From the NCBI GenBank assembly GCA_964545065.1, contig CAZJEO010000001.1, positions 128,663 to 192,662 of the forward strand: a stretch of DNA of 64,000 bases. The letters run 5' to 3'. Below, piece by piece: positions 1-64,000 of this stretch; within the stretch, counting starts at the first letter, position 1, and each line of letters begins with the position of its first letter. The notes beneath the pieces are model-generated. The model saw only the letters and a program-made list of their open reading frames with translations. It did not search any database and had not been told where the DNA came from. Both the position numbers and the translations under genes were made by a program. Source of the stretch: Candidatus Woesearchaeota archaeon (GTDB lineage: Archaea > Nanobdellota > Nanobdellia > Pacearchaeales > GW2011-AR1).

Positions 1-1
1 T

Positions 2-328
2 AATTTAAATTCAAATAAGGGGACTGATAAAAGCGCAGATGTTTGGAATGGTGATGTTGTTGAAGTAGAAATTAAAGCTTCTAATTGGAAATTTGAACCA
101 GAATTAGTTGAAGTTAATTTTGGGGATAAGGTTGAATTACATTTGGAAAGTACTGAAGGGACACATGGGTTTGTTTTATCTCAATTTAAGGTTAGTGAAA
201 CCTTGATTCCTGGAAAAGATGTGCATTTTGAATTTATTGCAGATAAAAAAGGGACTTTTAGTTTTTATTGTAGTGTTCCTTGTGGAAGTGGACATTCAGG
301 AATGAATGGGATTTTTGTTGTTAAATAA
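2..328 (+). CDS. CuA-type cupredoxin domain protein (5' end truncated by the window edge)
   Basis: The frame is open from nt 2. C-terminal FYCSVPCGSGHSGM fits the CuA ligand spacing C-x3-C-x3-H-x2-M. An upstream HGF His and a beta-rich cupredoxin-like sequence are present. Confidence 0.6.
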   Translation, partial: NLNSNKGTDKSADVWNGDVVEVEIKASNWKFEPELVEVNFGDKVELHLESTEGTHGFVLSQFKVSETLIPGKDVHFEFIADKKGTFSFYCSVPCGSGHSGMNGIFVVK

Positions 329-357
329 GATAGTTGATCTTAAAAATAAATTAGAAA

Positions 358-678
358 ATGGTAAAGAAAGAATGTTGCGATATACTAGGAAATGAATTAA
401 ATCTAAATAAAAATTGGTTTAAATCTAAAAAAGCAAATGGCGATGAGTGGGTACCTGCTTTTGTTCAAAAAGTTGATGAGCAAAAATGTATTGGTTGCGG
501 TATGTGTGTTAAGATTTGTTTAGGGGATTGTTATCAATTGAAAAAAGTAAATAGAAAAGTAGTGAGTGTTGTTGTTAATCCTCAAAATTGTTATGGAGAT
601 TGTCATTGTCATAAAATATGTCCTGTAAAAGGTGGAGCAATGATTTGTAAACCAAAATCAATAGAAAAAATAAAATGA
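358..678 (+). CDS. 4Fe-4S ferredoxin-like protein
   Basis: CIGCGMCVKIC (CxxCxxCxxxC) plus a second cluster CYGDCHCHKICP. ATG start at 358. Confidence 0.55.
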   Translation: MVKKECCDILGNELNLNKNWFKSKKANGDEWVPAFVQKVDEQKCIGCGMCVKICLGDCYQLKKVNRKVVSVVVNPQNCYGDCHCHKICPVKGGAMICKPKSIEKIK

Positions 679-1652
679 GAAAATTATATTTACTTATTAT
701 AGCATTTATTCTAATCTTAGTTGCGCCGATGATTTTAGCTCATAGTGGCGAAGCTATAGATCCCAATTTGCCGGAAAATATTCAGAAATCAATAGAATAT
801 AAACATGAACAAGCTGATTTTTATCTTAGAAATTTATCTTTTATCATTGCTTTTTTAGCAGGAATTTTAGGTATTTTGACTCCTTGTAGTCTTGCAATAC
901 TTCCTGCTTTTTTTGCTTATAGTTTTGAAGGAAAGAAACAAATAACTAAAATGACTTCTATATTCTTTCTTGGATTTGCTCCTGTTTTTATTCTTTTTGG
1001 ATTATTGGCAACTCTTTTAGGAAAAACTTTAGCAATGTTTCAACAAGCTAATAAAACTCTTGTAATAGTTGCAGGAATCTTTCTAATAGTTTTCGGATTA
1101 ATGATTTTGTTTGGCAAAGGGTTTTCAGGAATTAAATTTAAGAGAAAAACAAAGAAAACACCTTTTGGAATCTTCTTATTTGGAATCTTTTTTGCAATTG
1201 GATTTACAGCTTGTATGGGACCTATTTTAGTTGGAATATTATTAATTGCAGGCACTTTACAAAATTATGTTTACGCAGGAATTTTAATGATTTTTTATTC
1301 TCTTGGATTATTTGTGCCTTTATTTTTAATTTCAATGACTTTTGATAAATTTAATTTTACGAAAAAAATTAATAATATGAATAAGAAAATAGGATTTCCT
1401 ATAAGTGAGTTAATTGCTGGAATATTGTTATTAGCTCTAGGAATTGCATTTATTGTATTTGGTGGGACTAATTTTTTCAATTTCCTTGGTTTTGGCAATG
1501 TAACTGTATTTATTTATTCTTTACAAGAAAAATTAATTGACCTAAAATTTATAAATTATCTTGGTTTTGTTATATTAGCTATATTTGGATTTTTATTATT
1601 TAAATTTTTGAGAAAAAAGAAAAATAAAGAGATTCAACAAGATGAAAAATAA
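675..1652 (+). CDS. CcdA/DsbD-family thiol-disulfide transporter (cytochrome c biogenesis-type membrane protein)
   Basis: Polytopic membrane protein with Cys in TM1 (LTPCSLAILP) and TM4 (TACMGPIL), typical of the CcdA/DsbD core. Confidence 0.6.
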   Translation: MRKLYLLIIAFILILVAPMILAHSGEAIDPNLPENIQKSIEYKHEQADFYLRNLSFIIAFLAGILGILTPCSLAILPAFFAYSFEGKKQITKMTSIFFLGFAPVFILFGLLATLLGKTLAMFQQANKTLVIVAGIFLIVFGLMILFGKGFSGIKFKRKTKKTPFGIFLFGIFFAIGFTACMGPILVGILLIAGTLQNYVYAGILMIFYSLGLFVPLFLISMTFDKFNFTKKINNMNKKIGFPISELIAGILLLALGIAFIVFGGTNFFNFLGFGNVTVFIYSLQEKLIDLKFINYLGFVILAIFGFLLFKFLRKKKNKEIQQDEK

Positions 1653-2133
1653 AAGTTTGATTATTTTGGGAATTGTCGTCGTTCTTGTGGTTTGGTTAGG
1701 ATATTCTGTACTTAATGATTCGAATATAGGTGCTGTTGGTTCTGATCATAGTCATGCTAATTTTATGGTTTTTATTAACGGGGAGCAAATAAATTTTGCT
1801 TTGCCACAATATATGGTTAAAGTTCAAGAGGTTCATATTGAAAATATGAATGGAGTTACAATACATAAACATGCAATAGGAGTTACTCTTGGATATTTCT
1901 TTAAAACATTGGGATTTAAATTTAATGAAGAATGTTTTGTTACAGATAAAAAAGAAAAGTTTTGTAGTGAAGGAGATAAAAAATTAAATTTTTATGTTAA
2001 TGGAAATAAGAACTTGGTATATGGAGATTATGAAATAGTAGATGGTGATAAATATTTAATTAGTTATGGTAGTTCAAATGAGAACATTCAAGAACAACTT
2101 GATGAATTGAATGAAATAGAAATTGAAGAATAA
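1642..2133 (+). CDS. N-terminally anchored exported hypothetical protein (His-containing)
   Basis: N-terminal TM helix. No recognisable family. Overlaps the upstream gene by 11 nt, so operon-like. Confidence 0.35.
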   Translation: MKNKSLIILGIVVVLVVWLGYSVLNDSNIGAVGSDHSHANFMVFINGEQINFALPQYMVKVQEVHIENMNGVTIHKHAIGVTLGYFFKTLGFKFNEECFVTDKKEKFCSEGDKKLNFYVNGNKNLVYGDYEIVDGDKYLISYGSSNENIQEQLDELNEIEIEE

Positions 2134-2314
2134 AATGTTAAAAGAGATATTATTTATGGATGGGCATGCTGTTACTCTGAACAATCCTGGTTGGGAAAGT
2201 GTTTCTGCAGGACTCGGTTCCATTGAACAATATAGCATAATCCTTATTGTTTTAATTATTATTGGAATTATTCTTTTAATAAAGTGGATGAAGGGTAGGC
2301 GGATTGTTAATTAG
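2123..2314 (+). CDS. small membrane protein
   Basis: 63 aa with one hydrophobic helix. Tightly packed in the operon. Confidence 0.2.
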   Translation: MKNKMLKEILFMDGHAVTLNNPGWESVSAGLGSIEQYSIILIVLIIIGIILLIKWMKGRRIVN

Positions 2315-2824
2315 ATGGAAATTAGAAAAGTATTTAGTATATTGAAAGAAATTTATAAGAATAAAAAATATTTTTACTTGACTTTTATTTCTGCTATTGT
2401 TTTATTTATTGTATTGTATAAATTAACTCTTGCGACAATTGCAGACAATAGTTTGAAGATTTTTATTATGATGTCTGGATATAATTATACTTATTTTACT
2501 TTGCTTAGTTTTGTTGTAATTTCTGTTTTATTTGGAATTTATTTGAGTGTTTTTATTTATCGGTTTAAATTGATTAAACTTATGCGAAAGAAGAAAGGAA
2601 CTTCTATTGGTTTTATTGGATATCTTGGTTTGATTGCAGGAGTTTTTGGTGCTGGGTGTCCAACATGTGGTTCTGTAATCTTTGCTCTTGTCGGAGCACC
2701 TTTGGCTTTGATGTATTTTCCATTTAGAGGATTGGAATTAAGATTGTTGTCAATAATTATTTTAGGGATTTCTATTTATATTTTAACTAGGAGTTTATAT
2801 AAGTGTGGAGCTTGCAAAAAATGA
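2315..2824 (+). CDS. membrane protein with CPTCG and C-terminal CGACKK cysteine motifs
   Basis: 4-5 predicted TM helices. CxxC motifs at a membrane boundary suggest thiol/metal handling. Confidence 0.35.
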   Translation: MEIRKVFSILKEIYKNKKYFYLTFISAIVLFIVLYKLTLATIADNSLKIFIMMSGYNYTYFTLLSFVVISVLFGIYLSVFIYRFKLIKLMRKKKGTSIGFIGYLGLIAGVFGAGCPTCGSVIFALVGAPLALMYFPFRGLELRLLSIIILGISIYILTRSLYKCGACKK

Positions 2825-2853
2825 AACACACCCACCAAATAGGTCTAAAAAAA

Positions 2854-2882
2854 GGGCGTACCCAAAGAGGGCACGAGAACCT
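2854..2882. repeat. 29-nt repeat GGGCGTACCCAAAGAGGGCACGAGAACCT (second copy at 33371-33399 inside nusA)
   Basis: 27/29 identity between the two copies. GC-rich in an AT-rich genome. Confidence 0.6.
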
Positions 2883-2965
2883 GCAAGCAGGTACCCCGAA
2901 AGATTTTGAAAAAAAATCTTTACAAGGGGCAACATTTAAATATCATATATGTATTCGATTATCAT
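2883..2965 (+). promoter_or_regulatory. arsR promoter region: A-rich inverted repeat, TTTAAATA box and palindromic CATATATG/ATCATAT elements
   Basis: AAAGATTTT-gaaaa-AAAATCTTT inverted repeat. TTTAAATA sits about 30 nt upstream of the ATG at 2966. ATCATAT direct repeats overlap the start. Confidence 0.35.
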
Positions 2966-3316
2966 ATGATTAATGAGTACATATCTGAAAAAGAATTGCA
3001 TAAAGCATACAAAATCTTTTTTGGAACCTTGGTTTCTGAATCTAGGTTAAAGATAATTAATTTGCTTAGAAAAGGAAAGAAAAATGTTTCTCAGATTATT
3101 AAAGAATTAAAGATGAATCAGAGTGCTGTTTCTCATGATTTAGCTAGGTTGAAAGATTGTGGATTTGTTTTAGTAGAAGCAAAGGGAAAATTTAGATATT
3201 ATAAATTAAATGAGAAAACAATTCAACCATTAATGGGAATTATTGATAAGCATATGAAGGGAAATTGTATTCATATTTTAAGAAAAGAAAAAGGGAGGGG
3301 TAAGGATGAAAATTAA
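2966..3316 (+). CDS. ArsR/SmtB-family metal-responsive transcriptional regulator
   Basis: Winged HTH LKIINLLRKGKKNVSQIIKELKMNQSAVSHDLARLKDCGFV. The ORF track starts at a TTG. The ATG at 2966 gives 116 aa. Confidence 0.7.
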   Translation: MINEYISEKELHKAYKIFFGTLVSESRLKIINLLRKGKKNVSQIIKELKMNQSAVSHDLARLKDCGFVLVEAKGKFRYYKLNEKTIQPLMGIIDKHMKGNCIHILRKEKGRGKDEN

Positions 3317-3755
3317 AACAAAAGCTTGGATGCGTGGAATATTAGCTATTTTAATTGTTGTTGCTATTAATTTAATTGTGTTAAGTTTATTGGATTTTCC
3401 ACTTATGGCTAGGGAGATAATTGGAAAATATTGGATATTAATTGTATTACTTATTGGGGGTTTTGGGCTTCAGATTGGATTGTTTACTTATTTTAAGGCT
3501 TTGAATGCTATAAGTTGCACAACCACTGTTGCTTCGGGAGGAATTTCTGCAATAAGTATGATATTATGTTGTAGTCATTATTTGTTGAACATATTGCCAT
3601 TCTTGGGAGCAGTCGTTGGAATCTCTGGATTAGCAGCGTTATCAAGATATACTGTTTATTTTTTGATGGGCGGAGTAATTTCAAATGTTATTGGAATTGG
3701 GATAATGTATTATCAAACTAAAAAATTTACTAAAAAGATAAAACATGGGACATAA
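3306..3755 (+). CDS. membrane protein (4 TM), hypothetical
   Basis: Hydrophobic throughout. Overlaps arsR by 11 nt. Confidence 0.4.
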   Translation: MKIKTKAWMRGILAILIVVAINLIVLSLLDFPLMAREIIGKYWILIVLLIGGFGLQIGLFTYFKALNAISCTTTVASGGISAISMILCCSHYLLNILPFLGAVVGISGLAALSRYTVYFLMGGVISNVIGIGIMYYQTKKFTKKIKHGT

Positions 3756-4101
3756 AGTTTTAGCGTATGTGGGGTTAGGAGTTGTACTATTATTCTTGAT
3801 TGGGACATTTGCAATGGGGGGTAGAGGTATGAGTGGAAAAAGTGTTAGTAACACGGATGATATGGCTGGACATCATGGTGGAGGACAAGTTGTTGGGAAT
3901 ATGGACGGCCATCATGGAGGCGGCGAACAATTTATCATAAGCAGTGAAGAGCTGGCTAAATACCGCTCTGAAGACATCCCAGCAGATTGCAGACTTCCAG
4001 ATTATGAAAATGATTTGGATTCTTGGAAAGAACATTTAGGTCATCATGAGAACACTTTATATTGTTTGGATTATTATGAACTAGAAGGGGGTGGGAAATG
4101 A
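3745..4101 (+). CDS. His-rich putative metal-binding protein
   Basis: N-terminal TM helix followed by HHGGGQ and HHGGGE repeats and acidic stretches. Confidence 0.5.
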   Translation: MGHKVLAYVGLGVVLLFLIGTFAMGGRGMSGKSVSNTDDMAGHHGGGQVVGNMDGHHGGGEQFIISSEELAKYRSEDIPADCRLPDYENDLDSWKEHLGHHENTLYCLDYYELEGGGK

Positions 4102-4316
4102 AAAAAGAAATTTTAATATCTTTGATGTTAATTGCCTTGCTTGGATTTGTCTCTGCACATACTGGAGAAGAATTAGGACATCATAGTATGATGGATGGGA
4201 TGATGGGAAGTTATGGAACTGGCTGGTGGATATTTGGTTGGTTGTTTATGGTAGCTGTTTTTGTTGCAATTATACTATTGATTGTTTGGTTAATTAAACA
4301 GATACAAAAGAAATGA
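4098..4316 (+). CDS. small Met/His-rich membrane protein (putative Cu-binding)
   Basis: HHSMMDGMMGSYG motif between a signal peptide and a C-terminal TM helix. Met-rich motifs are typical of Cu(I) binders. Confidence 0.45.
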   Translation: MKKEILISLMLIALLGFVSAHTGEELGHHSMMDGMMGSYGTGWWIFGWLFMVAVFVAIILLIVWLIKQIQKK

Positions 4317-4322
4317 AACAAA

Positions 4323-4514
4323 ATGAGTTTATTTAATAAGAAATGTGAATATTGTAAAAGAAAGATAGAAAAAGGAAAAGAGACTCTAAGGAATGTGAAA
4401 GACCCTGCATTTGTAGGAACAAAAGAAAAAGCCTTTTGTTGTTCAGAGCATGCGGATGATTATGAAAAAGAGGTACTTAATGCAAAGAAAAGTGGTGGAG
4501 GATGTTGTGGTTAG
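4323..4514 (+). CDS. TRASH/YHS-domain metal-binding protein
   Basis: CEYC...FCCSEHADDYEK matches the YHS/TRASH pattern. C-terminal GGGCCG. Confidence 0.5.
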   Translation: MSLFNKKCEYCKRKIEKGKETLRNVKDPAFVGTKEKAFCCSEHADDYEKEVLNAKKSGGGCCG

Positions 4515-4676
4515 ATGGTAAAAGAAATAGAAAAACACGGCGAGAAATTTTATCAGTGTGGAGAATGTAAATTTATTTACAAAGATAAAAGTTGGGCTGA
4601 AAAATGTGAAGAGTGGTGTAAAAAGACTAAGAGTTGTAATCTTGATATAACTAAACATGCTATAAATAAAAAATAG
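4515..4676 (+). CDS. small Cys-rich zinc-ribbon-like protein (53 aa, below the ORF-track cutoff)
   Basis: ATG at 4515 immediately after the upstream stop. CGEC...C..WC...C pattern. Confidence 0.35.
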   Translation: MVKEIEKHGEKFYQCGECKFIYKDKSWAEKCEEWCKKTKSCNLDITKHAINKK

Positions 4677-4686
4677 TAAAACTAAA

Positions 4687-5049
4687 ATGTTAGACATGAA
4701 ATTAAGAAAAAGGAAATTAAAAATTGAAGGTATGACCTGTTCTGGATGTGAACAAAAAATTGAAGAAGCATTGCAAGAATTAAAGGGGGTTAAAAGTGTA
4801 AATGCGAATCATGAAACAGGAAAACTTATTTTGGAGTACGACATTGTGGAAACTGCATTAAAAGAGATAGAACCTCACATTGAAGATTTAGGTTATCATT
4901 TTTCATCTGGATTTTTTGGTAAAATGAAACGAGCATCTATTTATGACGCAGATAAAACAGCAAGAGAAAATTATTCAGCGAACATGACTCAAGGTAGCAG
5001 ACTTAATTGCTGTGATTTAAATCAAGATAAAACTTTGAAAAGGAGGTGA
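4687..5049 (+). CDS. HMA-domain copper chaperone (CopZ-like with C-terminal extension)
   Basis: GMTCSGCEQKIEEAL heavy-metal-associated motif. Confidence 0.7.
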   Translation: MLDMKLRKRKLKIEGMTCSGCEQKIEEALQELKGVKSVNANHETGKLILEYDIVETALKEIEPHIEDLGYHFSSGFFGKMKRASIYDADKTARENYSANMTQGSRLNCCDLNQDKTLKRR

Positions 5050-5055
5050 AACTAA

Positions 5056-5250
5056 ATGAAAAAATTGTTTAAAGTTCTTGCATGGATTTCAATAGCTTGC
5101 GGATTACTTGCTTATTTAGTAGGTTGGATTGCTTTATTTACAAAATCGGTTTTTTGGGGAGTTCCAAACGAATTTTGGTTTTATGATGCAATTGCTACAG
5201 GAATGTTTGGTGTATTTTTCCTAATATATTCTGTGCATATGAAGAAATAA
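5056..5250 (+). CDS. small membrane protein
   Basis: Two hydrophobic helices. Within the operon. Confidence 0.3.
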   Translation: MKKLFKVLAWISIACGLLAYLVGWIALFTKSVFWGVPNEFWFYDAIATGMFGVFFLIYSVHMKK

Positions 5251-5253
5251 AAG

Positions 5254-7743
5254 ATGAAAAAAATATATAAAATAGAAGGAATTACTTGTGCTAGTTGTGC
5301 TGGGCATATAGAAAGGGCCGTGAAGAAAATTAAAGGTGTAACAAATGCAAGTGTGAATTTTGCTAACAAAAAAGCATATATTGAAGGAGATTTTAATGAT
5401 AATGAGATAAAAGAATCTGTTTCTAAAATTGGTAATTATAAAGCAATATCAGAAGATGAAAAAGATAGTGAGGTTAAAAAAGAAGGAAAAGATTCTGGAA
5501 AAGAACAAACAACGACTTTTACTGTTAAAGGTTTAGATAATCCTCATTGTAGTATGACTGTTGAAAAAGCTGTTAAAAAATTGAAAGGTATTGGTAAGGT
5601 TGATATTAATATTAATACTCACAAGGCTAAAATTACTCATTCAATTCCTAAAGAGGAAATAATCAAAGCAATAAATGATGCAGGTTATGAAGTTTTGAAA
5701 GAAAGTGAAGATGAAAAAGATTCGGAAATTAAAGAGATGAACAAGGCTAAAAAAAGAATGTGGTATGCTTGGATATTTGCTTTGCCTGTTGGTATATTAA
5801 TGATTTTGGAAATGTTCACTAAATTGGAAGTTCCTTATATTGATTATATTTTTGTTTTAGCTGCTATCCCTGTTTTGTTTATTTTTGGTTGGAAGACTTA
5901 TGTTTCTGGGTTGAAGTCTGCAAGGTATCTTGCATTTAATATGGACTTCTTAATTATGCTTGGAACATTTGCAGCATTTATTACTGGGATAATCGGGTTT
6001 TTTCTTCCTATAGAAAATTATGCTGCAATAGCCGCAATGATTATGGCTTTTCATTTGACAGGGAGATATGTTGAAGCTAAGGCAAGAGGGAAAGCATCTG
6101 AAGCTATAAAAAAATTACTTGAGTTGGGTGTAAAAACTGCGGTGGTTATTAGAAATAATTCCCCAAGGGATGACTCCTCAAAGGATGACTCTGGTGAGCC
6201 GTCTGGTGAGCCTAAGGAAATTGAAATTCCTATTTCTGAAGTTAAGATTGGAGATGTGATGATTGTTAAACCAGGAGAAAAGATTCCTACAGATGGTATT
6301 GTTATTAAGGGTGAATCTGCGGTTGATGAATCAATGGTGAGTGGAGAGAGTATGCCTGTTGAAAAAATGAAGAATTCAAAAGTTATTGGAGCTACAGTTA
6401 ATCAAGATGGTGTTTTATATGTTAAGGCGGAGAAGATTGGTAAGGATACTTTTTTGTCTCAGGTTGTTAAGTTAGTTGAAGAGGCTCAAGGAAGTAAGAT
6501 TCCAATACAGGAATTTGCAGATAAGATTACTCGGTACTTTGTTCCTGTTGTTATTGTGGTAGCTGTTTTAACGATTTTCATCTGGCTTGTTTTTCCAGAA
6601 GTAATGCAAAGTATAGCTGGTTTTTTTGACTTTCTCCCTTGGATTAATTTTAATGTTGGGCATGTTGCTCTTGCATTATTTGCTGCAATAGCTGTTTTAG
6701 TTATTGCTTGTCCTTGTGCCTTGGGTCTTGCTACACCAACTGCATTAATGGTTGGTTCTGGTTTAGGAGCTGGGAAAGGTATCTTCATTAGAAGGGGGGA
6801 AGCTATTCAAACAATGAAGGAAATTAAGACTATTATGTTTGATAAAACTGGAACAATAACGAAAGGGAAACCAGAAGTTACAGATATTATTGGAGATGAA
6901 AAGCAGATCTTAAAGATAGCAGGTTCTGTTGAGAGTGTTTCAGAGCACCCTCTTTCTAAGGCAATTGTAAAAAGAGCTAAGGAAAAGAGAATTAAATTGT
7001 TAGAAGTTAAGAACTTTAAAGCTAAGAGAGGTAGAGGAATTGAAGCTAGTTTAGGAAGAAATAAAATTCTTATTGGAAATAGAAAATTAATGACTGAGAA
7101 TAAAATTAGTTTTGAAGGTTATGAAGATAGAATTATAGAACTTGAAAATGATGGTAAGACTGTTATGATTTTATCTGATAATGGCAAAGTTTTAGGGCTC
7201 ATAGCTGTTGCAGATACTTTGAAACAAGATGCTAAAAAAACTATTTCTGAATTAAAAGAAATGGGTCTTAAGACTGTTATAATTACAGGAGATAATGAAA
7301 GAACTGCTAAGGCCATTGCAAAGCAAGTTGGTATTGATTCTGTTTTAGCAGATGTGTTACCTGATGAAAAAATGAAGAAAGTTATGGAGCTTCAGAAGAC
7401 AGGAATGGTGGCTTTTGTTGGCGATGGTATTAATGATGCTCCTGCTTTGAAGCAGGCAAATGTTGGAATTGCGATTGGAACTGGAACAGATATTGCAATT
7501 GAATCGGGAGATATAATTCTTGCTAAGGGTGATTTGCAGGGAGTTGTTTCTGCAATTAAGTTAAGCAAGGAAACATTCAAGAAAATAAAACAAAACTTGT
7601 TCTGGGCTTTTGGTTATAATATTGTAGCTATCCCTCTTGCGATAATTGGAGTTTTGCATCCTGTGATTGCTGAGATAGCAATGGCGACTTCTTCATTGAC
7701 TGTTGTGGGGAATGCTAATCTTTTGAGAAGGAAGAAGATTTAG
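5254..7743 (+). CDS. copA: copper-translocating P1B-type ATPase with two N-terminal HMA domains
   Basis: [13 protein letters not shown] motif, [19 protein letters not shown] and GDGINDAP motifs. 829 aa. Confidence 0.9.
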
Positions 7744-7923
7744 GAAGAGAAGGGAATTTTAATTTGTTGGGAAGGGAGAGGATATAGGAAGAGAGGGAGA
7801 GGGGAATTTATGGATACCAAAATCTTTAATAAATCCTTAAAATAGCAGTTTTAAATTGATTTTATGCGGTTTATCTACAAAAGATAACGATAAATTTATA
7901 AATGCCCTTATCATGAATAATTT

Positions 7924-9162
7924 ATGATAATTGAAACATCTGTGGAAAATTATTTATCGATTAAAGAAAAAGTTACACTTAGCCTTGACTCTGGTTCTAG
8001 CAAAAAACTTTCAAATAATTTAGTAGAAATGCCTAAAAACGAAAGATTGCTCAAGTCTGCAGTAATTTACGGAGCAAATGCATCAGGAAAATCTAACATA
8101 ATAAAATCGGTCTTTTTTATTTGGAACATGGTTAAAAACTCTCACTTATTTAATGTTGATGTAAAAATTCCCCGAGTTCCCTTTAAATTAGAAGAAAGCT
8201 ATCTAAAAAAACCAAGTAAATTTGAGATAATATTTATTCATAATAAAATAAAATACAAATATGGTTTTTCATGTGATAATGATAAATTCATTGAAGAATA
8301 TTTATATTACTGGCCTCAAGGAAGAGAGTCTAAAATTTTTAGTAGAAAAAACTCAAAAGAATTTGATTTCACAATTGATAGAAAACAACAACAATTAATT
8401 AAATCGCAAACAAATGAAAATGTGCTATATCTTTCGAGAGCAACTCAATTAGGATATCAAGGAACCAAAGAAGCTTATGATTTTATAATAAATAATCTTG
8501 TTATAAATTATAGTCCCATGTGGGAAGAGATTACAATTAAAAAAATATATGAAGATAATAAATTAAAAAATAAGATTATTGAAATACTTCAAAAAGCAGA
8601 TTTTGGTGGCATAACAGACATTAAAGTTATCAAAGATAAAAGAAAAGTTGGAGGAATTGAGTTTAAATTTGAAAAAGAAAAGATACTATCCAATCCATTA
8701 AAACCAGAAGAACAAGAATTCTATGATTTCAAATTTGTTCATAAGACTAAAAGTGGAAAATTAATTGATTTTGCATTCAATGAAGAATCTAATGGTACGA
8801 GAAGGACACTCTCCATGCTTGGGCCAATATTTGAAATATTAGAACTAGGAAAAGTCGCATTCATTGATGAATTTGAATTAAATTTGCATTCCAACATTAC
8901 AAAGTTTTTAATAAAACTTTTTAATAGTAAATTAAATAAAAAAAATGCTCAATTAATTTTTACAACTCACGACACAACTTTGTTAGATAATGAAATATTT
9001 AGAAGAGATCAAATATATATTTGTTCAAAAGATAAAAATAACTCAAGTAAATTAAATTCTTATATCGATTACAATCTTAGAGAAGATTCTGACTTTGAAA
9101 GAGCTTATTTAAATGGAAGAGTGGGAGGACTTCCTTTTATAGATGAAACTTTATTCAATTAA
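7924..9162 (+). CDS. AAA_21-type ATPase (AbiLi/RloA-like) of a two-gene module
   Basis: Walker A VIYGANASGKSNIIKS. ABC-like Walker B/D-loop LIFTTHDTTLLD. About 400 aa, the typical partner of RloB proteins. Confidence 0.7.
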   Translation: MIIETSVENYLSIKEKVTLSLDSGSSKKLSNNLVEMPKNERLLKSAVIYGANASGKSNIIKSVFFIWNMVKNSHLFNVDVKIPRVPFKLEESYLKKPSKFEIIFIHNKIKYKYGFSCDNDKFIEEYLYYWPQGRESKIFSRKNSKEFDFTIDRKQQQLIKSQTNENVLYLSRATQLGYQGTKEAYDFIINNLVINYSPMWEEITIKKIYEDNKLKNKIIEILQKADFGGITDIKVIKDKRKVGGIEFKFEKEKILSNPLKPEEQEFYDFKFVHKTKSGKLIDFAFNEESNGTRRTLSMLGPIFEILELGKVAFIDEFELNLHSNITKFLIKLFNSKLNKKNAQLIFTTHDTTLLDNEIFRRDQIYICSKDKNNSSKLNSYIDYNLREDSDFERAYLNGRVGGLPFIDETLFN

Positions 9163-9164
9163 AA

Positions 9165-9770
9165 ATGGTGAGGAAAAGAGGGAGAAAACCCACAAACAAT
9201 CTTTGGATATTTTGTGAAGGTGAAAAAACAGAAATTAATTATTTTAGTAAATTAAAAACGCATGAAAGAATTTCTAGAATTAATATAAAAGTCAAGAGTG
9301 CAGATAAAATTACTGATGCTATTGGAGTTGTAAAATATGCCATTAGTTTTCTTCAAAATAAAAAAAGAGATTTTGAACCTGGTGATTTGATCTATTGCGT
9401 GCTTGATAGAGATGCTAACACAAATCAACATCTAGAAAAGGCATTAAAATTAGCAAACGAGAATGGTATCCTAATTATATTTTCTAACCCTTGTTTTGAA
9501 TATTGGATTCTTTGCCATTTTGAATATTTCATCACAACCTGTAATCCAGATGATATGATTAGAAAATTAAAGAAAAATTTAGGAATATATAGAAAGAATG
9601 ATTCGGATATTTACAAAAAGACGCAAGATAAAATAGCAATTGCGATAAGTAATGCTAAAAAAATTAAAGATACTCATGAAAAAAATGGGATCAAATTAAT
9701 TAGCCGAGAAAGTAATCCTTCAACATATGTTTTTGAATTGATTGAAAAGATTGAAGAATTAAGAGATTAA
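9165..9770 (+). CDS. RloB-like (AbiLii-like, TOPRIM/OLD-related) protein
   Basis: N-terminus WIFCEGEKTEINYF matches the RloB signature (CEGEKTEPNYF). Begins 3 nt after the ATPase stop. Confidence 0.7.
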   Translation: MVRKRGRKPTNNLWIFCEGEKTEINYFSKLKTHERISRINIKVKSADKITDAIGVVKYAISFLQNKKRDFEPGDLIYCVLDRDANTNQHLEKALKLANENGILIIFSNPCFEYWILCHFEYFITTCNPDDMIRKLKKNLGIYRKNDSDIYKKTQDKIAIAISNAKKIKDTHEKNGIKLISRESNPSTYVFELIEKIEELRD

Positions 9771-9797
9771 ATCTCAACACATCTTTTGATCTGCCTT

Positions 9798-11525
9798 TTA
9801 TAAAAAATCTATAAACTTTTTCAATCTAGACCTAATCGCATTTGGTTGCCTCTTAAATATTCTTGCTAATGTTTGAATTGGAACGTTTTTAGAAAACAAT
9901 TTTTTCAATTTTTCATCTTCTTCTTCATTCCAAGGTTCGTAAGCATTTGGAAATTCTTCTTTAATTTGATTTAATCTTTTATGATAATCTGTTTTTATGT
10001 TAAATTTCTTATCCACTATTCTTTTCTTAGCAGGAGTTATTATAGAATCAAGATTATTCTCTTGTGCATGTTTTTTAATAACTTCTAAAAATAAATCTCC
10101 AAATTTTTCTAACTTCTCTTCTCCAACTCCCCAAATTTCTAATAAAGTATCTTTATTTTTTGGGAAACAAGATGCCATTTCTTGTAAAGACTTATTTTGA
10201 AATATTGTATAAACTGGATTTCCATTGGCAAGATCTTTTCTTAAATTGCTTAATTTATTAAATAAATTTTGATCATAATCCCAAGTCATGATCTTTTCTT
10301 TTTCTTTAGTTTTCAGAAAATTGTCTCTCTCTATTTCTGGGAGTTCTAAACAGATATCACAGCCTTCACAATTATTCTCTAAAAAGTTTTCACCAAAATA
10401 TTCTAAGATATACTTTCTTCTACAAAAATTATGTTCGCAATAATCCATCATTTTTCTCAATTGATCTCTGCTCTTCTTTTGAGCAAATTCATCCATGATT
10501 TGTTTAATGAAAAATTCATGTTTCCTTTTATCTCCCCTTGAATAGAATAAAACGCAATCACTTGTAAGACCATCACGCCCAGCCCTACCAATCTCTTGAT
10601 AATAACTTTCAAGTGTTCTTGAAAAAGTATGATGAATAATCAACCTAACATCTGGCTTATCAATTCCCATTCCAAATGCAATTGTAGCCACAATAATATT
10701 TACTTTATTTTTAATAAATGATTCTTGATTCTGTTTTCTTGTTTCATTATTAAGTCCTGCATGGTATGGAAGAGCATTAAATCCATGTTCATTTAACTTT
10801 TGGGCAATATTTTCAGAATCTTTACGAGAAAAACAATAAATAATTATTGATCCATCTTTTTGTTTATTAATTAAATTTAAAATTTTATAGAATGTATCCT
10901 TTTTCTCCGTGACAATTAAATTAAGATTTTTTCTGTTAAAACTTGAAACAAATATTGCTGGATTTTTTAGAGATAATTGTTTTAATATATCTTTTCTTAC
11001 TTTTTCTGTGGCTGTTGCAGTTAAAGCAATTATAGGAATTTTTGGAAAAATTATTTTCAGAAATTTTAAATTTCTATATTCTTGTCTAAAATCATGCCCC
11101 CATTCAGAAATACAATGAGCTTCATCAATAGCAATTAAATTTATTTCCAACCTTAATAAAAATAATTTGAATTCTTCTAAAGCTAATCTTTCAGGAGCAA
11201 TATAAAGAATCTTTGTTTCTTTCTTTTCTATTTTTTCTTGGATATTCTGCATTTCTTCAGGTGATAGTGAGGAGTTAATATATTCAGCATTAATTCCTTT
11301 TATCTTGAGAGCGTCTACTTGATCTTTCATAAGAGAAATAAGAGGAGATATAACAAGTGTAAGTCCTTCAAATTTTAATGCGGGAAGTTGATAACAAAGA
11401 GATTTTCCTCCCCCAGTTGACATAAGGACAAACGTATCTTTCTTTTTGAGAACATTTTTTATAATATCTTCTTGCATTGGTTTAAAGTCATCATGGCCAA
11501 AATATTTCTTTAGTAATGTCCTCAT
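9798..11525 (-). CDS. recQ: RecQ-family ATP-dependent DNA helicase
   Basis: Helicase motifs (GGGKS, DEAH as IAIDEAHCISEWGHDFR). Zn-binding and RQC region (CRRK...CDIC). C-terminal HRDC-like segment. Confidence 0.85.
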   Translation of the reverse strand: MRTLLKKYFGHDDFKPMQEDIIKNVLKKKDTFVLMSTGGGKSLCYQLPALKFEGLTLVISPLISLMKDQVDALKIKGINAEYINSSLSPEEMQNIQEKIEKKETKILYIAPERLALEEFKLFLLRLEINLIAIDEAHCISEWGHDFRQEYRNLKFLKIIFPKIPIIALTATATEKVRKDILKQLSLKNPAIFVSSFNRKNLNLIVTEKKDTFYKILNLINKQKDGSIIIYCFSRKDSENIAQKLNEHGFNALPYHAGLNNETRKQNQESFIKNKVNIIVATIAFGMGIDKPDVRLIIHHTFSRTLESYYQEIGRAGRDGLTSDCVLFYSRGDKRKHEFFIKQIMDEFAQKKSRDQLRKMMDYCEHNFCRRKYILEYFGENFLENNCEGCDICLELPEIERDNFLKTKEKEKIMTWDYDQNLFNKLSNLRKDLANGNPVYTIFQNKSLQEMASCFPKNKDTLLEIWGVGEEKLEKFGDLFLEVIKKHAQENNLDSIITPAKKRIVDKKFNIKTDYHKRLNQIKEEFPNAYEPWNEEEDEKLKKLFSKNVPIQTLARIFKRQPNAIRSRLKKFIDFL

Positions 11526-11547
11526 TAATTTCTAATAATCTCTTCCA

Positions 11548-11565
11548 TTTATACGCTTTTCGATT
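11548..11565. repeat. 18-nt direct repeat TTTATACGCTTTTCGATT (left copy) flanking the HU-like cassette
   Basis: Exact copy at 12625-12642. Confidence 0.6.
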
Positions 11566-11621
11566 CAACCAAAAGTTTTAAATAAGTGGAAGATAAATCT
11601 ATTATCTAGGAAGTATAAAAT

Positions 11622-12521
11622 ATGCTAAGAAAAATACTGCTAATGGGAATTATTGTGATATTTCTCATGTCAATAGTGCCAATAGTATCGGCAATGGAGC
11701 TTACAGGATATTGTGTTAAGTGTAAAGAAAAGACAGAAATGAACAAGGCAGAACTGGTTGAAGGCATAGCCTCGGATGCAGGGTTAACAAAAGCCGATGC
11801 AAGAAGATCCAAATATTCAAATATTGTACTTAAACGAGGCTCAGTTTTTTCTCCTGATAACGGGGAAGACATCCCACAAATGAACAAGGCAGAACTAATT
11901 GAAGCAATTGCTTCATCTGCGAATCTTCCAGAAGCTGATACCGAAAGAGCTTTAGACGCCTTTGTCGGCGCCACTACTAAATCGCTAAGGGGCGGTAATA
12001 GAGTAGCTTTAGTCGGATTCGGTTCTTTCTCAATTTCTAAGCGTAAAGCAAGGACCGGAAGAAATCCTCAAGCAGTTGTAAATGGAGCCGTTAACCCAGG
12101 AATAGAACTTGTAAGAGGAGTTGTAGAATTCAAAGCTGGCGACAGACCTTTTCTGCCTAATGTGGAATATACTACAACAGAAGATATTGCAACAGAAATG
12201 GTCAGTATGAGTCTTAGTGGAGATATCGGCGAACAACAAGGTCTCACCGAAGAACAAGCGAGGCAGTTCATGGACAGTTTCGTAAATGTGACCCTGAGCA
12301 CACTCCAAACAGGAATAGCAGTAAATGTGGGTGAGGATTTTGGAACATTTAGTGTTACATTGAGCAATGCTAAAATTCATGAAACAAAAAATGGAAAAAC
12401 AATTCGGACGCCACCAATAGGACATGTTGACCATGGGAAAGACATACCACTTATAGGTGATAAACTTCAAAAGGTGGTTAAATTCAAAGCTGGCGCAGAT
12501 CTTGCCAAGACGGTGGCTTAG
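11622..12521 (+). CDS. exported tandem HU/IHF-like (DNABII) DNA-binding protein with an N-terminal signal peptide
   Basis: Signal peptide [25 protein letters not shown] truncated HU N-segment ([12 protein letters not shown]) is followed by a full HU domain ([12 protein letters not shown]...LVGFGSF...RTGRNPQ) and a second HU-like domain ([13 protein letters not shown]...GEDFGTFSV...VKFKAGADL). Local GC is clearly higher than in neighbouring genes. Confidence 0.6.
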
Positions 12522-12624
12522 AAGATTTTACTTAAACTCTCACTCTTTCTCCAGTATCAATATCAATTGTATCATAATAAATGCCCAAATTCTTTTGTGC
12601 ATAAATTTCGTAAGCCCAAAAACC

Positions 12625-12642
12625 TTTATACGCTTTTCGATT
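12625..12642. repeat. 18-nt direct repeat (right copy) flanking the HU-like cassette
   Basis: Exact match to 11548-11565. Followed by TCCCCAAGGAATAG, which resembles the mini-element core. Confidence 0.6.
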
Positions 12643-12708
12643 TCAAAGAAAAATCCCCAAGGAATAGAAATAATTTTTTAACTCCCTACTATTTTAACGA
12701 AAGTCTAA

Positions 12709-13077
12709 TTAGTGCATGCTTACACTTACGTTTTTCATAAATCTCACTTGATCATTTTCAAGAATTTGATATTTCTTTTCCCAGCTTGGCCCTGATGTTT
12801 GTATGTATATTATTAATTCATCAGCAGTAAGAGGTATAATTTTATGATCAGAAGGTCCCAATTTATAATTACTAATCCTGGTTACATCTCCCTCTATTCT
12901 TACATATTTATCAAAAAGATCATCTATAGTAGCAACTCTAAGATAGGCTGATTCATCATCACTATCACTAATGCTAAGAAGGACATTTCTGAATACTGCT
13001 TCACGAAAAGTTGCATCTTTATGCATTCTTTGAATTTTATCCTCAGGCAATTTTCTTAAATATTCTGCCACTACCAT
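12709..13077 (-). CDS. hypothetical protein
   Basis: 122-aa ORF. No recognisable motifs. Confidence 0.4.
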   Translation of the reverse strand: MVVAEYLRKLPEDKIQRMHKDATFREAVFRNVLLSISDSDDESAYLRVATIDDLFDKYVRIEGDVTRISNYKLGPSDHKIIPLTADELIIYIQTSGPSWEKKYQILENDQVRFMKNVSVSMH

Positions 13078-13112
13078 AATTTCGGATTATCGTAGTAGAT
13101 TTATAAATCTTT

Positions 13113-13225
13113 TGAGGAAACCCTTCCCTTCCCAAAACCCTTAAATATCCCCTTCCCCTAAAACAATCATGGCAGAGGCGAAGCTCAATGCATTAAAACT
13201 TGGTTTAGCTGGAGGAATAGTTGGA
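13113..13225. repeat. ~110-nt direct repeat (left copy): CT-rich promoter-like tract plus the first ~19 codons of the 14023 gene
   Basis: About 85% identical to 13966-14082, including ATGGCAGAGGCGAAGCT...GGAATAGTTGGAG. Confidence 0.6.
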
Positions 13226-13309
13226 GTATTACTTCTTTCTACAAATAAACATCGCTCTTCTTTTTTTATCAAAAAAGACGGTTTCAAGAACCTTGAAATC
13301 CTTAGATAA
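13169..13309 (+). pseudogene. truncated duplicate (46 codons) of the small membrane-protein gene at 14023
   Basis: Encodes MAEAKLNALKLGLAGGIVG then diverges to a stop. Its 3' part overlaps the antisense methyltransferase gene. Confidence 0.45.
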
Positions 13310-13921
13310 ACTCTTTTTTATCTTTTCAACAGGATAAATGAACTCATCATATCTATCTTTTTCAATTTGATAAAGACCGCTTTTTACTTTCTTAAAATAT
13401 GTTGTATCCCATGTTAATTTATTTCCATTAACAATCATATTGTCATAAACATATCCTGTTGGAGTTTCTTCAAGTTTTACTGTCTGTTTTTTCATGTCTT
13501 CCAAATGCTTCTGGGTGCGCATATCAAAGATGAATAATCCATTATCGTTAAGATGGTCATAAGAATGTTTGAATGTTGACTCCCAATTTTTGAATGGTTT
13601 AACCTCATTAATACATTCGTGCACTGAAAAAATTACATCAAATTTCTCGTTGATTTTGAAACTATCCATGTTTTGAACAACAAGATTAGCATTAGGGGTT
13701 ATCTTTTTTGCAGTTTTAATGTATTCTTTGTTAAGATCTAATCCAACTTTCTTAAATTTTTTGAAATGAAAAAGTACAACACCTAATCCAACACCGAGCT
13801 CTAAAACTGTTTTGGATTTTGGATGATATTTCCTAATAGCGTTAAGAACTCTATCAGCTCTTACTTTAGCTGCTTTCTTGTCAATATTCTTCTCCCATAT
13901 TTTAGTCAAGTCAGATACCAT
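13229..13921 (-). CDS. class I SAM-dependent methyltransferase
   Basis: Motif I VLELGVGLGVV. About 230 aa with a Rossmann-fold MTase layout. Confidence 0.65.
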   Translation of the reverse strand: MVSDLTKIWEKNIDKKAAKVRADRVLNAIRKYHPKSKTVLELGVGLGVVLFHFKKFKKVGLDLNKEYIKTAKKITPNANLVVQNMDSFKINEKFDVIFSVHECINEVKPFKNWESTFKHSYDHLNDNGLFIFDMRTQKHLEDMKKQTVKLEETPTGYVYDNMIVNGNKLTWDTTYFKKVKSGLYQIEKDRYDEFIYPVEKIKKSLSKDFKVLETVFFDKKRRAMFICRKK

Positions 13922-13965
13922 ATTTTAATATTACTTCTAGATTAATTAAATCTTTCTCCTTAATC

Positions 13966-14082
13966 TTTCCTACCCTCTCCTCTCCCAAAACTCTTAAATA
14001 TCCCCTTCCCCATAACATAAACATGGCAGAGGCGAAGCTTAATGCATTAAAACTTGGTTTAGCTGGCGGGATAGTTGGAGCC
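13966..14082. repeat. ~110-nt direct repeat (right copy), the promoter and 5' end of the intact gene
   Basis: See the left copy. Confidence 0.6.
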
Positions 14083-14286
14083 ATCGTGGTCTTTTGTTCT
14101 ACTCTTTTGGGCGTCTATGGATTTTCTCAAGCGGCTGATTCTATGGCTAACACAATGTGGGCGAATTATGGCTATAGTGTAACATGGGGCGGTGCTTTTA
14201 TTGGATTAATAATTGGATTTGCATATGCTTTTGTTTTAGTATGGGTTGTTGCAATGATTTATAATCGGCTTTTGAAGAAGAAATAA
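14023..14286 (+). CDS. small two-TM membrane protein
   Basis: 87 aa. Gly-zipper-like hydrophobic segments. Confidence 0.5.
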   Translation: MAEAKLNALKLGLAGGIVGAIVVFCSTLLGVYGFSQAADSMANTMWANYGYSVTWGGAFIGLIIGFAYAFVLVWVVAMIYNRLLKKK

Positions 14287-14342
14287 TTATTGAGGCGGAA
14301 AAGAATATAAATTAATTTAAATTACATTTTTCTTTATTAGAT

Positions 14343-14984
14343 ATGAAACTAGAAAAAATTAATTCCAGACTAAAACAAAAAGATACATTGGATATTATAA
14401 AATGGTCTTATGATACATTTAAAGATTCGTTGATTATGACATCAAGTTTTGGGAAATACTCTGCTGTAATGTTGCACTTGGTTAAACAAATTGTTCCAGA
14501 CATTCCTGTTATTTTTATAGATACAGGATATTTAACTCAAGAGACTTATTTTTTTGCTGAAAAACTCAGGAAGGATATGGATTTGAATCTTTATGTTTAT
14601 AGCTCAAAGAGAACAACTGCTATGCAAGAGTGTGTTGAAGGGTTGCGGTGGAAGGATGAAAAAAGTAAAGAATTTATGGAATTCAAATATGAGGTAAAAG
14701 TTGAACCATTAGAGAGAGCATTAGTTGATTTAGATGTAAAAGCATGGCTGTCAGGAGTAAAAAAAGTTGATAGTGAATATAGAAATAATTTTAACATAGT
14801 TATGAAGGATAAAAGCTTGTATGAAATTCGCCCAATATTTTATTGGACTAAAGAAGAAGTAAAAAAATATGTGTCAAAAAATAATCTTGTGATTAATGAA
14901 AATTATTTTGATATTTGTAAGGGGAAAAAACAGGAAGAGGAATGTGGAATTCATTGTATGAGAGGTAATGGTGAAGGAATATGA
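14343..14984 (+). CDS. PAPS reductase-family (PP-loop superfamily) protein
   Basis: IFIDTGYLTQETYFF and the overall CysH-like layout. Confidence 0.55.
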   Translation: MKLEKINSRLKQKDTLDIIKWSYDTFKDSLIMTSSFGKYSAVMLHLVKQIVPDIPVIFIDTGYLTQETYFFAEKLRKDMDLNLYVYSSKRTTAMQECVEGLRWKDEKSKEFMEFKYEVKVEPLERALVDLDVKAWLSGVKKVDSEYRNNFNIVMKDKSLYEIRPIFYWTKEEVKKYVSKNNLVINENYFDICKGKKQEEECGIHCMRGNGEGI

Positions 14985-15024
14985 TTTGGATAACATTTAA
15001 TAATTAATTATTTCTTCTCTTTTC

Positions 15025-15837
15025 ATGCAAATAGAAAACAAAGTAACCCAAACCCTCTCTAAAATAAAATTGTCCAAAAAAGAAAAGATAGTTGTAGCTT
15101 TGTCTGGAGGAAAGGATTCTGCTGTGACTTGTTATGTTTTGAAGAAGGCTGGATATAATATTGAAGGATTTCATATTAATCTTAGTATGGGGGAGTATAG
15201 TGAGAAATGTTTGAAAGCTGTACAGGATTTGTGTAAGCAGTTGGGAATAAAACTTCATGTTTATGATATTAAAAAAGAGATGGGAAGTGGGATGTGTTAT
15301 CTTCGAAGTGCGATTCAATCCGGGCATGGGAAGGGGTTGAAGAATTGCGCGATTTGTGGTGTGATAAAAAAATGGATTATGAATCGGGAGGCGCGAAGAT
15401 TAAAAGCTAGTAAAATTGCTACAGGGCATAATCTTGATGATGAAGCGCAAACATTTTTGATTAATATTCTGAAAGGTTCTCCTGAATTGAGTTTAAATTC
15501 TGGAGCAATTAGTAAAAATAATGAAGACAAAAAGTTTATTCCAAGAATAAAACCTTTGTTTTATATTCCTGAAGAAGGAGTTCGAAAATATTCAAAAAAA
15601 GAAAAGTTACCTGTTGTTTATGATAAGTGTCCTTGTGCTTTAGATTCTTATAGGATACAAGTTAGGAAATTTATGAACACCATGCCAGACAAAGACAAGT
15701 TGAATATTTTGAAAAATGCTGAAAGAGTTTTGGGTAGAATAAAGAAAGAGGAAAAAGAGGTTAGTTATTGCAAGACTTGTGGAGAACCTGCTCGGAAAGA
15801 AATTTGTAAAATGTGTGAGTTGATGCAGTTGAAATAA
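15025..15837 (+). CDS. PP-loop ATPase of the TtcA/NcsA tRNA-thiolation family
   Basis: SGGKDS PP-loop. CAICG and C-terminal CKTCGEP...CKMCE zinc-finger pairs. Confidence 0.65.
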   Translation: MQIENKVTQTLSKIKLSKKEKIVVALSGGKDSAVTCYVLKKAGYNIEGFHINLSMGEYSEKCLKAVQDLCKQLGIKLHVYDIKKEMGSGMCYLRSAIQSGHGKGLKNCAICGVIKKWIMNREARRLKASKIATGHNLDDEAQTFLINILKGSPELSLNSGAISKNNEDKKFIPRIKPLFYIPEEGVRKYSKKEKLPVVYDKCPCALDSYRIQVRKFMNTMPDKDKLNILKNAERVLGRIKKEEKEVSYCKTCGEPARKEICKMCELMQLK

Positions 15838-16134
15838 TTATTTCTTACCATTAAGAGCCAATTTCCAAAGATTTTCAGCTCTAGTATTCCTAGATAATGT
15901 AATTGCATATCCAATTTCTTCAATTCGTTCATAACTGTATGCCTCTCTAATTCTGTCCCCAATTGAAAGACCATTACCAACTTCTGGATCAGAATTATTC
16001 ACTCGAGATATAACTGGGAGCATTATCCTTAACTCTTCATTTATCCTTACATTACGATCATTACTCTTTACGATATAAGAAACCTCATCAATACCTTGAA
16101 ATGTAACTACTTTTGTTTGAATTCCTTGACTCAT
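15838..16134 (-). CDS. hypothetical protein
   Basis: 98-aa ORF. Confidence 0.35.
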   Translation of the reverse strand: MSQGIQTKVVTFQGIDEVSYIVKSNDRNVRINEELRIMLPVISRVNNSDPEVGNGLSIGDRIREAYSYERIEEIGYAITLSRNTRAENLWKLALNGKK

Positions 16135-16187
16135 TTAATTAAAACATAAAACTCATATATAAACATTTTTGCTTTCTACCATCTATG

Positions 16188-16463
16188 TTATTTTTTCTTC
16201 TTAGATTTTTTCTTAGCTGGTTTGTTTTTGTTTTTCACAACTGGCGCAGGCTTCATGTGTGAGAACACAAAGATGTAAAGTATTGGAAGCACACCAACTG
16301 TGTTAAATAACGCTAAGATAATAAACCAAACTATGGAACCTTTTCTTGCTGATTTCCATAATGCGAGAAGTTTCCAAGTCAGAGTCCAAGCTAGGATTAC
16401 TACAAGCAACCAAATTGACATTCCAATTTCTTCTGCAATTAAGTTAAAATATTCTGATGCCAT
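16188..16463 (-). CDS. small membrane protein with Lys-rich C-terminal tail
   Basis: Two TM helices and KNKNKPAKKKSKKKK. Confidence 0.4.
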   Translation of the reverse strand: MASEYFNLIAEEIGMSIWLLVVILAWTLTWKLLALWKSARKGSIVWFIILALFNTVGVLPILYIFVFSHMKPAPVVKNKNKPAKKKSKKKK

Positions 16464-16577
16464 CTCTTTTAATAATTAAGAAAGGGAAAATGAGTTTAAA
16501 AAAGTTTTTATAAATATTTTAGATTGTCATCCTCATGAAGTAGAGATAAAAGTTTAAATAGTAGTTATTCTATATTT

Positions 16578-16624
16578 TTGTTACGATACAACTTATTGTA
16601 ACTAAATGTTACAGATATACAACA
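16578..16624 (+). promoter_or_regulatory. two NrdR-box-like repeats (TGTTACGATACAAC / TGTTACAGATATACAACA) upstream of nrdR
   Basis: Two related repeats with a partially palindromic GTTAC...ACAAC core, start-to-start spacing 29 nt, 30-75 nt upstream of nrdR. Confidence 0.35.
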
Positions 16625-16653
16625 TCTTGTATGTTTGATAGTATCTTAAAAAG

Positions 16654-17088
16654 ATGGATTGTCCATATTGTGAGGACAGCAAATCCAAAGTGACGAACAA
16701 ACGTAAGTCGCTCGATTCCATAAGACGAAGAAGAGAATGTCTAAAATGTGGAAAGAGATTCACGACTTATGAAACAATCGCCAGAGAAGATTTGTATGTT
16801 GTCAAAAAAGATAAGAGCAGAGAAAAGTTTAGTGTGGAAAAACTTGCTGCTGGAATAGAAAAGGCGTTTGAGAAACGTCCGGTTGCAAAAGAGGAAATTG
16901 ACAAAATGATACATGAGATTGAAGAACAATTGAGGAAAAAGGGGAAGGAAGTTAAGAGTTCTGTTATCGGAGAGTTGATTATGCGAAAGATTAAGAAGCT
17001 TGACAATGTTGCGTTCATTAGATTTGCTTCTGTTTATAGAGATTTTCAAGATGTTAAAGATTTTAGAAAGGAGTTGAAGGAGTTATAA
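16654..17088 (+). CDS. nrdR: transcriptional repressor NrdR (zinc ribbon + ATP-cone)
   Basis: MDCPYCEDSKSKVTNKR...RRRECLKCGKRFTTYE followed by an ATP-cone. Confidence 0.85.
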   Translation: MDCPYCEDSKSKVTNKRKSLDSIRRRRECLKCGKRFTTYETIAREDLYVVKKDKSREKFSVEKLAAGIEKAFEKRPVAKEEIDKMIHEIEEQLRKKGKEVKSSVIGELIMRKIKKLDNVAFIRFASVYRDFQDVKDFRKELKEL

Positions 17089-19124
17089 TGGTAGGAAAAG
17101 TGAGGAAGAGGGATGGGAGTGTTGTTCTTTTTCAGCATGAGAAAATTACAGAAGCGATCTGGAAAGCTGTAAAGGCTGTTGGGGGGCATGACAGAGAAAA
17201 GGCAGAATACTTGTCTAATTTAGTAACAAGTAATCTTGGAAAAAAGCATGGGGATTTAGAGATTCCTGAAGTAGAAGAAGTCCAGGATATGGTTGAAAAA
17301 ACTTTAATTGAAGAGGGGCATGCAAAGGTAGCTAAAGCGTATATTCTTTATCGTAAGAGTCATGAAGAACTCAGGCAGGTTAAAGGATTGTTTGATACAA
17401 TTGAAGCTGTTGACGATTATATAGGATTAAATGATTGGATGGTGAAAGAGAATTCAAACATGGCTTTTTCCTTGCAGGGTTTAAACAATTATGTTGCTAC
17501 TAAGATTATAAGTAATTACTGGATTAGAAGAATTTATCCGGAAGCCATAAGAGAGGCACATGAAAACACTGATTTTCATATACATGATTTAGGAACTCTC
17601 GGGGCTTATTGTGTTGGGTGGGACTTAAAAGATTTATTAATTACTGGGTTTAAGGGTGTGCCTGGAAAGCTAGCGTGCAAGCCTCCAAAACATTTCAGTG
17701 CTGCCTTGGGCCAAATCGTTAATTTCTTTTACACATTGCAAGGAGAAAGTGCAGGAGCCCAAGCATTTTCAAATTTTGATACTCTTTTAGCTCCTTTTGT
17801 AAGGTATGATAATTTAGATTATCAGCAAGTTAAAAAACTTATCAAATCTTTTTTATTTAATATGGCTGTTCCCACAAGGGTTGGATTCCAGACACCTTTT
17901 ACAAATCTTACAATGGATTTGAAAGTTCCAGGATACATGAAAGATGAACCAGTTATTGTTGATGGAAAAATCCAAAAAGAAACATACAAAGAATTTGAAA
18001 CAGAAATGGACATGATTAACAGAGGTTTTGCAGAAGCTATGTTGGAAGGAGATTCTGAGGGAAGGGTCTTTACTTTTCCTATTCCGACTTATAATATTAC
18101 AAAAGATTTTGACTGGGATAATCCAATTTATGAACCACTCTGGGAGATGACTGCAAAATATGGTATACCTTATTTTTCTAATTTTATTAATTCAGATATG
18201 AAACCAGAAGATGCGAGAAGTATGTGTTGTAGATTAAGAATCGACAATACTGAATTAAGAAAAAGGGGAGGGGGGCTTTTTGGAAGTAATCCTTTGACAG
18301 GTTCAATAGGAGTTGTTACAATAAATATGGCTAGAATAGGATTTACTTCCATAGATGAAAAGATTTTCTTAGAAAAACTTTCAAATTTAATGGAACTTGC
18401 GAAAGAAAGTTTAGAGATAAAGAGAAAAGCACTGGAAAAATTTACAGAGATTGGATTATATCCTTATTCTCAGTTTTATTTAAGGAATTTAAAAAAAGCA
18501 TTTGGAGAATATTGGAAAAATCATTTTTCTACAATTGGGTTATTAGGAATGAACGAGGCAATTGTTAATTTTATGCCTGGGGAAAATATAGCCACAGAAA
18601 AAGGAAAAGGGTTTACAATGAAAGTTCTGGAATTTATGAGAGAAAAATTAGAAGAATATCAGAAAGAGACAGGAAATATATATAATCTTGAAGCGACTCC
18701 TGGGGAAGGAACAGCGTATAGATTTGCGAGAAATGATAAAAAAAGATTTGGGAGAATTATTGTGGCTAATGAGAAAATGGTAAGGAGCAATGAAGCGAAA
18801 CCTTATTATACGAATTCGACGCAACTTCCTGTGAATTATACTGATGATTTATTTGAAGCATTAGAATTACAGGATGACTTGCAAACACAATATACCGGGG
18901 GAACAGTTCTTCATAGTTTTGTTGGTGAAAAACTAGATAAAGAAGGAGTAAAATTATTGATTAAAAAAATTGCAGAAAGTTTCAAACTTCCTTATTTTAC
19001 ACTAACTCCAACTTTTTCAATCTGTCCTAAACATGGCTATCTTCATGGGGAGCATGAATATTGTCCTAAGTGTGATCAAGAAAATGGATATGTTGAAAAA
19101 CAGATTGAAACTAAATTTAAATAG
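17088..19124 (+). CDS. nrdD: anaerobic (class III) ribonucleoside-triphosphate reductase large protein, lacking the glycyl-radical C-terminus
   Basis: N-terminal ATP-cone (VRKRDGSVVLFQHEKI). Class III core. C-terminal Cys/His zinc-binding segment CPKHG...CPKCD. The ORF ends just before the expected glycyl-radical motif. Confidence 0.85.
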   Translation: MVGKVRKRDGSVVLFQHEKITEAIWKAVKAVGGHDREKAEYLSNLVTSNLGKKHGDLEIPEVEEVQDMVEKTLIEEGHAKVAKAYILYRKSHEELRQVKGLFDTIEAVDDYIGLNDWMVKENSNMAFSLQGLNNYVATKIISNYWIRRIYPEAIREAHENTDFHIHDLGTLGAYCVGWDLKDLLITGFKGVPGKLACKPPKHFSAALGQIVNFFYTLQGESAGAQAFSNFDTLLAPFVRYDNLDYQQVKKLIKSFLFNMAVPTRVGFQTPFTNLTMDLKVPGYMKDEPVIVDGKIQKETYKEFETEMDMINRGFAEAMLEGDSEGRVFTFPIPTYNITKDFDWDNPIYEPLWEMTAKYGIPYFSNFINSDMKPEDARSMCCRLRIDNTELRKRGGGLFGSNPLTGSIGVVTINMARIGFTSIDEKIFLEKLSNLMELAKESLEIKRKALEKFTEIGLYPYSQFYLRNLKKAFGEYWKNHFSTIGLLGMNEAIVNFMPGENIATEKGKGFTMKVLEFMREKLEEYQKETGNIYNLEATPGEGTAYRFARNDKKRFGRIIVANEKMVRSNEAKPYYTNSTQLPVNYTDDLFEALELQDDLQTQYTGGTVLHSFVGEKLDKEGVKLLIKKIAESFKLPYFTLTPTFSICPKHGYLHGEHEYCPKCDQENGYVEKQIETKFK

Positions 19125-19132
19125 GAGGAAAA

Positions 19133-19261
19133 ATGGAAGAAAAAAAGAGACAAAAATGCGAAGTTTTTTCAAGAGTTGTGGGTTATTTAAGACCAATAGT
19201 GCAGTGGAATGAGGGGAAACAGGCAGAATGGAAAGATAGAAAAACCTTTATATTAAGATAA
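19133..19261 (+). CDS. stand-alone glycyl-radical peptide of class III RNR (42 aa), in a different frame from nrdD
   Basis: MEEKKRQKCEVFSRVVGYLRPIVQWNEGKQAEWKDRK matches the NrdD C-terminal glycyl-radical region (R-V-x-G-Y...GKQ.E). AGGAGG lies 5 nt upstream of the ATG. Confidence 0.5.
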   Translation: MEEKKRQKCEVFSRVVGYLRPIVQWNEGKQAEWKDRKTFILR

Positions 19262-19268
19262 CCTTGCT

Positions 19269-19967
19269 ATGAAAATCATAGGATTACAAAAACTAACTTT
19301 GATAGATTATCCTAACAAAATAGCATGCACCTTGTTTCTTCATGGCTGTAATTTTAGATGCGGGTTTTGCTATAATCCAGAACTTGTTTTAGAAAACAAC
19401 GAAGAAGGGTATTCTAAAGAAGGGGTATTAAACTTTTTGAAAGAAAGACAGGCTTACCTTGATGGCGTGTGTATTACAGGGGGGGAACCTTTATTGACCT
19501 TGGACTTAGAATTTTTAAGGCAGATAAAAGATTTGGGATATGATATTAAAATTGACACAAACGGGAGTTTTCCTGAAAAGTTAAAGGAGGTTATTGAAAG
19601 CGGGTTGGTGGATTATATTGCAATGGATATCAAATCCAGCAAGGAAAAATATAAGGAACTTGCAAATTCAGATGTTGATATGAATAAGATTGAAGAGAGC
19701 ATAAGATTGATTTCTAAGTTAGAGGACTATGAATTTCGGACAACTGTTGTCAAAAGATATCATGATGCTGAAAAAATTAAATCTATTGCAGAGTGGCTGA
19801 ATTCTTTAATAGGTAAACCAAAAAAGTTTTGCTTACAAGGTTTCAAGAATAACGAAAAGTTCATTGATGATTCATTCATGACAGAAAAAGATGTTGAAAA
19901 AGATTATTTGATTGAATTGAAAAAAATTGCTGAGCCTTATTTTGAAAATGTGGATGTTCGAGTGTAA
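19269..19967 (+). CDS. nrdG: anaerobic RNR activating radical-SAM protein
   Basis: CNFRCGFCYNP (CxxxCxxC radical SAM). Confidence 0.8.
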   Translation: MKIIGLQKLTLIDYPNKIACTLFLHGCNFRCGFCYNPELVLENNEEGYSKEGVLNFLKERQAYLDGVCITGGEPLLTLDLEFLRQIKDLGYDIKIDTNGSFPEKLKEVIESGLVDYIAMDIKSSKEKYKELANSDVDMNKIEESIRLISKLEDYEFRTTVVKRYHDAEKIKSIAEWLNSLIGKPKKFCLQGFKNNEKFIDDSFMTEKDVEKDYLIELKKIAEPYFENVDVRV

Positions 19968-20001
19968 TAAACAATATAAAAGCTAAAAAACTAGTCACAA
20001 A

Positions 20002-22209
20002 ATGATTCAAAAAAATGAGGGGATGATCTCATTGATAAAGGGACAGATTGGTTCTAATGGAAAAGGAGGTTGGCCTGTTGCTGTTAGAGATAGAATTGCT
20101 TTTCCTAAATCTACTGAATTAAAAGTGACAGATGCTAATGTTGCTGTAACTTTTTTATGGACAATGCGAGATGCAGTACTGCCAAATCTTGAAAAGGAAA
20201 ACTTGGCAATAGCTACTAATTTCTATACTCCGGCAGGATTGCAAGGAATGATAAGAAACATTTTGGGAAATCCATTCATTAGATATATTATAATGATGGG
20301 AGAAGAGTATTCCTCAAAAACTGAAGGAGATAAAATATCTGAGTTAACAAGTGGGAATGCTATACGGGCTTTTTTTGCAAAAGGCGTAAATGAGGATAGA
20401 AAAATAGAGGGTTTTGAAAGTGCTGTTTATTTTGATAAAAATATTCCTTTGGAACTTCTAAAGGAGATTAGAAAAAATGTGGAATTGATTGACTTAAATA
20501 AAACAATGCCTGGTGCTAACTTGGATGAAAAAATTCAAGAAGCTAATAGATTAATTAAAACATTAGAGAGAAAAGAACCTTTTTTAGAACAGCCATTGAT
20601 CTTTGATTATGAATCTGTAGAAGAATCTTTCCCTTATGAAGGGGGTCCGATAATTGTTCATGGCAGTAATATTCCTGATGCATGGATAAAAATGATATAC
20701 AACATAAATAGATATGGCAGGCAAAATTTAATGAATGCTAATACAGATAGGTGGGTTAAGGAAATTAATGACATGGTGGTTGTAATTCATAACCCTCAAG
20801 ATAGAGATCTTTCTGTTAATCCTTTTTTAGTGCCTTTAACAATAGGAAAAATTGAAGCATATGAAAAAGAGATTTTATCCCCTATATTGCCAGAAGGAAA
20901 AGCATACACTTATGGAAATGAACTTAGAGCATATCATTATCCTTCTGCAAAAGAAATTAAAGAATTAGTTAATTCACAGGATTATAAGGATTTTGAATTT
21001 GGTCAGGGAGATTGGTTAGATAAAAATGTTTCTTACAAAGAAGATTTTTGTGAAATTAATCAGATTGAAGATCTTATTGATGTATTAAAAAGAGACCCAT
21101 ATTCAAAAGCATGTGTTGCAATAACATGGCATTCTTCTAAAGAATTAATGAGAAAACACAAAAGCAGTCCATGTCTTGTTTTTTTGCAGGCGCTTATTCA
21201 AGATGAAAAATTAAATTTAACTGTTTTTTTTAGAAGCCATGATATGACTCAGGGATGGCCTGAAAATGCCTATGGTTGTGCAGCTATACAAGAAGAAATT
21301 GCAAAAGCAGTTGGAGTTGACTCTGGAATATTAACTATAATTTCTGGTAGTGCACAAATTTACAATAATTATTATCAGCAGGTTGAAGAAATGCTTAGCA
21401 AATATGATAATGTTTTAAATTGTAATGATTCACGAGGAAATTATCAAATCAAAATTCATGATGATGAAATTATCCTGACACTATTACATCCTGAGACAGG
21501 AAAAATATTAGAAGAAATTAAAGGGAAATCTGCGTATGAAATAAAAGATAAAATATCAATGCATGGTTTGGAGACAGGTCACGCAATTTATATTGGGACT
21601 GAACTTGCCATGGCAGAGGTGGCGATTAAGATGGGAACAGATTATGAACAAGATGAAACAATAGGAAAACCAAATGATACTTTGACACAAAATAAAATTC
21701 CTGAAGATAAATTAGGTGAGAGGCCCAATTGGGAGGAGTTTTTTATGGGCTCTGCACTTCTTGCTGCATCAAGGTCAAGTTGTAGGTATTTGCATACTGG
21801 TGCAGTAATTGTTAAAGATAAAAGAATTTTATCAACTGGTTATAATGGAGCTCCTCCAGGAATAACTAATTGTCTTGATAGGGGTTGTAGAAAAGAAAGA
21901 GAAGGTATTGGCTTTGATGAGAAAGGTAAAGCAGTTTGCAGGGGAATTCACGCAGAAATAAATGCCTTGAGTCAAATTGCACGCCAAGATCTTAAAGGAT
22001 CTCAAATGTATACTATTTATCTCCCTTGTTCTGCATGCGCCAAAGCTATTGCAGGTTCTGGAATTGATGAAGTAATATATCTTAAAATGTATAATGAACC
22101 TGATTCATTAACAAGAGAAATTTTTGCTGAATCTGGAATAAAGTTAAGAAAACTGGATATTAATTTTGATAAGATATTTAATAAAAAGATTATGTTCTAT
22201 GACAAATAA
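20002..22209 (+). CDS. multidomain protein: unknown N-terminal domain + thymidylate-synthase-like (ThyA fold) domain + dCMP/cytidine deaminase domain
   Basis: ThyA-like SPCLVFLQALIQDEKLNLTVFFRSHDMTQGWPENAYG (catalytic Cys plus RSxD). C-terminal HAEINAL...PCSACA zinc deaminase motifs. Confidence 0.6.
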   Translation: MIQKNEGMISLIKGQIGSNGKGGWPVAVRDRIAFPKSTELKVTDANVAVTFLWTMRDAVLPNLEKENLAIATNFYTPAGLQGMIRNILGNPFIRYIIMMGEEYSSKTEGDKISELTSGNAIRAFFAKGVNEDRKIEGFESAVYFDKNIPLELLKEIRKNVELIDLNKTMPGANLDEKIQEANRLIKTLERKEPFLEQPLIFDYESVEESFPYEGGPIIVHGSNIPDAWIKMIYNINRYGRQNLMNANTDRWVKEINDMVVVIHNPQDRDLSVNPFLVPLTIGKIEAYEKEILSPILPEGKAYTYGNELRAYHYPSAKEIKELVNSQDYKDFEFGQGDWLDKNVSYKEDFCEINQIEDLIDVLKRDPYSKACVAITWHSSKELMRKHKSSPCLVFLQALIQDEKLNLTVFFRSHDMTQGWPENAYGCAAIQEEIAKAVGVDSGILTIISGSAQIYNNYYQQVEEMLSKYDNVLNCNDSRGNYQIKIHDDEIILTLLHPETGKILEEIKGKSAYEIKDKISMHGLETGHAIYIGTELAMAEVAIKMGTDYEQDETIGKPNDTLTQNKIPEDKLGERPNWEEFFMGSALLAASRSSCRYLHTGAVIVKDKRILSTGYNGAPPGITNCLDRGCRKEREGIGFDEKGKAVCRGIHAEINALSQIARQDLKGSQMYTIYLPCSACAKAIAGSGIDEVIYLKMYNEPDSLTREIFAESGIKLRKLDINFDKIFNKKIMFYDK

Positions 22210-22221
22210 GAAAACTTTTAT

Positions 22222-22857
22222 ATGGAAATTCCTCAACACAATTATCGACTAAAATTTCAACAATCAGAAGAATTAATTAGAACATTTTCTAAAGAGGATA
22301 GAATAAAAAAATACTTAAAAGAATTACAAGGTCATAGTTCCCATACTCTTACACATAGTTTTCGAGTAGCACTATTATGTGTTGATCTTGGTTTGGAAAA
22401 TGAATTTGAAGAAAAAGAGATGCGGCTATTAGGATATTCTGGATTACTTCATGATATTGGAAAAGTTCAAATCCCATTAGGAGTATTAAACAAAGCTTCT
22501 ATTTTAACTTCTTTTGAAAGAGAACTAATAAATAATCATTCTCGGTTAGGATCACAAGATGTACATGGATTTGGAAATGACCTAAGAGAAATTATAATAG
22601 GACATCACGAATATCAAAGATGCTCATATCCACGAAAAGGGGAAAGAAGGCTTGTTGGAAGAGAAGAAAAAGATAGAAGGAAAAGAGACTCTTTAGTTGA
22701 AAGTCTGACTAAAATTTTAGCAGCATCAGATCCATATGATGCGTTGAGGAGCGAGAGAGTTTACAAATCTCCAAAAAGTAAAGCTGAGACAAGGAGAATC
22801 ATGCTAAATAAATATATTGGAGATTCCAAATATATAGAGCAATTACTTTCAAGATAG
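22222..22857 (+). CDS. HD-domain phosphohydrolase
   Basis: HSFRVALL...LLHDIGK metal-binding HD motifs. Confidence 0.6.
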   Translation: MEIPQHNYRLKFQQSEELIRTFSKEDRIKKYLKELQGHSSHTLTHSFRVALLCVDLGLENEFEEKEMRLLGYSGLLHDIGKVQIPLGVLNKASILTSFERELINNHSRLGSQDVHGFGNDLREIIIGHHEYQRCSYPRKGERRLVGREEKDRRKRDSLVESLTKILAASDPYDALRSERVYKSPKSKAETRRIMLNKYIGDSKYIEQLLSR

Positions 22858-22946
22858 AGTTGTCTAAAATCTATTATGATGCAAATATTAGAATTAATTT
22901 GAGGGAATAACCAAAATTTTATAAATCTCAGACATTCATTAAAATC

Positions 22947-23273
22947 ATGGCAGACAATGATAAAGTACCTGAATTGACAAATGGTGAGTTTGAGGATTTT
23001 GTGAAAGAGGGAACTGTTGTTGTTGATTTTTTTGCAGAGTGGTGTATGCCGTGTTTGATGATGGCACCTGTGATTGATGAACTTGCTGAAAAGTTTAAGG
23101 GAAAAATTAATTTTGGAAAAGTTAATGTTGAGGACAATCAAGAGATTGCGAAGAAGTTTGAAATTAGTTCTATTCCTCACCTGATTTTGTTCAAGGATGG
23201 AAAACCAACAGAACATTTTGTTGGTTCTGTGAGTTCTGAAGAATTGGAAGGGAAGTTGGGGAATTCTTTGTAA
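22947..23273 (+). CDS. trxA: thioredoxin (WCMPC active site)
   Basis: DFFAEWCMPCLMMAPV and thioredoxin-fold length (108 aa). Confidence 0.8.
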   Translation: MADNDKVPELTNGEFEDFVKEGTVVVDFFAEWCMPCLMMAPVIDELAEKFKGKINFGKVNVEDNQEIAKKFEISSIPHLILFKDGKPTEHFVGSVSSEELEGKLGNSL

Positions 23274-23311
23274 CAAAGCTTTTTTAAATCTAAATTTATT
23301 TAGTGAGCTAT

Positions 23312-23383
23312 GGCTCCATAGCTTCCCAAGGGATGACCTCTTCGAGGCCTCAGCCTTTTTCGGTTGCTTCGCAGTCACCATAC
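23312..23383 (+). mobile_element. mini-element copy A: a 12-nt duplicate of the tRNA-Lys 5' end plus a 60-nt GC-rich insert with the TCCCAAGGGATGACC core
   Basis: GGCTCCATAGCT at 23312-23323 repeats the start of the tRNA at 23384. Core at 23324-23338. Together with the preceding AGCTATGG the 5' duplicate forms an 8-bp perfect inverted repeat. Confidence 0.55.
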
Positions 23384-23457
23384 GGCTCCATAGCTCAGCC
23401 TGGCAGAGCACTGGACTTTTAATCCAGGTGTCGGGGGTTCAAATCCCTCTGGGGCCA
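23384..23457 (+). tRNA. tRNA-Lys (anticodon TTT)
   Basis: Cloverleaf: acceptor GGCTCCA/TGGGGCC, D-arm GCTCAGCCTGGCAGAGC, anticodon stem CTGGA/TCCAG with loop CTTTTAA, T-arm GGGGGTTCAAATCCCTC. Confidence 0.8.
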
Positions 23458-23583
23458 TCCAAATTTAATTTATGTATAATTAGAAAGAATCTTTCCCTTT
23501 TTTCTTTTTAAAAACAGAATGTGAAAAATTGGTAATGTGTTCGCTTTAGAAAGATTTAAAATTGGTTAAAACTCGCATATATT

Positions 23584-25848
23584 ATGGATATGAAAACACC
23601 AAACCAAAATAGCAAACATGTAAAATTGACTAATATGCTTAAGAAATTAAGAATAATTGGTAATTCAGAAACCTATGAAAATATGAAAGACCGTGTTTTT
23701 AGTATCGTTACTAGCGAAGAAATTAAGTACGGGTCTAGTAAACAACAAATACAAGAATACAAACAAAAAATGATGAATCGATTGGAAAGTCAAGAATTTG
23801 TGCCTAGTTCAATTATCCTTACTAATGCTGGAAGATACGAAGATAAACCTTTAGCAGCATGTTCTGTGCCTCCAATAAATTTAAAGGAGGATTATTCAAA
23901 AATAAAACAAATCGTTGACATTTATCATGAAAAGGGAATGGGAACTGGTTTTAACTTTGATGAAACAGAAGATCCTGTTGAAATGCTAGAATTTTTAAAC
24001 GATATCGCAATAGAAGGCCAAAACAATGGCTTGCAAGACAGACCTGTGGGAAATATGGGAATTATTTCTAGTGATCATCCCAAGATATATAACCTAATCA
24101 AATACAAGGATGGGAAGAATAAAAATCGGGAATGGATTTTTAATATTTCTGTTAACTTAAAAGAAGATTTTATGGCTGCATTGCAAAATGGAGAAGATTA
24201 TCGGCTTAAAGATGGTACGATAATAAATCCAAATGATTTGTTTAATGAAATTTCAAAATCTGCTTGTTCCTGTGGAGATCCTGGAATATTTTTCATGAAG
24301 AGATTTAATCAAGATAACCCTGCTCCAAAATTAGGGGAATATAAGTCACTTGCTCCGTGCGGAGAAGTTGCACTTGCTGAAGGTGAAACGTGTCAATTTT
24401 CTTATATTAATATATCCAAGTTTGTTAAAAATAAAAAAATAGATTACGACTCTCTAAAAGATGTAATCTATGATGGAGTAAGATTTTTAGATGATACCTT
24501 GGATATAAGTATTAGCAGATATGGTAATAGAAAAAGTGAAAATATAATGAACCAAAAAAGAAAAATTGGATTAGGTATTTGTGGTCTTGCTGATGTGTTT
24601 ATTAAATGCGGGATTCCTTATGATTCCGAAGAAGCCTTAGACCTAAGTGCTGATTTAATGAGTTTTATTACTTATAATTCAAAAAAAGCGTCTATTAAAC
24701 TAGGTAAAGAAAGAGGTATTGCGCCTGCTTTTGAAAAATCTAAATTAAAACAAGATTTTATTGAAAAAAAATATGGTAAATATGCAACAAATACTGTGGG
24801 TAAACAAGACTGGAAAAATTTAAGTGAGGAAATTAAAGCAAAAGGTATCAGAAATATGATTACTACTATTCTACCACCAACAGGAAGAAGCTCCATGATA
24901 ATTTATGCTTCTCCTGCGATTGAGCCAATCTTTTCTTTAGAATTAAATGATGAAATGCGAAGAGATTTGATGAATAAGTTAAAGAAAAGAGGGCTGCCTT
25001 TTGAAAATTTACCAACTACCATCAATAAAAAAGACCTCCCTTCTGATTTAAAGGAGATATATAAAACTTGTTTAGAAATTGACCCAATTTCTCAGATAAA
25101 AATATGCTCTGCTCTTCAGAAATTCACCGACGGAGCAATTTCTAAAACCATAAACATTAATTCTACGTCTACTCCTAATGACATAAGAAAGATTTATCTA
25201 CAAGCATATGAAATGGGATTAAAAGGCATTACTATTTATCGGGATGGCAGTAAAAATCTTCAACCAATGAAATTGCAAAAAGGAGGTAAAATGGAAATTG
25301 AATTAAGGGCTTTTGTTAAAGATTTTGATCCTGTTAAAAATTGTTTGAAAGAAATTGGTGCACATAAAACTGACGAAACAGAAATTGAAGATATTTGGAT
25401 TTGTGACAAAAATATAACAAATTATGAAGATGCAAAGATGAATAAGGTTGGTTCTTATGGTCTTAGATTTAGGATTCAAAAAGGTAGGGCAAATGAAATT
25501 TGTATTAAAACTATCATCAACGAAAAGGATCACCAGATTTTTAGCGAATATGAAACAAGTTTTGATGATCTTGAACAAATGAAAAATATATTTAAGATTC
25601 TTGGCTTTAAGATATTTTGTGTGTTAAAGAAAAAGCGAGAAACATATTCTTTTAAAAATATGAAAATTAACTTGGAAGATATTGAAGGATTTAAATCTTG
25701 TATTGAAATTGAAATCTTAGGAGAAGATAATTTTGAAGAAAAGAAGAAGAAACTACATGAGATAATGGATATTTTAAAAATAAATAAGGAAGACAGAATT
25801 AATACAAGTATTACATCCCTATTTATGGAAGAAAATTCTTTCAAATAA
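23584..25848 (+). CDS. nrdJ: class II (B12-dependent-type) ribonucleotide reductase fused to a C-terminal CYTH (CyaB-like triphosphate tunnel) domain
   Basis: RNR active-site region LAPCGEVAL and TTILPPTGRSS. C-terminal ~190 aa starting MEIELRAFVKDFD with EIEIL match the CYTH domain pattern. No nrdB nearby. Confidence 0.65.
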   Translation: MDMKTPNQNSKHVKLTNMLKKLRIIGNSETYENMKDRVFSIVTSEEIKYGSSKQQIQEYKQKMMNRLESQEFVPSSIILTNAGRYEDKPLAACSVPPINLKEDYSKIKQIVDIYHEKGMGTGFNFDETEDPVEMLEFLNDIAIEGQNNGLQDRPVGNMGIISSDHPKIYNLIKYKDGKNKNREWIFNISVNLKEDFMAALQNGEDYRLKDGTIINPNDLFNEISKSACSCGDPGIFFMKRFNQDNPAPKLGEYKSLAPCGEVALAEGETCQFSYINISKFVKNKKIDYDSLKDVIYDGVRFLDDTLDISISRYGNRKSENIMNQKRKIGLGICGLADVFIKCGIPYDSEEALDLSADLMSFITYNSKKASIKLGKERGIAPAFEKSKLKQDFIEKKYGKYATNTVGKQDWKNLSEEIKAKGIRNMITTILPPTGRSSMIIYASPAIEPIFSLELNDEMRRDLMNKLKKRGLPFENLPTTINKKDLPSDLKEIYKTCLEIDPISQIKICSALQKFTDGAISKTININSTSTPNDIRKIYLQAYEMGLKGITIYRDGSKNLQPMKLQKGGKMEIELRAFVKDFDPVKNCLKEIGAHKTDETEIEDIWICDKNITNYEDAKMNKVGSYGLRFRIQKGRANEICIKTIINEKDHQIFSEYETSFDDLEQMKNIFKILGFKIFCVLKKKRETYSFKNMKINLEDIEGFKSCIEIEILGEDNFEEKKKKLHEIMDILKINKEDRINTSITSLFMEENSFK

Positions 25849-26004
25849 AATGATTGTGGCGAAATATGCTTTTGAGCGAAGGACTTTGAAACAAATCCCA
25901 AAACCATAACATTTTTAAACCAAAAATCGTTATTTTTTATTATTGTTAAGTTGTTAAATTCCCTGGCAATTTTATCAAACAAAAATCCCAACAAACTCCC
26001 AAAA

Positions 26005-26199
26005 ATGCATATTCTACAACCAAAACACCTCAAGCTTAGTGACAAAGATACTGAAGAGCTCTTAAACAAATTGAATATTTCTAAATCACAAATACCAAAG
26101 ATTTTCTCTACTGATTCTGCGTTGCCAGAGGGTTGTGAAATTGGTGATATAATTAAAATTGAGAGGCGGGATGGAGAGTATTTCCGGGTTGTTGTATGA
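26005..26199 (+). CDS. rpoH: RNA polymerase subunit H (Rpb5-like)
   Basis: MHILQPKHLKLSDKDTEELL...GDIIKIERRDGEYFRVV matches the RpoH pattern. Likely start is the ATG at 26005 within the longer track ORF. Confidence 0.7.
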   Translation: MHILQPKHLKLSDKDTEELLNKLNISKSQIPKIFSTDSALPEGCEIGDIIKIERRDGEYFRVVV

Positions 26200-29100
26200 T
26201 GGCAAAGAATGATAACCATTTAGTTGTGAAAAAGTATCTTGATGAACACTCTTTAGTTGAATCAAATTTGATTTCTTTTGATGATTTTATTGAGAATCGG
26301 ATGCAAGAGATTGTTAGTGAGATTTCAGATGGTATTGAGAGTGATGATTTTGAGATAACGCTTGGGAAGATAAAGGTTGGGAAGCCAAAGATTATCGAGG
26401 CTGACGGGAGTTCTTCTCCTATTCTGCCTTATGATGCGAGGATTAGAAATCTTACTTATTCTGCTCCGATAACACTTGAAATAACTGTAAAAAAAGGAGA
26501 CCAGATTGATTCTGAGGTTGTTGAAATTGGAAAGATTCCAATTATGGTTAAAAGTAAAGCATGTAATACTCACGGTATGTCAAAGGAAGACCTTGTCAAA
26601 AATTATTCTGATCCCTTAGACCCTGGAGGATATTTTATTATTAACGGGAACGAGAGAGTTATGATTATGGCTGAAGACCTTTCTGAAAACCAGCCGTTTA
26701 TTGAAACAGATTCTAAAGGGAATTTAAATTTGCGGCTTTTTTCATTGAAAGGTACATACAGGATTCCTGTGACAGTTTCTGAAAATAAAGAAGGGTTATT
26801 GGATGTTTCTTTCAGTAGGTTCAGAGATTTGCCAGCGATTGTTATTCTGAAGGCTCTTGGTTTGACTAAAGAATCTGATATTGCGAAGTATATTGGTAAG
26901 GAGACAGACAGCGTGATTGTGAACTTATATGAATTTGCTAATCTGGCTACTAAAGAAGATGCGATGATGTATATTGCAGAGAAGACGAATTTGCAGGGAA
27001 CAAAAAAAGAAATTCTTGATAGAGTTAAACAGAGAATTGATTCATATCTTTTTCCCCACATTGGGCAGAATAAAGAGGACAGAATGAGGAAAGCAATTAC
27101 GCTTTGTAAACTAATAAAACAATTTTTGATTGTGAAAGAAAATCCAGATTTGCAAACAGATAAAGACCATTATGCTAACAAACGAGTAAGATTATCTGGA
27201 GATTTATTAGCAACCCTATTCAGAGTTAATCTTGGGATTCTTATTCGTGATATCCAATACTCACTTCAGAAATCTTCAAAGAGGAAGAAGTTTTTTTCTA
27301 TTCGAATAATTGCAAAGTCAACTTTTTTCTCGCACAGAGTTGAATCAGCAATTGCTACTGGTAGCTGGACAGGGGAGAGAAGCGGAATCACGCAGAATAT
27401 GGACAAGACAAACTATCTTGCTATAATGTCCCAGCTTCAGAGAGTTTCAAGTATGCTGCCAAGCGATCAAGAAAATTTCCTTGCTCGTGCATTACATCCA
27501 ACTAACTATGGAAGATTCTGTCCTATTGAAACTCCAGAAGGAACAGAGATTGGATTAAGAAAAAATCTTGCTATCTTAAGTAAAGTTTCTACAAGGGTTG
27601 AACTTGATGAAGAAACATTTCTCAAGGAACTAGAATCAATGGGATTGGACCGAGAAGGTGTTGGAGGAACTGATATTTTTTTCAATGGAATATTTATTGG
27701 GAATATGAAAAATCCAGAAGAATTTATAGTAAAAATAAGAGAGAAAAGAAGGGACGGCAAACTTCCAATTCAGTTGAATATCAGAGACAATCGCAATTTT
27801 GAAATTATTTCTATTTCAATAGAATCAGGAAGAGTTTTAAGACCTTTGATTATTGTTGAGCAGGGGACACCAAAACTAAAGAATGAGCATTTGATTCAAC
27901 TTGAGCAAGGGGAATTGAAATGGAATGACTTATTGAAACAGGGGATAATTGAATATCTCGATGCTGCAGAAGAAGAGAATGCGCTTGTTGCGCTTTACGA
28001 GGAAGAGTTGACTCCAGAACATACTCATCTAGAGATAGATAATATTGATTTATTTGGGGTTATAACAAGTTTGGTTCCTTATGGAAATCATGACCAGAGC
28101 TCAAGACTGAACAGGGGAAGTAAGACGCAAAAGCAGGCACTTGGTTTGTATGCTGCTAATTATCATTGTAGGCTGGACACAGATGTTTCAATTCTACAGT
28201 ACCCGCAGAAACCAATTGTTCAAAGTTTTGTTTATGATACTCTTGATATTTATCCTGCTGGGCAGAATCTTACAGTAGCTATTATGACTTATGAAGGGTA
28301 TAACATGGAAGACGCTTTAGTTTTTAACAAAGGTTCTTTGGATCGGGGTGTTGGAAGAAGTTTTTATTTTCGTCCTTATAGCGCAGTTGAAATGAATTAT
28401 GCTGGAGGATTGAAAGACGAGATAGCTATTCCAGAGAAAGATGCTTCTGGTTACAAGATGGAATCTAGTTATAGGCTTTTGGAAAATGATGGGATCATTT
28501 ATCCAGAGGCAAATATTGATGAGGGAGATGTGCTTATTGGAAAAATGTCGCCACCGAAGTTTCTTTCAGAAGTGAGGGAAATTTCTGTTAAGACAAAAAA
28601 GGAATCAAGCGTTACTATGAGACAAGAGGAAAAGGGAATTGTCGATGCTGTTTTTGTTACAGAAGATAGCGAGGGAAACAAAATTGTGCAGGTTAAAACG
28701 AGAGATTTAAGGATCCCTGAATTAGGAGATAAATTTGCTACTTCACACGGACAGAAGGGTGTTATTGGACTGATAGTTCCAGAGAGTGATGTTCCATTTA
28801 CCTCAAGAGGAGTCAAGCCAGATATTCTCTTTAATCCGCATGGACTTCCAAGCAGGATGACTGTGGGGTATTTGCTTGAGCTTTTAGCTGGGAAGGTTGG
28901 ATGTTTGAAAGGAGAAATAGTTGATGGAACTTCGTTTTCTGGGAAAGGAAAAAGAGAACTTGAAGACCAGCTTAAGCAACTTGGATTCAGTTATGATGGA
29001 AAGGAAACAATGTATAATGGGATTACTGGCAAAAGAATGCAAGCGAAAATATTTGTGGGAAATCTTTATTATCTGAAATTGAAGTATATGGTTGGAAACA

Positions 29101-29456
29101 AAATGCACGGAAGGGCATCTGGAAAGGTTGCGCTTTTGACAAGGCAGCCAATTGAAGGTCGATCAAGAGGTGGAGCATTGCGATTAGGAGAAATGGAACA
29201 GCAAGCATTAGTTGCCCACGGTGCTTCGTTGCTTTTGAAAGAAAGATATGATTCGGACAAGGTTGTTCTTCCGATTTGTACTGAATGTGGAAGCATTGGT
29301 ATTGACGATAATATTCGAGATAAAGTAATTTGTCCTGTCTGCAACAGCGAAGACATTGAACCAGTTGAAGTTTCATATGCTTTCAAGTTACTCTTAGAAG
29401 AATTGCAAGGATTGCATATTCATACTGATTTAAAATTGAAGAATAAATATGAATAA
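26196..29456 (+). CDS. rpoB: DNA-directed RNA polymerase subunit B (unsplit)
   Basis: 1086 aa with conserved Rpb2 motifs including a C-terminal zinc ribbon (CTECG...CPVC). Confidence 0.95.
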   Translation: MMAKNDNHLVVKKYLDEHSLVESNLISFDDFIENRMQEIVSEISDGIESDDFEITLGKIKVGKPKIIEADGSSSPILPYDARIRNLTYSAPITLEITVKKGDQIDSEVVEIGKIPIMVKSKACNTHGMSKEDLVKNYSDPLDPGGYFIINGNERVMIMAEDLSENQPFIETDSKGNLNLRLFSLKGTYRIPVTVSENKEGLLDVSFSRFRDLPAIVILKALGLTKESDIAKYIGKETDSVIVNLYEFANLATKEDAMMYIAEKTNLQGTKKEILDRVKQRIDSYLFPHIGQNKEDRMRKAITLCKLIKQFLIVKENPDLQTDKDHYANKRVRLSGDLLATLFRVNLGILIRDIQYSLQKSSKRKKFFSIRIIAKSTFFSHRVESAIATGSWTGERSGITQNMDKTNYLAIMSQLQRVSSMLPSDQENFLARALHPTNYGRFCPIETPEGTEIGLRKNLAILSKVSTRVELDEETFLKELESMGLDREGVGGTDIFFNGIFIGNMKNPEEFIVKIREKRRDGKLPIQLNIRDNRNFEIISISIESGRVLRPLIIVEQGTPKLKNEHLIQLEQGELKWNDLLKQGIIEYLDAAEEENALVALYEEELTPEHTHLEIDNIDLFGVITSLVPYGNHDQSSRLNRGSKTQKQALGLYAANYHCRLDTDVSILQYPQKPIVQSFVYDTLDIYPAGQNLTVAIMTYEGYNMEDALVFNKGSLDRGVGRSFYFRPYSAVEMNYAGGLKDEIAIPEKDASGYKMESSYRLLENDGIIYPEANIDEGDVLIGKMSPPKFLSEVREISVKTKKESSVTMRQEEKGIVDAVFVTEDSEGNKIVQVKTRDLRIPELGDKFATSHGQKGVIGLIVPESDVPFTSRGVKPDILFNPHGLPSRMTVGYLLELLAGKVGCLKGEIVDGTSFSGKGKRELEDQLKQLGFSYDGKETMYNGITGKRMQAKIFVGNLYYLKLKYMVGNKMHGRASGKVALLTRQPIEGRSRGGALRLGEMEQQALVAHGASLLLKERYDSDKVVLPICTECGSIGIDDNIRDKVICPVCNSEDIEPVEVSYAFKLLLEELQGLHIHTDLKLKNKYE

Positions 29457-29472
29457 CCAGAGGTCATAAATA

Positions 29473-32400
29473 ATGGAACATAAACCAATTAGAAAAAAAA
29501 TCGGGGAAATAGGATTTTCATTGCTTAGTCCGGAGATTGTTAAGAAAATTTCTGTTGCAAAGATTGTGACACCTGAGTTGTATAATATTGATGGCTACCC
29601 TGTTGATGGTGGATTGATGGATTTACGATTAGGTGCAATTGACCCAGGGGTTAGATGTAGGACTTGTGGTGGAAGACTGAAAGAGTGTTTGGGGCATCCT
29701 GGAAGCATTGACTTGGCTCGTTCAATAATCCATCTAAAATATGTTCCTCTTATTGAACTTGGGCTTAGGTGCTTCTGTAAAGAATGTGGAAAGCTTATGC
29801 TAACTGATAAATTTTTAGAAAAATATTTGCCTAGTGAAAGAGCAAAAAAAGCTAAGGATGCACGAAAATGTCCGCATTGTGGTATTGCTAATGAGAAAGT
29901 AAAATTAGACAAGCCGACAAGTTTTTTTGTTGGAAAGAAAAGGCTTTTTCCGACGGAAATTAGAGAAATTCTTGCAAAGATTCCTGATGAAGAATTTAAA
30001 AAAATCGGTGTTGATCCTCAGACATGCAGACCAGAATGGGCGATTCTTACTGTGCTTTTAGTTCCTCCTGTAACTGTCAGACCCAGTATTATCCTTGAAA
30101 CAGGGGAGAGGAGCGAGGATGACTTAACACATAAGCTTTCTGATATAATTAGAGCTAACCAGAGACTTTGGGAAAATTTAAATGCAGGTGCACCAGAAGT
30201 CATTATTGAAGACTTGTGGGATTTATTGCAATTTCACATTACAACTTTCTTTGATAACACTGTTACAAGAATTCCTCCAGCTAGGCATCGTTCAGGACAG
30301 CCGCTTAAAACAATTACAGAAAGAATTAAGGGTAAGGAAGGTAGGATTAGGAAGAACTTGGCAGGTAAAAGAGTTAATTATTCTGGTAGAACTGTTATTT
30401 CGCCTGACCCCTCAATACAACTTAATGAAGTTGGAATCCCGTATGAGATTGCGAAAGTTGTTACTGTCTCTGAAAGTGTTACTGATCTGAATCTTAAAAG
30501 ATTGAAGAAACTAGTTGAGAAAGGAGAAGAATATCCTGGTGCGAATTATATTATTCGGTCTGATGGGAAGAGAAAGAAAATTACTCCTGAACTTAAAGAA
30601 GAGATAATTAATGAACTTATTCCTGGTTATAAGATTGAACGACATTTGCAAGATGGGGACATTGTGCTTTTCAATCGGCATCCAAGTCTTCACAGGGGAA
30701 GTTTGATGGCGCACTTTGTTAGAGTTCTTCCTGGAAGGACTTTTAGATTACATCCTTCTGTTTGCATCCCCTATAATGCTGACTTTGACGGGGATGAGAT
30801 GAATATTCACTCTCCGCAGAATGAGGAAGCACGGGCAGAGGCGAAGATTCTTTTGGATGTGAAAGAAAATATTATTTCACCCAAGAATAATTCTAATCTT
30901 ATTGGATGTATTGCTGATGCAATTACTGGAAATTATCTTTTAGGAGAAGATGAAATTATTGGAGATTATGCGAATCAACTATTTTTCAAATCAGGAATAA
31001 AAGCGCACACTACAAAAAAGACAATTACTGGATTGGAAATTCTTTCAGAGATTTTGCCAAAGATTAATTTTTCAAATGGTTCTATTTCAATTAAAGATGG
31101 GAAAATTATTAAGGGTAAGGTTGATAAAAGTGTTTTTGCTGCTGAAGATGGTGAATTAATTAAGGAATTGGACAAGGTTGTTGGAAGGGATGAAACTTTT
31201 GATACAATAAAGAAGGCCTTTAATCTTGGAACTAACTATCTTTCTGATAGGGGTATTACAATTTCTCTTGAAGATTTGGATCTTGATCAGAGTGTTGTTG
31301 ACGAGGGATATGAGATTGTTAAAAAAGCCGAGAAGAAAACAGAAGAAATAATTGAATTATATGAGAAAGGGGAGCTTGAAAGGATTCCTGGAAAAAGTGA
31401 AGAAGAATCTCGGGAAATTGGAATTCTTCAGATTTTAAATGAAGTCAGGACAAAGATTGGGGAGATTGTTAAGGAGAAGTTCCCTAAAAATAATCCTGTA
31501 AGTTATATGATAAAATCTGGGGGTGGAGGAAATATTTTGAATATTACACAAATGGCTTGTTGTGTTGGACAGCAGGCGATGGGAGGTAAGAGAATTGAAA
31601 TTGGTTATAATGATAGAACTTTATCCTTCTTCAAGAAAAAAGATTTATCTCCAAAAGCAAGAGGATTTATTAAAAGTTCTTTTATCCGTGGCTTGAGACC
31701 TGATGAATTTTTCTTTGGTGCAATAACAGGAAGAGATAGTCTTATGGATACTGCGTTGAGAACTCCGAAGTCAGGATATTTGTATAGAAGACTTGCAAAT
31801 GCATTACAGGATTTGAGAGTTGAATATGATGGAACAATAAGAGATAGTAATAATAATATAATTCAGTTTATTTATGGGGACGACGGATTAGATGTTTCTA
31901 GGTTACATACTAAAAAGAAACTTGATGCAGGTGAATCTATTGGGATTATTACTGCGCAGTCTTTTGGTGAACCTTCAACACAGATGGCATTGAATGTTTT
32001 CCACTTTGCTGGTGTTCAAGAAATGCAGGTTACTATGGGTCTTCCGAGATTAATTGAGGTTTTTGATGCAAGGAAAAAGCCTTCTTCTCCGAAGATGGAA
32101 ATTTATTTGAATAAGAATTATGATAATGAAAAAGAAGCCAGGATTCTTGCTGAGAAAATTAAGGAAGTTACATTGAAGGAAATAGCGTCGGAGATTAACC
32201 TTGACTTTAGCAGCAAGTCAATTGAAATTAAGATTGACAAAAAAGGCCTTAAACAAACTCACACTTCAGTAAAGAAAGTTGTTGAAAGATTAAATGATCT
32301 TGGTTTTTCAGCTAAAGAAAAAGTAGATGCTATCACTTTGAATGCTGCTGAATTTAATTTTAAGGAGATTTATCAGCTTAAGGAAAAGTTGAAGAAAACA

Positions 32401-32964
32401 ATTATTTCGGGGGTTAAGGGTGTCCAACAAGTTTTGATTGTTAAGAGAGATAAGAATTTCGTGATTATTACTCTTGGTACAAATTTGAAAGAGCTTATTT
32501 TGTTTAAGGAAGTTGATCCAGACAAAACTATTTCAAATGACTTGTATGAAGTTGCGAAGGTTTTTGGAATTGAGGTTGCACGGCAGTTGATAATCGATGA
32601 GATTTATACTGTTATTAATACTCAAGGATTGGACATTGACATAAGGCACTTGAAGTTGGTTTCTGATGCCATGACTAACACGGGGGATATTAAGGGTGTG
32701 ACAAGGATGGGAATTATCTCTCAGAAGTCTTCGATTTTAGCCAGGGCGACTTTTGAAACTCCTGAAAAACAATTTGTTAATGCTACAATAAAAGGAAGCC
32801 GGGATAAATTGGCTAGTGTTATTGAAAATATAATTTTGAATCAACCTATACCTGTTGGAACTGGACTTCCTGGTTTGTTGGTTAAAGTTGTTGGTGATTT
32901 GACTAAGAAAGATTCTGAAAAGAAAACAGCTGAGAAGAAAGTTGTTGAGAAAGCTAATAAATAA
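29473..32964 (+). CDS. rpoA: DNA-directed RNA polymerase subunit A, apparently unsplit (A' and A'' regions in one ORF)
   Basis: N-terminal zinc ribbons, NADFDGDEMN catalytic loop, bridge helix (SGYLYRRLANALQDL) and trigger loop (GEPSTQMALNVFHFAG) are contiguous with no stop. Confidence 0.9.
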   Translation: MEHKPIRKKIGEIGFSLLSPEIVKKISVAKIVTPELYNIDGYPVDGGLMDLRLGAIDPGVRCRTCGGRLKECLGHPGSIDLARSIIHLKYVPLIELGLRCFCKECGKLMLTDKFLEKYLPSERAKKAKDARKCPHCGIANEKVKLDKPTSFFVGKKRLFPTEIREILAKIPDEEFKKIGVDPQTCRPEWAILTVLLVPPVTVRPSIILETGERSEDDLTHKLSDIIRANQRLWENLNAGAPEVIIEDLWDLLQFHITTFFDNTVTRIPPARHRSGQPLKTITERIKGKEGRIRKNLAGKRVNYSGRTVISPDPSIQLNEVGIPYEIAKVVTVSESVTDLNLKRLKKLVEKGEEYPGANYIIRSDGKRKKITPELKEEIINELIPGYKIERHLQDGDIVLFNRHPSLHRGSLMAHFVRVLPGRTFRLHPSVCIPYNADFDGDEMNIHSPQNEEARAEAKILLDVKENIISPKNNSNLIGCIADAITGNYLLGEDEIIGDYANQLFFKSGIKAHTTKKTITGLEILSEILPKINFSNGSISIKDGKIIKGKVDKSVFAAEDGELIKELDKVVGRDETFDTIKKAFNLGTNYLSDRGITISLEDLDLDQSVVDEGYEIVKKAEKKTEEIIELYEKGELERIPGKSEEESREIGILQILNEVRTKIGEIVKEKFPKNNPVSYMIKSGGGGNILNITQMACCVGQQAMGGKRIEIGYNDRTLSFFKKKDLSPKARGFIKSSFIRGLRPDEFFFGAITGRDSLMDTALRTPKSGYLYRRLANALQDLRVEYDGTIRDSNNNIIQFIYGDDGLDVSRLHTKKKLDAGESIGIITAQSFGEPSTQMALNVFHFAGVQEMQVTMGLPRLIEVFDARKKPSSPKMEIYLNKNYDNEKEARILAEKIKEVTLKEIASEINLDFSSKSIEIKIDKKGLKQTHTSVKKVVERLNDLGFSAKEKVDAITLNAAEFNFKEIYQLKEKLKKTIISGVKGVQQVLIVKRDKNFVIITLGTNLKELILFKEVDPDKTISNDLYEVAKVFGIEVARQLIIDEIYTVINTQGLDIDIRHLKLVSDAMTNTGDIKGVTRMGIISQKSSILARATFETPEKQFVNATIKGSRDKLASVIENIILNQPIPVGTGLPGLLVKVVGDLTKKDSEKKTAEKKVVEKANK

Positions 32965-33086
32965 ATCCCCAATAAGTTTATAAAATGATTAATTCTTCAA
33001 GAAATATAAAAGATGGAAATGAAAAATAGGAAATTTTGCATGGATACAAAATCAGGAGATTTTGCATAATGGTGAACACGATAAAC

Positions 33087-33536
33087 ATGCAGGACATGAG
33101 ATACCTTAATTTATTTGGTAGGGTTACTCAAGTTAATACGCGGTTTTGTTTTAAGTACAATGAGGGACTTGTTTTTTGTGTTCCAAAGCCAATGATTTTC
33201 AAAGCTGTTGGAAAAGGTGCAAGCAATATTAGAAAATTAAATGAAATTCTCGGAAAGAAAATAAAAATTATTGCAAGTCCGCGAGGAATTGAAGATGCTA
33301 AATCTTTTATTGAAAGTATTGTAAAACCAGTTACATTTAAGGGTTTGGAAGTTAAGGATAATACCCAAACGGGCATACCCAAGGAGGGCACGAGAACCTC
33401 TAACGAGGCAAGTGAAATTGTACTTACTGCAGGAATGCAGAGTAAGGCGGCTTTGATTGGCAGGAATAAGAGAAGGCTTTTAGAGATGCAAAAAATTGTT
33501 CATGATTTTTTTGGGAAAGAGTTTCGGATTATTTAG
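33087..33536 (+). CDS. nusA: archaeal NusA-like KH-domain transcription factor
   Basis: Two KH-type GxxG regions (AVGKGASNIRKL, ALIGRNKRRL) and the conserved position after rpoA. Exact start uncertain (candidate ATGs at 33069 and 33087). Confidence 0.6.
   Translation: MQDMRYLNLFGRVTQVNTRFCFKYNEGLVFCVPKPMIFKAVGKGASNIRKLNEILGKKIKIIASPRGIEDAKSFIESIVKPVTFKGLEVKDNTQTGIPKEGTRTSNEASEIVLTAGMQSKAALIGRNKRRLLEMQKIVHDFFGKEFRII
33371..33399. repeat. 29-nt repeat copy inside nusA (GGGCATACCCAAGGAGGGCACGAGAACCT)
   Basis: 27/29 match to 2854-2882. In-frame, encoding GIPKEGTRTS in the inter-KH region. Confidence 0.6.
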
Positions 33537-33585
33537 ATAGCAGGAAACATTTAAAAATCAATTTTTCAATTAGTTTATATCAAAC

Positions 33586-34008
33586 ATGGGATTAAAATCT
33601 GCTAAAAGTTTAGCGAACAAAAGGAAAAAGTTTAGATGGAAAAGTAAGAAGTATAAAGTGAGAGCTTTGGGTCTTTATGCTAAATCTGATCCGTTGGAAG
33701 GTGCTAATCAAGCGAAAGGAATTGTTTTACAAAAAGTTCAAAAAGAAGCAAAGCAGCCAAACTCTGCTATGAGAAAATGTTGCAGGGTTCAGTTGACAAA
33801 AAATGGGAAGCAGGTTACTGCGTTTATTCCTGGAAATCTTGCGCAGAAATTTATTGATGAGCACGATGAAGTCATGATTGAAAGAATTGGTGGTAAACAA
33901 GGAAAGAGTATGGGAGATATTCCTGGTGTGAGATTCAAAGTCCTTAAAGTAAATGATCAACCTTTAGCTAGACTTGTTAAAGGAAAGATTGAGAAGGGAA
34001 GAAGATAA
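33586..34008 (+). CDS. rps12: ribosomal protein uS12
   Basis: [18 protein letters not shown] motif. Confidence 0.9.
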
Positions 34009-34622
34009 TGGTAGAAGAAAATAAAATAAACAACTTCAAGATATTTGACTTGTATGATATTTCAGAGATTGTTGTGAAAGACCCTGCTTTGAAGACTATT
34101 ATAAATCTTCAGCCTAAATTGATTTTGAAAAGTCATGGACGATATGCTCAAAAGTTTGGTTCTGTGAAAGTTAATATTGTTGAGAGATTGATGAATAGGA
34201 TTGGAATTTCTGGGCATCGAGGAAAGAAACATAAGATTGCAAAAGGAAGAGCGACAGGAAAATATTCAAAGAACATGAAAATTGTTTTAGATGCATTTAA
34301 GATTATTGAAAAGAAAACAGAAAAGAATCCTGTTGAGGTTTTTGTTCAAGCAATTGAAAGTACTGCACCGAGAGATGAGATTACTGTTATTGAATATGGT
34401 GGAGCAAGATATCCTCAGGCTGTTGATGTATCCCCCTTGAGAAGGGTTAATTTGGCTTTGAGATGGATTACTCAAGGTGCATCTGATAAATCTTTTAATA
34501 AAAAGAAAAACATTGTTGAAGCACTTGCCGAGGAAATAATGTTGGCAGCAGAAAGCAATGGTGAAAGTTTTGCGTATAAGAAAAAGAACGAATCAGAGAA
34601 GCAGGCTGATAGTGCTCGATAG
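34008..34622 (+). CDS. rps7: ribosomal protein uS7
   Basis: Conserved S7 sequence and position after S12. Confidence 0.9.
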   Translation: MVEENKINNFKIFDLYDISEIVVKDPALKTIINLQPKLILKSHGRYAQKFGSVKVNIVERLMNRIGISGHRGKKHKIAKGRATGKYSKNMKIVLDAFKIIEKKTEKNPVEVFVQAIESTAPRDEITVIEYGGARYPQAVDVSPLRRVNLALRWITQGASDKSFNKKKNIVEALAEEIMLAAESNGESFAYKKKNESEKQADSAR

Positions 34623-34676
34623 TTCTATATATTAAATTGTAATTAAATTTAAATAAGGTTCTTAAGATAAAAACAT

Positions 34677-34895
34677 ATGTCAAAACTTCAGAAAAGGTTT
34701 GCAAGTGAACTTGCTAAAGAAAAATTAAGGCAAAGAATTGTTAATCAGGAGCAAAGATTTCATGATGCTATGTTTTTATATCCTGATGAAGAACTACAAG
34801 AACAAAGGAAGAGGGACCAAATAAAAAGAGAAAAAGAAAAGGGAAAATATGATATAAGAAATGGACCGCGCCAACCTTACCATTATTTGCATTAA
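34677..34895 (+). CDS. small basic hypothetical protein
   Basis: 72-aa ORF between S7 and EF-2. Confidence 0.3.
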   Translation: MSKLQKRFASELAKEKLRQRIVNQEQRFHDAMFLYPDEELQEQRKRDQIKREKEKGKYDIRNGPRQPYHYLH

Positions 34896-34955
34896 TTCTA
34901 AGATAATAGTCTCCAGAAGTTTTAAAAACTAATTTCATTATGATTAATTATTCTA

Positions 34956-37121
34956 TTGTTAAAGATGGCAGAAAAAGATATAGCTAAATTAATGAAACAG
35001 CAAGATCATATTAGAAATATAGCGATTGCTGCGCACATTGACCACGGTAAAACAACTTTCTCAGATAACTTGCTTGCTGGTGCTGGAATGCTTTCTGAAG
35101 AGATTGCAGGAAAACAAAGGGCTTTGGATTTTCACGAAGATGAAGCTACTCGAGGAATTACAATTGATTCTGCTTCTGTTTCAATGATTCACAATATTGG
35201 TGGAGAAGATTACTTGATTAATTTAATTGATACTCCTGGACACGTGGACTTTGGGGGAGACGTTACAAGGGCCATGAGGGCTGTTGATGGCTGTGTTATC
35301 TTGACTTGTGCTGTTGAAGGGGTTATGCCTCAAACAGAAACTGTTGTTAGACAAGCGTTGAAAGAATTAGTGAAGCCCGTTCTTTTCATAAACAAAGTTG
35401 ACAGATTGATTAAGGAAGTTAAGTTGACTCCAGAAGAAATGGAAAAGAAATTTGTGAAAATTATAAATCATGTTAATGAACTTATTGAGAACATTGCGCC
35501 AGAAGGTTACAAAGAAAAATGGAAGGTTGGTGTAGGCGAGGGGACAGTTGCATTTGGAAGTGCTTTTCATAATTGGGCTTTGAGTTTTCCTTGGATGAAG
35601 GAAAAAGGTTTGACTTTCAAAGATGTTATTGATGCTTATCAAAATGATACTTACAAAGAACTTGCAAAAAAAGCTCCATTGCACGAAGTTATTTTGGCTA
35701 TGAGTGTTGAACATCATCCGAATCCTGTTGATGCTCAGAAGTACAGGATTCCAAAAATCTGGCATGGAGAAATTGATTCTGAATTGGGAAAAGATTTGAC
35801 ATCTTGTAATCCAAAAGGACAACCTGCTTTTGTTCCGATTAAAATTGTCGTTGACAAACACGCTGGAGAAGTTGCGGGTGGAAGATTATTTTCTGGAACT
35901 TTGAAACAAGGCGATGAAGTTTATATGAATCTTTCAAAAAAGACTGTGAGAGTTCAGCAAGTTTCTGTTTACAAGGGTGCGCAGAGAGTAATTGTCGATG
36001 AGGTTTCTGCAGGAAATATTATTGGAGTTGTAGGTTTGAAAGATGTGTTCACAGGAGAAACTGTGAGTAGAACTCCAATAGAACCTTTTGAAGCAATCAA
36101 GCATCTTTTTGATCCTGTTGTTACAAAATCAATTGAGACTAAAAAAGCTGCAGACTTGCCAAAGCTTGTAGAAGTCCTGAAACAAATTGGTAAGGAAGAT
36201 CCTTCTATCAAAGTTGAAATTAATGAGCAGACAGGGGAGAGTTTGATTTCTGGAATGGGAGAGTTGCATTTAGAAATTATAGAAAATAGAATTAAGACCG
36301 AAAAGGAATTGGATGTTAATACTTCTGCTCCGATTATTGTTTATCGAGAAACTGTGAATAAAGAATCTGATGTTTTTGAAGGAAGAAGTCCAAATAAACA
36401 TAATAGTTTTTTCATTAGGGTTGAACCTTTGGAAGATGATGTTTACAATGCGATTAAAGAAGGTAACATACCTGAAATTAGAATTAAAAAGAAAAATGAA
36501 GAAGTTGCTAAGAGATTTGCTGAGTTAGGATGGAGTGGTGATGATATTAGAAATATTCGAGATATTTACCAGGGAAATGTTTTCATGGATGAGACTCGGG
36601 GGGAAGTTCATATGGTTGAAGTAATTGAAATGATATTGGATGCTTTTGAAATGGTGATGAAAGCAGGTCCTTTAGCTAGAGAACCGTGTACAAAAATGAA
36701 AATTTCGATAGAAGATATTAAACTTCACGAAGATGCGATTCATCGTGGTCCTGCTCAGGTTTATCCTGCTGTTAGAGAAGCGATTACAGGTGCTATGCAT
36801 AAAGCAAATGCTTCACTTTTAGAACCCTTGCAAATTCATGTTATTGAATCTCCTGAGAAGTTTATGAGTGCTGTTACAAAACTTGTTGGTGGAAAGCGAG
36901 GACAGTTACTTGAAGTTAAACAAGAATCTGGAAGTTCAGAAGTTAGGGCAAAGCTTCCTGTTGCAGAAATGATTGGATGGAGTAATGATTTGCGTTCAGC
37001 GACAGAAGGTCGAGGTGTAAGCTCATTAGCTGATCAGCTTTTTGAAAAAGTTCCTACAAGTTTACAAGAAGATATTATTAGGAAGATTAGAGAGAGGAAG
37101 GGTTTGGCGGAGAATCAGTAA
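34956..37121 (+). CDS. fusA: elongation factor 2 (aEF-2)
   Basis: AHIDHGKTT G-domain. Diphthamide-region His in AIHRGPAQ. Confidence 0.95.
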   Translation: MLKMAEKDIAKLMKQQDHIRNIAIAAHIDHGKTTFSDNLLAGAGMLSEEIAGKQRALDFHEDEATRGITIDSASVSMIHNIGGEDYLINLIDTPGHVDFGGDVTRAMRAVDGCVILTCAVEGVMPQTETVVRQALKELVKPVLFINKVDRLIKEVKLTPEEMEKKFVKIINHVNELIENIAPEGYKEKWKVGVGEGTVAFGSAFHNWALSFPWMKEKGLTFKDVIDAYQNDTYKELAKKAPLHEVILAMSVEHHPNPVDAQKYRIPKIWHGEIDSELGKDLTSCNPKGQPAFVPIKIVVDKHAGEVAGGRLFSGTLKQGDEVYMNLSKKTVRVQQVSVYKGAQRVIVDEVSAGNIIGVVGLKDVFTGETVSRTPIEPFEAIKHLFDPVVTKSIETKKAADLPKLVEVLKQIGKEDPSIKVEINEQTGESLISGMGELHLEIIENRIKTEKELDVNTSAPIIVYRETVNKESDVFEGRSPNKHNSFFIRVEPLEDDVYNAIKEGNIPEIRIKKKNEEVAKRFAELGWSGDDIRNIRDIYQGNVFMDETRGEVHMVEVIEMILDAFEMVMKAGPLAREPCTKMKISIEDIKLHEDAIHRGPAQVYPAVREAITGAMHKANASLLEPLQIHVIESPEKFMSAVTKLVGGKRGQLLEVKQESGSSEVRAKLPVAEMIGWSNDLRSATEGRGVSSLADQLFEKVPTSLQEDIIRKIRERKGLAENQ

Positions 37122-37130
37122 TTTTATCTG

Positions 37131-37556
37131 TCATTTCACAAAATCTCCCACAGAGTAACACAGTATATTATCCCAGGGAGGGAATTTCCTATATGATCTA
37201 AAAACAAAATAATCTATTCTTTTTTGATTTAGTTGAGTAAAAGCATTCTCAAGCTCTTTCCTATGCTTCTCAAAAAGCTCTCTTGTTCCTGCTGAAACAC
37301 CTCTCGCTTGAAAATAAGCTATCCCTCCATTACCTTTTACTATTTTTTGTCTTATTTGAATTAAATCAATCTCATATTCTTTTTTAAATCCTGCTTCTTC
37401 AAGGCGAAACCTAGGAGTCCAACCGTGAATTACTGGAAATGACTCATCAACAGAATGTTGTCCTAATTCAAATTCACAAAGGGGAGATTCTTTTAATTCA
37501 TCTTTCTCTGTATAAAAACTATATTTATTTTCTTCTTCAAACATATATATTTTCAT
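37131..37556 (-). CDS. hypothetical protein
   Basis: 141-aa ORF. No clear family. Confidence 0.4.
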   Translation of the reverse strand: MKIYMFEEENKYSFYTEKDELKESPLCEFELGQHSVDESFPVIHGWTPRFRLEEAGFKKEYEIDLIQIRQKIVKGNGGIAYFQARGVSAGTRELFEKHRKELENAFTQLNQKRIDYFVFRSYRKFPPWDNILCYSVGDFVK

Positions 37557-37627
37557 AAGAAATCTAATTTCTTTCTCTTTAAATAAAATTCTGATAATAA
37601 TATTCTTATAGGAATATTTATAAGGAG

Positions 37628-38188
37628 ATGATTATTCCATCTGTTATGGTCTTTGATATAAGTCAATTAAAAAATATTAGAAAACAATTAGGACTAACTC
37701 AGCATCAATTTGCTAGAGAAGCTGGAATCAGCCAAAGTATGCTTGCTAAAATAGAAGCTGGAAGACTTGATCCAACTTATTCTAAAGTCAAACAAATTGA
37801 AAAGGCATTAGAAAATTTAACAAAAGATTATGAGAAAAATGCTGAAGAGATTATGAATAAAAAGATTATCTCTGTTAGTCCAGATGAAAAAGTTTCGGGA
37901 ATAATAAAAATCATGAATAAAAAAGCGATCTCACAGATTCCAATTATAGATAAGTCAAAAGTAGTTGGAATGGTTTCTGAATCCACTATTTTATTAAAAG
38001 ATGTTAATGAATTAAACTCCTTAAATGCAGAAGAAGTCATGGATATTGCTCCACCAATAATTAATAAAAATGCAAAGATATTAGTAATCAAACAATTACT
38101 GAAATTTTACCCTCTTTTATTGATTGAGGAAAAAGGAAAATTAATTGGGTTAATCACTAAGGTTGATTTGATTAATAGTTTGATTTAA
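37628..38188 (+). CDS. XRE-family HTH regulator fused to tandem CBS domains
   Basis: LGLTQHQFAREAGISQSMLAKIE HTH followed by two CBS-like repeats. Confidence 0.6.
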   Translation: MIIPSVMVFDISQLKNIRKQLGLTQHQFAREAGISQSMLAKIEAGRLDPTYSKVKQIEKALENLTKDYEKNAEEIMNKKIISVSPDEKVSGIIKIMNKKAISQIPIIDKSKVVGMVSESTILLKDVNELNSLNAEEVMDIAPPIINKNAKILVIKQLLKFYPLLLIEEKGKLIGLITKVDLINSLI

Positions 38189-38202
38189 AGGAGAATCAGT
38201 AA

Positions 38203-38469
38203 TTATCCAAATATTTTTTCTATCTTATTATTTGCTGCTTGAGATTTAAGCATTTTATACAACGCCATTAAGTGAGTTTTAACACGTGTCTCATATTCTG
38301 GAGGATAAGATTTAGAACTTATTAGAATAGAATAAGCTACAAAACGATTTTCCTTTTCTATCTCATTATACCATTCATTAAGGTCGAGTTCTTTTAAATC
38401 TTGAATATATCCATTCAAGGTATTTTCATCAACAACAGGCAAACCTTCTCGGGTGGTTTTTTCTTTCAT
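38203..38469 (-). CDS. hypothetical protein
   Basis: 88-aa ORF. Confidence 0.3.
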   Translation of the reverse strand: MKEKTTREGLPVVDENTLNGYIQDLKELDLNEWYNEIEKENRFVAYSILISSKSYPPEYETRVKTHLMALYKMLKSQAANNKIEKIFG

Positions 38470-38524
38470 TAAAACAGAGAAGGTATTTTCTTTATAAATT
38501 TTATCTATTATGGGAGATTGGTAG

Positions 38525-38559
38525 AGTGCAATAATTCTTTTAAAGAATCTTTCTAATTA
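38525..38559 (+). promoter_or_regulatory. 35-nt promoter-like repeat AGTGCAATAATTCTTTTAAAGAATCTTTCTAATTA (copy 1)
   Basis: Exact second copy at 38962-38996, with a partial copy (TAGTGCAATAAT) at 39329-39340. Contains a palindromic TTCTTTTAAAGAA around a TATA-like centre, just upstream of the starts at 38565 and 39004. Confidence 0.5.
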
Positions 38560-38564
38560 TTTTT

Positions 38565-38963
38565 ATGGCGAAAAAAAGTTTTTCATTATCTAAAGACCAA
38601 GTTCCGCTAGGAGTAAAAGTTCATGTCCCTGGAAATTCAAGAGGGATTGTTAAGTTAATTAAAGATTATATTGAATTTGTTTCATTCTATTATGCAGACG
38701 ATGGAGAAAAATTTAATCCTCCAGAAAATGCTAGGTTCTTGCCAAGTGAACAAATTGATTTAGAAGATACTCGAGATAATACAACATATGTCTTGTTGAG
38801 AAGAGGCCTAAAACGAGTAATAAGTATGCATGGCAAATTGCTTGATGATGGTTCTAAATCAAAGAAATTTAGAGAACCAATTTACCCTCGGGGCAAAGTA
38901 AAACTTGCTCAAGTTGGTGGAACATTTTATAGTAGCTATGAATTTGGGCAACCAAAACATTAG
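38565..38963 (+). CDS. hypothetical protein
   Basis: 132-aa ORF preceded by the 35-nt repeat. Confidence 0.4.
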   Translation: MAKKSFSLSKDQVPLGVKVHVPGNSRGIVKLIKDYIEFVSFYYADDGEKFNPPENARFLPSEQIDLEDTRDNTTYVLLRRGLKRVISMHGKLLDDGSKSKKFREPIYPRGKVKLAQVGGTFYSSYEFGQPKH

Positions 38964-38996
38964 TGCAATAATTCTTTTAAAGAATCTTTCTAATTA
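38962..38996 (+). promoter_or_regulatory. 35-nt promoter-like repeat (copy 2)
   Basis: Exact duplicate of 38525-38559. Confidence 0.5.
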
Positions 38997-39003
38997 AATT
39001 AAT

Positions 39004-39309
39004 ATGATAAGCTGGGAAGGATATGCTTTAAGCCTCTGCGAATTTGAGGTTTTAGTAACAGATAAATCTCATAAAAGATATGGGCAGAGAGGAAGGATAA
39101 CAGCACACCATGGTTGTAGGGGAAAAGGAAGTTATGATATTAAATTTGTGGACGACGAGGGAATAGAAGTTGAAGAAGAATTTTCTGGGAAATATGGTGA
39201 TGATCCACAAGGTACAAAAATGTTTTATAGGTATGATAATGATTTGGGAGCGATTTTTGATAAAGAGGGTCGAGGACCAAATAGTTTGGCTAGAGAGCTG
39301 TTGAGGTAA
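39004..39309 (+). CDS. hypothetical protein
   Basis: 101-aa ORF preceded by the 35-nt repeat. Confidence 0.4.
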   Translation: MISWEGYALSLCEFEVLVTDKSHKRYGQRGRITAHHGCRGKGSYDIKFVDDEGIEVEEEFSGKYGDDPQGTKMFYRYDNDLGAIFDKEGRGPNSLARELLR

Positions 39310-39417
39310 TAGAAGAAAAAGAATTAGTATAGTGCAATAATCATAACCAAAACATTTTTAAATCTAAATTATCATTAAATTATATCAAATTTTCTGTTTG
39401 AAAATTTATATATTAAC

Positions 39418-40704
39418 ATGGCAAAAGAAAAACCAAACATGAACGTTGTGTTCGTAGGGCACGTTGACGCTGGAAAGTCAACTTGTGTAGGTAGACTTTT
39501 GTTCGATAGTGGTGCTGTTTCTGAACAGGAAATGAAAAAGTTAAAGGAAGAGGCTGAAAAGCATGGTAAAGTAGGTTTTGAATTCGCTTATGTTATGGAT
39601 AAAATTAAAGAAGAAAGAGAAAGAGGGGTTACAATTGACTTAGCTTATAGGAAGATTTTAACTGATAAATTCCAAATCACAATTATTGACGCTCCAGGTC
39701 ACAGAGACTTTGTTAAGAATATGATTACTGGTGCTTCACAAGCTGACGCTGCATTCTTAGTTATTGCTGCTAAATCTGGTGTTCAACCGCAAACAACAGA
39801 ACACTTATGGTTATTGAGAACAATGGGTGTTCAAAATGTTGTAGTTGCTATTAACAAAATGGATGAAGTTGAATATAAAGAAGAAACATTCAACAAAGTT
39901 AAAGAAGATGTTTCTAAATTATTGAATCAGGTTGGTATAAAATCTGAGAACACAGAGTTCTTAGCTGTTAGTGGTTTACAAGGAGATAATGTTGCTAAGA
40001 AATCAGACAAGATGGCTTGGTATAAAGGACCAACAATTCTTGAACAATTTGATAAATTTCCACGACCAGAATTACCTACTAACTTGTCAATGAGAATGCC
40101 TGTACAGGATGTTTATGAAATTACTGGTATTGGTACTGTTCCTGTCGGAAAAATTGAAACAGGTATTATGAAAGTTGGACAAAAAGTTAAAGTACTTCCT
40201 GGAAGAACTGGAAAAGGAATTGACGGTGAAGTTAAGACAATAGAAATGCACCATGAAACACTTTCACAAGCAGATGCAGGAGATAATGTTGGAATAAATG
40301 TTAGAGGGGTAGGAAAGAAAGACATAGCGAGAGGAGATGTTATCTGTGACGCTGCTCATCCGATTCCTGTTGTTGAAGAATTCATTGCTCAAATTGCAGT
40401 AATAAATCATCCAACTGTTTTAGCTAAAGGTTATACACCTGTATTTCATGTTCACACAGCTCAAGTTCCTTGTCAATTTGTTGAACTTATTTCTCAAATT
40501 GATCCAAAGACAGGAGAAGTTATAAAAGAAAATCCAGACTTTTTGAAGAATGGAGATGTTGCTAAGGTTAGACTTAAACCTGCAGGAAACTTATGCTTAG
40601 AAACACAAAAAGACAATCCATTTATGTCAAGATTCGCTATAAGAGACGCAGGTCAAACTGTGGCTGCTGGAATGTGTATGGAAATTGTTAAGACTAAGGA
40701 ATGA
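39418..40704 (+). CDS. tuf: elongation factor 1-alpha (aEF-1A)
   Basis: [17 protein letters not shown] and NKMD G-motifs. Confidence 0.95.
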
Positions 40705-40907
40705 TTCTTGGAGATAAAATGGAACAAATAAATTCAAACAATCAATTAGATACATATATGGGATTAGATAGTGGGAGATTAGAAGGACTTTCTGGAGAAG
40801 AGTTGGATGGAGTGGTTTTACAGACAGGTCATTTTGAATCGGTTTCAGAAAAAAGGTATGGTTTTTGGCAGTATGGTTCTTTTGAAGAATATCCAAAAAA
40901 AGGGTAA
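40701..40907 (+). CDS. hypothetical small protein (not S10)
   Basis: 68-aa ORF overlapping the tuf stop. Confidence 0.3.
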
Positions 40908-40976
40908 GACTGAGGAGTAAGTAAGTATATTTTTTACTGCAATTATATTTTTAAATAATTAATTTAGATTATTAAT

Positions 40977-41270
40977 ATGAGACAGATGAATCCTATTTTT
41001 ATACCAGAAAGTTATGAAAAAACTAACAATGGTGAGATGACATTCTATGGTCATCGATTGATACAAGGAAAAGATATTAGACTTATAGAGCATTTTGATG
41101 AAGAAGGGTTCATGCGGGCAGTTAATGTTTGGGGAATTTGTAGACCCTTAAAAAAATCTAATGGTGGTTTTGTTGCCTTGGACGAGAATATTGATATGGA
41201 AACTATGAGAGAATTAAGAGAACCTATTGAAGCCATGTATCCTAAACAAATTAATATAACCTTTTATTAA
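40977..41270 (+). CDS. hypothetical protein
   Basis: 97-aa ORF. Confidence 0.35.
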   Translation: MRQMNPIFIPESYEKTNNGEMTFYGHRLIQGKDIRLIEHFDEEGFMRAVNVWGICRPLKKSNGGFVALDENIDMETMRELREPIEAMYPKQINITFY

Positions 41271-41445
41271 TCAAAACTTTTAAAAACCAACTTCTACATT
41301 AAATTATACTAGGAAAGTATCACGTTGATATTATTATCACATTCACATTCAGTTTATTTTCATGAAGTAGTGAGAGAAAGAAGTATGAGATATTTTTCTA
41401 TATGAAATCATAAGATTTTGTAAAATTAAATACGGAGAAAAAAAC

Positions 41446-42573
41446 ATGGCAAAAATAAGTCCAGCATCGATCAAGTATATGATACATGCTCTTTTTATGG
41501 CTGAAGGTGCCTTAGAAAAACCTGACGTAATCGGAGCTCTATTCGGGCAAACAGAAGGTTTGTTAGGTTCTGACCTTGAAATGCGAGATTTGCAGAAAGA
41601 AGGAAAGATTGGAAGAATCGAAGTTGATTTGCAAAGAGAAGGTAAGAGAACAACTGGCGTTATCAAGATTCCTACTGCATTGGATCAATCAGAAACAACT
41701 CTAATTGGCGCGGCTATAGAAACTATTGAAAGAATAGGTCCTTGCGATTCTCAAATCGAAGTTGAAAGAATTGAAGATGTTAGAGGAAGCAAGAGAGATT
41801 ATATCCTTGAAAGAGCTAAAAAATTGATGCAAGAAATTTCAGGTTCTACAAATTCAAGAGAGATTTCTGAAGAGATTAAAGGTTCTTCAAGAATGAACGA
41901 TTTAACAGAGTATGGAAAGTCAAAACTTCCTTGTGGAGATTTATATGGAAACGAAGTTATAGTTGTTGAAGGAAGAGCAGATGTCTTGAATTTAATCAGA
42001 AATGGCGTTAAGAATGTAATTGCAATGAACGGGACAAAACTTCCTGATGAAATCAGAGAACTTGGTGAGAAGAAAGAACTCACTTTATTTGTTGATGGAG
42101 ATAGGGGAGGAAAGTTGATTACTCAAAATGTCCTTGACAATACGCGAGTTGCTTATATTGCAACAGCTCCTGATGGAAAAGAAGTTGAAGAGCTTACTGG
42201 AAAGGAAATTTTAATGGCTTTGAGAAAGAAAACTCTTGTTAAAGGATTTTCAAAAAGCGAAGCTAAAGTTGAATCTTCTGAAAGTTTTGAATTAAGTGAA
42301 GAAGATAAAGCTAAGCTTAAAGAAATCTCAGAGGCAAACGAAGGAACTGAAAAAGCAATTCTTTTGGATGGATCTTTAAACGAGATTAAGAAAGTTTCTG
42401 TGAAGAGTTTGAATGGCACTTTGAGAAGAACAAAAGAAGATGCTTTGATTCTTGTGATTGATGGAACTGTTACTAGTTCAACAATTAGTGCAGCTGAAGA
42501 AGCTAAGTGTAAAGTTATTGCGGCTAAAAACTTCGCGACAACTGATACAAATATTCAATTATTAAGTTTTTAA
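41446..42573 (+). CDS. dnaG: archaeal DnaG-type primase (TOPRIM)
   Basis: N-terminus ALFMAEGALEKPDVIGALFGQTEGLLGSDLEMRDLQKEGKIGRIEV matches archaeal DnaG. TOPRIM segment VIVVEGRADVLNL...FVDGDRGG. Confidence 0.75.
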   Translation: MAKISPASIKYMIHALFMAEGALEKPDVIGALFGQTEGLLGSDLEMRDLQKEGKIGRIEVDLQREGKRTTGVIKIPTALDQSETTLIGAAIETIERIGPCDSQIEVERIEDVRGSKRDYILERAKKLMQEISGSTNSREISEEIKGSSRMNDLTEYGKSKLPCGDLYGNEVIVVEGRADVLNLIRNGVKNVIAMNGTKLPDEIRELGEKKELTLFVDGDRGGKLITQNVLDNTRVAYIATAPDGKEVEELTGKEILMALRKKTLVKGFSKSEAKVESSESFELSEEDKAKLKEISEANEGTEKAILLDGSLNEIKKVSVKSLNGTLRRTKEDALILVIDGTVTSSTISAAEEAKCKVIAAKNFATTDTNIQLLSF

Positions 42574-42582
42574 TTTTCTAAT

Positions 42583-42616
42583 AGCCCCTTCGGGGGCTTT
42601 TTTTATTTTTTTATTT
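42583..42616 (+). terminator. GC hairpin AGCCCC-TTCG-GGGGCT followed by a T-run
   Basis: Perfect 6-bp stem with a tetraloop, followed by TTTTTTTATTTTTTTATTTT, 10 nt after the dnaG stop. Confidence 0.5.
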
Positions 42617-42841
42617 TAGCTGCTCGCCGAAGGCTTCGCAGATATGGAGGAAGAGATAATGTGGAAACGCTGGGTTAACTATTGAATGCGGATTTAGATT
42701 ATCAGTTTTATTTCAAGCGAGTTTATGAGCGAGCAAACATCCAAGTGAACATCCCGAAATAAATTCACTCCATGTTCCTCACATTTAGTACTATAGAATA
42801 ACCATATTTTGTTGTCACCATAAAGTTTATAAAACAATTTT

Positions 42842-44029
42842 ATGTATGCAGATTACAGAAAACTAAGCTTTTCTGCAATTAAATACAAAATGAGAAAAAA
42901 AATGCAAACTAAAAAAGTTTTAATTTCTTTTTTAGCAATCGCAACTCTTTTATTCGCAGTAGCTATGGTTAGTGCTGCAGAAATAACTACAAACGCAGCT
43001 GTTGAAATCAATGGTGTTGATGTTGCAACTCATAACCTCAGTGTTATTGCTGGGGAAACAATTTCTGTGAAAGTTTCTTTTACATCTGATGTGGATGCAT
43101 CTAATGTAAGAATTGAAGCAGATCTTGAAGCTGACAAGGAAAGTGTTGATGCTGTAACTACTTCTTTTGATGTTAAAGTCGGAAAAAGATATGTTAAAAC
43201 ATTGACTCTTGTTGTTCCTTATGAGCTTAATGATGAAGTTAGTGATGATGTAACTCTTGACCTTAAGATTTTGAATGGAGATGACGAAACTGATTTAGCA
43301 GATATTGTTTTAACAACTCAAAGACCTTCATACAATACAGATATTGAAATACTTGCAGGCAACACACTTGAAGCTGGAAGAATTTCACCAATAGGTATTG
43401 TTTTGAAAAATGTTGGTTATAATGACTTAGAAGGCCTTAAGGTTACTGTTAGAATTTCTGAATTAGATGATATTTCTAACACAGTTTACTTTGGAGACTT
43501 AGTAGCAATTGGAGATGAAGATTATGAGGATACTATAAGTGACACAATTTACTTAACAATTCCTTATGATGTTACAGCTGGAGTTTACACTCTTGAAGTA
43601 GAAGTTGAAAACGACGATGGTTTACTCGGAACTGACGAAAGATCAGTTGCTGTGCAAAACGGTTTTCCTGAAGTTGGTATAAAATCTGGAGATAATTTAT
43701 TGGTTCTGAACCCTAGTAACCAATTGAGATATTACAGAGTAGTTTATCCGGCAGAAGAAGTAATCGTTGTTGTTCAACCACAATCAAGCAAGATAGTTCC
43801 AATAGAAACTCAAAGCGGAGAATACAATTTCGATGTTTTGATCTTTTCTGGAGATAAACTTGTCGGAACAGTTAATTTCAGTGGAGTTGAAGATGCAGAA
43901 TTAGCAAGCCCAATTGTCTTATTGACAGTTATCTTAGGAATAATCTTCCTAGTATTGTTAGTTGTGTTGATTGTTTTAATAACAAAGAAACCCCAAAAAA
44001 CTGAAGAGTTCGGCGAAAGCTACTACTAA
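42842..44029 (+). CDS. secreted surface protein with C-terminal TM anchor
   Basis: N-terminal signal/TM region, Thr/Val/Asp-rich beta-type repeats, C-terminal hydrophobic anchor followed by KKPQK. Confidence 0.5.
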   Translation: MYADYRKLSFSAIKYKMRKKMQTKKVLISFLAIATLLFAVAMVSAAEITTNAAVEINGVDVATHNLSVIAGETISVKVSFTSDVDASNVRIEADLEADKESVDAVTTSFDVKVGKRYVKTLTLVVPYELNDEVSDDVTLDLKILNGDDETDLADIVLTTQRPSYNTDIEILAGNTLEAGRISPIGIVLKNVGYNDLEGLKVTVRISELDDISNTVYFGDLVAIGDEDYEDTISDTIYLTIPYDVTAGVYTLEVEVENDDGLLGTDERSVAVQNGFPEVGIKSGDNLLVLNPSNQLRYYRVVYPAEEVIVVVQPQSSKIVPIETQSGEYNFDVLIFSGDKLVGTVNFSGVEDAELASPIVLLTVILGIIFLVLLVVLIVLITKKPQKTEEFGESYY

Positions 44030-44142
44030 ATAAATTTTTATTTTTTTTATTTTTTTATTATATTAATAAAAAAGAGAGGTGATTTTTTTTATTATACTCT
44101 AGTTGGTACTGTGTTTAAATATGAAAAGATTGGGATAGAAAT

Positions 44143-44586
44143 ATGAAAGACTTGGTTAAGAAAGTTTTGAATGGGGGGAAGAAATCTGTGAAGGAAAGAT
44201 TTAATTATCAAAATCTAAAAGAAACCTTGGTTAATGTTGGCCTTGTGTGGTCTGGGTTTAAGGTTTCTAGTGTTACTTGTGCTTTTTTTGGGGGAGAATT
44301 AAACAGGTATAATACTGATGAACATCTTATGGCAGGAGCGGGAATTGGAACATTATTTGGGGGAGGAGTATATGGATTTCTTGTGAGCACAGCAGGTAAT
44401 ATTCTTTGGGAAGTTCTTGAAAACAAGCGAGATTTATATGGGGCTAAAGATTCACCAGTTAATTTGATTACAGATGTTATGGCGATTTATGTTGGTACCA
44501 TGATTCTTGCTCCTTTGATTGAGAAGGGTAAGGAAGCTATCGAATATAGAATGGAAAGAGGAAAAGAGGGGTTACTTAGGAAATAA
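44143..44586 (+). CDS. Gly-rich membrane protein, hypothetical
   Basis: 147-aa ORF with glycine-zipper-like segments. Confidence 0.4.
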   Translation: MKDLVKKVLNGGKKSVKERFNYQNLKETLVNVGLVWSGFKVSSVTCAFFGGELNRYNTDEHLMAGAGIGTLFGGGVYGFLVSTAGNILWEVLENKRDLYGAKDSPVNLITDVMAIYVGTMILAPLIEKGKEAIEYRMERGKEGLLRK

Positions 44587-44745
44587 TTACTGCTTCGCAA
44601 ATTATCTGGCTCACAATTAACTCTATCTAATCGTTCGCTAAAAAAATTCTATTAATCCAATATCAGAATTATTATGAAGAACCTTGATGAAGTCTGGTTC
44701 TGAATTTTATCAATAAGCCGAGCGACTTTGGAGCGAAGCGAATTC

Positions 44746-45360
44746 TCAATCATCCAAAAGAGGCACAAATACAAAACCAGGAAATTCTTTTTTTAAGGTT
44801 AACTTGTTGTTTATTTTCTTGAATGATGTTAATGATTTATCTTGGCCAATCCCCAAGGGTGCGACAATGATTCCATTGTTTTTTAGCTGTGAAATAAGTT
44901 TGGGAGGAATTTCTTGATATCCTGCACTAATAATTATTCTATCAAAAGGGGCTTGCTCTGGTAAACCTTGCATTCCATTTTTATTGTAAACTTTGACATT
45001 GTTGTAGTTGGCTAAGGACTTTCTTGAGTGCTCTGCCAGTTGTTTTATTCTTTCAATTCCATAAACTTTTCCCTTATTTCCTATTATTTCTGAAATTAGG
45101 GCTAAAACATAACCGCTTCCAGAACCTATCTCTAAAACTTTCTGTCCTTTTTTTAAATCAAGGAGCGAGAGCATCATTGCGATTGTGTATGGTTGAGAAA
45201 TTGTTTGAGTTTGTGCTATTGGTAATGCAATATCTTCATAAGCATGTTTTTTTAATTCATTAGGTAAAAAATCTTCTCTTTTAACTTTTTCAAAAGCTGC
45301 CAGGATTTGGGCTGAAAAACCCCTTTGTTTTAGGGATTGGATGAGTTGGGTTTTGTTCAT
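44746..45360 (-). CDS. pcm: protein-L-isoaspartate O-methyltransferase
   Basis: VLEIGSGSGYVLALISE motif I and PIMT family length. Confidence 0.85.
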   Translation of the reverse strand: MNKTQLIQSLKQRGFSAQILAAFEKVKREDFLPNELKKHAYEDIALPIAQTQTISQPYTIAMMLSLLDLKKGQKVLEIGSGSGYVLALISEIIGNKGKVYGIERIKQLAEHSRKSLANYNNVKVYNKNGMQGLPEQAPFDRIIISAGYQEIPPKLISQLKNNGIIVAPLGIGQDKSLTSFKKINNKLTLKKEFPGFVFVPLLDD

Positions 45361-45556
45361 GTAATTGATAGGAAAAGGAGATAGATAAATTTATTGGATA
45401 TTAGCTGCTTCTAAGATTAATGGCTCAACATCGGCTTTCAGACACGATGTTTCGCTAAGAATATAATTAATGTGAAAGAAATTTATTACGCTGATTATTA
45501 GATTATCAGTTTATTAATTTGCGAATGTTAATGAGCAAGAATTTTTTATTATCAAA

Positions 45557-45804
45557 CCTTCAAACTAACTATCTTACTAATTCCATCATGCATTTGCAGA
45601 CAACCCGCTGGTTTTCTTTACTCAAGCCCACACTCGTTTCTGTGGATTAGACTCGTGTAAACTCTCGGACTTTCCTCCCCCCAAGGGATGATTCTGGTGA
45701 ACCTCAAAGCATTGAACCCGATTTCTAATGCAATCCGGTGAAATCGCGAGCATGATGGGAATTTATACCTTTAAACTAACTATTTTTGAGATGCCATCAT
45801 GCAT
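45557..45804. mobile_element. mini-element copy B at the smc 3' end: a 37-nt direct duplication encoding the smc C-terminus, flanking a ~174-nt insert with the CCCCAAGGGATGA core
   Basis: DR1 45557-45593 and DR2 45768-45804 (28/37 nt identical). Both translate on the minus strand to MHDGISKIVSLKV-stop. The insert shares GCCCACACTC, CGTGTAAACTCT and the core with copy C. Confidence 0.65.
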
Positions 45805-48618
45805 GCTAACACCATAAAGATTTGTAGCGTTTGAGATAATTTGGTCGTTGTGAGATATTATGATATATTGTCCTTTTTGCATGTATTTATTTAGGAGATT
45901 TGCAAGGCGTTCTGAGTTTCGCTTGTCCAGAGCTGCGTCAATTTCATCAAGTACATAAAAATAATATGGATTTAATTCTTGTATTGCAAAAATAAGTGAT
46001 AAAGCGACAAGGGTTTGTTCTCCTCCTGAAAGTGATTTGACATCAAAGTATTTTCCGTGTCCTGTTTTGACTGTTATGTTGATTCCTGCGACAAAAGGAT
46101 CTTTTCTATCTTCTATTTCAAGATATACTTGTCCTTTTTCACTTAATTGAGAAAAGATGCGAGAGAAGTTTTCATTGAGTGCTGTTAGTGTTTTGACAAA
46201 TGTCTTTTTCTTTTTTATATCAATTTCATGAATTATTTTCAAGATGCTCTCTTTTTCTTTTGCTATGATTTCTGTTTTCTCTTTTATTAAATCATATTCT
46301 TTTTTTACATGGTCATAAACCTCCAGAGAACGCATATTTACAGAACCGATTCGCGACATTATTTCTTGAGCTTTAGTTAGTTTTATTAAAAGTGCATCTT
46401 TTCCTGCTTTTATTATTTCAATGTTCGGGAAGCCGAGCATTTCTGTTTCAAGATTTTCCACTTCTGCATTAACTCTTGCTCTATCTATCTTTAAATTGTT
46501 CATTTGTTGTTCAATATTATAAATTGAATTTTTATTTGTAGAAAGAGTTGATTCACTTTCACGGATGTTTTTTTGTAGGGCGTCTCTTTCTGAAATTAAT
46601 TTCTGGAACTTCTTAATAAGCTCTTGCTCTTGTGCTTTCTTTTTTTCAAGTGATTCTTCTTTTTCGTTCATTTCGCTATTTAGCGCTTTAAGTTCTTGAA
46701 TTAAATCTTCTTCTTCTCTATTTAATTGCTTCAAGGAAATCTTTGAACGGTCAAATTCTCTTTGCTTAAATGAAATTTCTGAATTAATGTTTTCTTTTGT
46801 TCTCAAGGAAATCTCTTGAATCTCTATACGCGCTGTTTCATATTTCTGTTCTATGTTTGAAGTCTCATCAAAGTTTATCTCAAGGTTCTTTTTTCTTTTT
46901 GATAATTCTGTAAGTTCTCCTTTCAATATATCTATTTTTTCCTGAAGAGCTTTAATCTGATTTTTCTTTTCGTCTATGTTTAAAAGATTGATCAAATCTA
47001 ACTCTCTTTTTGAAACTTCTGAAGTGATTTGTTCTACTTGTTCTTTTATGATATCTCTTTGAGAATACAACTCGCTCAATTTTTTATCTGAATCCTCTAT
47101 CTCTTGTTTTAGATTTTCAATTTTTGGCAGTGTTTCTTTATGGATTGATTCAATATGTCCAGAAGTTATTTTACTTTTACAAATAGGGCAAACATCCATC
47201 TTAGCTATTTTTTCAATTAATTTGTTTTGTTTGTCGATTTCATATTCGTTTGCCGCAGAAATTTTTTCCATCTGAATTTCTTTTTTAGCCAGTGAATCCA
47301 AAAGGTCTTTTCTTTCTGCCAGCGAAACCTTTAGAGAGTGGAGTTTTTCTTCATTAGTGTTTCTATCAAATAAATCTTTTGAAAAAGACCTTATTTGCTT
47401 TAGAAGAAATTCTGATTCATTTGTATAATTTTGTAAGAGAATAGTTTTGTCGCTGATTCGTTCTTTGATTGATTTGAATTCTGATTTTATTGTATAGAAC
47501 TTTTTTCTTTGATCTTCTAATTCCTCTAGCTGTTTTTTCTTGTCTTCGATTTGCTTCTGGGTTTTTGAAGTGCTGGGGGAACTATTTAATTCTTTTATTG
47601 CTAATTCATTCTCATTTAAGGTTTGTGAGAACTCTTGTTTTTGCCTAGAGATTTCTGTAAGTTTTGATTCATAATTTTCAATTCTTACATTTATTCCTGC
47701 GAGTTCTGCTCTTATGTTTGCTATTTCCTGGTTGAGTTTTTCTTGTTCTAAGCCAGTTGATTTTTGGATTGTAGAATTTATTGAATTTATTTTTGATTCT
47801 GTTGTATCAATGGTAGTTTGTATTCCAAGATTTGTTTTTTTTATTTTTTCTATATTCTTGTTCTTTTTTGCTATTTCTTCTTCTATGGAAAGCGACTCTT
47901 TTTTCTTTTTGACTAAATCGTGGTAGATTATGCTTGCCTTATATCTCTTGATATCTTTTTCAAGTTTTTTGAATCTCAAGGCTTGCTGTCGTTCTTTTTC
48001 TAAATTATTCAAATAGCTTGTCCGTTCTCGTAAAATCGCAAGGGCTTCTTTTATTTTTTCTTCTGTTTTATCTAGTTCTTTTAGTGATCTTGTTTTACGG
48101 GTTTCATAGATTGCAATTCCTGAAACTTCTTCGATTATTTTTCTTCGTTCTTCTGACTGCATTCTTACTAAATTTTGGATTTCTCCCTGAAGGATTATGT
48201 TAAACCCATTAGGGTCTATACCTGCTTGAGCTAATAATGCCAAAACTTCTTGCCGTGTTTTTGTTTCTCCATTGATCTTGTAAATGCTCTGGCCATTTCT
48301 TCTTACGATTCTTTTTATTGAGATTTCGTTTTGGTCTATTGAAAAGGTTTTATCAGAATTGTCAAATGTCATTTCAACTGCTGCTTCTTTTGCTGGAGAG
48401 GCGGCTTTTGTTCCTAGGAAGATTAGGTTTTTTGCTTTGGCTGCCCGCATTGACTTTATGCTCAGTCTCCCCAACACAAAACACAGGGCATCTGAGATAT
48501 TGCTTTTTCCGTTTCCGTTTGGACCGAGGATGACATTTATTCCTGGTGTGAAAGGCACTTCTGTTTTTTTTACAAAGCTCTTGAATCCGTGCATCACTAA
48601 TCTTTTTATGTGGGTCAT
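45763..48618 (-). CDS. smc: SMC-family chromosome segregation ATPase
   Basis: N-terminal Walker A GPNGNGKSNISDAL. Long coiled coils. C-terminal LSGGEQTLVALSLIFAIQ...VLDEIDAALD. Confidence 0.85.
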   Translation of the reverse strand: MTHIKRLVMHGFKSFVKKTEVPFTPGINVILGPNGNGKSNISDALCFVLGRLSIKSMRAAKAKNLIFLGTKAASPAKEAAVEMTFDNSDKTFSIDQNEISIKRIVRRNGQSIYKINGETKTRQEVLALLAQAGIDPNGFNIILQGEIQNLVRMQSEERRKIIEEVSGIAIYETRKTRSLKELDKTEEKIKEALAILRERTSYLNNLEKERQQALRFKKLEKDIKRYKASIIYHDLVKKKKESLSIEEEIAKKNKNIEKIKKTNLGIQTTIDTTESKINSINSTIQKSTGLEQEKLNQEIANIRAELAGINVRIENYESKLTEISRQKQEFSQTLNENELAIKELNSSPSTSKTQKQIEDKKKQLEELEDQRKKFYTIKSEFKSIKERISDKTILLQNYTNESEFLLKQIRSFSKDLFDRNTNEEKLHSLKVSLAERKDLLDSLAKKEIQMEKISAANEYEIDKQNKLIEKIAKMDVCPICKSKITSGHIESIHKETLPKIENLKQEIEDSDKKLSELYSQRDIIKEQVEQITSEVSKRELDLINLLNIDEKKNQIKALQEKIDILKGELTELSKRKKNLEINFDETSNIEQKYETARIEIQEISLRTKENINSEISFKQREFDRSKISLKQLNREEEDLIQELKALNSEMNEKEESLEKKKAQEQELIKKFQKLISERDALQKNIRESESTLSTNKNSIYNIEQQMNNLKIDRARVNAEVENLETEMLGFPNIEIIKAGKDALLIKLTKAQEIMSRIGSVNMRSLEVYDHVKKEYDLIKEKTEIIAKEKESILKIIHEIDIKKKKTFVKTLTALNENFSRIFSQLSEKGQVYLEIEDRKDPFVAGINITVKTGHGKYFDVKSLSGGEQTLVALSLIFAIQELNPYYFYVLDEIDAALDKRNSERLANLLNKYMQKGQYIIISHNDQIISNATNLYGVSMHDGISKIVSLKV

Positions 48619-48663
48619 TAGTAAAAGAAAGAAAGGAGATTTTTAAAGTTTTATCGGATTTGA

Positions 48664-49332
48664 TTAAGAAAATAATTTTCTCTGCTTGTTTGCTGAAATT
48701 GCTCGTTTCCATGTTGACCATGTTTTTCTGAATATGCCTTTGTCTTCATATTTATGGGCGTGTTTTTCAAGAAATTTACAAGTTAAGGGGTCAGAGCAAT
48801 AACCAGAGCCAATGCTTTCGCCGTAAACTTTTTTTAATTTTGTCATTTCTTTTTCTCTTAAACACTTTGCTAAGATTGACGCAGCTGAAACAACTACATG
48901 ATTTTTATCTGCTTTGTGTTCGCAGGAAATTTCTAAATTAGATAGATTTTTTATTTTGGTTTTTAATAAGTCTTGCCATTTTTCTATACTGACTGAAGGA
49001 CAATCGATGACTACTTTTATTTTTTTAAAACCGCGGTTTATTTTGTTGATTATTTCTGCAGTTTTTATTGCCTCTAACTCATTTAGATTAATTCCATCAT
49101 GATTTGTTTGGTCGATTTCTTTTGGAAATGCCAAGGCCACTTCGAAAGTTTCTGCCTTTTCTTTTATTTTTTCAGAAAGAAATTCTCGTCTTTTTTGAGT
49201 TAATTGCTTGCTGTCTTTAATTCCTAATTTTTTGAATTCTTTTTCTGTTTTTTCATCTATTAAACAACCTGCGAGAATCATTGGTCCAATAACTGGACCG
49301 CGTCCTGCATCATCAATTCCTAGTGTTAACAT
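48664..49332 (-). CDS. rnhB: ribonuclease HII
   Basis: LGIDDAGRGPVIGPM catalytic motif. Likely start is the ATG at 49332 within the longer track ORF. Confidence 0.85.
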   Translation of the reverse strand: MLTLGIDDAGRGPVIGPMILAGCLIDEKTEKEFKKLGIKDSKQLTQKRREFLSEKIKEKAETFEVALAFPKEIDQTNHDGINLNELEAIKTAEIINKINRGFKKIKVVIDCPSVSIEKWQDLLKTKIKNLSNLEISCEHKADKNHVVVSAASILAKCLREKEMTKLKKVYGESIGSGYCSDPLTCKFLEKHAHKYEDKGIFRKTWSTWKRAISANKQRKLFS

Positions 49333-49437
49333 CGGGAACCTCCAGCGGGTTCTTCGCAACTCCAGCTACCCAGCAGGAAGCTGACGAATTTAATTTCAAA
49401 CATTAAGATAAAAAATCAGAGAGGTTTTTAAGGTTTG

Positions 49438-49743
49438 CTAGAATTTGTACAAATATTTTTTCACATTTTGAACTTTTCCGAATTTTATAGGAATTCCTTC
49501 TTTTTTTAAGAACGCTATTTTATTTTTTGTTCCAGAAGCAAAACCTCCGACTTCTCCATTTGAATTTATGACCCTATGACATGGCACTTGTGGGGCGTAG
49601 GGGTTTTTGTTCATTGCTGTTCCTACGGCTTGATATGCTTTTGTGTTTAGTGCTTGAGCAAGAGCTTTGTAGGTTGTGATTTTTCCTTTTGGAACTTGCC
49701 TTAACAAGGCGTAACATTTTTCTGAGAATGATTTTTGTGGCAT
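49438..49743 (-). CDS. ogt: methylated-DNA-protein-cysteine methyltransferase-like protein (C-terminal domain only)
   Basis: PCHRVINSNG active-site motif. ATG at 49743-49741 gives 101 aa (the track's longer ORF uses a GTG start). Confidence 0.7.
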   Translation of the reverse strand: MPQKSFSEKCYALLRQVPKGKITTYKALAQALNTKAYQAVGTAMNKNPYAPQVPCHRVINSNGEVGGFASGTKNKIAFLKKEGIPIKFGKVQNVKKYLYKF

Positions 49744-49895
49744 TTTGAAAATAGCGGGGGCTGCTCGAGCCCACACTCAGAGTTATTAATTGTAATTTTC
49801 TCTCTTCGTGTAAACTCTTCCCAAGGGATGACCCAAGAAGGGCCTCGGAATTTGAGTTCAAATCCCTTATTGATTTCATTTTAAAAATAGCGGGG
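49741..49895. mobile_element. mini-element copy C between tRNA-iMet and ogt: a 21-nt direct duplication (tRNA 3' end plus ogt start) flanking a 113-nt insert with the TCCCAAGGGATGACC core
   Basis: CATTTTGAAAATAGCGGGGGC at 49741-49761 and CATTTTAAAAATAGCGGGGGC at 49875-49895. Core at 49819-49833. Also contains GCCCACACTC, CGTGTAAACTCT and a T-loop-like GTTCAAATCCC. Confidence 0.65.
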
Positions 49896-49963
49896 GCGGG
49901 ATTTGAACCACGCGACCTCCGGGTTATGGGCCCGACGAGCACTCCAGACTGCTCCACCCCGCT
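49889..49963 (-). tRNA. tRNA-Met (CAT), initiator-like (A1:U72, AGCGGGG start)
   Basis: Reverse complement reads AGCGGGGTGGAGC...TCGGGCCCATAACCCGG...TTCAAATCCCGCCCCCGCT. Anticodon loop CCCATAA. Confidence 0.75.
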
Positions 49964-50047
49964 AATAATTGGTGTGTCAGATGACTTTTAAAGTTTTCTT
50001 AATCAAATAATAAAGCTTATAAGTTTAAGATTATATTCTAAAAGTAT

Positions 50048-50129
50048 GCCCAGATGGCGGAGTGGTTAACGCACTAGATTGCTAATCTAGACCCTTCGGG
50101 GTGCGTAGGTTCGAATCCTGCTCTGGGCG
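50048..50129 (+). tRNA. tRNA-Ser (anticodon GCT), type II with long variable arm
   Basis: Acceptor GCCCAGA/TCTGGGC. Anticodon stem-loop CTAGA-TTGCTAA-TCTAG. Variable arm CCCTTCGGGGTGC. T-arm GTAGGTTCGAATCCTGC. Confidence 0.8.
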
Positions 50130-50138
50130 TATATTAAA

Positions 50139-50705
50139 ATGAAATTCATTATTATTCACGGATGTCCTTCAAATGCAGAGAAAGCTATGAGCCCTGAAAC
50201 AAGGACTTATGATAAACATTGGATTCCTTGGACTAAAAGAGAATTGTCTTCAAAAGGAATTGAAGTAGAAACACCCCTTATGCCTGAACCTTGGAAACCA
50301 GATTATAATAAATTTAAAGAGGAATTTGAAAAATATAGTGTTGGAGAAGATAGTGTATTAATTGGTCATAGTTGTGGATGTTCTTTTTTAGTTAGATGGC
50401 TTGGAGAAACAAAACAAAAAATAAATAAATTGATTCTTGTGGCACCGTGGAAAATTGAAGAAGGGGCTAGTGAATCTAAAAAAGCATTTTATGAATTCTC
50501 GATTGATACAACTATCAAAGATAGAGTTAAAGAAATCACAATGTTTACTGCTAATGATGAAGATGAAGATGGGAAGAAAGGTTTGAAAATGTTTCACGAA
50601 GCTTTTGGAGGGAAAATTATTGAACTTCAAGGAAGAGGACATTACACACTGGGGGACATGGGAACAGAAGAGTTTCCCGAATTAATCAAAGAAGCAACCC
50701 AATAA
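50139..50705 (+). CDS. small alpha/beta serine hydrolase (RBBP9/YdeN-like)
   Basis: IIIHGCPS near the N-terminus and LIGHSCGCSF (GxSxG nucleophile elbow). 188 aa. Confidence 0.6.
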   Translation: MKFIIIHGCPSNAEKAMSPETRTYDKHWIPWTKRELSSKGIEVETPLMPEPWKPDYNKFKEEFEKYSVGEDSVLIGHSCGCSFLVRWLGETKQKINKLILVAPWKIEEGASESKKAFYEFSIDTTIKDRVKEITMFTANDEDEDGKKGLKMFHEAFGGKIIELQGRGHYTLGDMGTEEFPELIKEATQ

Positions 50706-50735
50706 ATCAAACTTTAATATAAAATTATATATAAT

Positions 50736-50822
50736 ATTGCTAATCTAGACCCTTCGGGGTGCCCACGGTTTCCCAAGGAGGGATGACCTCGCTTTGCTCA
50801 GCCTCGAATCCTGCTCTGGACG
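50736..50822 (+). pseudogene. partial tRNA-Ser copy (anticodon loop to 3' end) with mini-element copy D (41 nt, core TCCCAAGGAGGGATGACC) replacing the 5' T-stem
   Basis: ATTGCTAATCTAGACCCTTCGGGGTGC and TCGAATCCTGCTCTGGACG match the tRNA-Ser at 50048 (1 mismatch). The insert at 50763-50803 replaces GTAGGT. Confidence 0.65.
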
Positions 50823-50910
50823 TTTTTTTAATAATTCTCATTTAATTAAATTTATAAATAATAATTACTTATCATATTATATAAAAAAGAGTTGAAAGGG
50901 GGGTGATGAA

Positions 50911-51291
50911 ATGAAATTACAAGAGTTTGGGAAGTGGGCTTTTTTAGTTGGAATCGTTCTTTCCATAGCTTCAGCATTTACTGCTAATCAAATAGCACCT
51001 GCCACAATGACCTTATTCCTTTTCATAGTGGGTATGTTGGTAGGAATATTAAACGTAACTAAGAAAAATTCTATGACTTTCTTGATGGGAGTTTTAGTAT
51101 TGTTGATATTAGGTGTTGGAGGAATTAGTGCTCTAGCGAATATTTCCTGGTTAGGAATTTACACTCGTTTAGCATCTATGTTTGGTAGTTTCCTAACATT
51201 TGTTGGTGCTGCTGCATTGGTTATTGCTATAAGAGCTATAATTGATACTACTGAAAGTCCGAGAATAATTAGGAGGAAAAAGAAACGATAA
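50911..51291 (+). CDS. membrane protein, hypothetical
   Basis: 126 aa, about 4 TM helices. Confidence 0.4.
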   Translation: MKLQEFGKWAFLVGIVLSIASAFTANQIAPATMTLFLFIVGMLVGILNVTKKNSMTFLMGVLVLLILGVGGISALANISWLGIYTRLASMFGSFLTFVGAAALVIAIRAIIDTTESPRIIRRKKKR

Positions 51292-51311
51292 TTTTTTATT
51301 TTTATTTTTTA

Positions 51312-52145
51312 TTATTTTTCAATCTCAGTTGTTCTCTTATACCTAATATAATTTTTATCTAAAATTTCTAATAACGGTTTTCTTTGCTCTTCGTTGCCGA
51401 TTCCTTTCCAATCTAGAACTACGAAATCAACTTCTTCTTCTGTTTTGTTTATGGCTTCTTGAATCATTTCTTCTTTAAATGGTAAAACATATTTTGGAAT
51501 GATGTGAGAAAAAGCTATGTTTGAGTTTAGCTGGAGTTTGTTGAAGTTGGGGCAGTAGTGTGGGCCACCTATTCCTACGGCAACTTCATTGTAAGGGTTT
51601 TCCTTGAATTCTGTTATTGTATCTGAAATTGTTTTTGCAATTACAAATCCTGCTCGTCTGTCTTGCCATTCTGTTTCTGTTGAACCTATTTCTATGAATA
51701 CGCAAGGTTTGTTTATGAGCGGACCGTGATGGGTTGCTTCTAAAGTTATTTTGTAATCTTGCAACTCGTATTTTTCTGTATTTTCATTTAGTTTTTCAAA
51801 CATTTGTTTTTGGAATAAAGCAGAAGTCTTACAAGCTTTTTCGGGTTTTCCTCCCATCTCTGGTTTTGTTGATAACCAATTTCCAGGAGCATGGATTGAA
51901 AGTGATTTTTCTTTTTTTTCTGATTGGTGTTTTGAAGCAAAGATGATAAAATCATATTGATTTATTTTTTCTTGGTCGATTCCTTTGTCATCTATAATTT
52001 CTGTATCAATTAAGTAAAAATCAAATGAGGGAGAATCTTTCATTGCAGATATGACTGGGTTTTGTTGGAATTGTGAAAGCTGTGTTGTAATATTTGTTCC
52101 TGCCAAATCTTTTTTACTGGCTACTATGAGATATTTTTTATACAT
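51312..52145 (-). CDS. dtdA: archaeal-type D-aminoacyl-tRNA deacylase (DTD2 family)
   Basis: N-terminus LIVASKKDLAGTNI. EATHHGP and GGPHY motifs. About 275 aa. Confidence 0.6.
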   Translation of the reverse strand: MYKKYLIVASKKDLAGTNITTQLSQFQQNPVISAMKDSPSFDFYLIDTEIIDDKGIDQEKINQYDFIIFASKHQSEKKEKSLSIHAPGNWLSTKPEMGGKPEKACKTSALFQKQMFEKLNENTEKYELQDYKITLEATHHGPLINKPCVFIEIGSTETEWQDRRAGFVIAKTISDTITEFKENPYNEVAVGIGGPHYCPNFNKLQLNSNIAFSHIIPKYVLPFKEEMIQEAINKTEEEVDFVVLDWKGIGNEEQRKPLLEILDKNYIRYKRTTEIEK

Positions 52146-52203
52146 AATTAAAGAATAAATATGGGGAATTTAAAGTTTTGGGAAGGAAAGATAAACTTTA
52201 TAA

Positions 52204-52854
52204 ATGGCTTATTTTTGCAAGAGTATGCTAAAAGAATGTTATGAAAGAACAATACCCGGAAAGCTATTTAAACAGTTGAGACTCTCTGAAAAACTTAGAG
52301 ATATATTAATATTTGGTTGTGGATATGATCCCTTACCTAGATTTTTAGCAGCTTATACTAGAGATTTTCATATTGATTCAAGTATTCTTGGTTATGATAA
52401 GGATAGAGTTAAAATTGGGCAACATCTTGATTATGAAAGAAATGAATTTCCTAATTTAAGCTTTAGTTTTGAAATTCCTAAACGACAGTTTGAAACTGTG
52501 CTTGCAATAAATGTATTACACGAAAATCCAGAGAGATTATGTGAAGAGGTTAAAGATTTTACTCTGCCTGGAGGATTCATTGGAGTTTTGGATTATGATA
52601 TGAAAGAATATTCTAAATCTAGGGTAGATTTTTTTCAGAGATGGGGAAGACAGATTGATGAAAAAACAGAAAGAGAAAAAATAGGAAATGATGAAGCTTT
52701 TGCGATGCACACAAAATTTGGTCTAGAAGATTGCATAAAAATCTTTAATTCTCTCGGAACTGAAAAGGTAGCTTCAGAAGGCAAGATTAAAAGAACAGTT
52801 CGAGGAGATGTACTTCCCACTGAGCATTTTATATATGTTGGTAGAAAAGATTAA
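52204..52854 (+). CDS. putative SAM-dependent methyltransferase-like protein
   Basis: ILIFGCGYD (motif I-like) and VLAINVLHE (motif II-like). Confidence 0.4.
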   Translation: MAYFCKSMLKECYERTIPGKLFKQLRLSEKLRDILIFGCGYDPLPRFLAAYTRDFHIDSSILGYDKDRVKIGQHLDYERNEFPNLSFSFEIPKRQFETVLAINVLHENPERLCEEVKDFTLPGGFIGVLDYDMKEYSKSRVDFFQRWGRQIDEKTEREKIGNDEAFAMHTKFGLEDCIKIFNSLGTEKVASEGKIKRTVRGDVLPTEHFIYVGRKD

Positions 52855-52865
52855 TTACGAAATTC

Positions 52866-53378
52866 TTATCTCTTTATTTCTTTACCATCTTTTATTAATG
52901 TTGACGGTTTCCCATTTAGTTCTCCTCTATCTATGATGATATCTGCTTTCTCTAAAATTTGCTTTGGAATTTCTTTTATAGTTGTTGCAAAAGCCTCTCC
53001 TGCAAGATTAACAGAAGTTGTTATAAACGGAACTCCAGATTGTTCTACTTGTTTTGAAAAATCGCAATCAGGAATTCTTATTCCGATGAATTCTGTGGGA
53101 GAAATATGATTGAGAAAATTTGGATTTTTCTTTTTGAGAATTAAAGTGTATGGTCCTGGAAGATATTTATCTAATTCTACATCAACCATACAATTCTTTT
53201 TTATCCATTCTTTGCTTGGAGCAATTATTGAAAGAGGTTTGTCTCTATCTCTTGCTTTTATTTGTTTTATTTTCTCAACTGCTTGTTTATCTTCTGCATT
53301 ACATCCTATGCCATAAAGAGTATCTGTTGGGTAGATGAATATTTTTCCTGTAAGGATGGATTTGGTGTGGTTTTCCAT
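52866..53378 (-). CDS. tsaC: L-threonylcarbamoyladenylate synthase (YrdC/Sua5 domain)
   Basis: IFIYPTDTLYGIGCNA...DKPLSII YrdC signature. Confidence 0.75.
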   Translation of the reverse strand: MENHTKSILTGKIFIYPTDTLYGIGCNAEDKQAVEKIKQIKARDRDKPLSIIAPSKEWIKKNCMVDVELDKYLPGPYTLILKKKNPNFLNHISPTEFIGIRIPDCDFSKQVEQSGVPFITTSVNLAGEAFATTIKEIPKQILEKADIIIDRGELNGKPSTLIKDGKEIKR

Positions 53379-53452
53379 ATTAGAGTGAAGAAAAGAGGAG
53401 TTAAAAAAATTTGTGTTGAAAAGATTACCATAAGGTTTATTAAGGAGTTTGA

Positions 53453-53692
53453 GTGATTTGGTTCATGGCAGAGATAGAAAATATTTTATCTGACGCTGGA
53501 ATTCGTGCTGGAATTTTGGCAGGAATTACATTTGTTGTAGCAGGTTGTGATATTACATCAAAAGCCAAAGAAGAGTATCTAACACTAAGAAAGAAATATT
53601 TTAGTGGGAGAAGACCCCAAGAACCTTGTTTTTGGAATATTTTAGTGGATAGATTATGTCCTCGAGATAGATATAAAAAGTATGTGTTATAA
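53453..53692 (+). CDS. small hypothetical protein
   Basis: 79-aa ORF. Confidence 0.25.
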   Translation: MIWFMAEIENILSDAGIRAGILAGITFVVAGCDITSKAKEEYLTLRKKYFSGRRPQEPCFWNILVDRLCPRDRYKKYVL

Positions 53693-53700
53693 TTCAGGTT

Positions 53701-53940
53701 ATGCAAGAGGCGATAAAAATAGTTATTGGTGTTGTTCTTGTAATTCTTGGATTTCCAATAGGTAATTTGCTTGCTCGAATGACTAAAGAAGAGTTGAAAT
53801 CTGGGCAAAAATGGTTTAAGATTCTAATAATATTTAGTTTACTTGGAGGAATTGTGAGTTTGATTCTTGGGAAGGATGTTTTGCTCTTTAGTTTTTTATT
53901 TATAGCGATTGTTACTAGTAGAAGCTTGAAACATAGATGA
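53701..53940 (+). CDS. small membrane protein
   Basis: 79 aa, two TM helices. Confidence 0.3.
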   Translation: MQEAIKIVIGVVLVILGFPIGNLLARMTKEELKSGQKWFKILIIFSLLGGIVSLILGKDVLLFSFLFIAIVTSRSLKHR

Positions 53941-53974
53941 AAAGTCTTATAAAAGAGAAAATATCGTTAATAAT

Positions 53975-54646
53975 ATGGTAAATGTGGAACAAGCAGAAAG
54001 AAAAAGAATTTTGAATTTTGTGAGGGGTAGCTCTGTTTATCCTTTAGGTTATACAACAGAAGGAAATTTAGCGTTGAGGGAACAAACAAGTGGGGAGGAA
54101 TTATACACTAGTGATGTTAATTTTGCATTAGGAAACCCAGAAAAAGCATTTTTGGAAGCAGAAGAAGAACTTTATCCTGATAAATCATTAGTTCGGAAGA
54201 TTGTTGGAAGATGGCTAGAAAGACCGATGTACAATCAGGAGAGGAGAATTTTATCTTGGCAAGCAATAAGAAAATTTGCACAACCAAAATATCTTGAAGA
54301 TGGGAGAGTGAATGAGAATTACATTAATCTCGAGGAAGATAATGACACGACAAAAAGAATTCTAAACTCATGTGGAGCAAGAACATTAGAAATGTTCAAA
54401 AATGTTCAAAAATATATTCAGATAAGAGGAAATAAAAAAGGAGATTTGGTTTCTGAAATTGGGAAAAAGTATTTCAAAGAACTTCAAAAGGAATTGGCGC
54501 CTTATATTGACTCTATAAGGGTTTTGCAGGAACTTGAAAATCTAAGATTGATGGGGAGAAGAAGGATTCTATTAGAGGCTGTTAAAAAAATGGAAAATTC
54601 TAAATTAGTTAAAGAAGCAGAGGAAGCAGAATATTCTGGGTACTAA
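53975..54646 (+). CDS. hypothetical protein
   Basis: 223-aa ORF with no recognisable motif. Confidence 0.4.
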   Translation: MVNVEQAERKRILNFVRGSSVYPLGYTTEGNLALREQTSGEELYTSDVNFALGNPEKAFLEAEEELYPDKSLVRKIVGRWLERPMYNQERRILSWQAIRKFAQPKYLEDGRVNENYINLEEDNDTTKRILNSCGARTLEMFKNVQKYIQIRGNKKGDLVSEIGKKYFKELQKELAPYIDSIRVLQELENLRLMGRRRILLEAVKKMENSKLVKEAEEAEYSGY

Positions 54647-54652
54647 AATAAA

Positions 54653-55363
54653 ATGTTATACATAATTGGCTTAGGATTAAATCTTGGTGGAATTTCGCAG
54701 TTTGGACTTTCTGTTGTGAAGAAGTGTAAGAAAGTTTATCTCGAAAATTATACTGTTGAATTTAATTATTCAAAAGGTCAGTTGGAAGAAGCACTTGATA
54801 AAAAAATAATTGAAGCTGATAGGGAATTTGTTGAAGGTTTGGAAATTGTGGATGAGGCGAAAAAAATGGATGTTGCTTTACTTGTTTATGGTTCTCCGCT
54901 TACTGCTACGACTCATATTTCTTTAATTCAAGAAGCAAAAAGATTAGGAATTAAATACCAAGTGATTCATAATGCTTCTATCTTGGATGCGGTTGCTGAA
55001 ACTGGTTTACAACTTTACAAGTTTGGGAAAATTGCAAGTATGCCGGATTTTGAAGCAGACAGTTTTATGGATATTGTGAAAGAAAACCAATCTATTGGAG
55101 CGCATAGTTTAATTTTAATTGACATTGGATTGGAATTTAAAAAAGCAATTGAAAGATTGGAGAAAGTTGCTAATGAAAAAAATATTGAGATAGATAAATT
55201 AGTTGTTTGTTCAAAACTTGGAGCAAATGGAAAAAGAATACTTTATAATAAAATCAAAGATTTGCAGGATGAAGAAATTAGAGCTCCATTTTGTTTTGTG
55301 ATTCCTGGTAAATTGCATTTTGTTGAGAAAGAAGTTTTGGAAGGTTTTAATTCACAATTCTAA
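54653..55363 (+). CDS. dph5: diphthine synthase
   Basis: MLYIIGLGL N-terminus and tetrapyrrole-methylase-like layout typical of Dph5. Confidence 0.8.
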   Translation: MLYIIGLGLNLGGISQFGLSVVKKCKKVYLENYTVEFNYSKGQLEEALDKKIIEADREFVEGLEIVDEAKKMDVALLVYGSPLTATTHISLIQEAKRLGIKYQVIHNASILDAVAETGLQLYKFGKIASMPDFEADSFMDIVKENQSIGAHSLILIDIGLEFKKAIERLEKVANEKNIEIDKLVVCSKLGANGKRILYNKIKDLQDEEIRAPFCFVIPGKLHFVEKEVLEGFNSQF

Positions 55364-55865
55364 TAGGAAAATTCTTCTGCAGAAAAGGTCTAATTTCATC
55401 TGTATATTCACAAGATTCCATAATTTTAAAATCCAAGATTCTTCCTTTAGGGTCATTGTTTCCAAGAAAAGATAATGGATATTGTTTACAAACCTGAGGT
55501 CTTCTTGGATCTTCATGTATTTCACAACCTTTATTCTGTTCATAAAAAGGACAACTATCAGCACACAAATACATTCCTTGCTGAAACAATTTTAGCTGAA
55601 CAAGAGAGGGTTTTTGGACCTCAGAGCCATTTTTTAAAAGTAATTTAGGACTAGTTCTTTTTTTATAATCCCTTAAAGACGATTTATCTAATTGTTTTCT
55701 TTTAATAATAGGACTTCCTTTTTTCTGAAAAAGACTTAAAGAATTTTCATCTATCAAAATTTTGTATCTTTGAGTATCACAACAAGTTCCTGAGCATTCA
55801 CTACAAAATTTATCTGAAATAGATTTTGACATCCTTGCATGTATTTTTTCATCTAAGTAACCCAT
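55347..55865 (-). CDS. YkgJ/UPF0153-like Cys-cluster protein
   Basis: CSECSGTCC (CxxCxxCC) motif. Confidence 0.45.
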   Translation of the reverse strand: MGYLDEKIHARMSKSISDKFCSECSGTCCDTQRYKILIDENSLSLFQKKGSPIIKRKQLDKSSLRDYKKRTSPKLLLKNGSEVQKPSLVQLKLFQQGMYLCADSCPFYEQNKGCEIHEDPRRPQVCKQYPLSFLGNNDPKGRILDFKIMESCEYTDEIRPFLQKNFPIRIVN

Positions 55866-56038
55866 ATTTTCTAGGATGTCATAAGATTTAAAAAGTTATT
55901 GTTTTTATATAAAACATGGCTATGAAATCAATAAGTGATATTGAAATTTCTATCATAGCTAGCATTATAATTAAATAAGCAAACTGGCTTTTGGTTTGCA
56001 TCAATCATTTTAAAAATATTAAATACCATATAATAATT

Positions 56039-58861
56039 ATGTCTACAATTGATGAACAAGAATTGGAAATTTTAGAATTTTGGAAAAAAAATAAGACTTT
56101 TGAGAAATCGCTCAAGAAAACTAAGAGTAAAAAGCCGTATGTTTTTTATGATGGTCCTCCTTTTGCTACTGGGCTTCCGCATTATGGCCATATTCTTGCT
56201 TCTGTTTTAAAAGACGCAATTCCCAGATTTTGGACAATGAATGGAAGATATGTAAAAAGGATTTGGGGATGGGACTGTCATGGATTGCCTATTGAAAATA
56301 TTGCTGAAGCTGAATTAGGAATTGTTTCAAAAGATGAAATTGAAAAAATGGGTGTTAAAAAATTCAATGATTTTTGTAGGAGCAAGGTTTTGACTTATGC
56401 TTCTGAATGGAAAAAAACAGTGGAAAGAATTGCGAGATGGACTGAATTTGATAATTCTTATAAAACAATGGATAACGATTATATTGAAAGCGTGTGGTGG
56501 GCATTTAAACAATTATATGATAAAGACTTGGTCTATGAAGGTGAAAAAATATTAATGTACTGTCCAAGATGTGAAACGCCGCTTTCTAAATCAGAAATTG
56601 CCATGGATAATTCATATAAAAATGTGAAAGATAATTCAATTACAGTTAAATTTAAACTAGTTGGAGAAGAAGTATATGCTTTGGCATGGACTACGACTCC
56701 GTGGACACTTCCAAGTAATTTGGCTTTGACTGTTAATCCCAAATTAAAATATCAATATGTGAAAGATAAATCTGATGGAACAATTTATATTCTTGCCAAG
56801 GATTTAGTTGGAAAATATTTCAAGGAAAAGAGCGAATATACTCTTGTAAAAGAAGTTTCTGGCAAAGACTTAGTTGGGAAAAAATATGAACCATTGTTTC
56901 CTTATTTTGAAGATATTAAAACCGCGTTTAAAATTGTTCCTGGAGATTTTGTGACGGCTGAAGATGGAACTGGAATAGTTCATACTGCTCCTGCTTTTGG
57001 GGAAGAAGATTATAATATTTCTAAAGAGCATGGAATTGGTTTGGTTCAACCGGTTGATGATCAGGGAAAATTTACAGAAGATATCGTTGATTTTGCTGGA
57101 GATTATGTTTTTGATGTAAATAATAAAATAATAGATTTTCTTAAAAAAGATGGGAAAATTGTCAAAGTAGAAAGTACTGAACATGAATATCCTTTTTGCT
57201 ATAGATGTGAAACGCCTTTAATGTATCGGGCTATTCCTTCTTTATTTGTAAATATTCAAAAAGTAAAATCTTTGCTTTTGAAATTAAATAAAAATATTAA
57301 TTGGTATCCTGAATTTTTAAAAGAAGGGCGGGTAAAGCATAATCTTGAATCTGCTCCTGATTGGAATATTTCTAGGAACAGGTATTGGGCTAGTGCTATT
57401 CCTATGTGGAAATGTGAATGTGGAGAAATCAAAGTTATTGGGAGTATTAAAGATTTAAAAAAAGCCTCTGTTAAATCTCTTAAGGGAAAAATTGATTTGC
57501 ATAAAGATTACTTGGATAATGTTCAACTGAAATGTAAGTGTGGTAAAAAAATGAATCGTGTTTCAGAAGTAATGGATTGCTGGTTTGAATCTGGTTCTAT
57601 GCCTTTTGCTCAGTATCATTATCCTTTTGAGAACAAGAAAGAATTCGAAAGAAATTTCCCTTCGCAATTTGTTGCCGAATATATTGGACAAACTCGTGCT
57701 TGGTTTTATTACATGAATGTCATGTCTGCAATTTTATTTGAGAAAATTCCTTTTGAAAATGTTCTAACTACTGGAACTATTCTTACAGAAAACGGGATGA
57801 AAATGTCAAAAAGTAAAAAGAATTTCCCAGATCCTTGGTTAATTTTTGAAAAATACGGTGTTGATGCATTGAGATTTTACTTATTGGCTTCTCCAGTAAT
57901 GAATGCTGATAATCTTAATTTTTTAGAAAAAGGTGTTGAAGAAATTTACAAAAAAGTTATTCTTCTTTTGAATAATGTTAATAATTTTTATTTGATATAC
58001 AAATCTAATGTTGCTGCTAGTGCTAATTCAAAAAATATTTTAGATAAATGGATTATTTCAAGATTAAATCATACAATTGAAGAAGTTACTCAAAATATGA
58101 GGAATTATAATACTGTAAAAACTTGTTCAGAGATAAGAAGTTTTATTGAAGATTTATCTACTTGGTATTTACGAAGGAGCAGAAATAGATTTAATGGGGG
58201 AAAAGATGCAGAAAAAACTTTGAAGTTTGTTTTGAATGAATTTTCTAAAATTATTGCTCCAATACTTCCATTTATTTCTGAAAAAATTTATCTGGCAATA
58301 AATTCAAAAGAATCTGTTCATTTACAAAATTGGCCAAAAGAAAATAAAAAAAGAATAAATAAAAAATTAGAAAAAGATATGGCTTTGACTAGGGAAATTG
58401 TATCTCTTGCATTAAAGGAAAGAGAAATTTCTAAAATCTCGTTAAAGCAACCCCTTGCAGAATTAAAAATTTCTGGGGCAGATTTATCCAAAGAGTATTT
58501 AGAATTAATTAAGGAAGAAGTTAATATTAAAAATGTTAAAATAAAAAAAGGAAAAGAAATTTCTGTTGAGCTCGACACAGCAATGACACCCGAACTTGAG
58601 GCTGAAGGTTATGCTCGAGAGTTGTCGAGGCAGATTCAGTCGTTTAGAAAAAATCTTGGTTTGCAAAAAAAAGATAGAGTTGAAACTTTTGTAATTGTCG
58701 ACGACGAATTCAAAAATATTCTTGAAAAGCAAAAAAAGTTTATTAAAGAAAGAACTAATTCTAAAAAACTTGGATTTGTTACAACTGGCAAGGAAAGATT
58801 TAAAAACAAAACCGACTTTAGAATTAAAGAGAAGAAAGGTTGTATAGCTATTGTAAAATAA
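56039..58861 (+). CDS. ileS: isoleucyl-tRNA synthetase
   Basis: Class I HYGH (PPFATGLPHYGH), WNISRNRYWASAIP, KMSKS (GMKMSKSKKN). ATG at 56039. Confidence 0.85.
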   Translation: MSTIDEQELEILEFWKKNKTFEKSLKKTKSKKPYVFYDGPPFATGLPHYGHILASVLKDAIPRFWTMNGRYVKRIWGWDCHGLPIENIAEAELGIVSKDEIEKMGVKKFNDFCRSKVLTYASEWKKTVERIARWTEFDNSYKTMDNDYIESVWWAFKQLYDKDLVYEGEKILMYCPRCETPLSKSEIAMDNSYKNVKDNSITVKFKLVGEEVYALAWTTTPWTLPSNLALTVNPKLKYQYVKDKSDGTIYILAKDLVGKYFKEKSEYTLVKEVSGKDLVGKKYEPLFPYFEDIKTAFKIVPGDFVTAEDGTGIVHTAPAFGEEDYNISKEHGIGLVQPVDDQGKFTEDIVDFAGDYVFDVNNKIIDFLKKDGKIVKVESTEHEYPFCYRCETPLMYRAIPSLFVNIQKVKSLLLKLNKNINWYPEFLKEGRVKHNLESAPDWNISRNRYWASAIPMWKCECGEIKVIGSIKDLKKASVKSLKGKIDLHKDYLDNVQLKCKCGKKMNRVSEVMDCWFESGSMPFAQYHYPFENKKEFERNFPSQFVAEYIGQTRAWFYYMNVMSAILFEKIPFENVLTTGTILTENGMKMSKSKKNFPDPWLIFEKYGVDALRFYLLASPVMNADNLNFLEKGVEEIYKKVILLLNNVNNFYLIYKSNVAASANSKNILDKWIISRLNHTIEEVTQNMRNYNTVKTCSEIRSFIEDLSTWYLRRSRNRFNGGKDAEKTLKFVLNEFSKIIAPILPFISEKIYLAINSKESVHLQNWPKENKKRINKKLEKDMALTREIVSLALKEREISKISLKQPLAELKISGADLSKEYLELIKEEVNIKNVKIKKGKEISVELDTAMTPELEAEGYARELSRQIQSFRKNLGLQKKDRVETFVIVDDEFKNILEKQKKFIKERTNSKKLGFVTTGKERFKNKTDFRIKEKKGCIAIVK

Positions 58862-58980
58862 TCACTGGTGGGTGATTCAGAAGCCTTATGTTTTGTAAGA
58901 ACTTTTGAATTATAACAATCTTTAAAAAGAAAAAGGGGCAATAAGAAATAACATGATAAAATATTTCGGGGGGTTGATTA

Positions 58981-59787
58981 ATGATAGTCAAAGATGAATT
59001 TTTGAGTCGGTTGAGAAAGATTTTTGATTTGAATCTATATGAAGTGAAAGTTTGGGCTGCGTTGCTTTCTCGAGGGACTTCGACTGCAGGAGAGTTAAGT
59101 AATATTTCTGATGTTCCTAGAAGTCGAACTTATGATATTTTAGAAAGTTTAGAAAAGAAAGGATTTATTATTATGAAACTTGGTAAGCCAATAAAATTTG
59201 TTGCTCTGAAACCTGGAGAAGTTGTTGAGAGGGTTAAGAAAAATTTGGTAAGGTATGCGAATGAGAAAGTTGATAGGCTTGAGAAATTGAAGGATGATGA
59301 GGTGCTTGAAGAATTGAATAGTTTGTTTACAAAAGGTATTAAATTTGTGGAGCCGTCTGATTTATCTGGAAGTTTGAAAGGAAGACAGAATTTGTATAAT
59401 CATTTGGATATGATGGTTAGGGATGCAGAGAAAACAATTACGATTGTTACAACAAATGAGGGGCTTAATAGGAAGTTGGAAGCGTTGATGCCGAGTTTGG
59501 AAAAGTGCAAGAAGCGAGGAATAAAGGTGAGAATTGCTGCTCCGATTGATTCGAACAATATAAAAGTTGCTCGGGAATTGAAGAAAGTTGCAGAAGTAAA
59601 GAAACTAGAAAATATGAAAGCAAGGTTTATTATTATTGATTCTAACCAGGTTATGTTTATGCTTCTTGATGATGAGAAGTTTCATCCTAATTATGATATT
59701 GGTGTTTGGGTTAATACAGAATTCTTTGCTCAAGCATTAGAGCAGATGTTTGAACTTGTATGGAAAGACATGAAAGCTGTTAAATAA
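58981..59787 (+). CDS. TrmB-family transcriptional regulator
   Basis: N-terminal wHTH VWAALLSRGTSTAGELSNISDVPRSRTYDILESLEKKGF. Confidence 0.65.
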   Translation: MIVKDEFLSRLRKIFDLNLYEVKVWAALLSRGTSTAGELSNISDVPRSRTYDILESLEKKGFIIMKLGKPIKFVALKPGEVVERVKKNLVRYANEKVDRLEKLKDDEVLEELNSLFTKGIKFVEPSDLSGSLKGRQNLYNHLDMMVRDAEKTITIVTTNEGLNRKLEALMPSLEKCKKRGIKVRIAAPIDSNNIKVARELKKVAEVKKLENMKARFIIIDSNQVMFMLLDDEKFHPNYDIGVWVNTEFFAQALEQMFELVWKDMKAVK

Positions 59788-60081
59788 AAGAGTATAGATG
59801 GTAATAAAAAAAGTTAAAAAAAGGAGCCAAATTATATTTTATGGTATATAATCTCATTAGCAGTTACTTTATTATTTCATTATCTTGTTCTCTCTAGATT
59901 AGAATTGTATTCAACACTCCATGTGTTTTTCTCTTCCCTCTTTTTCACTGTTTTTAATGGGGGTTCTTATGAGCTTCGTTGATAAAGACAGTAAATAAAA
60001 GGGAATTTATTTGCAATTATACCTGTTAAGAATTTATTGAGAAAATAATTCTAAAATATAAAATAAAAAAATTAAGCAAAT

Positions 60082-60288
60082 TTATTGCTTAAGAATTGCC
60101 AAAACTGCGCTTAGTGCTGTTGTTACTACAACTATCCAACCAGCAATCTTTGCAACTATGTCACCACCAAGCCAAATAGGTAATGTTAATGTTCCTCCAA
60201 TCATAGCAAAACCTACTGCTAATGCTACGATAACTCCTGTTAACCAAGCAACAAAGTTCAGTACACCTTTTACGTTTTTTCCTACCAT
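60082..60288 (-). CDS. small two-TM membrane protein
   Basis: 68 aa, hydrophobic. Confidence 0.3.
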   Translation of the reverse strand: MVGKNVKGVLNFVAWLTGVIVALAVGFAMIGGTLTLPIWLGGDIVAKIAGWIVVVTTALSAVLAILKQ

Positions 60289-60364
60289 TTCTACCTCCTT
60301 TTTATTTAATTATCATTATACTAAATAAAAATAGTTTATAAGTTTTATTAAAAATAAAAAATAA

Positions 60365-60814
60365 TTATTTTTTCTTCTTAGTTGATTTCTTTGATGTAGG
60401 TTTTTTCCTTACAACTTTCTTTTTTACAGCAGGTTTTTTCTTTGCAACAGGTTTCCTCTTCACTGATTTTTTCTTGTTTCCAGGACCTGTTATTCCGGAA
60501 AGGGTTGCTCTAAAACCAATTGGTGCTTGTGCTGATGTAAGTCTTGCTGCTTTCTCTGCTAATACTCTTGCCCGTGCAATATTCCTTCTTATCTCTGTAT
60601 CTAATCTGTGAAGTTCGGCATTAGCTTTTCTCGTAGAGGACATTAAAGCTCTCTCTGAAATCTTACCAAAGAAAAATCTTTTACATTCACCAGTAAAATC
60701 ATCTAGAAGCCCTTGCTTTTCATCTTGTCGTGCTCGAATTGTTTCTCCTGCAACATTAAAATCTTTTAAAAGTTGTGCGAAAAAAGATTCATTCATCTTT
60801 TTTGATTGAGCCAT
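60365..60814 (-). CDS. protein with Lys/Pro/Ala-rich histone-H1-like C-terminal tail
   Basis: C-terminal KKKSVKRKPVAKKKPAVKKKVVRKKPTSKKSTKKKK. Confidence 0.4.
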   Translation of the reverse strand: MAQSKKMNESFFAQLLKDFNVAGETIRARQDEKQGLLDDFTGECKRFFFGKISERALMSSTRKANAELHRLDTEIRRNIARARVLAEKAARLTSAQAPIGFRATLSGITGPGNKKKSVKRKPVAKKKPAVKKKVVRKKPTSKKSTKKKK

Positions 60815-60874
60815 TTAAATTTCTTTTTAACCTCCTTTTAATTTGAAAGAAAAAAGGGTTTAAATAAATTTTGA

Positions 60875-62575
60875 TTACATCTTTTCGATTGCATCAATAC
60901 CAAGAAGTTGCAGAGAGTTTTTCAAGATCTGCCTGAATGCTTGAACCAATGCTAATCTGAATGCTTCTTGTTTTGAACCGATTACAGGACAAGCGTGATA
61001 GAATTCATTGAATATCTGAGCTAGTTGGTAAGAATAATTTGCAAGAACAGATGGAGCTAAATTTTTGTAAGAATTCATAACAATGTCGGGGAACTCTGCA
61101 AGTTTTTTTACTAATTCTAATTCTTTTGGTTCTAAATTATAGACTTTGAATTTGTCTTGGTTTTTTGTTTTTTTGAGAATGGAACTTGCTCTTGCATAAC
61201 TGTATTGGATGTATGGTCCGGTGTCTCCTTCGAAATTGATTGATTCTTTTGGATTAAAGACCATGTCTTTTTTTACATCTATTTTAAGAAGCATGTATTT
61301 TATAGCCGCTAATGCTATTTTCAAACTTCTTTTTTCTAACTCTGTTTTGGGCAATTTACTTCTTGAGTTTAATTCTTTTTTTACTAACTCTTGAGTCTCT
61401 TCAATAATATCATCTGCGTCAACGACATTCCCCTCACGTGATTTCATTTTTCCTTCAGGAAGATTTACCATCCCGTGAGAAAGATGTATGAGTTTATCTT
61501 TGGAGTGGCCTAACTTTTCTAAAATTGAAAATAATATTCTGAAATAATATTCTTGTTCATTTCCTACGACATAGATTGATTTATCTAGCCTGTAATTTTT
61601 AAATTTTAATTCTGCGAGTGCTATGTCTTGAGTTACATAAACAGAAGTTCCATCATTTCTCAACAGAACTTTTTCTCCTAATCCTTCGTCCTCTAAATTA
61701 ATAATTACTTTTCCTTCTTTTGTCTTTTGGAAGATCCCTTCTTTCACAGCATTTAAGATTGTTTTCTTTCCTCTTTTGTAAATTTTACTTTCATAATATT
61801 CTATATCAAATTTTATTCCTAATTTTTTGTAAGTTTCTTTAAAACCATTCAATGCCCAATTATTCATTAATCTCCATAACAAAAGAGTGTTTTGGTCTTT
61901 ATCTTCCCACTTCTTTAATAATTCCTGTGCTTCTTTTTCTAATTTTTTAGTTTTCTTTTTATTGAACATTGTGTAGAATTCTCCGACAAAATGATCTGAT
62001 TTGATTTTTTTATCTGTCGGTGTTTTTTCTCTTCCCCATTTTTGATATGCGAGCATTGATTTGCAAATATGGATGCCCCGATCATTATTTATATTTGCTC
62101 TGACAATTTTTTCCCCGTTAAATTCAGAGATTCTTGAAACTGATTCTCCAATTGAAATATTTCTCAAGTGTCCTAAGTGGAGGGGCTTATTTGTATTTGG
62201 TTGTGCAAACTCAACCATTGTGTGTTTTTTTGCACCCTCTTTACTCTTTCCGTATTTTTCCTTCTGCGTCAAAATTTCCCAGACTGTTTTTCTTGCAAGG
62301 TTTTTTCTGTTTAAGAAAAAATTAACATAGGGTCCAGAAGTTTGGATGTCGTTAAAATCCATTATAGGATGATTCCCGATATGAGATCTTATTTGTAAAG
62401 CGATTTGGTTTGGTGTTTGTTTGAGTTTATCTGCCAGGAAAAAACAAGGAAAAGCATAATCTCCCATTTCTTGGTTTGGCGGGACTTCTAATAGGTTGTT
62501 AATTTCTTCATCTTTTAATTCAATTTTCTCTTTTTTTAATGCTTTTTTGAGAACTTTTATGACTAGCTCTTTCAT
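60875..62575 (-). CDS. argS: arginyl-tRNA synthetase
   Basis: PNTNKPLHLGHLRN (class I HIGH variant typical of ArgRS). 566 aa. Confidence 0.85.
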   Translation of the reverse strand: MKELVIKVLKKALKKEKIELKDEEINNLLEVPPNQEMGDYAFPCFFLADKLKQTPNQIALQIRSHIGNHPIMDFNDIQTSGPYVNFFLNRKNLARKTVWEILTQKEKYGKSKEGAKKHTMVEFAQPNTNKPLHLGHLRNISIGESVSRISEFNGEKIVRANINNDRGIHICKSMLAYQKWGREKTPTDKKIKSDHFVGEFYTMFNKKKTKKLEKEAQELLKKWEDKDQNTLLLWRLMNNWALNGFKETYKKLGIKFDIEYYESKIYKRGKKTILNAVKEGIFQKTKEGKVIINLEDEGLGEKVLLRNDGTSVYVTQDIALAELKFKNYRLDKSIYVVGNEQEYYFRILFSILEKLGHSKDKLIHLSHGMVNLPEGKMKSREGNVVDADDIIEETQELVKKELNSRSKLPKTELEKRSLKIALAAIKYMLLKIDVKKDMVFNPKESINFEGDTGPYIQYSYARASSILKKTKNQDKFKVYNLEPKELELVKKLAEFPDIVMNSYKNLAPSVLANYSYQLAQIFNEFYHACPVIGSKQEAFRLALVQAFRQILKNSLQLLGIDAIEKM

Positions 62576-62678
62576 AAAACCTATAGTTCATCTTCATTTT
62601 TATATGTTATGTAATTCGTAGCAAATAACACAAAAAATAGGACATAAAATTTATATAACCGATTTATCTAAGTACATC

Positions 62679-63575
62679 ATGAAATATGATGTTGTTATTA
62701 TTGGAGCAGGTCCGGCGGGATTGACTGCAGGACTTTATGCTGTAAGGAGTGGTTTGAAAACATGTGTTGTGTCAAAAGATATTGGAGGGACTGCGAATTC
62801 TATCTTGATGCTGGATAATTGGCCTGGTTTTAGTGGCAAGGGTGTAGATCTGATGAAACAGTTTTATGAACAGTTGAAAAAATATGATGTTGATTTTATT
62901 ATGGGGGATGTCAATAAAATTGAAAAAAAGGGTGAAGAATTTTCTGTGAATGTTGGAAAGCAAGAAATAGAAAGTAAGGTTATGATTTTAGCAACAGGAA
63001 CAGAAAGAAGAAAATTGAAAATTCCGGGCGAGGAGAAGTTTAAAGGAAAGGGTGTGAGTTATTGCGTGACGTGTGATGCTTTCTTTTTTAAGGATAAAAT
63101 AGTCGCGGTTATTGGGGGGAGTGACTGTGCTGCGACATCTGCTTTAGCTCTGACAGACTTGGCTAAAAAAGTGTATGTTATTTACAGAGGGGAAAAACTG
63201 CGATGTGAAGATATTAATTCAAAAAGATTAGAAAAGAAAAAAAATGTGGAAATAATTTATAACTCAATCCCACGAGAAATTAAAGGTGGCACAAAAGTTG
63301 AGAGTTTTATTTTAGAAGATGGGAAGGAAATCTCAGTTGATGGGATATTTATTGAGATAGGTTCTGTGGCGTTAACAAAAATTTTCAATAATTTGGGTTT
63401 AAAACTTGACAAAGAAAAATATATTGTTGTCGACGAGAAAATGGCAACATCTGTTGAAGGAATTTTTGCAGCAGGAGATGTGACAAATTTCAAACTAAAC
63501 CAAATTGTTGTTGCTGCAAGCCAGGGTGCGATTGCTGCGAAGAGTGCTTATGAACAGATTAAGGAGAGAAAATAA
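62679..63575 (+). CDS. trxB: thioredoxin reductase
   Basis: GAGPAG FAD motif and CVTCD redox-active disulfide. Confidence 0.85.
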   Translation: MKYDVVIIGAGPAGLTAGLYAVRSGLKTCVVSKDIGGTANSILMLDNWPGFSGKGVDLMKQFYEQLKKYDVDFIMGDVNKIEKKGEEFSVNVGKQEIESKVMILATGTERRKLKIPGEEKFKGKGVSYCVTCDAFFFKDKIVAVIGGSDCAATSALALTDLAKKVYVIYRGEKLRCEDINSKRLEKKKNVEIIYNSIPREIKGGTKVESFILEDGKEISVDGIFIEIGSVALTKIFNNLGLKLDKEKYIVVDEKMATSVEGIFAAGDVTNFKLNQIVVAASQGAIAAKSAYEQIKERK

Positions 63576-64000
63576 ATGTCTGTATTTGATAATATTGAAA
63601 AAAATTTAAAAAAAGTACCAAATCTGACAGATGCAGAAAAAAAAATATTATTAAATTATAAAGCTATTAACAAAGCAGAACTAAGTGTTAATGGAAAAGC
63701 ATATGAAGCATTTAGAATTATTCATAATAATTCTCTCGGGCCAGGAAAAGGAGGCATAAGATTTCATCCTGATGTTTCAGAAGATGAAGTTAAATCATTG
63801 GCTTTTTGGATGAGTTTAAAAAATTCTTTGGTGGATTTGCCTTTTGGCGGTGCTAAGGGGGGTGTGAAAATCAATCCAAAAGAATTAGGCAACCAAGATA
63901 TTGAAAAAGTGAGCAGAGCTTACATACAAGCTTTCCATGAATGGCTTGGGGAGAACAAAGATATTCCTGCTCCAGATGTTTATACCAATGCACAAGTGAT
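63576..64000 (+). CDS. gdhA: glutamate dehydrogenase (3' end truncated by the window edge)
   Basis: GGIRFHPDV and GGAKGG motifs. Confidence 0.85.
   Translation, partial: MSVFDNIEKNLKKVPNLTDAEKKILLNYKAINKAELSVNGKAYEAFRIIHNNSLGPGKGGIRFHPDVSEDEVKSLAFWMSLKNSLVDLPFGGAKGGVKINPKELGNQDIEKVSRAYIQAFHEWLGENKDIPAPDVYTNAQV

Follow-up and report, generated by a model that had tools for sequence, protein, structure and literature searches.

In silico analysis of the window (the whole 64,000-nt stretch of DNA studied here) revealed, at 11622..12521 on the plus strand, a gene taken from the ORF list, with coordinates including the stop codon, for a tandem-HU pre-protein of 299 aa. The gene gives a PF00216 (Bac_DNA_binding) match at 1.7e-31 in Pfam, and its exact product is present on ENA, NCBI and Logan contigs. 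A BRE/TATA-like element of its own, GGAAGATAAATC (11588..11599, plus strand), has its centre about 26 nt upstream of the HU ATG, follows the genome-wide promoter geometry and lies inside a block conserved in another HU locus, L003. The first-pass annotation had described a GC-richer gene, and this was borne out: the GC content of 0.413, against 0.326 for the window, is the highest among its 50 ORFs. The excess is located mostly at codon positions 1 and 2 (GC1 0.533, GC2 0.407), with GC3 at 0.300 (+1.1 SD). The homologues in L003 and L006 are likewise GC-enriched, and the enrichment is for this reason regarded as a property of the family. A recent foreign origin was considered from GC and rejected; GC3 does not leave the range of the genome, and homologues found elsewhere exceed their hosts in GC just as much.

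The N-terminus, aa 1-24 (11622..11693, plus strand), is a predicted Sec-type signal peptide composed of MLRK, an 18-residue hydrophobic core (h-region) and SA, then M, with cleavage predicted behind the alanine of P-I-V-S-A. A heuristic check found the features of a Sec (SPase I) signal: (i) a positive n-region; (ii) a hydrophobic h-region with a maximum 12-residue hydropathy of 3.32; (iii) small-x-small, here V-x-A at -3/-1. The layout is identical in five close homologues (P0002 to P0006), and the proposal of a Sec-type signal is upheld on these sequence criteria. A class III (prepilin) signal was also considered and rejected by inspection, G/A being missing at the position before the hydrophobic core. 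The signal peptide is followed by a 15-aa insert with CxxC (11694..11738, plus strand), which is absent from the closest homologue, P0002, in pairwise alignment and gives a weak, sub-threshold DUF5679 match in Pfam. Next comes the partial duplication of the HU N-terminal segment that had been noted earlier and is confirmed here: aa 40-62 (11739..11807, plus strand), which take in helix 1 and the first part of helix 2, repeat aa 87-109 and match the Pfam profile at positions 1-23 only, and an exact 19-nt repeat is found at 11737/11878. A 10-residue motif, aa 64-73 (11811..11840, plus strand), is met again in related, putatively exported HUs, where it lies in arms and linkers, and has sub-threshold PF06841 matches in P0004 and P0244.

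The remainder of the chain is formed by HU domain 1 (aa 87-176; 11880..12149, plus strand), identified by phmmer, AF2 and Foldseek, and HU domain 2 (aa 184-299; 12171..12518, plus strand), identified by PF00216, BLASTP and AF2. The whole protein scores 108.7 bits over three stretches against a PF00216 cut-off of 22.4, and HU2 alone reaches 33.8 bits (4e-08). HU1 matches E. coli HU-beta (2o97_B) at 3.4e-16 in phmmer, is about 60-76% identical to canonical bacterial HU over 62-65 aa and retains the arm-base motif RTGRNPQ (aa 144-150), an R-x-G-R-N-P sequence that includes the intercalating proline. The two domains match each other at 2e-06 (BLASTP); the arm of HU2 is elongated (about 38 aa, against about 28 aa in HU1), and its RNP motif is gone, with a different 10-residue sequence in its place. 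Foldseek searches with the full-length model were swamped by the disordered N-terminus, and aa 85-299 were re-modelled and used instead. This AF2 model has a pTM of 0.73, with domain cores at pLDDT >90 and arms at <50, and presents the order H-H-E-E-arm-E-H in both halves. It resembles HU chains in Foldseek with TM 0.82-0.86 and rmsd 1.0-2.7 A, is aligned over 213 columns with engineered single-chain IHF (2iif_A), and also hits the sea-urchin doublet-microtubule protein 8snb_1K (TMt 0.56), which we take to be a CCDC81-type tandem HU. Structure prediction thus returned the HU folds that had been proposed, and the modelling shows two of them, the second with an elongated arm, in a single-chain arrangement within one 299-aa polypeptide, not as the canonical dimer of two subunits of about 90 aa each. 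The reading of a single-chain tandem HU with a signal peptide, in an archaeon of the DPANN type, is supported. RecQ homologues are named Nanoarchaeota or Pacearchaeota, and the window encodes archaeal RNAP and aEF-2.

The window protein belongs to a large and so far uncharacterised clade, that of tandem HUs with a signal peptide. Among its 120 best relatives, 79 (Halobacteria) carry the Tat motif S-R-R-x-V-L-R, of the S/T-R-R-x-F-L-K-like type, with a Gly/Ser/Thr-rich h-region and A-x-A, and 13 possess Sec-type signal peptides. The signal peptide is a trait conserved throughout the family: the Tat form is found in Halobacteria and the Sec form in DPANN-like archaea and some bacteria; the window protein itself is Sec-type, not Tat. 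Small-x-small stands immediately ahead of M-N-K-A-E-L, the native HU N-terminus, in 71 of the 120. Members that apparently have no signal peptide proved to be start-codon miscalls (P0025, from Halorubrum, compared with P0027; upstream translation of L047, where a hidden Tat peptide was recovered ahead of the annotated start), and database start-codon calls hide the signal in about one quarter of the family. No conserved partner genes were seen in the haloarchaeal or DPANN neighbourhoods of the homologues examined.

An N-terminal hydrophobic segment may also be read as an uncleaved transmembrane helix, whereby the HU domains would stay on the cytoplasmic side and hold the nucleoid at the membrane. 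Burroughs et al. 2017 read the N-terminus of halobacterial HUs in this way, in a passage that describes proteins "fused to N-terminal TM helices" and proposes that they tether the nucleoid (PMC5499826), and the 18 hydrophobic residues of the window h-region would suit such a role. However, the relatives argue for export on several counts. Beside the twin-arginine consensus in 79 of the 120 best relatives, their Tat h-regions are poor transmembrane helices because of their low hydropathy (1.6-2.3) and richness in Gly, Ser and Thr; A-x-A is located exactly at the HU N-terminus; the charge flanks, positive on the N-side, indicate an N-in/C-out topology; and the linker contains a conserved Cys pair (78 of the 120) or, in the Sec-type relatives, Cys-rich D-x-D-C-D-G segments. 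A membrane-anchored cytoplasmic HU is accordingly very improbable, and export of the clade members is supported by these sequence features. The 18-residue h-region of the window protein could still act as an uncleaved signal anchor, with the HU domains facing outward.

The HU gene lies between two copies of an 18-nt sequence, TTTATACGCTTTTCGATT, found exactly at 11548-11565 and 12625-12642. This direct repeat had been reported correctly, and Markov shuffles of the window give 0.02 expected exact repeats of at least 18 nt within 2 kb. On the minus strand the left copy (11548..11565) reads AATCGAAAAGCGTATAAA and forms the BRE+TATA core of the RecQ promoter module, 22 nt upstream of the RecQ ATG (TATAAA, 22 nt, ATG at 11525). 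The right copy (12625..12642, minus strand) is the same module core and has its orthologues at 692 in L044 and at 3317 in L045. Starting 22 nt after its TATA, a 20-codon ORF (MHKRIWAFIMIQLILILEKE and a stop; 12540..12602, minus strand) converges on the HU 3' end; it is not conserved in L003 or in L044/L045 and is probably vestigial.

The complete module spans about 55 nt, the 18-mer being its BRE/TATA core, and has been identified in seven copies (two in the window, three in L044 and two in L045). No two of them stand before the same gene; the genes include RecQ, the 20-codon ORF, NUDIX, DUF4145 and a 122-aa unit. Its spacing (TATA, 21-22 nt, ATG) fits the genome-wide promoter consensus. Behind the core, both window copies continue with 15 unrelated nt, after which the start region GAAATTWATG recurs, a pattern that points to functional conservation and not to fresh duplication. 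With near-identical upstream regions before non-homologous genes and promoter elements at functional spacing, the 18-nt repeat is best described as a reused, lineage-specific putative promoter module and not as cassette ends. The copies do share 18 exact nt, beyond what the promoter consensus needs, so a duplication linked to an insertion event is conceivable. A scan of GTDB (596 Gb) for the 18-mer returned 30 single matches, all in unrelated bacteria and at about chance level. A second promoter module, of 35 nt, is reused likewise at 38525/38962.

Behind the right copy lies TCCCCAAGGAATAG (12654..12667, plus strand), which the first-pass annotation had likened to a mini-element core. The likeness stands for an 11-nt core, YCCCAAGGRAT, present in five copies on the plus strand against 0.06 expected, but goes no further: the copy at 12655 resembles the four other sites in those 11 nt only, and TCCCCAAGGAATAG is single-copy in the window and conserved in L044/L045 within the 3' flank of the 122-aa gene. 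Rfam analysis yielded only three tRNAs, with no match at the repeats, at the tested YCCCAAGGRAT sites or at a tRNA-Ser half-copy.

The 1.1-kb segment had initially been viewed as a mobile single-gene cassette, with the 18-nt repeats as att sites or a target-site duplication. Several observations agree with mobility. Chance alone would hardly produce an exact 18-nt repeat; in L044 and L045 the slot after the right copy is occupied by different genes; RecQ relatives 78-81% identical have no HU adjoining RecQ; a tyrosine recombinase adjoins the closest HU homologue (L003/L004); and between two genomes HU is 72% identical at the amino acid level (86% nt over 757 nt), against 59% for a TrmB-like gene. 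The HU gene is not syntenic in relatives, whereas a syntenic, repeat-flanked gene in all of them had been named as a finding that would speak against the first description. The boundaries, however, do not coincide with the repeats. The block that recurs at an HU locus in another genome (L003/L004; 11587..12556, plus strand; blastn, 82-86% nt identity) takes in the gene with its promoter and some 35 nt beyond the 3' end, and stops 22 and 69 nt inside the repeats; the L003 copy has no flanking repeats. The repeat is the multi-copy BRE/TATA core that precedes unrelated genes seven times, not an element-specific att site or target-site duplication, and what follows the core looks functionally conserved; the GC excess at codon positions 1 and 2 is common to homologues; and no recombinase or transposase occurs in the Pfam tables for the locus or among the other window ORFs. 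L044 and L045 have the right flank and the module in common with the window, with other genes behind it, and the arrangement 122-aa gene, one module, RecQ was not seen in them; the RecQ relatives carry RadC upstream. No RecQ-related loci were found in a search of genome contigs.

The segment that demonstrably varies is longer. Comparison by blastn/tblastx delimits a strain-variable island of 4.9 kb (7736..12619) with AbiLi, AbiLii, a RecQ-family helicase and HU. In the relative L044 the flanks of the island are 90-94% identical and different genes lie between them (NUDIX, DUF4145 and alpha/beta-hydrolase), and the homology with L044/L045 (94-97%) ends at 12620. PADLOC identifies AbiLi (3.7e-87) and AbiLii (4.4e-28) at the island and gives no defence-family match for HU itself. 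Judged from the alignments, the true variable unit is this defence-island-like 4.9-kb island (about 7736-12619), and the idea of a 1.1-kb cassette bounded by the 18-mers, which was not borne out, is quite unlikely.

The reading that we favour, and hold to be fairly probable, is that of a Sec-exported single-chain tandem HU which binds extracellular DNA, the 18-mers being a reused promoter module in the 4.9-kb variable island. The pre-protein would be exported by the Sec pathway and cut by signal peptidase I after VSA(24). In the mature chain, HU1 and HU2 would fold together as an intramolecular HU "dimer" with unequal beta-arms, resulting in a natural single-chain DNABII protein outside the cell. 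Its most likely job would be the binding and bending of DNA outside the cell, either on the surface or within the matrix, possibly for eDNA capture and scavenging or for matrix scaffolding. The two promoter-module copies would serve unrelated leftward genes, with the HU gene, under its own promoter, lying between them in the opposite orientation. The occurrence of the same design in hundreds of haloarchaea and some bacteria suggests a dedicated secreted binder of extracellular DNA.

Some features speak against DNA binding, namely the DPANN-subfamily HU2 without RNP, the arms with pLDDT <50 and the near-neutral mature window chain (pI 6.4). An exported protein could instead have repurposed the HU scaffold for a non-DNA ligand, be it a protein partner, a surface glycan or some other polyanion, and might then act in adhesion or in contact with a host. 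The loss of RNP in HU2 and its long, idiosyncratic arm, the pI of 6.4 and the recurrence of the 10-residue motif (aa 64-73) in exported HUs agree with such a role; the Foldseek likeness reaches doublet-microtubule inner proteins, presumably of the CCDC81 type, for which a protein partner has been proposed, and a passage of PMC5499826 argues that some HU clades adopted non-DNA roles. Nevertheless, in HU1 the R-T-G-R-N-P-Q arm base is complete and identity to canonical bacterial HU is about 60-76% over 62-65 aa, while most relatives are strongly basic (haloarchaeal mature chains, pI 9-10.6) and keep two canonical R-x-G-R-N-P arm bases (76 of the 120 best relatives). A non-DNA ligand therefore seems unlikely, and binding of extracellular DNA is retained as the preferred function.

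A broader proposal, offered tentatively as possible but doubtful, is that the clade represents an "extracellular nucleoid protein", exported by Tat in Halobacteria and by Sec in DPANN, archaea that live very differently, and present in some bacteria too, and that it would organise eDNA or capture it to build a matrix, scavenge nutrients or take up DNA. In addition, the promoter module may be an integron-like gene-capture site of this DPANN lineage. The last idea arises because the breakpoints fall just after the module. Integrons have been reported in archaea (PMC9668308). An integron would carry an IntI integrase and attC sites, imperfectly palindromic with the R' core GTTRRRY; here, the locus Pfam tables and the other window ORFs contain no integrase, and the module has no inverted repeat obvious by eye.

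In the biofilms of bacteria, eDNA is considered to have extracellular HU/IHF as its structural partner almost universally. If the favoured reading is true, gene-encoded export and a fused dimer would make the present family a clean example, amenable to genetics, of a DNABII protein purpose-built for the outside of the cell, with haloarchaeal hosts in which Tat-dependence is testable. It would extend the extracellular DNABII idea to archaea, and would be relevant to the nutritional use of eDNA in hypersaline systems and to the ways in which DPANN cells with reduced genomes acquire nucleic acids. Two general points also follow from the locus: short exact repeats that flank a gene may stem from promoter reuse and not from the ends of a mobile element, and database start-codon calls can mask signal peptides.

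The fold of both halves of the window protein, a helical body with a beta-ribbon arm, is that of HU/IHF (DNABII, PF00216). The canonical members differ in being cytoplasmic proteins of about 90 aa that dimerise as separate chains and have no signal peptide, whereas the window protein is one chain of 299 aa in which the two domains are unequal and to which a partial N-segment and a predicted cleavable export signal are added. In bacterial biofilms, DNABII proteins (HU/IHF) outside the cell bind and stabilise eDNA (PMC6011942), a location and role that match those proposed for the window protein. The biofilm proteins are ordinary cytoplasmic ones, freed by lysis or by a T4SS-like/ComE route, whereas the putative export signal of the window protein is encoded in its gene.

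In the literature, a passing remark in PMC5499826 was all that was found on a secreted, tandem or archaeal HU. The halobacterial HUs of that remark belong to the same family and are the haloarchaeal relatives found here. Where the remark sees a transmembrane anchor, their Tat motif, Cys pair and topology, with A-x-A located at the HU N-terminus, favour export. The passage itself has no mention of the tandem single-chain architecture or of DPANN members.

Two HU-type domains in one polypeptide, forming one DNABII-like body as in the window protein, are also known from scIHF2 (PDB 2iif/2iie) and HU-CCDC81. The former is artificial, connects its chain differently and is not secreted; CCDC81-type proteins, unlike the window protein, have truncated arms and are intracellular (centrosome or axoneme), not secreted. 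The ComEA-type competence receptors are small exported or anchored proteins which, beyond the cytoplasmic membrane, bind dsDNA irrespective of its sequence; they have an HhH fold unrelated to HU, and the analogy is functional only. A type-IV-pilus-like cluster is found at a distance of 2-3 kb from the closest HU homologue (L003/L004), and no uptake machinery adjoins the window HU gene.

With regard to the repeats, the nearest counterpart is the promoter reuse, or putative mobile promoters, of Nijveen et al. 2012 (PMC3575422), where near-identical upstream regulatory sequence precedes non-homologous genes, as is the case here. In contrast to what the abstract of that paper describes, the present copies cluster in one hypervariable archaeal locus, with breakpoints just after the module.

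One gene, 11622..12521 (+), lies between the two copies of an exact 18-nt direct repeat and encodes a protein of 299 aa; an ENA scaffold carries the identical protein, as does, according to the protein index, a 207,866-bp NCBI contig. The two HU folds in one chain claimed by the first-pass annotation have been recovered by sequence and by predicted structure. The Pfam Bac_DNA_binding model matches the protein in three stretches (1.7e-31), the first HU domain (HU1) aligns over aa 87-151 with E. coli HU-beta (3.4e-16; RTGRNPQ kept), and the second (HU2) clears the Pfam threshold by itself (33.8 bits) and aligns with HU1 at 2e-06. The AlphaFold model of aa 85-299 (pTM 0.73; pLDDT above 90 in both cores) has the HU order of secondary structure in each half. 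Foldseek matched it to HU chains (TM 0.82-0.86) and also to two-HU single chains, namely the engineered single-chain IHF 2iif_A, aligned over 213 columns, and a protein of sea-urchin doublet microtubules, presumably of the CCDC81 type. The window protein is a single chain of two HU folds. The partial duplication of the HU N-terminus also noted earlier is located at aa 40-62 and is marked by an exact 19-nt repeat, and the second arm is indeed longer than the first in the model, where both arms are ill-defined.

A motif, (P)GRVKYSN(I/V)(T/V)LKRG, is found at 11811-11840 (aa 64-73), in the close homologues P0002, P0003, P0004 and P0006, and in the relatives P0244 and P0254, all of them presumed exported tandem HUs. 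P0006 carries GHVTVLKR four times in tandem, and in P0004 the motif gives a sub-threshold match to PF06841, the T4 gp19 tail-tube family (E 1.7e-4, 21.9 bits, cut-off 28.2).

The N-terminus consists of MLRK, 18 hydrophobic residues and PIVSA|M, in agreement with the Sec-type signal peptide predicted at first pass, and the same layout occurs in the five closest homologues (38-72% identity), with sites such as ALA|MNKAEL and ITA|MNKAEL. Halobacteria contributed hundreds of matches to the homologue search, annotated as “HU family DNA-binding proteins” and 200-250 aa long, every one a tandem HU. Among the best 120 matches of the search, 79 combine a twin-arginine motif (SRRTVLR) with an h-region rich in Gly, Ser and Thr and with A-x-A immediately before MNKAEL, 13 have Sec-type peptides, and the remaining 28 begin at, or shortly before, MNKAEL. 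The last group consists of start-codon miscalls: the haloarchaeal P0027 is a shortened gene call of P0025, both listed on a contig of equal length, and the DNA upstream of the haloarchaeal P0011 (L047 2880-3000) encodes MNHDPTHRVDISRRTVLRKGAVVSALLGVGLPLATGHAVA|MNKAEL. About a quarter of the public gene calls for haloarchaeal tandem HUs begin at the internal Met of MNKAEL, which masks an in-frame Tat signal peptide. Signal peptides are a feature of the whole family.

Further characteristics appear to be signs of an extracytoplasmic life: (i) a hydrophobic segment with the positive charge at its N-side; (ii) an inter-domain linker with a conserved Cys pair (78/120); (iii) Cys-rich D-x-D-C-D-G linkers in more distant Sec-type members, retrieved by exhaustive search; (iv) a pI of 9-10.6 for haloarchaeal mature chains. 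Haloarchaeal proteins are typically acidic, so a basic pI is unusual; it fits a polyanion binder. The DPANN subfamily is small, since just four clusters at 50% identity have an E of 1e-30 or lower.

The window holds archaeal genes for a fused RNAP B, RNAP A'/A'', aEF-2 and aEF-1alpha, and the close homologues of its RecQ are labelled Nanoarchaeota or Pacearchaeota, which indicates a DPANN-type organism. One ORF of 1163 aa (29473-32964) matches both RNA polymerase A' (aa 5-821) and A'' (aa 808-1132); these subunits, usually separate genes in archaea, are thus fused; subunit B is likewise a single ORF (1086 aa). Overall GC is 32.6%. The HU gene was described as GC-richer than its neighbours, and its GC of 0.413 is the highest of 50 ORFs. 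The excess resides in codon positions 1 (0.533) and 2 (0.407), while GC3 (0.300) is just 1.1 SD over the mean and is surpassed by other genes. Homologous genes in two other genomes likewise exceed the GC of their hosts (0.403 vs 0.303 in L003, the locus of the closest homologue P0002; 0.378 vs 0.332 in L006, another homologue's genome). An Ala/Gly/Arg-rich HU protein therefore lies behind the excess, and a recent foreign origin was rejected because GC3 is unremarkable and the homologues share the enrichment.

The 18-mer TTTATACGCTTTTCGATT occurs exactly twice in the window, at 11548 and 12625, bracketing the gene as first reported; exact repeats of at least 18 nt within 2 kb are expected 0.02 times (100 Markov shuffles of the window). 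Its minus-strand reading is AATCGAAAAGCGTATAAA. At the left copy 22 nt separate TATAAA from the RecQ ATG, and the right copy has equal spacing to the ATG of a 20-codon ORF. The pattern RAAAG-N2-TTTAWAAAT, ~22 nt, ATG is general upstream of window genes and, by its sequence, represents a leaderless archaeal promoter design. The 15 nt between TATA and the start region are unrelated in the two copies, after which GAAATTWATG is common to both; this looks like functional conservation, not a fresh duplication. With the 122-aa right-hand neighbour as probe, two metagenomic relatives were recovered, L044 and L045; their identity with window 13073-12620 is 94-97% and breaks off just beyond the right repeat. 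Their comparison reveals the 18-mer as the core of a ~55-nt module, TTTTGTTTTGAATCGAAAAGCGTATAAAGGTTTGGGAGTTTTGGGAGRGG(T)ATG, with three copies in L044 and two in L045; the gene that follows differs from copy to copy and is the 122-aa unit, NUDIX, DUF4145 or, after a 7-codon stub, a 94-aa gene. A 35-nt exact repeat, AGTGCAATAATTCTTTTAAAGAATCTTTCTAATTA, lies at 38525-38559 and 38962-38996, with a partial third copy near 39330, and precedes two small genes that follow each other (38565..38963, about 39005..39310); it is apparently the genome's second case of a promoter module reused in exact form.

The flanked segment had been taken for a 1.1-kb cassette bounded by the 18-mers. This was not upheld, since the repeat is the core of a reused module, the shared HU unit lies inside the repeats, and a larger segment varies; in its place stands a variable island that contains a promoter module, putatively reused. 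The unit common to the window and L003 (11587-12556) comprises the gene, its own promoter and ~35 nt of 3' flank, and the L003 copy has no flanking repeats. The gene is not syntenic in relatives: those with 78-81% identical RecQ carry RadC, not HU, upstream of it. The closest homologue shares 72% aa identity overall and 86% nt identity over 757 nt, whereas the TrmB-like gene of the two loci is just 59% identical, which hints that the HU unit may have moved between lineages. The window and L044 are collinear at the 3' end of a heavy-metal ATPase gene (90%) and again at the 122-aa gene (94%), and all between differs (window 7736-12619 vs L044 711-4571). In the window this island carries AbiLi (3.7e-87), AbiLii (4.4e-28), a RecQ-family helicase and HU; the AbiLi/AbiLii abortive-infection pair (AAA_21 + RloB) occupies 7924-9770. 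A search for a recombinase in the window found none. In L044 the last ~88 nt of the ATPase gene (4572-4659) have an internal second copy at 2310-2397 (81%), an att-like duplication that suggests serial insertions at the 3' end of that gene.

Other repeats were identified. The segment of tRNA-Ser(GCT) from anticodon loop to 3' end (50047-50130) recurs ~660 nt downstream (50736-50820) with a 35-nt insert, bracketing a 188-aa Ser_hydrolase ORF (50139..50705). ARAGORN and Rfam found no tRNA at the second copy, and the repeat may represent either an att-like duplication or a tRNA that is unusual or split. YCCCAAGGRAT occurs five times on the + strand (6161, 12655, 23324, 45679, 49819; 0.06 expected), with a variant near 50775; two exact copies of the 17-mer CTTCCCAAGGGATGACC lie at 23322 and 49817, tRNA genes are close to several copies, and Rfam gave no match at the sites near 45679 and 49819. 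A 104-nt repeat (13123-13226 and 13977-14080; 80% overall, core nearly identical) contains the promoter of a holin_4-like 87-aa gene (14023..14286) together with the gene's first 19 codons. A methyltransferase gene on the minus strand (13229..13921) separates the two copies of the repeat, and a truncated 46-aa ORF is left at 13169.

The most economical mechanism would be an eDNA-binding DNABII protein that is exported and pseudo-dimeric, for which we infer cleavage, extracellular location and DNA binding. Its role in a DPANN cell could be scavenging of nucleic acids, attachment or DNA uptake, and in Halobacteria matrix building or the use of eDNA as nutrient. The gene neighbourhoods of homologues gave no pathway clue. 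The closest homologue (L003 10001-20863 / L004 969-11831) has a Mucin2_WxxW protein and an adjoining tyrosine recombinase as neighbours (the latter split in L003, intact with 268 aa in L004) and lies 2-3 kb upstream of a type-IV-pilus-like cluster (T2SSE ATPase, two T2SSF proteins, six small ORFs), a setting that may point to DNA uptake.

A literature search found no paper characterising these signal-peptide tandem HUs or describing their predicted export, their single-chain design or their occurrence in DPANN. Module reuse at both sites agrees with the “promoter reuse” of PMC3575422. The family itself is already annotated as HU and has been remarked on once, in a single sentence on halobacterial HUs “fused to N-terminal TM helices” that suggested nucleoid-membrane tethering (Burroughs et al. 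2017, PMC5499826). In contrast to such tethering, the Tat/Sec peptides, the position of the predicted cleavage site, the charge and the Cys features argue for export.

Follow-up and report, generated by a model that had tools for sequence, protein, structure and literature searches.

A miniature insertion cassette that may have supplied a replacement end to the smc gene of Pacearchaeota

In the 64-kb stretch of archaeal DNA analysed here (the window), the smc gene is followed by a second, recoded copy of its own last 13 codons, which lies beyond an insert of 169 nt. On balance, and with a probability that we put slightly above even, this layout represents a miniature, non-autonomous insertion cassette of the e14/icd type, which would have supplied a replacement terminus within the 3' end of smc. 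According to this explanation, a unit of about 200 nt would have recombined into smc at an 11-nt core, bringing with it a recoded version of the last 31 nt of the gene, complete with a stop codon, and 169 nt of non-coding hairpin sequence. The gene would now end in the incoming copy (c1), which presumably arrived with the insert; the original end (c2) would have been pushed downstream and left as a relic. The synonymous differences between the two copies would then reflect the divergence between donor and recipient rather than drift after a local duplication. A two-hairpin mini-element, a member of a dispersed family, would later have interrupted the recombination site in the window, and this mini-element would in turn bear segments of ~75 nt that are missing from the copies in two other loci, L007 and L206. 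The unit may have been moved by an enzyme acting in trans or by homologous exchange between relatives.

The smc gene and its two ends

The smc gene (45763..48618, minus strand, as given by the ORF list and its translation) encodes a protein of 951 aa and ends in copy c1. Its ORF matches P0001 at 100%, and its best matches are hundreds of SMC proteins of Pacearchaeota and Nanoarchaeota, 943-958 aa in length and carrying SMC_N domains. The window, whose GC content is 32.6%, also encodes archaeal EF-1alpha, a DnaG-type primase, RNase HII, and archaeal D-Tyr-tRNA deacylase. Direct reading of the sequence indicates that nearly all of its genes have a TATA-like box ~24-33 nt upstream of the ATG and no leader.

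Copy c1 (45804..45763, minus; ATGCATGATGGCATCTCAAAAATAGTTAGTTTAAAGGTATAA, preceded by ...GTTAGC) consists of the last 13 codons that now serve smc, in frame with the gene, and a TAA stop codon. Copy c2 (45593..45552, minus; ATGCATGATGGAATTAGTAAGATAGTTAGTTTGAAGGTTTGA) consists of 13 codons and TGA, and the insert occupies the 169 nt between the two (45594..45762). Both copies are translated as MHDGISKIVSLKV followed by a stop, even though only 33 of their 42 nt are identical; of the nine differences, eight fall in sense codons and are all synonymous (including one Ser TCA/AGT switch), and the remaining one distinguishes the stop codons. Each copy begins with the same 11 nt, ATGCATGATGG (left copy 45794..45804, minus; right copy 45583-45593), which reads as the codons Met-His-Asp-Gly and is the putative crossover or att core. 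An earlier note on this DNA had described the duplication of the last 13 codons with synonymous differences, and this is borne out; however, it gave the insert as 174 nt and clipped c2 by five bases, and its title spoke of a "copy B". No second copy of the insert is found in the 64-kb window by BLAST, nhmmer, or the covariance model described below.

The repeat is not a coincidence of low-complexity sequence. When the 760 nt downstream of the stop were shuffled 2000 times, the best chance match to the 14-residue tail was 7/14, as against the 14/14 observed; furthermore, the upstream copy is in frame with smc and ends in TAA. An assembly artefact is ruled out by the presence of the same layout, with copies that differ from one another, in independent assemblies from many studies. 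In a scan of all ORF tails in the window, the smc pair was the only duplicated tail. The earlier note had suggested that the element be sought at other gene ends, but in 524 kb of related loci, as in the window, a recoded tail duplicate is seen at smc only. (The same scan also returned a "tail duplication" in L214, which proved to be an AT-rich intergenic repeat with no coding duplicate.)

Recurrence of the layout

We compared 80 smc loci, taken from archaeal assemblies with one genome per species, together with the loci of close relatives. Of 81 Pacearchaeota smc loci, those of 16 distinct genomes carry the tail a second time in frame, as do the window and the metagenome contig L206; at about 80% of the sampled loci, smc has one tail only. 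In every one of the 17 cassettes the second copy begins at the 11-nt core or at a one- or two-base variant of it, mostly ATGCATGAYGG. The inserts fall into three classes: hairpins of 24-32 nt, elements of 91-172 nt (the window among them), and a 530-nt cargo with two small ORFs (L045), which look like a toxin-antitoxin pair. The short inserts follow the consensus tCATGACTyCG-hairpin-CCGTCGT, and L072 contains two such units. Decayed layouts are seen as well: c2 is truncated in L002, L037, and L029, and L025 and L074 have the start of an insert with no c2.

The cassettes are distributed patchily on the SMC tree and have sisters with empty sites. In particular, the closest relatives of the window, L004 and L224, whose SMC C-terminus is 91% identical to that of the window, have an empty target site. 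Thus, the layout has the features of an element integrated in the 3' end of a gene, namely flanking tail repeats, an upstream repeat that completes the ORF, and empty sites in relatives. The short insert is identical at 30 of 30 positions in L046 and L061, although the smc genes of these two genomes differ by 15%. Because it is perfectly conserved while the synonymous sites are far apart, this insert is probably either functional or recently spread.

Which copy is ancestral

Several observations bear on the polarity of the two copies. The nearest neighbours of the window's c2 are native smc tails, from which it differs at only 3-4 of 31 nt, and the tail at the empty site of L004/L224 is likewise c2-like; the window's smc gene resembles that of L004 right up to the core. 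In contrast, the codons of the window's c1 are atypical (TCA, GTA-TAA). This c1 and that of L007, a distant genome whose insert has the same skeleton, are reciprocal nearest neighbours; the two differ at 5 of 31 nt, and their 84% identity is only a little above that of the host genes (77%). Residues that 62 native tails lack, or show just once, occur ten times in c2 and once in c1 over the 17 cassettes, and the degenerative changes of c2 include Y for H, N for D, C or S for G, R for S, an early stop, and deletions. Because c2 is native-like, the tail of the empty-site sister is c2-like, and the odd residues are concentrated in c2, we regard c1 as the working end and c2 as a displaced ancestral relic, with moderate confidence given repeats of only 42 nt. 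The comparison of smc 3' ends across relatives, by which the earlier note had proposed to decide the matter, therefore gives c2 as the ancestral-like end, in agreement with that note's view that the second copy was formerly a functional gene end.

The origin of the differences between the copies is a separate question. Over the cassettes, c1 and c2 differ by 84 synonymous and 10 non-synonymous codon changes, 86 of the 130 nucleotide differences lie at third codon positions, and switches between Ser TCN and AGY and between Leu CTN and TTR are common. A relic drifting from an identical copy could not give such a synonymous excess. L222, an outgroup whose SMC is 83% identical, has three tails in series (c1-insert-c2-c3). 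Here, c2 is 3/33 nt from the c1 of L061, c1 is 4/33 from the c1 of L046, and c3 is 2/33 from the c2 of L061. Because the L222 copies match these particular copies even though the host smc genes differ by 22%, we conclude that tails have been displaced serially and that related genomes have exchanged them. What distinguishes one copy from another would then be the divergence of alleles each of which was functional somewhere. In addition, the copies of L206 and L036 look like reciprocal chimeras of TCN-type and AGY-type tails; these chimeras, together with the swapped order of L007 relative to L031, would fit crossovers at differing points within the 42-nt homology.

Two other sources of the differences were considered and set aside. 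Between L046 and L061, whose inserts are identical, c1 differs by seven synonymous codon changes and no non-synonymous one, and so does c2, which suggested purifying selection on c2 after duplication; however, L222 shows that the c1 copies being compared belong to different tandem copies. Adenine mutagenesis of the type seen with DGRs does not fit either, since among 158 differences A is found in c1 in 50 and in c2 in 46, and the changes are synonymous.

The donors appear to have been close at hand. In the short class, c1 has the amino-acid variant of the host's own clade (such as MHEGVSKIVSLKL, which L046 and L061 have in c1 and c2 alike), which argues that transfer has occurred mostly among close relatives and against free movement of c1 across distant lineages. 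Furthermore, c1 and c2 encode identical peptides in 5 of 12 diverged pairs, as compared with 0.3-4% of between-lineage pairs of similar nucleotide distance; this excess points either to donors from the same narrow clade or to selection for matching tails.

Anatomy of the insert

Alignment of the window insert with the 92-nt insert of L007 and with that of L206 reveals a common skeleton. Beginning 3 nt after the c1 stop is an arm, CCCATCATGC (45750..45759, minus), in which an additional C accompanies the reverse complement of positions 3-11 of the core (GCATGATGG); all nine long-insert cassettes have a related arm after the stop of c1. As regards the terminal inverted repeats and short target-site duplication of fixed length that mark a MITE, the core-complementary arm of 9-10 nt lies after the c1 stop and an identical 11-nt core stands on either side of the remainder of c1 and the insert, but the repeat runs to 42 nt at the protein level. 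The arm is followed by the 5' part of a mini-element (45702..45747, minus), defined by the alignment to L007 and L206 and comprising hairpin P1 (GCGATTTC..GAAATCG; as RNA, GCGAUUUC/GAAAUCG) and a middle segment. The 3' part, hairpin P3 (GAAAACC-AGCG-GGTTGTC; 45594..45616, minus), adjoins the ATG of c2. Both P1 and P3 covary, and the covariance model (R1) matches the window at 45692-45747 and 45598-45617.

Between these two parts lies the motif GAGGAAAGTC (45668..45677, minus), which is conserved in the mini-element and kept in the copies of L007, L031, and L208. In the window copy the motif is flanked by two extra segments of ~75 nt in total. Segment A (24 nt; 45678..45701, minus) is missing from the L007 and L206 skeletons in the alignment, and segment B (51 nt; 45617..45667, minus), likewise defined by alignment, is a nested hairpin module with a distant relative within the L020 insert, with which it has the string AGTTTACACGAG in common; BLAST found no further copy of segment B in 0.6 Mb. 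The 169 nt are thus a composite of the core-complementary arm, a dispersed two-hairpin mini-element, and ~75 nt of extra sequence.

The GC content of the insert is ~50%, as against 33% for the window. Its sole ORF of at least 30 aa, an ATG ORF of 43 aa (45622..45753, minus), lies wholly within the composite hairpin sequence, and we take it to be fortuitous. The predicted minimum free energy of the insert is no better than that of shuffled sequences (Z-scores 0.36 and 0.25). The window gave no Rfam match at the gathering threshold, nor did 45300-46000 or a clean copy in L204 at E up to 10.

A dispersed family of mini-elements

A search pattern designed without any smc sequence found the two-hairpin mini-element in 15 metagenome loci, about ten of them distinct, and one of the 15 is the smc tail cassette of L206. 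Elsewhere, the mini-element adjoins the start codons of six different genes, in the same orientation as the gene, lies in frame (75 nt) inside a PolB gene (L208), and is present antisense in a long intron of a tRNA-Tyr gene. A covariance model was built from 14 copies. Both hairpins covary, with 93% of cells paired and 10 pairs changed on both sides, a result equalled by none of 500 shuffles. The model identified more copies immediately 5' of the smc start codon in L062, L074, and L049, and gave a weaker match (22 bits, E ~0.01) ~70 nt upstream of the smc start in L043. Because both the covariance model and the smc-free pattern match copies elsewhere, the bulk of the window insert can be assigned, on these sequence matches, to a dispersed family whose members usually lie just before an ATG in the orientation of the gene.

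The nested mini-element, with two covarying hairpins and a 75-nt in-frame copy in PolB, has the properties of an in-frame palindromic element. (A second in-frame element family is present in the window at 33367-33408.) Like RPEs and other prokaryotic MITEs (cf. review PMC10969869), it is short, GC-rich relative to the genome, hairpin-forming, dispersed, and nested, and it shares with RPEs a tolerance for in-frame positions within protein genes. It differs from MITEs in that it has no evident terminal inverted repeats or fixed target duplication, and in contexts other than the smc tail no clear target duplication was found. Instead of many copies per genome, there is one copy in the 64-kb window and there are at least 10 distinct contexts across genomes. 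We know of no RPE or MITE for which such a strong preference for a start-codon-adjacent, gene-oriented position has been described. A programmable guide, in which the 5' flank of the mini-element would pair with the start of the downstream gene, was considered and rejected, as inspection by eye found no consistent pairing outside smc. A search of the literature on mRNA introns in DPANN archaea and on repeats in Pacearchaeota yielded nothing relevant.

The junction hairpin

In the short cassettes, the junction between the insert and c2 can fold into a 7-bp hairpin, in which the final 7 nt of the insert (CCGTCGT) pair with positions 5-11 of the core (ATGATGG) across a spacer of 4 nt (ATGC). Over eight cassettes, the 56 pair positions comprise 40 Watson-Crick pairs, 13 G.T pairs, 3 mismatches, and no A.C pair. 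The tolerance of G.T but not of A.C argues that only the sense strand forms these pairs, whether as RNA or as single-stranded DNA. In the long cassettes, the two-hairpin element has the arm (CCATCAT-GC) on its left and the core on its right, just as if a mini-element had entered the apex of such a hairpin. We take this hairpin or inverted repeat (arm-ATGC-core) to be a putative recombination site, and because G.T but not A.C pairs are tolerated, it may act in a folded single-stranded form. A double-stranded circle of 70-200 bp would be physically implausible as an intermediate.

Alternative explanations

The layout could also have arisen locally, if a mini-element, or an event of repair or template switching, had inserted just 5' of Met939, at its in-frame ATG, and copied the host's last 42 nt as a long target-site duplication, with the copies diverging afterwards. 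We consider this unlikely as a general account, although parts of the evidence point towards it. The two copies are nearly identical in L028 (42/42), L020 and L045 (both 39/42), and L044 (38/42), and these four could equally well be fresh local duplications. In most contexts the mini-element ends exactly at an ATG, not only in all of the smc tail cassettes but also at six gene starts and at three or four smc starts. In addition, the short inserts carry in their 5' part an inverted copy of the exon sequence that immediately precedes the core, and such a combination of inverted and direct duplication is typical of template switching; c1 and c2 also have lineage-specific amino-acid variants in common. 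However, a relic should gather mostly non-synonymous changes, whereas none of the eight sense-codon differences in the window is of this kind and the synonymous excess holds over all of the cassettes. The common Ser and Leu codon switches, the grouping of the window's c1 with the c1 of L007 rather than with the window's c2, and the L222 copies, which are closer to particular copies in other genomes than to their neighbours in the same genome, all speak against local origin as well.

Less probable still is a selected dual terminus, in which both c1 and c2 would be expressed, either through removal of c1 and the insert from part of the mRNA or through use of c2 as a leaderless mini-ORF of 13 codons whose start site the mini-element would create. 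The core is identical in both copies while the remainder has been recoded, the ATG and stop of c2 are kept in most cassettes, the short insert is perfectly conserved between L046 and L061, and the mini-element adjoins real start codons in a genome with leaderless genes and a TATA-like box at about -25 to -33. For the splicing route, the palindromic cores (AUGCAUGAU) could pair to give a 4-bp helix with two 3-nt bulges, reminiscent of the archaeal splice motif; the cores pair UGCA/UGCA with UGA bulges, cleavage would be in frame, and the full central helix is formed in nearly all cassettes (mean 3.94/4). Yet the flanking helices in the window are only 2 and 1 bp, and the ATGCAT palindrome, which genes with no insert have too, is enough by itself to give the 4-bp helix; the search for a splice motif returned only this trivial helix. 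Moreover, the degenerative changes are found in c2 only, the apparent purifying selection on c2 fell away with L222, and a second identical end has no apparent benefit. A related and similarly doubtful possibility is a selfish element, either intron-like or creating a start site, that brings a spare exon end with it, both tails being used through a splicing endonuclease and ligase or through a leaderless 5' end that the mini-element generates at the c2 ATG; its short hairpin with complementary arms would be a functional RNA. Alternatively, folded single-strand units of 70-200 nt that bear a recoded gene terminus might be moved by a host recombinase at an essential gene, in the manner of an integron. 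Finally, an ordinary non-coding RNA gene after smc, such as a minimal RNase P RNA, is very improbable. The strings GGGGAGGAAAGUCCG, ACAGAA, and GGGCUU recall what we take to be helix P4 of RNase P, with a ~15-nt match to its universally conserved region, the insert is GC-rich, and its two hairpins covary. However, Rfam was negative for both the window copy and the clean L204 copy, the folding energy is no better than that of shuffled sequence, the P4 look-alike GAGGAAAGTC is a motif of the dispersed element that occurs also in frame in PolB and antisense in a tRNA intron, and a nested segment that is missing from other copies holds what else would make up the P4.

Relation to known systems

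The insertion cassette that we favour has its closest parallel in e14 (and phage 21), which inserts in the 3' end of icd and has the same geometry, the gene running into an element-borne copy of its own end. The displaced original end in E. coli survives as icdC, the copies differ mainly by synonymous or conservative changes, and loss of e14 recombines the two copies to give a chimeric functional icd (PMC13626634, citing Hill et al. 1989). The prophage e14 itself is 15 kb in length and encodes its own integrase and excision functions. The smc unit, by contrast, is only ~200 nt, has no integrase, and contains nested hairpin mini-elements. Its repeat (42 nt, with an 11-nt identical core) is shorter than the C-terminal fragment icdC, and its layout recurs in ~20% of sampled lineages with at least three classes of insert.

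No integrase or transposase was found in the 169-nt insert and no recombinase domain among ten nearby proteins. A free or viral form bearing the tail was sought with a degenerate 42-nt tail pattern in the 2.9 million viral contigs of IMG/VR, and none was found, which leaves the earlier note's comparison with a phage attP site unsupported. (A 15-nt element pattern gave only chance matches on viral contigs and was uninformative.) Thus, of that note's proposal that an element supplies the replacement terminus, the replacement is upheld by the native-like c2, the atypical c1, and the serial copies of L222; the insert, however, is made up of several parts rather than a single element, and its mini-element is found elsewhere at the starts of genes, not at their ends.

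Archaeal and bacterial integrative elements with tRNA genes as their targets have the same order as the smc cassette: an intact target, cargo, and a partial copy of the 3' part of the target. They differ in that the target in smc is a protein gene, the cargo is non-coding and tiny, and no integrase was found. The tRNA-Ser locus of the window consists of an intact tRNA, one cargo gene, and then a partial copy of the tRNA, which we counted in favour of the insertion-cassette explanation; at tRNA-Lys, a mirrored duplication is present at the 5' end.

Recombination sites that work as folded single strands are represented by attC of integrons and by attP of the CTX phage, which is used by XerCD. 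The smc cassettes bring these sites to mind, as they have an imperfect hairpin at their boundary in which G.T is tolerated on one strand only. Like integron cassettes, they are small, have no recombinase of their own, use one fixed site, and form arrays (L222, L072, L028). Unlike integron cassettes, they duplicate a gene end, and they have no conserved R/L box like that of attC. Gene 60 of T4 provides another small mobile insert within a coding region, where matching codons and hairpins flank a gap that the ribosome must hop. The smc cassette likewise has matching codons and hairpins on its flanks and does not disrupt the protein, but no bypass is needed because the upstream copy has its own end and stop.

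Significance

To our knowledge, very little has been learned about mobile elements in DPANN archaea. If the insertion-cassette explanation is true, then insertion with a spare gene end would have been reduced to a unit of ~70-200 nt that has no enzyme of its own, and that targets an essential chromosome-maintenance gene in about one-fifth of the sampled Pacearchaeota lineages. Such cassettes would stack, leaving serial fossil gene ends, and they would preserve a legible trace of how uncultured lineages have exchanged DNA and point to recombination activity. For annotation, the lesson would be that short second copies of a gene end beside GC-rich islands in these genomes are insertion scars, rather than assembly errors or small genes. 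Finally, the mini-elements lie immediately 5' of start codons, and the mRNAs of the organism are leaderless; this position bears on how such genes are transcribed or processed.

Duplicated gene ends at tRNA loci

The arrangement at the end of smc, in which a working tail and a displaced tail flank an insert, has counterparts at two tRNA genes in the window. The tRNA-Ser region (50047-50831, plus strand) consists of an intact tRNA (50047-50130), a one-gene cargo encoding a Ser_hydrolase ORF (50139-50705), and a partial second tRNA-Ser copy (about 50745-50831), which starts in the anticodon loop and extends through the 3' end of the tRNA; the partial copy is itself split by a 35-nt GC-rich insert, CCACGGTTTCCCAAGGAGGGATGACCTCGCTT. 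At both tRNA-Ser and smc, the gene is followed first by cargo and then by a relic of its 3' end. The duplication at tRNA-Lys (23312-23383, plus strand) mirrors the smc case, but at the 5' end of the gene. Here the first 12 nt of the tRNA, GGCTCCATAGCT, occur again 72 nt upstream of the gene, directly 3' of a TATA-like box, and this upstream repeat is followed by a mini-element, CCCAAGGGATGACCTCTTCGAGG, which may be the 'copy A' of the earlier note.

The two-hairpin mini-element within other genes

The two-hairpin mini-element, which forms part of the smc insert in the window, also lies inside genes of related loci. In L210 (1000-1330, minus strand) it is antisense within the intron of a tRNA-Tyr(GUA) gene; this intron, of ~235 nt, is at the canonical 37/38 position, and the gene containing it was not detected by ARAGORN. 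This L210 sequence also occurs in L211 and L217. In L208 (882-960, minus strand) the element is in frame within a family B DNA polymerase, where it adds 25 codons to the exonuclease domain without a stop codon, between ..VITWKGKKETF and SVEYVEDESELL...

A second GC-rich mini-element family, with the motif ..GTACCCAAAGAGGGCACGAGAACC.., is present in the window at 2850-2891 and 33367-33408 (plus strand). One copy is intergenic; the other is in frame within an ORF (33036-33536, 166 aa) that has no Pfam match. A reversed piece related to this family is nested inside the mini-element of locus L218. The window also contains a 104-nt direct repeat (13123-13226 and 13977-14080, 80% identity), in which each unit covers the promoter region and the start of one of two adjacent minus-strand genes; both genes start ATGGVA.. 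and are preceded by a similar GC-rich leader.

Insertions at both ends of smc

Among the related loci, copies of the two-hairpin mini-element family end directly at the smc start codon in L062 (445-526), L074 (406-489) and L049 (459-543), so that smc carries insertions at its start in some lineages and at its end in others; a weaker match lies ~70 nt upstream of the smc start in L043 (394-473). Relatives of the window carry a third kind of GC-rich insert after smc, starting ..CTCCAAAGTCGCTCRGCTTATTGATATGCTC and ending ATCTGCGAAGCAG, in L001 (5857-6015) and, just 3' of the smc stop, in L002, L003 and L006. In L002 the insert is followed by a shortened second smc tail, ATTAGTTTAAATGTTTAG, and in L004, a sister genome with a single tail, the end motif is also found ~400 nt downstream of smc.

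Small two-gene modules lie between or adjoining the smc tail copies in L045 (downstream of the smc stop), L017 and L042. These resemble toxin-antitoxin pairs or antitoxins of the HicB type, and their position indicates that the same site is used by protein-coding cargo. Finally, some Pacearchaeota SMC homologues of ~1480 aa (P0129 and P0157) have precomputed intein and LAGLIDADG domains (PF14890, PF14528), and thus smc of the Pacearchaeota group also hosts inteins.

Follow-up and report, generated by a model that had tools for sequence, protein, structure and literature searches.

Rickettsia palindromic elements (RPEs) are short multi-copy hairpins that lie in frame in essential genes as well as near or within RNA genes, and have no recognisable transposase. 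Casposons are said to insert at the 3' ends of tRNA genes with a long duplication that includes the tRNA end, and tyrosine integrases reportedly cross over in anticodon- and T-loops. Integrative elements that target tRNA genes leave tRNA fragments behind (Sugahara et al. 2012, PMC3293823). We analysed a 64-kb stretch of DNA (the window), in which a short insert, mini-element copy C, lies between an initiator tRNA gene (tRNA-iMet) and an ogt-like gene. As in an att-type integration, a repeat of the tRNA 3' end was found next to an intact tRNA, and relatives have an uninterrupted attB-like site. No gene for an integrase or other recombinase, a transposase, Cas1 or a reverse transcriptase was found in or near the element among the 30 window ORFs scanned against Pfam, and since no gene of this kind lies close to it, copy C seems to be non-autonomous. 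Of the two hallmarks of MITEs, terminal inverted repeats and a fixed short target-site duplication, neither was found, and RPE-like in-frame ORF copies with orthologues that lack them were found in the family (NusA and a P-type ATPase) but not in copy C itself. We read copy C as a non-coding, hairpin-rich, apparently non-autonomous repeat that was integrated at the tRNA-iMet/ogt junction, likely in a Campbell-type, att-like manner, and give this reading a probability of about 55%. The locus is laid out as follows:

49438 to 49743, minus strand: MGMT/ogt-like gene, 101 aa, starting MPQKSFSEK (PF01035, E 1.2e-27)
49741 to 49761, minus strand: DR2, repeat copy 2, consisting of GCCCCCGCTA, TTTTCAAA and the ATG actually used by ogt
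49762 to 49876, no strand assigned: the insert, mini-element copy C, 115 nt, missing from the aligned junction of the relatives L074, L077 and L078
49877 to 49897, minus strand: DR1, repeat copy 1, consisting of the final 10 nt of the tRNA, a spacer of 8 nt (TTTTTAAA) and ATG
49888 to 49963 (ends +/-1), minus strand: tRNA-Met(CAT), initiator type (ARAGORN; Rfam RF00005, 50.3 bits)

The tRNA was assigned to the initiator type on account of its A1:U72 and of an anticodon stem with GGG/CCC, and it is 100% identical to that of L074, L077 and L078, and also of L056. The ogt-like protein carries the active-site sequence PCHRV and has 874 homologues. No exact match to the 101-aa protein was found in the protein database, which instead holds a 112-aa call (P0001) that begins at a GTG inside the copy C insert and is thus 11 codons too long. 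Copy C itself has no ORF of its own. The ogt gene is probably now transcribed from within or through the insert. A candidate TATA box is the AT-rich loop TTAATAA, located some 40-47 nt upstream of the ATG of ogt.

The minus-strand 21-mer GCCCCCGCTATTTTYAAAATG has exactly two matches in the window, at 49741-49761 and 49877-49897, an outcome obtained in 0 of 100 shuffles. This agrees with the original prediction of a 21-nt duplication of the tRNA-iMet 3' end plus the ogt start, although the second repeat copy, which had been placed at 49875, starts at 49877, and the insert measures 115 nt (49762-49876) instead of 113 nt. The two copies are 20/21 identical, the sole difference being C/T. Since junction sequence stands on both sides of copy C, the tRNA has kept its correct 3' end and ogt its start; indeed, as had been proposed, the insertion separates the tRNA from its neighbour while re-creating the gene start, and both are intact. 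Reading downstream, DR1 continues as ATG AAA TCA and DR2 as ATG CCA CAA AAA TCA, a difference of 6 nt that keeps the frame and is like that which separates the ogt alleles of relatives (MKKS versus MPQKS), and the AAATCA that follows DR1 looks like the beginning of an ogt allele of the MK(K)S type. In such AT-rich sequence, the AAATCA extension is weak evidence. An assembly artefact is unlikely, because the two repeats differ from each other and assemblies made independently (JGI, ENA and NCBI) show this architecture again.

The tRNA-Met/ogt loci of relatives, the comparison suggested at the outset, revealed the empty site in L074, L077 and L078. Here CCCGCCCCCGCTA is followed by 10 nt and the ATG of ogt with nothing between; ogt is 78-79% identical to that of the window, and the gene order (tRNA-Ser, tRNA-iMet, ogt, RNase HII, SMC) is the same. 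The window junction is 136 nt longer. Since an identical tRNA-iMet has an uninterrupted ogt junction in all three relatives, copy C is, by comparison with these empty orthologous sites, an insertion; the finding that would have spoken against this, the same spacer in relatives with no empty site, did not turn up, and the spacer was seen in no relative. It had also been supposed that ogt would start 11 nt past the tRNA without the insert. The uninterrupted junction was indeed observed, but the distance in relatives is 10 nt; from the discriminator base (49888) to the ATG, the spacer is 8 nt in both repeat copies versus 10 nt in the relatives. The tRNA-iMet/ogt junction is a hot spot and varies further, with a 100-aa ORF in L004, a LAGLIDADG gene in L076 and L001, an inverted tRNA in L003 and L076, and a different gene in place of ogt in L056. 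The locus offers a clean before/after case, in which a tRNA and a repair gene lie 10 nt apart in the relatives and are separated by a 115-nt element in the window, neither of them damaged. We infer that the effect of copy C on the host is neutral.

Further evidence on how such elements arrive came from the closest sister of copy C, copy H, which lies downstream of SMC:

45556 to 45593: displaced copy of the SMC 3' end, one of the direct repeats that flank copy H
45594 to 45766, no strand assigned: copy H, which shares modules with copy C
45767 to 45804: SMC 3' end in use, the other flanking repeat

Copies C and H share CTCRAGCCCACACTC, TCGTGTAAACTCT and CCCAAGGGATGA in the same order and on the same strand. 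Because of this sister copy, and because its modules are common to other copies, copy C is a copy of repeated DNA. Both flanking repeats of copy H (38-42 nt) encode MHDGISKIVSLKV and the stop, the last 12 SMC codons. They share their first 11 nt and otherwise show nine nucleotide differences in seven codons, all of them synonymous and including TCA/AGT (Ser) and TAA/TGA (stop). The displaced SMC end agrees with L056 at 37/42 positions and with L079 at 35/42, whereas the end in use agrees with either at only 31/42, in a comparison that spans 42 nt and two outgroups (75-81% identical as protein). Since the flanks are two synonymous alleles, and the displaced one matches relatives, the pattern argues that copy H arrived with its own copy of the target end in an att-like single crossover, without a target-site duplication by a transposase. 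A duplication made at insertion and followed by drift does not fit these alleles.

By analogy, we infer that copy C was integrated as copy H was, with DR1 as the imported copy, and that its 21-nt repeat was probably not made at insertion, one copy having been brought along with the element. In this route, a small DNA carrying its own copy of the junction would integrate by a single crossover of the Campbell, att-like type within the shared GCCCCCGCTATTTT, so that DR1 would have come with the element whereas DR2 would be resident, and a classical cut-and-fill step by a transposase would be unnecessary. The predicted circle junction of copy C reads ...GGGCTCGAGCA joined directly to GCCCCCGCTATTTTTAAAATGAAATCAATAAGG... 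Against this route stand the very small size, for double-stranded DNA, of a 136-bp circle, the lack of a recombinase gene among the window ORFs scanned, the repeat of only 5 nt at copy F, and the d and a modules of copy C, which are antisense to the tRNA, unlike those of about 18 other non-coding copies. The asymmetry between DR1 and DR2 resembles that at copy H but is weaker, comprising one T/C mismatch and the in-frame 6-nt difference beyond the repeat; the duplicated junction possibly extends to the next two ogt codons.

Since the repeat copies of C differ at one base only, a freshly made duplication could also account for this copy. In that case, a trans-acting transposase would have mobilised a MITE-like transposon, made 21-nt staggered cuts at the tRNA/ogt junction and, through gap repair, left a true target-site duplication. 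The near-perfect direct repeat around the insert, the empty site in relatives and the multiple copies of the element are consistent with this account, as are the repeat itself, which holds 11 nt of lineage-specific trailer plus start codon as a local duplication would, and copy F with its short 5-nt repeat. A woesearchaeal genome has furthermore been reported to be dense in MITEs (PMC11602168). We nevertheless consider it rather unlikely. Terminal inverted repeats are lacking in copy C, the ends of which read AAATCAATAA... and ...GGGCTCGAGCA on the minus strand, and in the other copies as well, and no transposase gene was found among the window ORFs scanned. The flanking repeats have no fixed length (0, 5, 12-29 and 38 nt), and the repeats of copy H are different synonymous alleles, which a fresh duplication cannot produce. 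The DDE transposases known to us make duplications of fixed length, between 2 and 15 bp.

The insert was then resolved into the following parts:

49765 to 49818, minus strand: long hairpin specific to the C/H subfamily, with arms GAGUUUACAC and GUGUGGGCUC and an AT-rich loop (from the fold)
49817 to 49850, plus strand: family modules, CTTCCCAAGGGATGACC (module d) followed by CCCAAGAAGGGCCTCGGAA (diverged core module), from pattern and exact matches
49856 to 49866, plus strand: GTTCAAATCCC, 11 nt that match the T-arm of tRNA-iMet (49898-49908) perfectly in inverted orientation, from sequence and fold

The last of these is the reversed T-arm-like motif that had been noticed in the insert. It also forms a local hairpin (ATTTGA-GT-TCAAAT), and the same motif, GGATTTGAAC, follows the tRNA-Gln of L042, whose T-loop differs. 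Copy C has a 17-nt exact match to copy E (23322-23338) and shares the 12-mer CCCAAGGGATGA with copies G and H and with seven metagenome/relative arrays. It is tied to the family by such exact 12-17-mers of the module CCCAAGGGATGA(CC), which is also present in E, G and H, and the metagenome arrays that share this module with copy C also carry the core. The core that the original prediction saw in the insert was recovered with the three-copy pattern at one mismatch but missed by the profile built from 47 independent canonical cores, which found copies A and B (E 6e-13 and 4e-15) and not C. Copy C lacks the canonical core, and what it has instead is a diverged version, on the strand opposite to the tRNA. 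A Shine-Dalgarno-like AAGGAGG in the core was not conserved (AAAGAGG in A, AAGAAGG in C), nor were the hammerhead (CUGAUGAG) and box C/D-like motifs of some modules. Left of DR2, GYGTGG was considered as a decayed T-arm that would make the repeat longer, and was ruled out since the same GAGTGTGGGCTYGAG is found in copy H, away from tRNAs.

Folded as RNA, the minus strand of copy C reached -35.7 kcal/mol (z = -3.0). The C/H hairpin contains three U·G pairs, so that it can fold only in the minus-strand (transcribed) sense, and in all the sequence searched its arms CTCRAGCCCACACTC and TCGTGTAAACTCT were confined to C and H; the signature of C/H-type copies reads GCCCACAC..GTGTAAAC. Such a significantly stable, sense-specific fold would be expected of a selected cis-acting RNA or DNA element, such as an insulator, a terminator, a processing signal or a promoter donor for ogt, in which the repeat itself is functional. 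The hairpin stems of the family also vary in a compensatory manner (five stem types among 42/49 copies), the non-coding copies are mostly co-oriented with transcription, and the TTAATAA loop could act as a TATA box for ogt. We regard this explanation as quite improbable. Relatives with the same genes lack the element at the junction, and Rfam 15 covariance models matched only the tRNAs, at the gathering threshold as well as when matches up to E 1 were admitted. C and H show no covariation, because their arms are identical. Moreover, the same modules are translated in NusA, the P-type ATPase and many other ORFs, and such in-frame modules are hard to reconcile with a single RNA function.

An intron or split tRNA was considered as well, with a motif of bulge-helix-bulge (BHB) type, DR2 as the real 3' exon and the sequence from DR1 to the end of the insert spliced out. 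Elements of the family do occupy known archaeal tRNA-intron positions (37/38 in L018, the D-loop in L062 and copy E, and the T-loop region), and when the precursor is folded as a whole, DR2 pairs with the acceptor 5' strand. No two-bulge/4-bp-helix motif was present in the minimum-free-energy folds of C, L018, L032 and D, however, and the tRNA, as it stands in one piece, lacks nothing and equals that of relatives. The true 37/38 introns of these lineages are unrelated and rich in AT, and in-gene copies are always multiples of 3 nt and keep the frame (18, 51 and 54 nt in NusA), so that they are translated, not spliced. The reading is scarcely credible, and we ruled it out on the lack of BHB in the folds, the in-frame ORF copies and the unrelated true introns.

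The window holds at least eight GC-rich modular hairpin mini-elements, and partial tRNA duplicates lie beside mini-elements at all three of its tRNAs. NusA contains an in-frame insert of 51 nt between GAT AAT and GAA ATT without a flanking repeat, which makes the protein 155 aa long versus 138 aa in about 100 homologues; the orthologue of L072 has the empty site, and the site occurs in versions of 18, 51 and 54 nt. Copy G lies inside a P-type ATPase, and copy F, on the other side of ogt and 333 nt from C, is flanked by a repeat of only 5 nt (ATGTT). Copy D of the window and L074 have the layout of an integrated island, in which tRNA-Ser is followed by one or two cargo genes and by modules with a 3' fragment of tRNA-Ser. 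In unrelated metagenomes, about 49 DPANN-type copies of the canonical core were found, mostly in frame on the sense strand or beside duplicated tRNA ends, 28 of them in sense-strand frames of at least 198 codons. The family is open in all three sense frames, and within ORFs only the sense strand is used. About 12 independent metagenome loci show a tRNA, a short trailer, the element and a second tRNA-end copy that starts in the T-loop or T-stem and ends 2-13 nt beyond the tRNA (repeat 15-26 nt); one such locus has three tandem copies. Across the family, repeat boundaries fall in D-, anticodon- and T-loops, and repeat lengths are 0 (NusA), 5 (F), 12-29, 21 (C) and 38 nt (H). Since in-frame copies lack a flanking repeat, at least some members spread by another route. 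A scan of genome contigs with a degenerate core pattern, in a collection without the genome of the window, gave seven matches, five of them apparently by chance in bacteria, and scans of viral contigs for the core and for the C/H hairpin gave none. The family occurs across DPANN-type archaea with small genomes and reaches even into essential protein genes. No published description of it was found in literature searches, and it is apparently undescribed.

The family is built of 11-20-nt hairpin units in variable number, and modules expand and contract in tandem (L027 versus L046). This expansion, together with the 18, 51 and 54-nt versions at NusA, is also what would be expected of a repair or replication scar, in which a break or stalled fork at a highly transcribed tRNA gene led to template switching at microhomology, modules served as filler and about 21 nt were copied again. 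The variable duplication lengths, the insertion points in tRNA loops, the inverted copy of the local T-arm inside C and the window ORFs scanned, which yielded no recombinase, point in the same direction. We hold such a scar to be unlikely, since it leaves the diverged yet fully synonymous gene end at copy H unexplained, as well as a unit of about 50 nt that is near-identical in unrelated genes of different genomes (the NusA of the window and an ORF of L010) and the strong strand bias relative to transcription.

Returning to att-like integration, if this reading is correct, the mini-elements would be the traces left by frequent recombination of different lineages at gene termini. The genomes of DPANN archaea are tiny and AT-rich, and their gene exchange and frequent tRNA-gene rearrangement are poorly understood. 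For the family as a whole, it is possible, and we suggest it tentatively, that DPANN-type archaea harbour undescribed modular hairpin cassettes that move or are copied between genes and genomes by hairpin- or short-homology-dependent recombination and bring substitute ends of their target genes. Because they bring such ends, element sites would then mark the exchange of alleles or small cassettes between lineages; candidates are ogt, which has copy C on one side and copy F on the other, and the hydrolase gene that lies between copy D and tRNA-Ser. Essential proteins would put up with such units as linkers that are translated. In practice, the elements mislead gene callers, as at the start of ogt, and create spurious tRNA fragments.

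Finally, we compared copy C and its family with the known systems. Casposons, for their part, reportedly share the insertion at tRNA 3' ends and an unusually long flanking duplication, but are said to have their own terminal inverted repeats, a fixed duplication of 14-15 bp and Cas1, none of which is found in the family of copy C, with its repeats of 0-38 nt. Like MITEs and REP/BIME sequences, the family is small, non-coding and multi-copy, conserves structure through compensatory changes and presumably depends on a trans-acting enzyme; it differs in having neither terminal inverted repeats nor a fixed duplication, and in its many copies within ORFs. With RPEs it has in common short multi-copy hairpins, in-frame gene copies, RNA-gene sites and the lack of a recognisable transposase, whereas it has no sequence relationship to them, is modular and GC-rich in an AT-rich archaeal genome, is open in three sense frames, lies in ORFs in the sense strand only and is associated with duplicated gene termini. 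The elements with tyrosine integrases (SSV/pNOB8-type) differ in that the C and H inserts are only 115-173 nt long and non-coding with no integrase nearby, that family modules also lie in frame inside protein genes without a repeat, and that the repeat of copy C extends into the start codon of the next gene. With these integrative elements, copy C and its relatives share a direct repeat of the tRNA 3' part around the insert, one copy of which keeps the gene intact while the displaced fragment stays, repeat boundaries in tRNA loops, a site that varies among relatives, cargo genes in the island-like D and L074, and an imported gene end at copy H. The wider family to which copy C belongs consists of modular GC-rich hairpin cassettes of DPANN-type archaea that are tolerated in frame and accumulate at the termini of tRNAs and genes.

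The window is AT-rich (G+C 33%) and carries an archaeal rpoA-NusA-S12-S7-EF2 cluster, SMC, RNase HII and class I tRNA synthetases, and the closest database proteins to its own are annotated as Pacearchaeota, Nanoarchaeota or Nanoarchaeia, which marks the source as a DPANN-type archaeon. At 7924-9770, an AAA_21 (AbiEii-like ATPase) gene adjoins an RloB-like gene, which suggests a defence-type gene pair unrelated to the mini-elements. We investigated mini-element copy C, next to an MGMT/ogt-like gene whose database copy lies on a 207,866-nt contig. The features of this junction are as follows.

49963 down to 49888, minus strand: tRNA-Met(CAT)
49877-49897: repeat copy on the tRNA side (DR1)
49762-49876: insert of copy C
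49741-49761: repeat copy on the ogt side (DR2)
ATG 49743-49741 to stop 49438, minus strand: MGMT/ogt-like gene (PF01035, E 1.2e-27)

The tRNA is of the initiator type, as read from its A1:U72 pair and the three G:C pairs at the base of the anticodon stem, and the MGMT/ogt-like protein has the PCHRV active site. After the tRNA, the minus strand reads TTTTTAAA, ATG, the insert, GCCCCCGCTA TTTTCAAA and the ATG of ogt. The 21-nt duplication proposed in the original prediction was confirmed, as the 64 kb contain exactly two matches to GCCCCCGCTATTTTYAAAATG, a number obtained in 0 of 100 shuffles. The predicted layout also stood, but the second repeat copy begins at 49877, the insert measures 115 nt instead of 113 nt, and the spacer between the tRNA and its adjoining ATG is 8 nt. 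Furthermore, the reversed T-arm reported in the insert is indeed there: GTTCAAATCCC at 49856-49866 (plus strand) is a perfect inverted copy of the tRNA T-arm.

We compared the loci of the nearest ogt homologues, all of which are on metagenome contigs and at best 74-84% identical. In the relatives L074 and L077/L078, with ogt identities of 78% and 79%, the gene order is that of the window (tRNA-Ser, tRNA-iMet, ogt, RNase HII, SMC), the tRNA-iMet is 100% identical, and only TTTTTAAAAA or TTTTTTAAAG stands between the tRNA end ...CCCGCCCCCGCTA and the ogt ATG. A three-way alignment revealed the extra DNA of the window as one clean gap in both relatives. The locus comparison thus showed the uninterrupted junction expected for an insertion, and the same spacer, looked for as contrary evidence, was in none of the relatives. 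Judged from these empty sites, copy C is an insertion. Without the insert, ogt does start close behind the tRNA, at 10 nt in the relatives and not at the 11 nt proposed.

By the same comparison, the tRNA-iMet/ogt junction is a hot spot among the relatives. A 100-aa ORF separates the two genes in L004-L006, another gene takes the place of ogt in L056, where the identical tRNA-iMet, RNase HII and SMC are kept, and the tRNA-iMet is inverted relative to ogt in L003 (1946-2024) and L076. A LAGLIDADG gene lies at the junction in two loci: in L076 (1650-2452), the tRNA-iMet carries an intron and is followed by this endonuclease gene, and the same gene adjoins ogt in L001 (1-262).

The position of ogt in the relatives leaves no space for its own promoter, so the gene is presumably co-transcribed there with the tRNA; in the window, an 8-nt arrangement is also found between tRNA-Ser and a hydrolase gene. 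The window ogt lies 136 nt further from the tRNA, with a T5 run and several stable hairpins in between, and the AT-rich loop TTAATAA of the insert, ~40-47 nt upstream of the ATG, could serve as a TATA box. The public ogt call P0001 (112 aa) starts at a GTG within the insert (49744-49776, minus strand). All close homologues have starts that agree with the ATG at 49743, so the annotated protein probably begins too early, by 11 codons.

We then related copy C to the following mini-elements of the window.

About 6160-6215, plus strand: copy G, modules d, d' and e in frame within ORF 5254-7743, a P-type (CopA-like) ATPase; 18 residues encoded
23312-23383: copy E, 18 nt duplicated from the 5' end of tRNA-Lys (GGCTCCATAGCT/CAGCCT) and interrupted by 27 nt of modules
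33363-33413, plus strand: copy B, 51 nt in frame within the NusA ORF 33069-33536, adding TQTGIPKEGTRTSNEAS
45556-45804: copy H with flanks, downstream of SMC; 38-nt flanking repeat, copies 82% identical
49333-49403, minus strand: copy F, a 71-nt GC-rich insert with module GAGTTGCGAAGAACC, separating the ogt stop from the RNase HII ATG
50735-50830: copy D, a partial tRNA-Ser copy that starts in the anticodon loop and runs to the 3' end; modules stand where the 5' T-stem strand would be

The original prediction had also placed the family core in C. However, the canonical version is absent, and a profile built from 47 non-window copies matched A and B strongly, but not C. Module d of C, CTTCCCAAGGGATGACC, matches copy E (23322-23338) exactly across 17 nt, and the 12-mer CCCAAGGGATGA of C recurs in G (6162), H (45680) and seven arrays elsewhere, several of them 33-143 nt from a canonical core. 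C and H have in common, in the same order and on the same strand, CTCRAGCCCACACTC, an unrelated loop, TCGTGTAAACTCT and then CCCAAGGGATGA, and these arms have no further occurrence in the 458 kb of sequence compared. On these matches, copy C is tied to the family through module d and its sister copy H. Unlike in nearly all other copies, the d/a modules of C and H are antisense to local transcription, and the long hairpin common to C and H, which contains U·G pairs, can form only in the transcribed sense.

Both H repeats encode the last 12 SMC codons, MHDGISKIVSLKV, and the stop, and they differ at 9 nt in 7 codons, all synonymously, including TCA versus AGT (Ser) and TAA versus TGA (stop). The displaced end (45556-45593) is identical at 37/42 positions to L056 and 35/42 to L079, and the end in use at 31/42 to each; gene-wide, SMC DNA identity between the window and L056 is 74%. 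Repeats generated by the insertion itself would at first be identical, with later drift in the unused copy, whereas the unused copy of H looks ancestral, pointing to an imported gene end. The used end looks to have evolved under protein selection elsewhere, and the simplest reading of these alleles is that H arrived carrying its own copy of the SMC end. H would have recombined within the common first 11 nt, ATGCATGATGG, in a single-crossover, att-like integration.

The repeats of C have GCCCCCGCTATTTT in common, followed by T versus C, and beyond them DR1 reads ATG AAA TCA and DR2 reads ATG CCA CAA AAA TCA, an in-frame two-codon difference. This resembles the ogt alleles of the relatives, which start with MKKS in L002, L074 and L078 and with MPQKS in L001 and the window, and fits an imported DR1 and a resident DR2. 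DR1 would be a mimic of the tRNA-iMet/ogt junction from another lineage, and DR2 the resident junction. Taken alone, C could also be a product of classical transposition with a 21-bp target duplication, but terminal inverted repeats are absent, the flanking repeats range from 0 to 38 nt, and H fits this explanation poorly. Template-switch repair is a further rival, which would account for the variable duplications, the inverted T-arm copy in C and the tandem growth of modules, but leaves the synonymous allele of H and the near-identical units in unrelated genes unexplained. We favour att-like integration for C with moderate confidence, by extension from H, as C by itself argues only weakly for it. 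No integrase, transposase, Cas1 or reverse transcriptase was found among the 30 window ORFs scanned; any enzyme required would act in trans or be supplied by another part of the genome.

Members of this family typically come with duplicated gene ends. At about a dozen independent loci, a full-length tRNA is followed by a trailer of 2-13 nt, element modules and a second tRNA-end copy running from the T-loop or T-stem to past the 3' end, with repeats of 15-26 nt. In L042, two tandem events have left the tRNA-Gln end in three copies. Duplications also affect the 5' side: L018 has a second copy of the tRNA-Ala promoter and 5' two-thirds, the element lying at 37/38, and L062 has a second copy of a tRNA-Ser 5' fragment, the element lying in the D-loop. 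All three window tRNAs are affected (C at tRNA-iMet, D at tRNA-Ser, E at tRNA-Lys). Copy E precedes the real tRNA-Lys by 28 nt and separates the gene from its likely promoter. At 50047-50830, tRNA-Ser(GCT) is followed by 8 nt, a 188-aa serine-hydrolase gene and copy D, and in L074 the equivalent of D lies 1.7 kb from tRNA-Ser, after two different cargo genes; this is the layout of an integrated island. Copy F is flanked by ATGTT on both sides and is absent from L074, where the RNase HII ATG comes immediately at that position; ogt therefore has an element on either side, C and F. In L004 (2405-2470), the 5' 16 nt of tRNA-Ser are duplicated ~60 nt upstream, and the 46-nt filler has no GC-rich modules, so tRNAs in these genomes can be partly duplicated independently of the module family.

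A repeat search of the window detected a 42-nt segment, 83% shared, between copy A (2850-2891, intergenic) and copy B (33367-33408). A metagenome scan with the core CCCAARGAGGGCACGAGAA gave 58 loci, with ~49 unique copies in AT-rich contigs, including A and B as well as copies in L008 and L010, the rest being chance matches in GC-rich bacterial contigs. Since these scans matched exact patterns only, the size and diversity of the family are underestimated. No Rfam family matched the units, and a literature search found no description of the family; one survey mentions a MITE-dense Woesearchaeal genome, without describing these units (PMC11602168). The family is modular, consisting of arrays of very small hairpins, TCCC(C)AAGGGA-TGA, CTCCTCAAAGGA-TA, CCCAARGAGGG-CACGAGAA, CCTGCAAGCAGG with variants, and TGAC-NNN-TGNT-NNN-GCCT, with unit numbers that differ among copies. 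A hairpin directly follows the core in 42/49 copies, with five different complementary stems (CCTG/CAGG, CCTC/GAGG, CCCC/GGGG, CCTT/AAGG and CAAC/GTTG), and has therefore undergone compensatory change. At one site, L027 (2880-2960) has 2.5 and L046 1.5 tandem units of 33 nt, each a core with its hairpin, so array length changes in 11-codon steps. Copy A (2836-2940, plus strand), upstream of an ArsR-family regulator gene, has an 'A-type' architecture of core, hairpin and an outer CCCC...GGGG helix around a variable hairpin, which recurs with other stem sequences in six metagenome copies (L022 twice, L025, L037, L045 and L057).

Copies also lie inside protein genes. The window NusA has 155 aa versus 138 aa in ~100 homologues, which lack copy B; the empty site GAT AAC/GAA ATT of L072 corresponds to GAT AAT/51 nt/GAA ATT in the window, and a flanking repeat is absent. 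The same codon holds an 18-nt version in L073 and a 54-nt version in P0168, from two other lineages, and the 51-nt unit gives the peptide GIPKEGTRTSNEAS both in the window NusA and in a Woesearchaeota MAG (L010), where it lies within an unrelated ORF of 203 aa. Moreover, 28 metagenome copies lie inside open frames of at least 198 codons, always on the sense strand of the element (28/28) and in more than one phase. A dedicated RNA function of C is hard to square with these translated copies and with the absence of C in relatives. An intron or split-tRNA reading of C failed on structure and frame conservation.

We assign C to no named family; a defining integrase or transposase was sought among the 30 window ORFs and not found, and neither were terminal inverted repeats or a fixed target duplication. 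The in-frame copies presumably behave like the Rickettsia palindromic elements. At tRNA sites, the architecture works like that of tRNA-targeting integrative elements and the tRNA fragments that they leave (PMC3293823), but the inserted DNA here is non-coding and only about a hundred bases in length.
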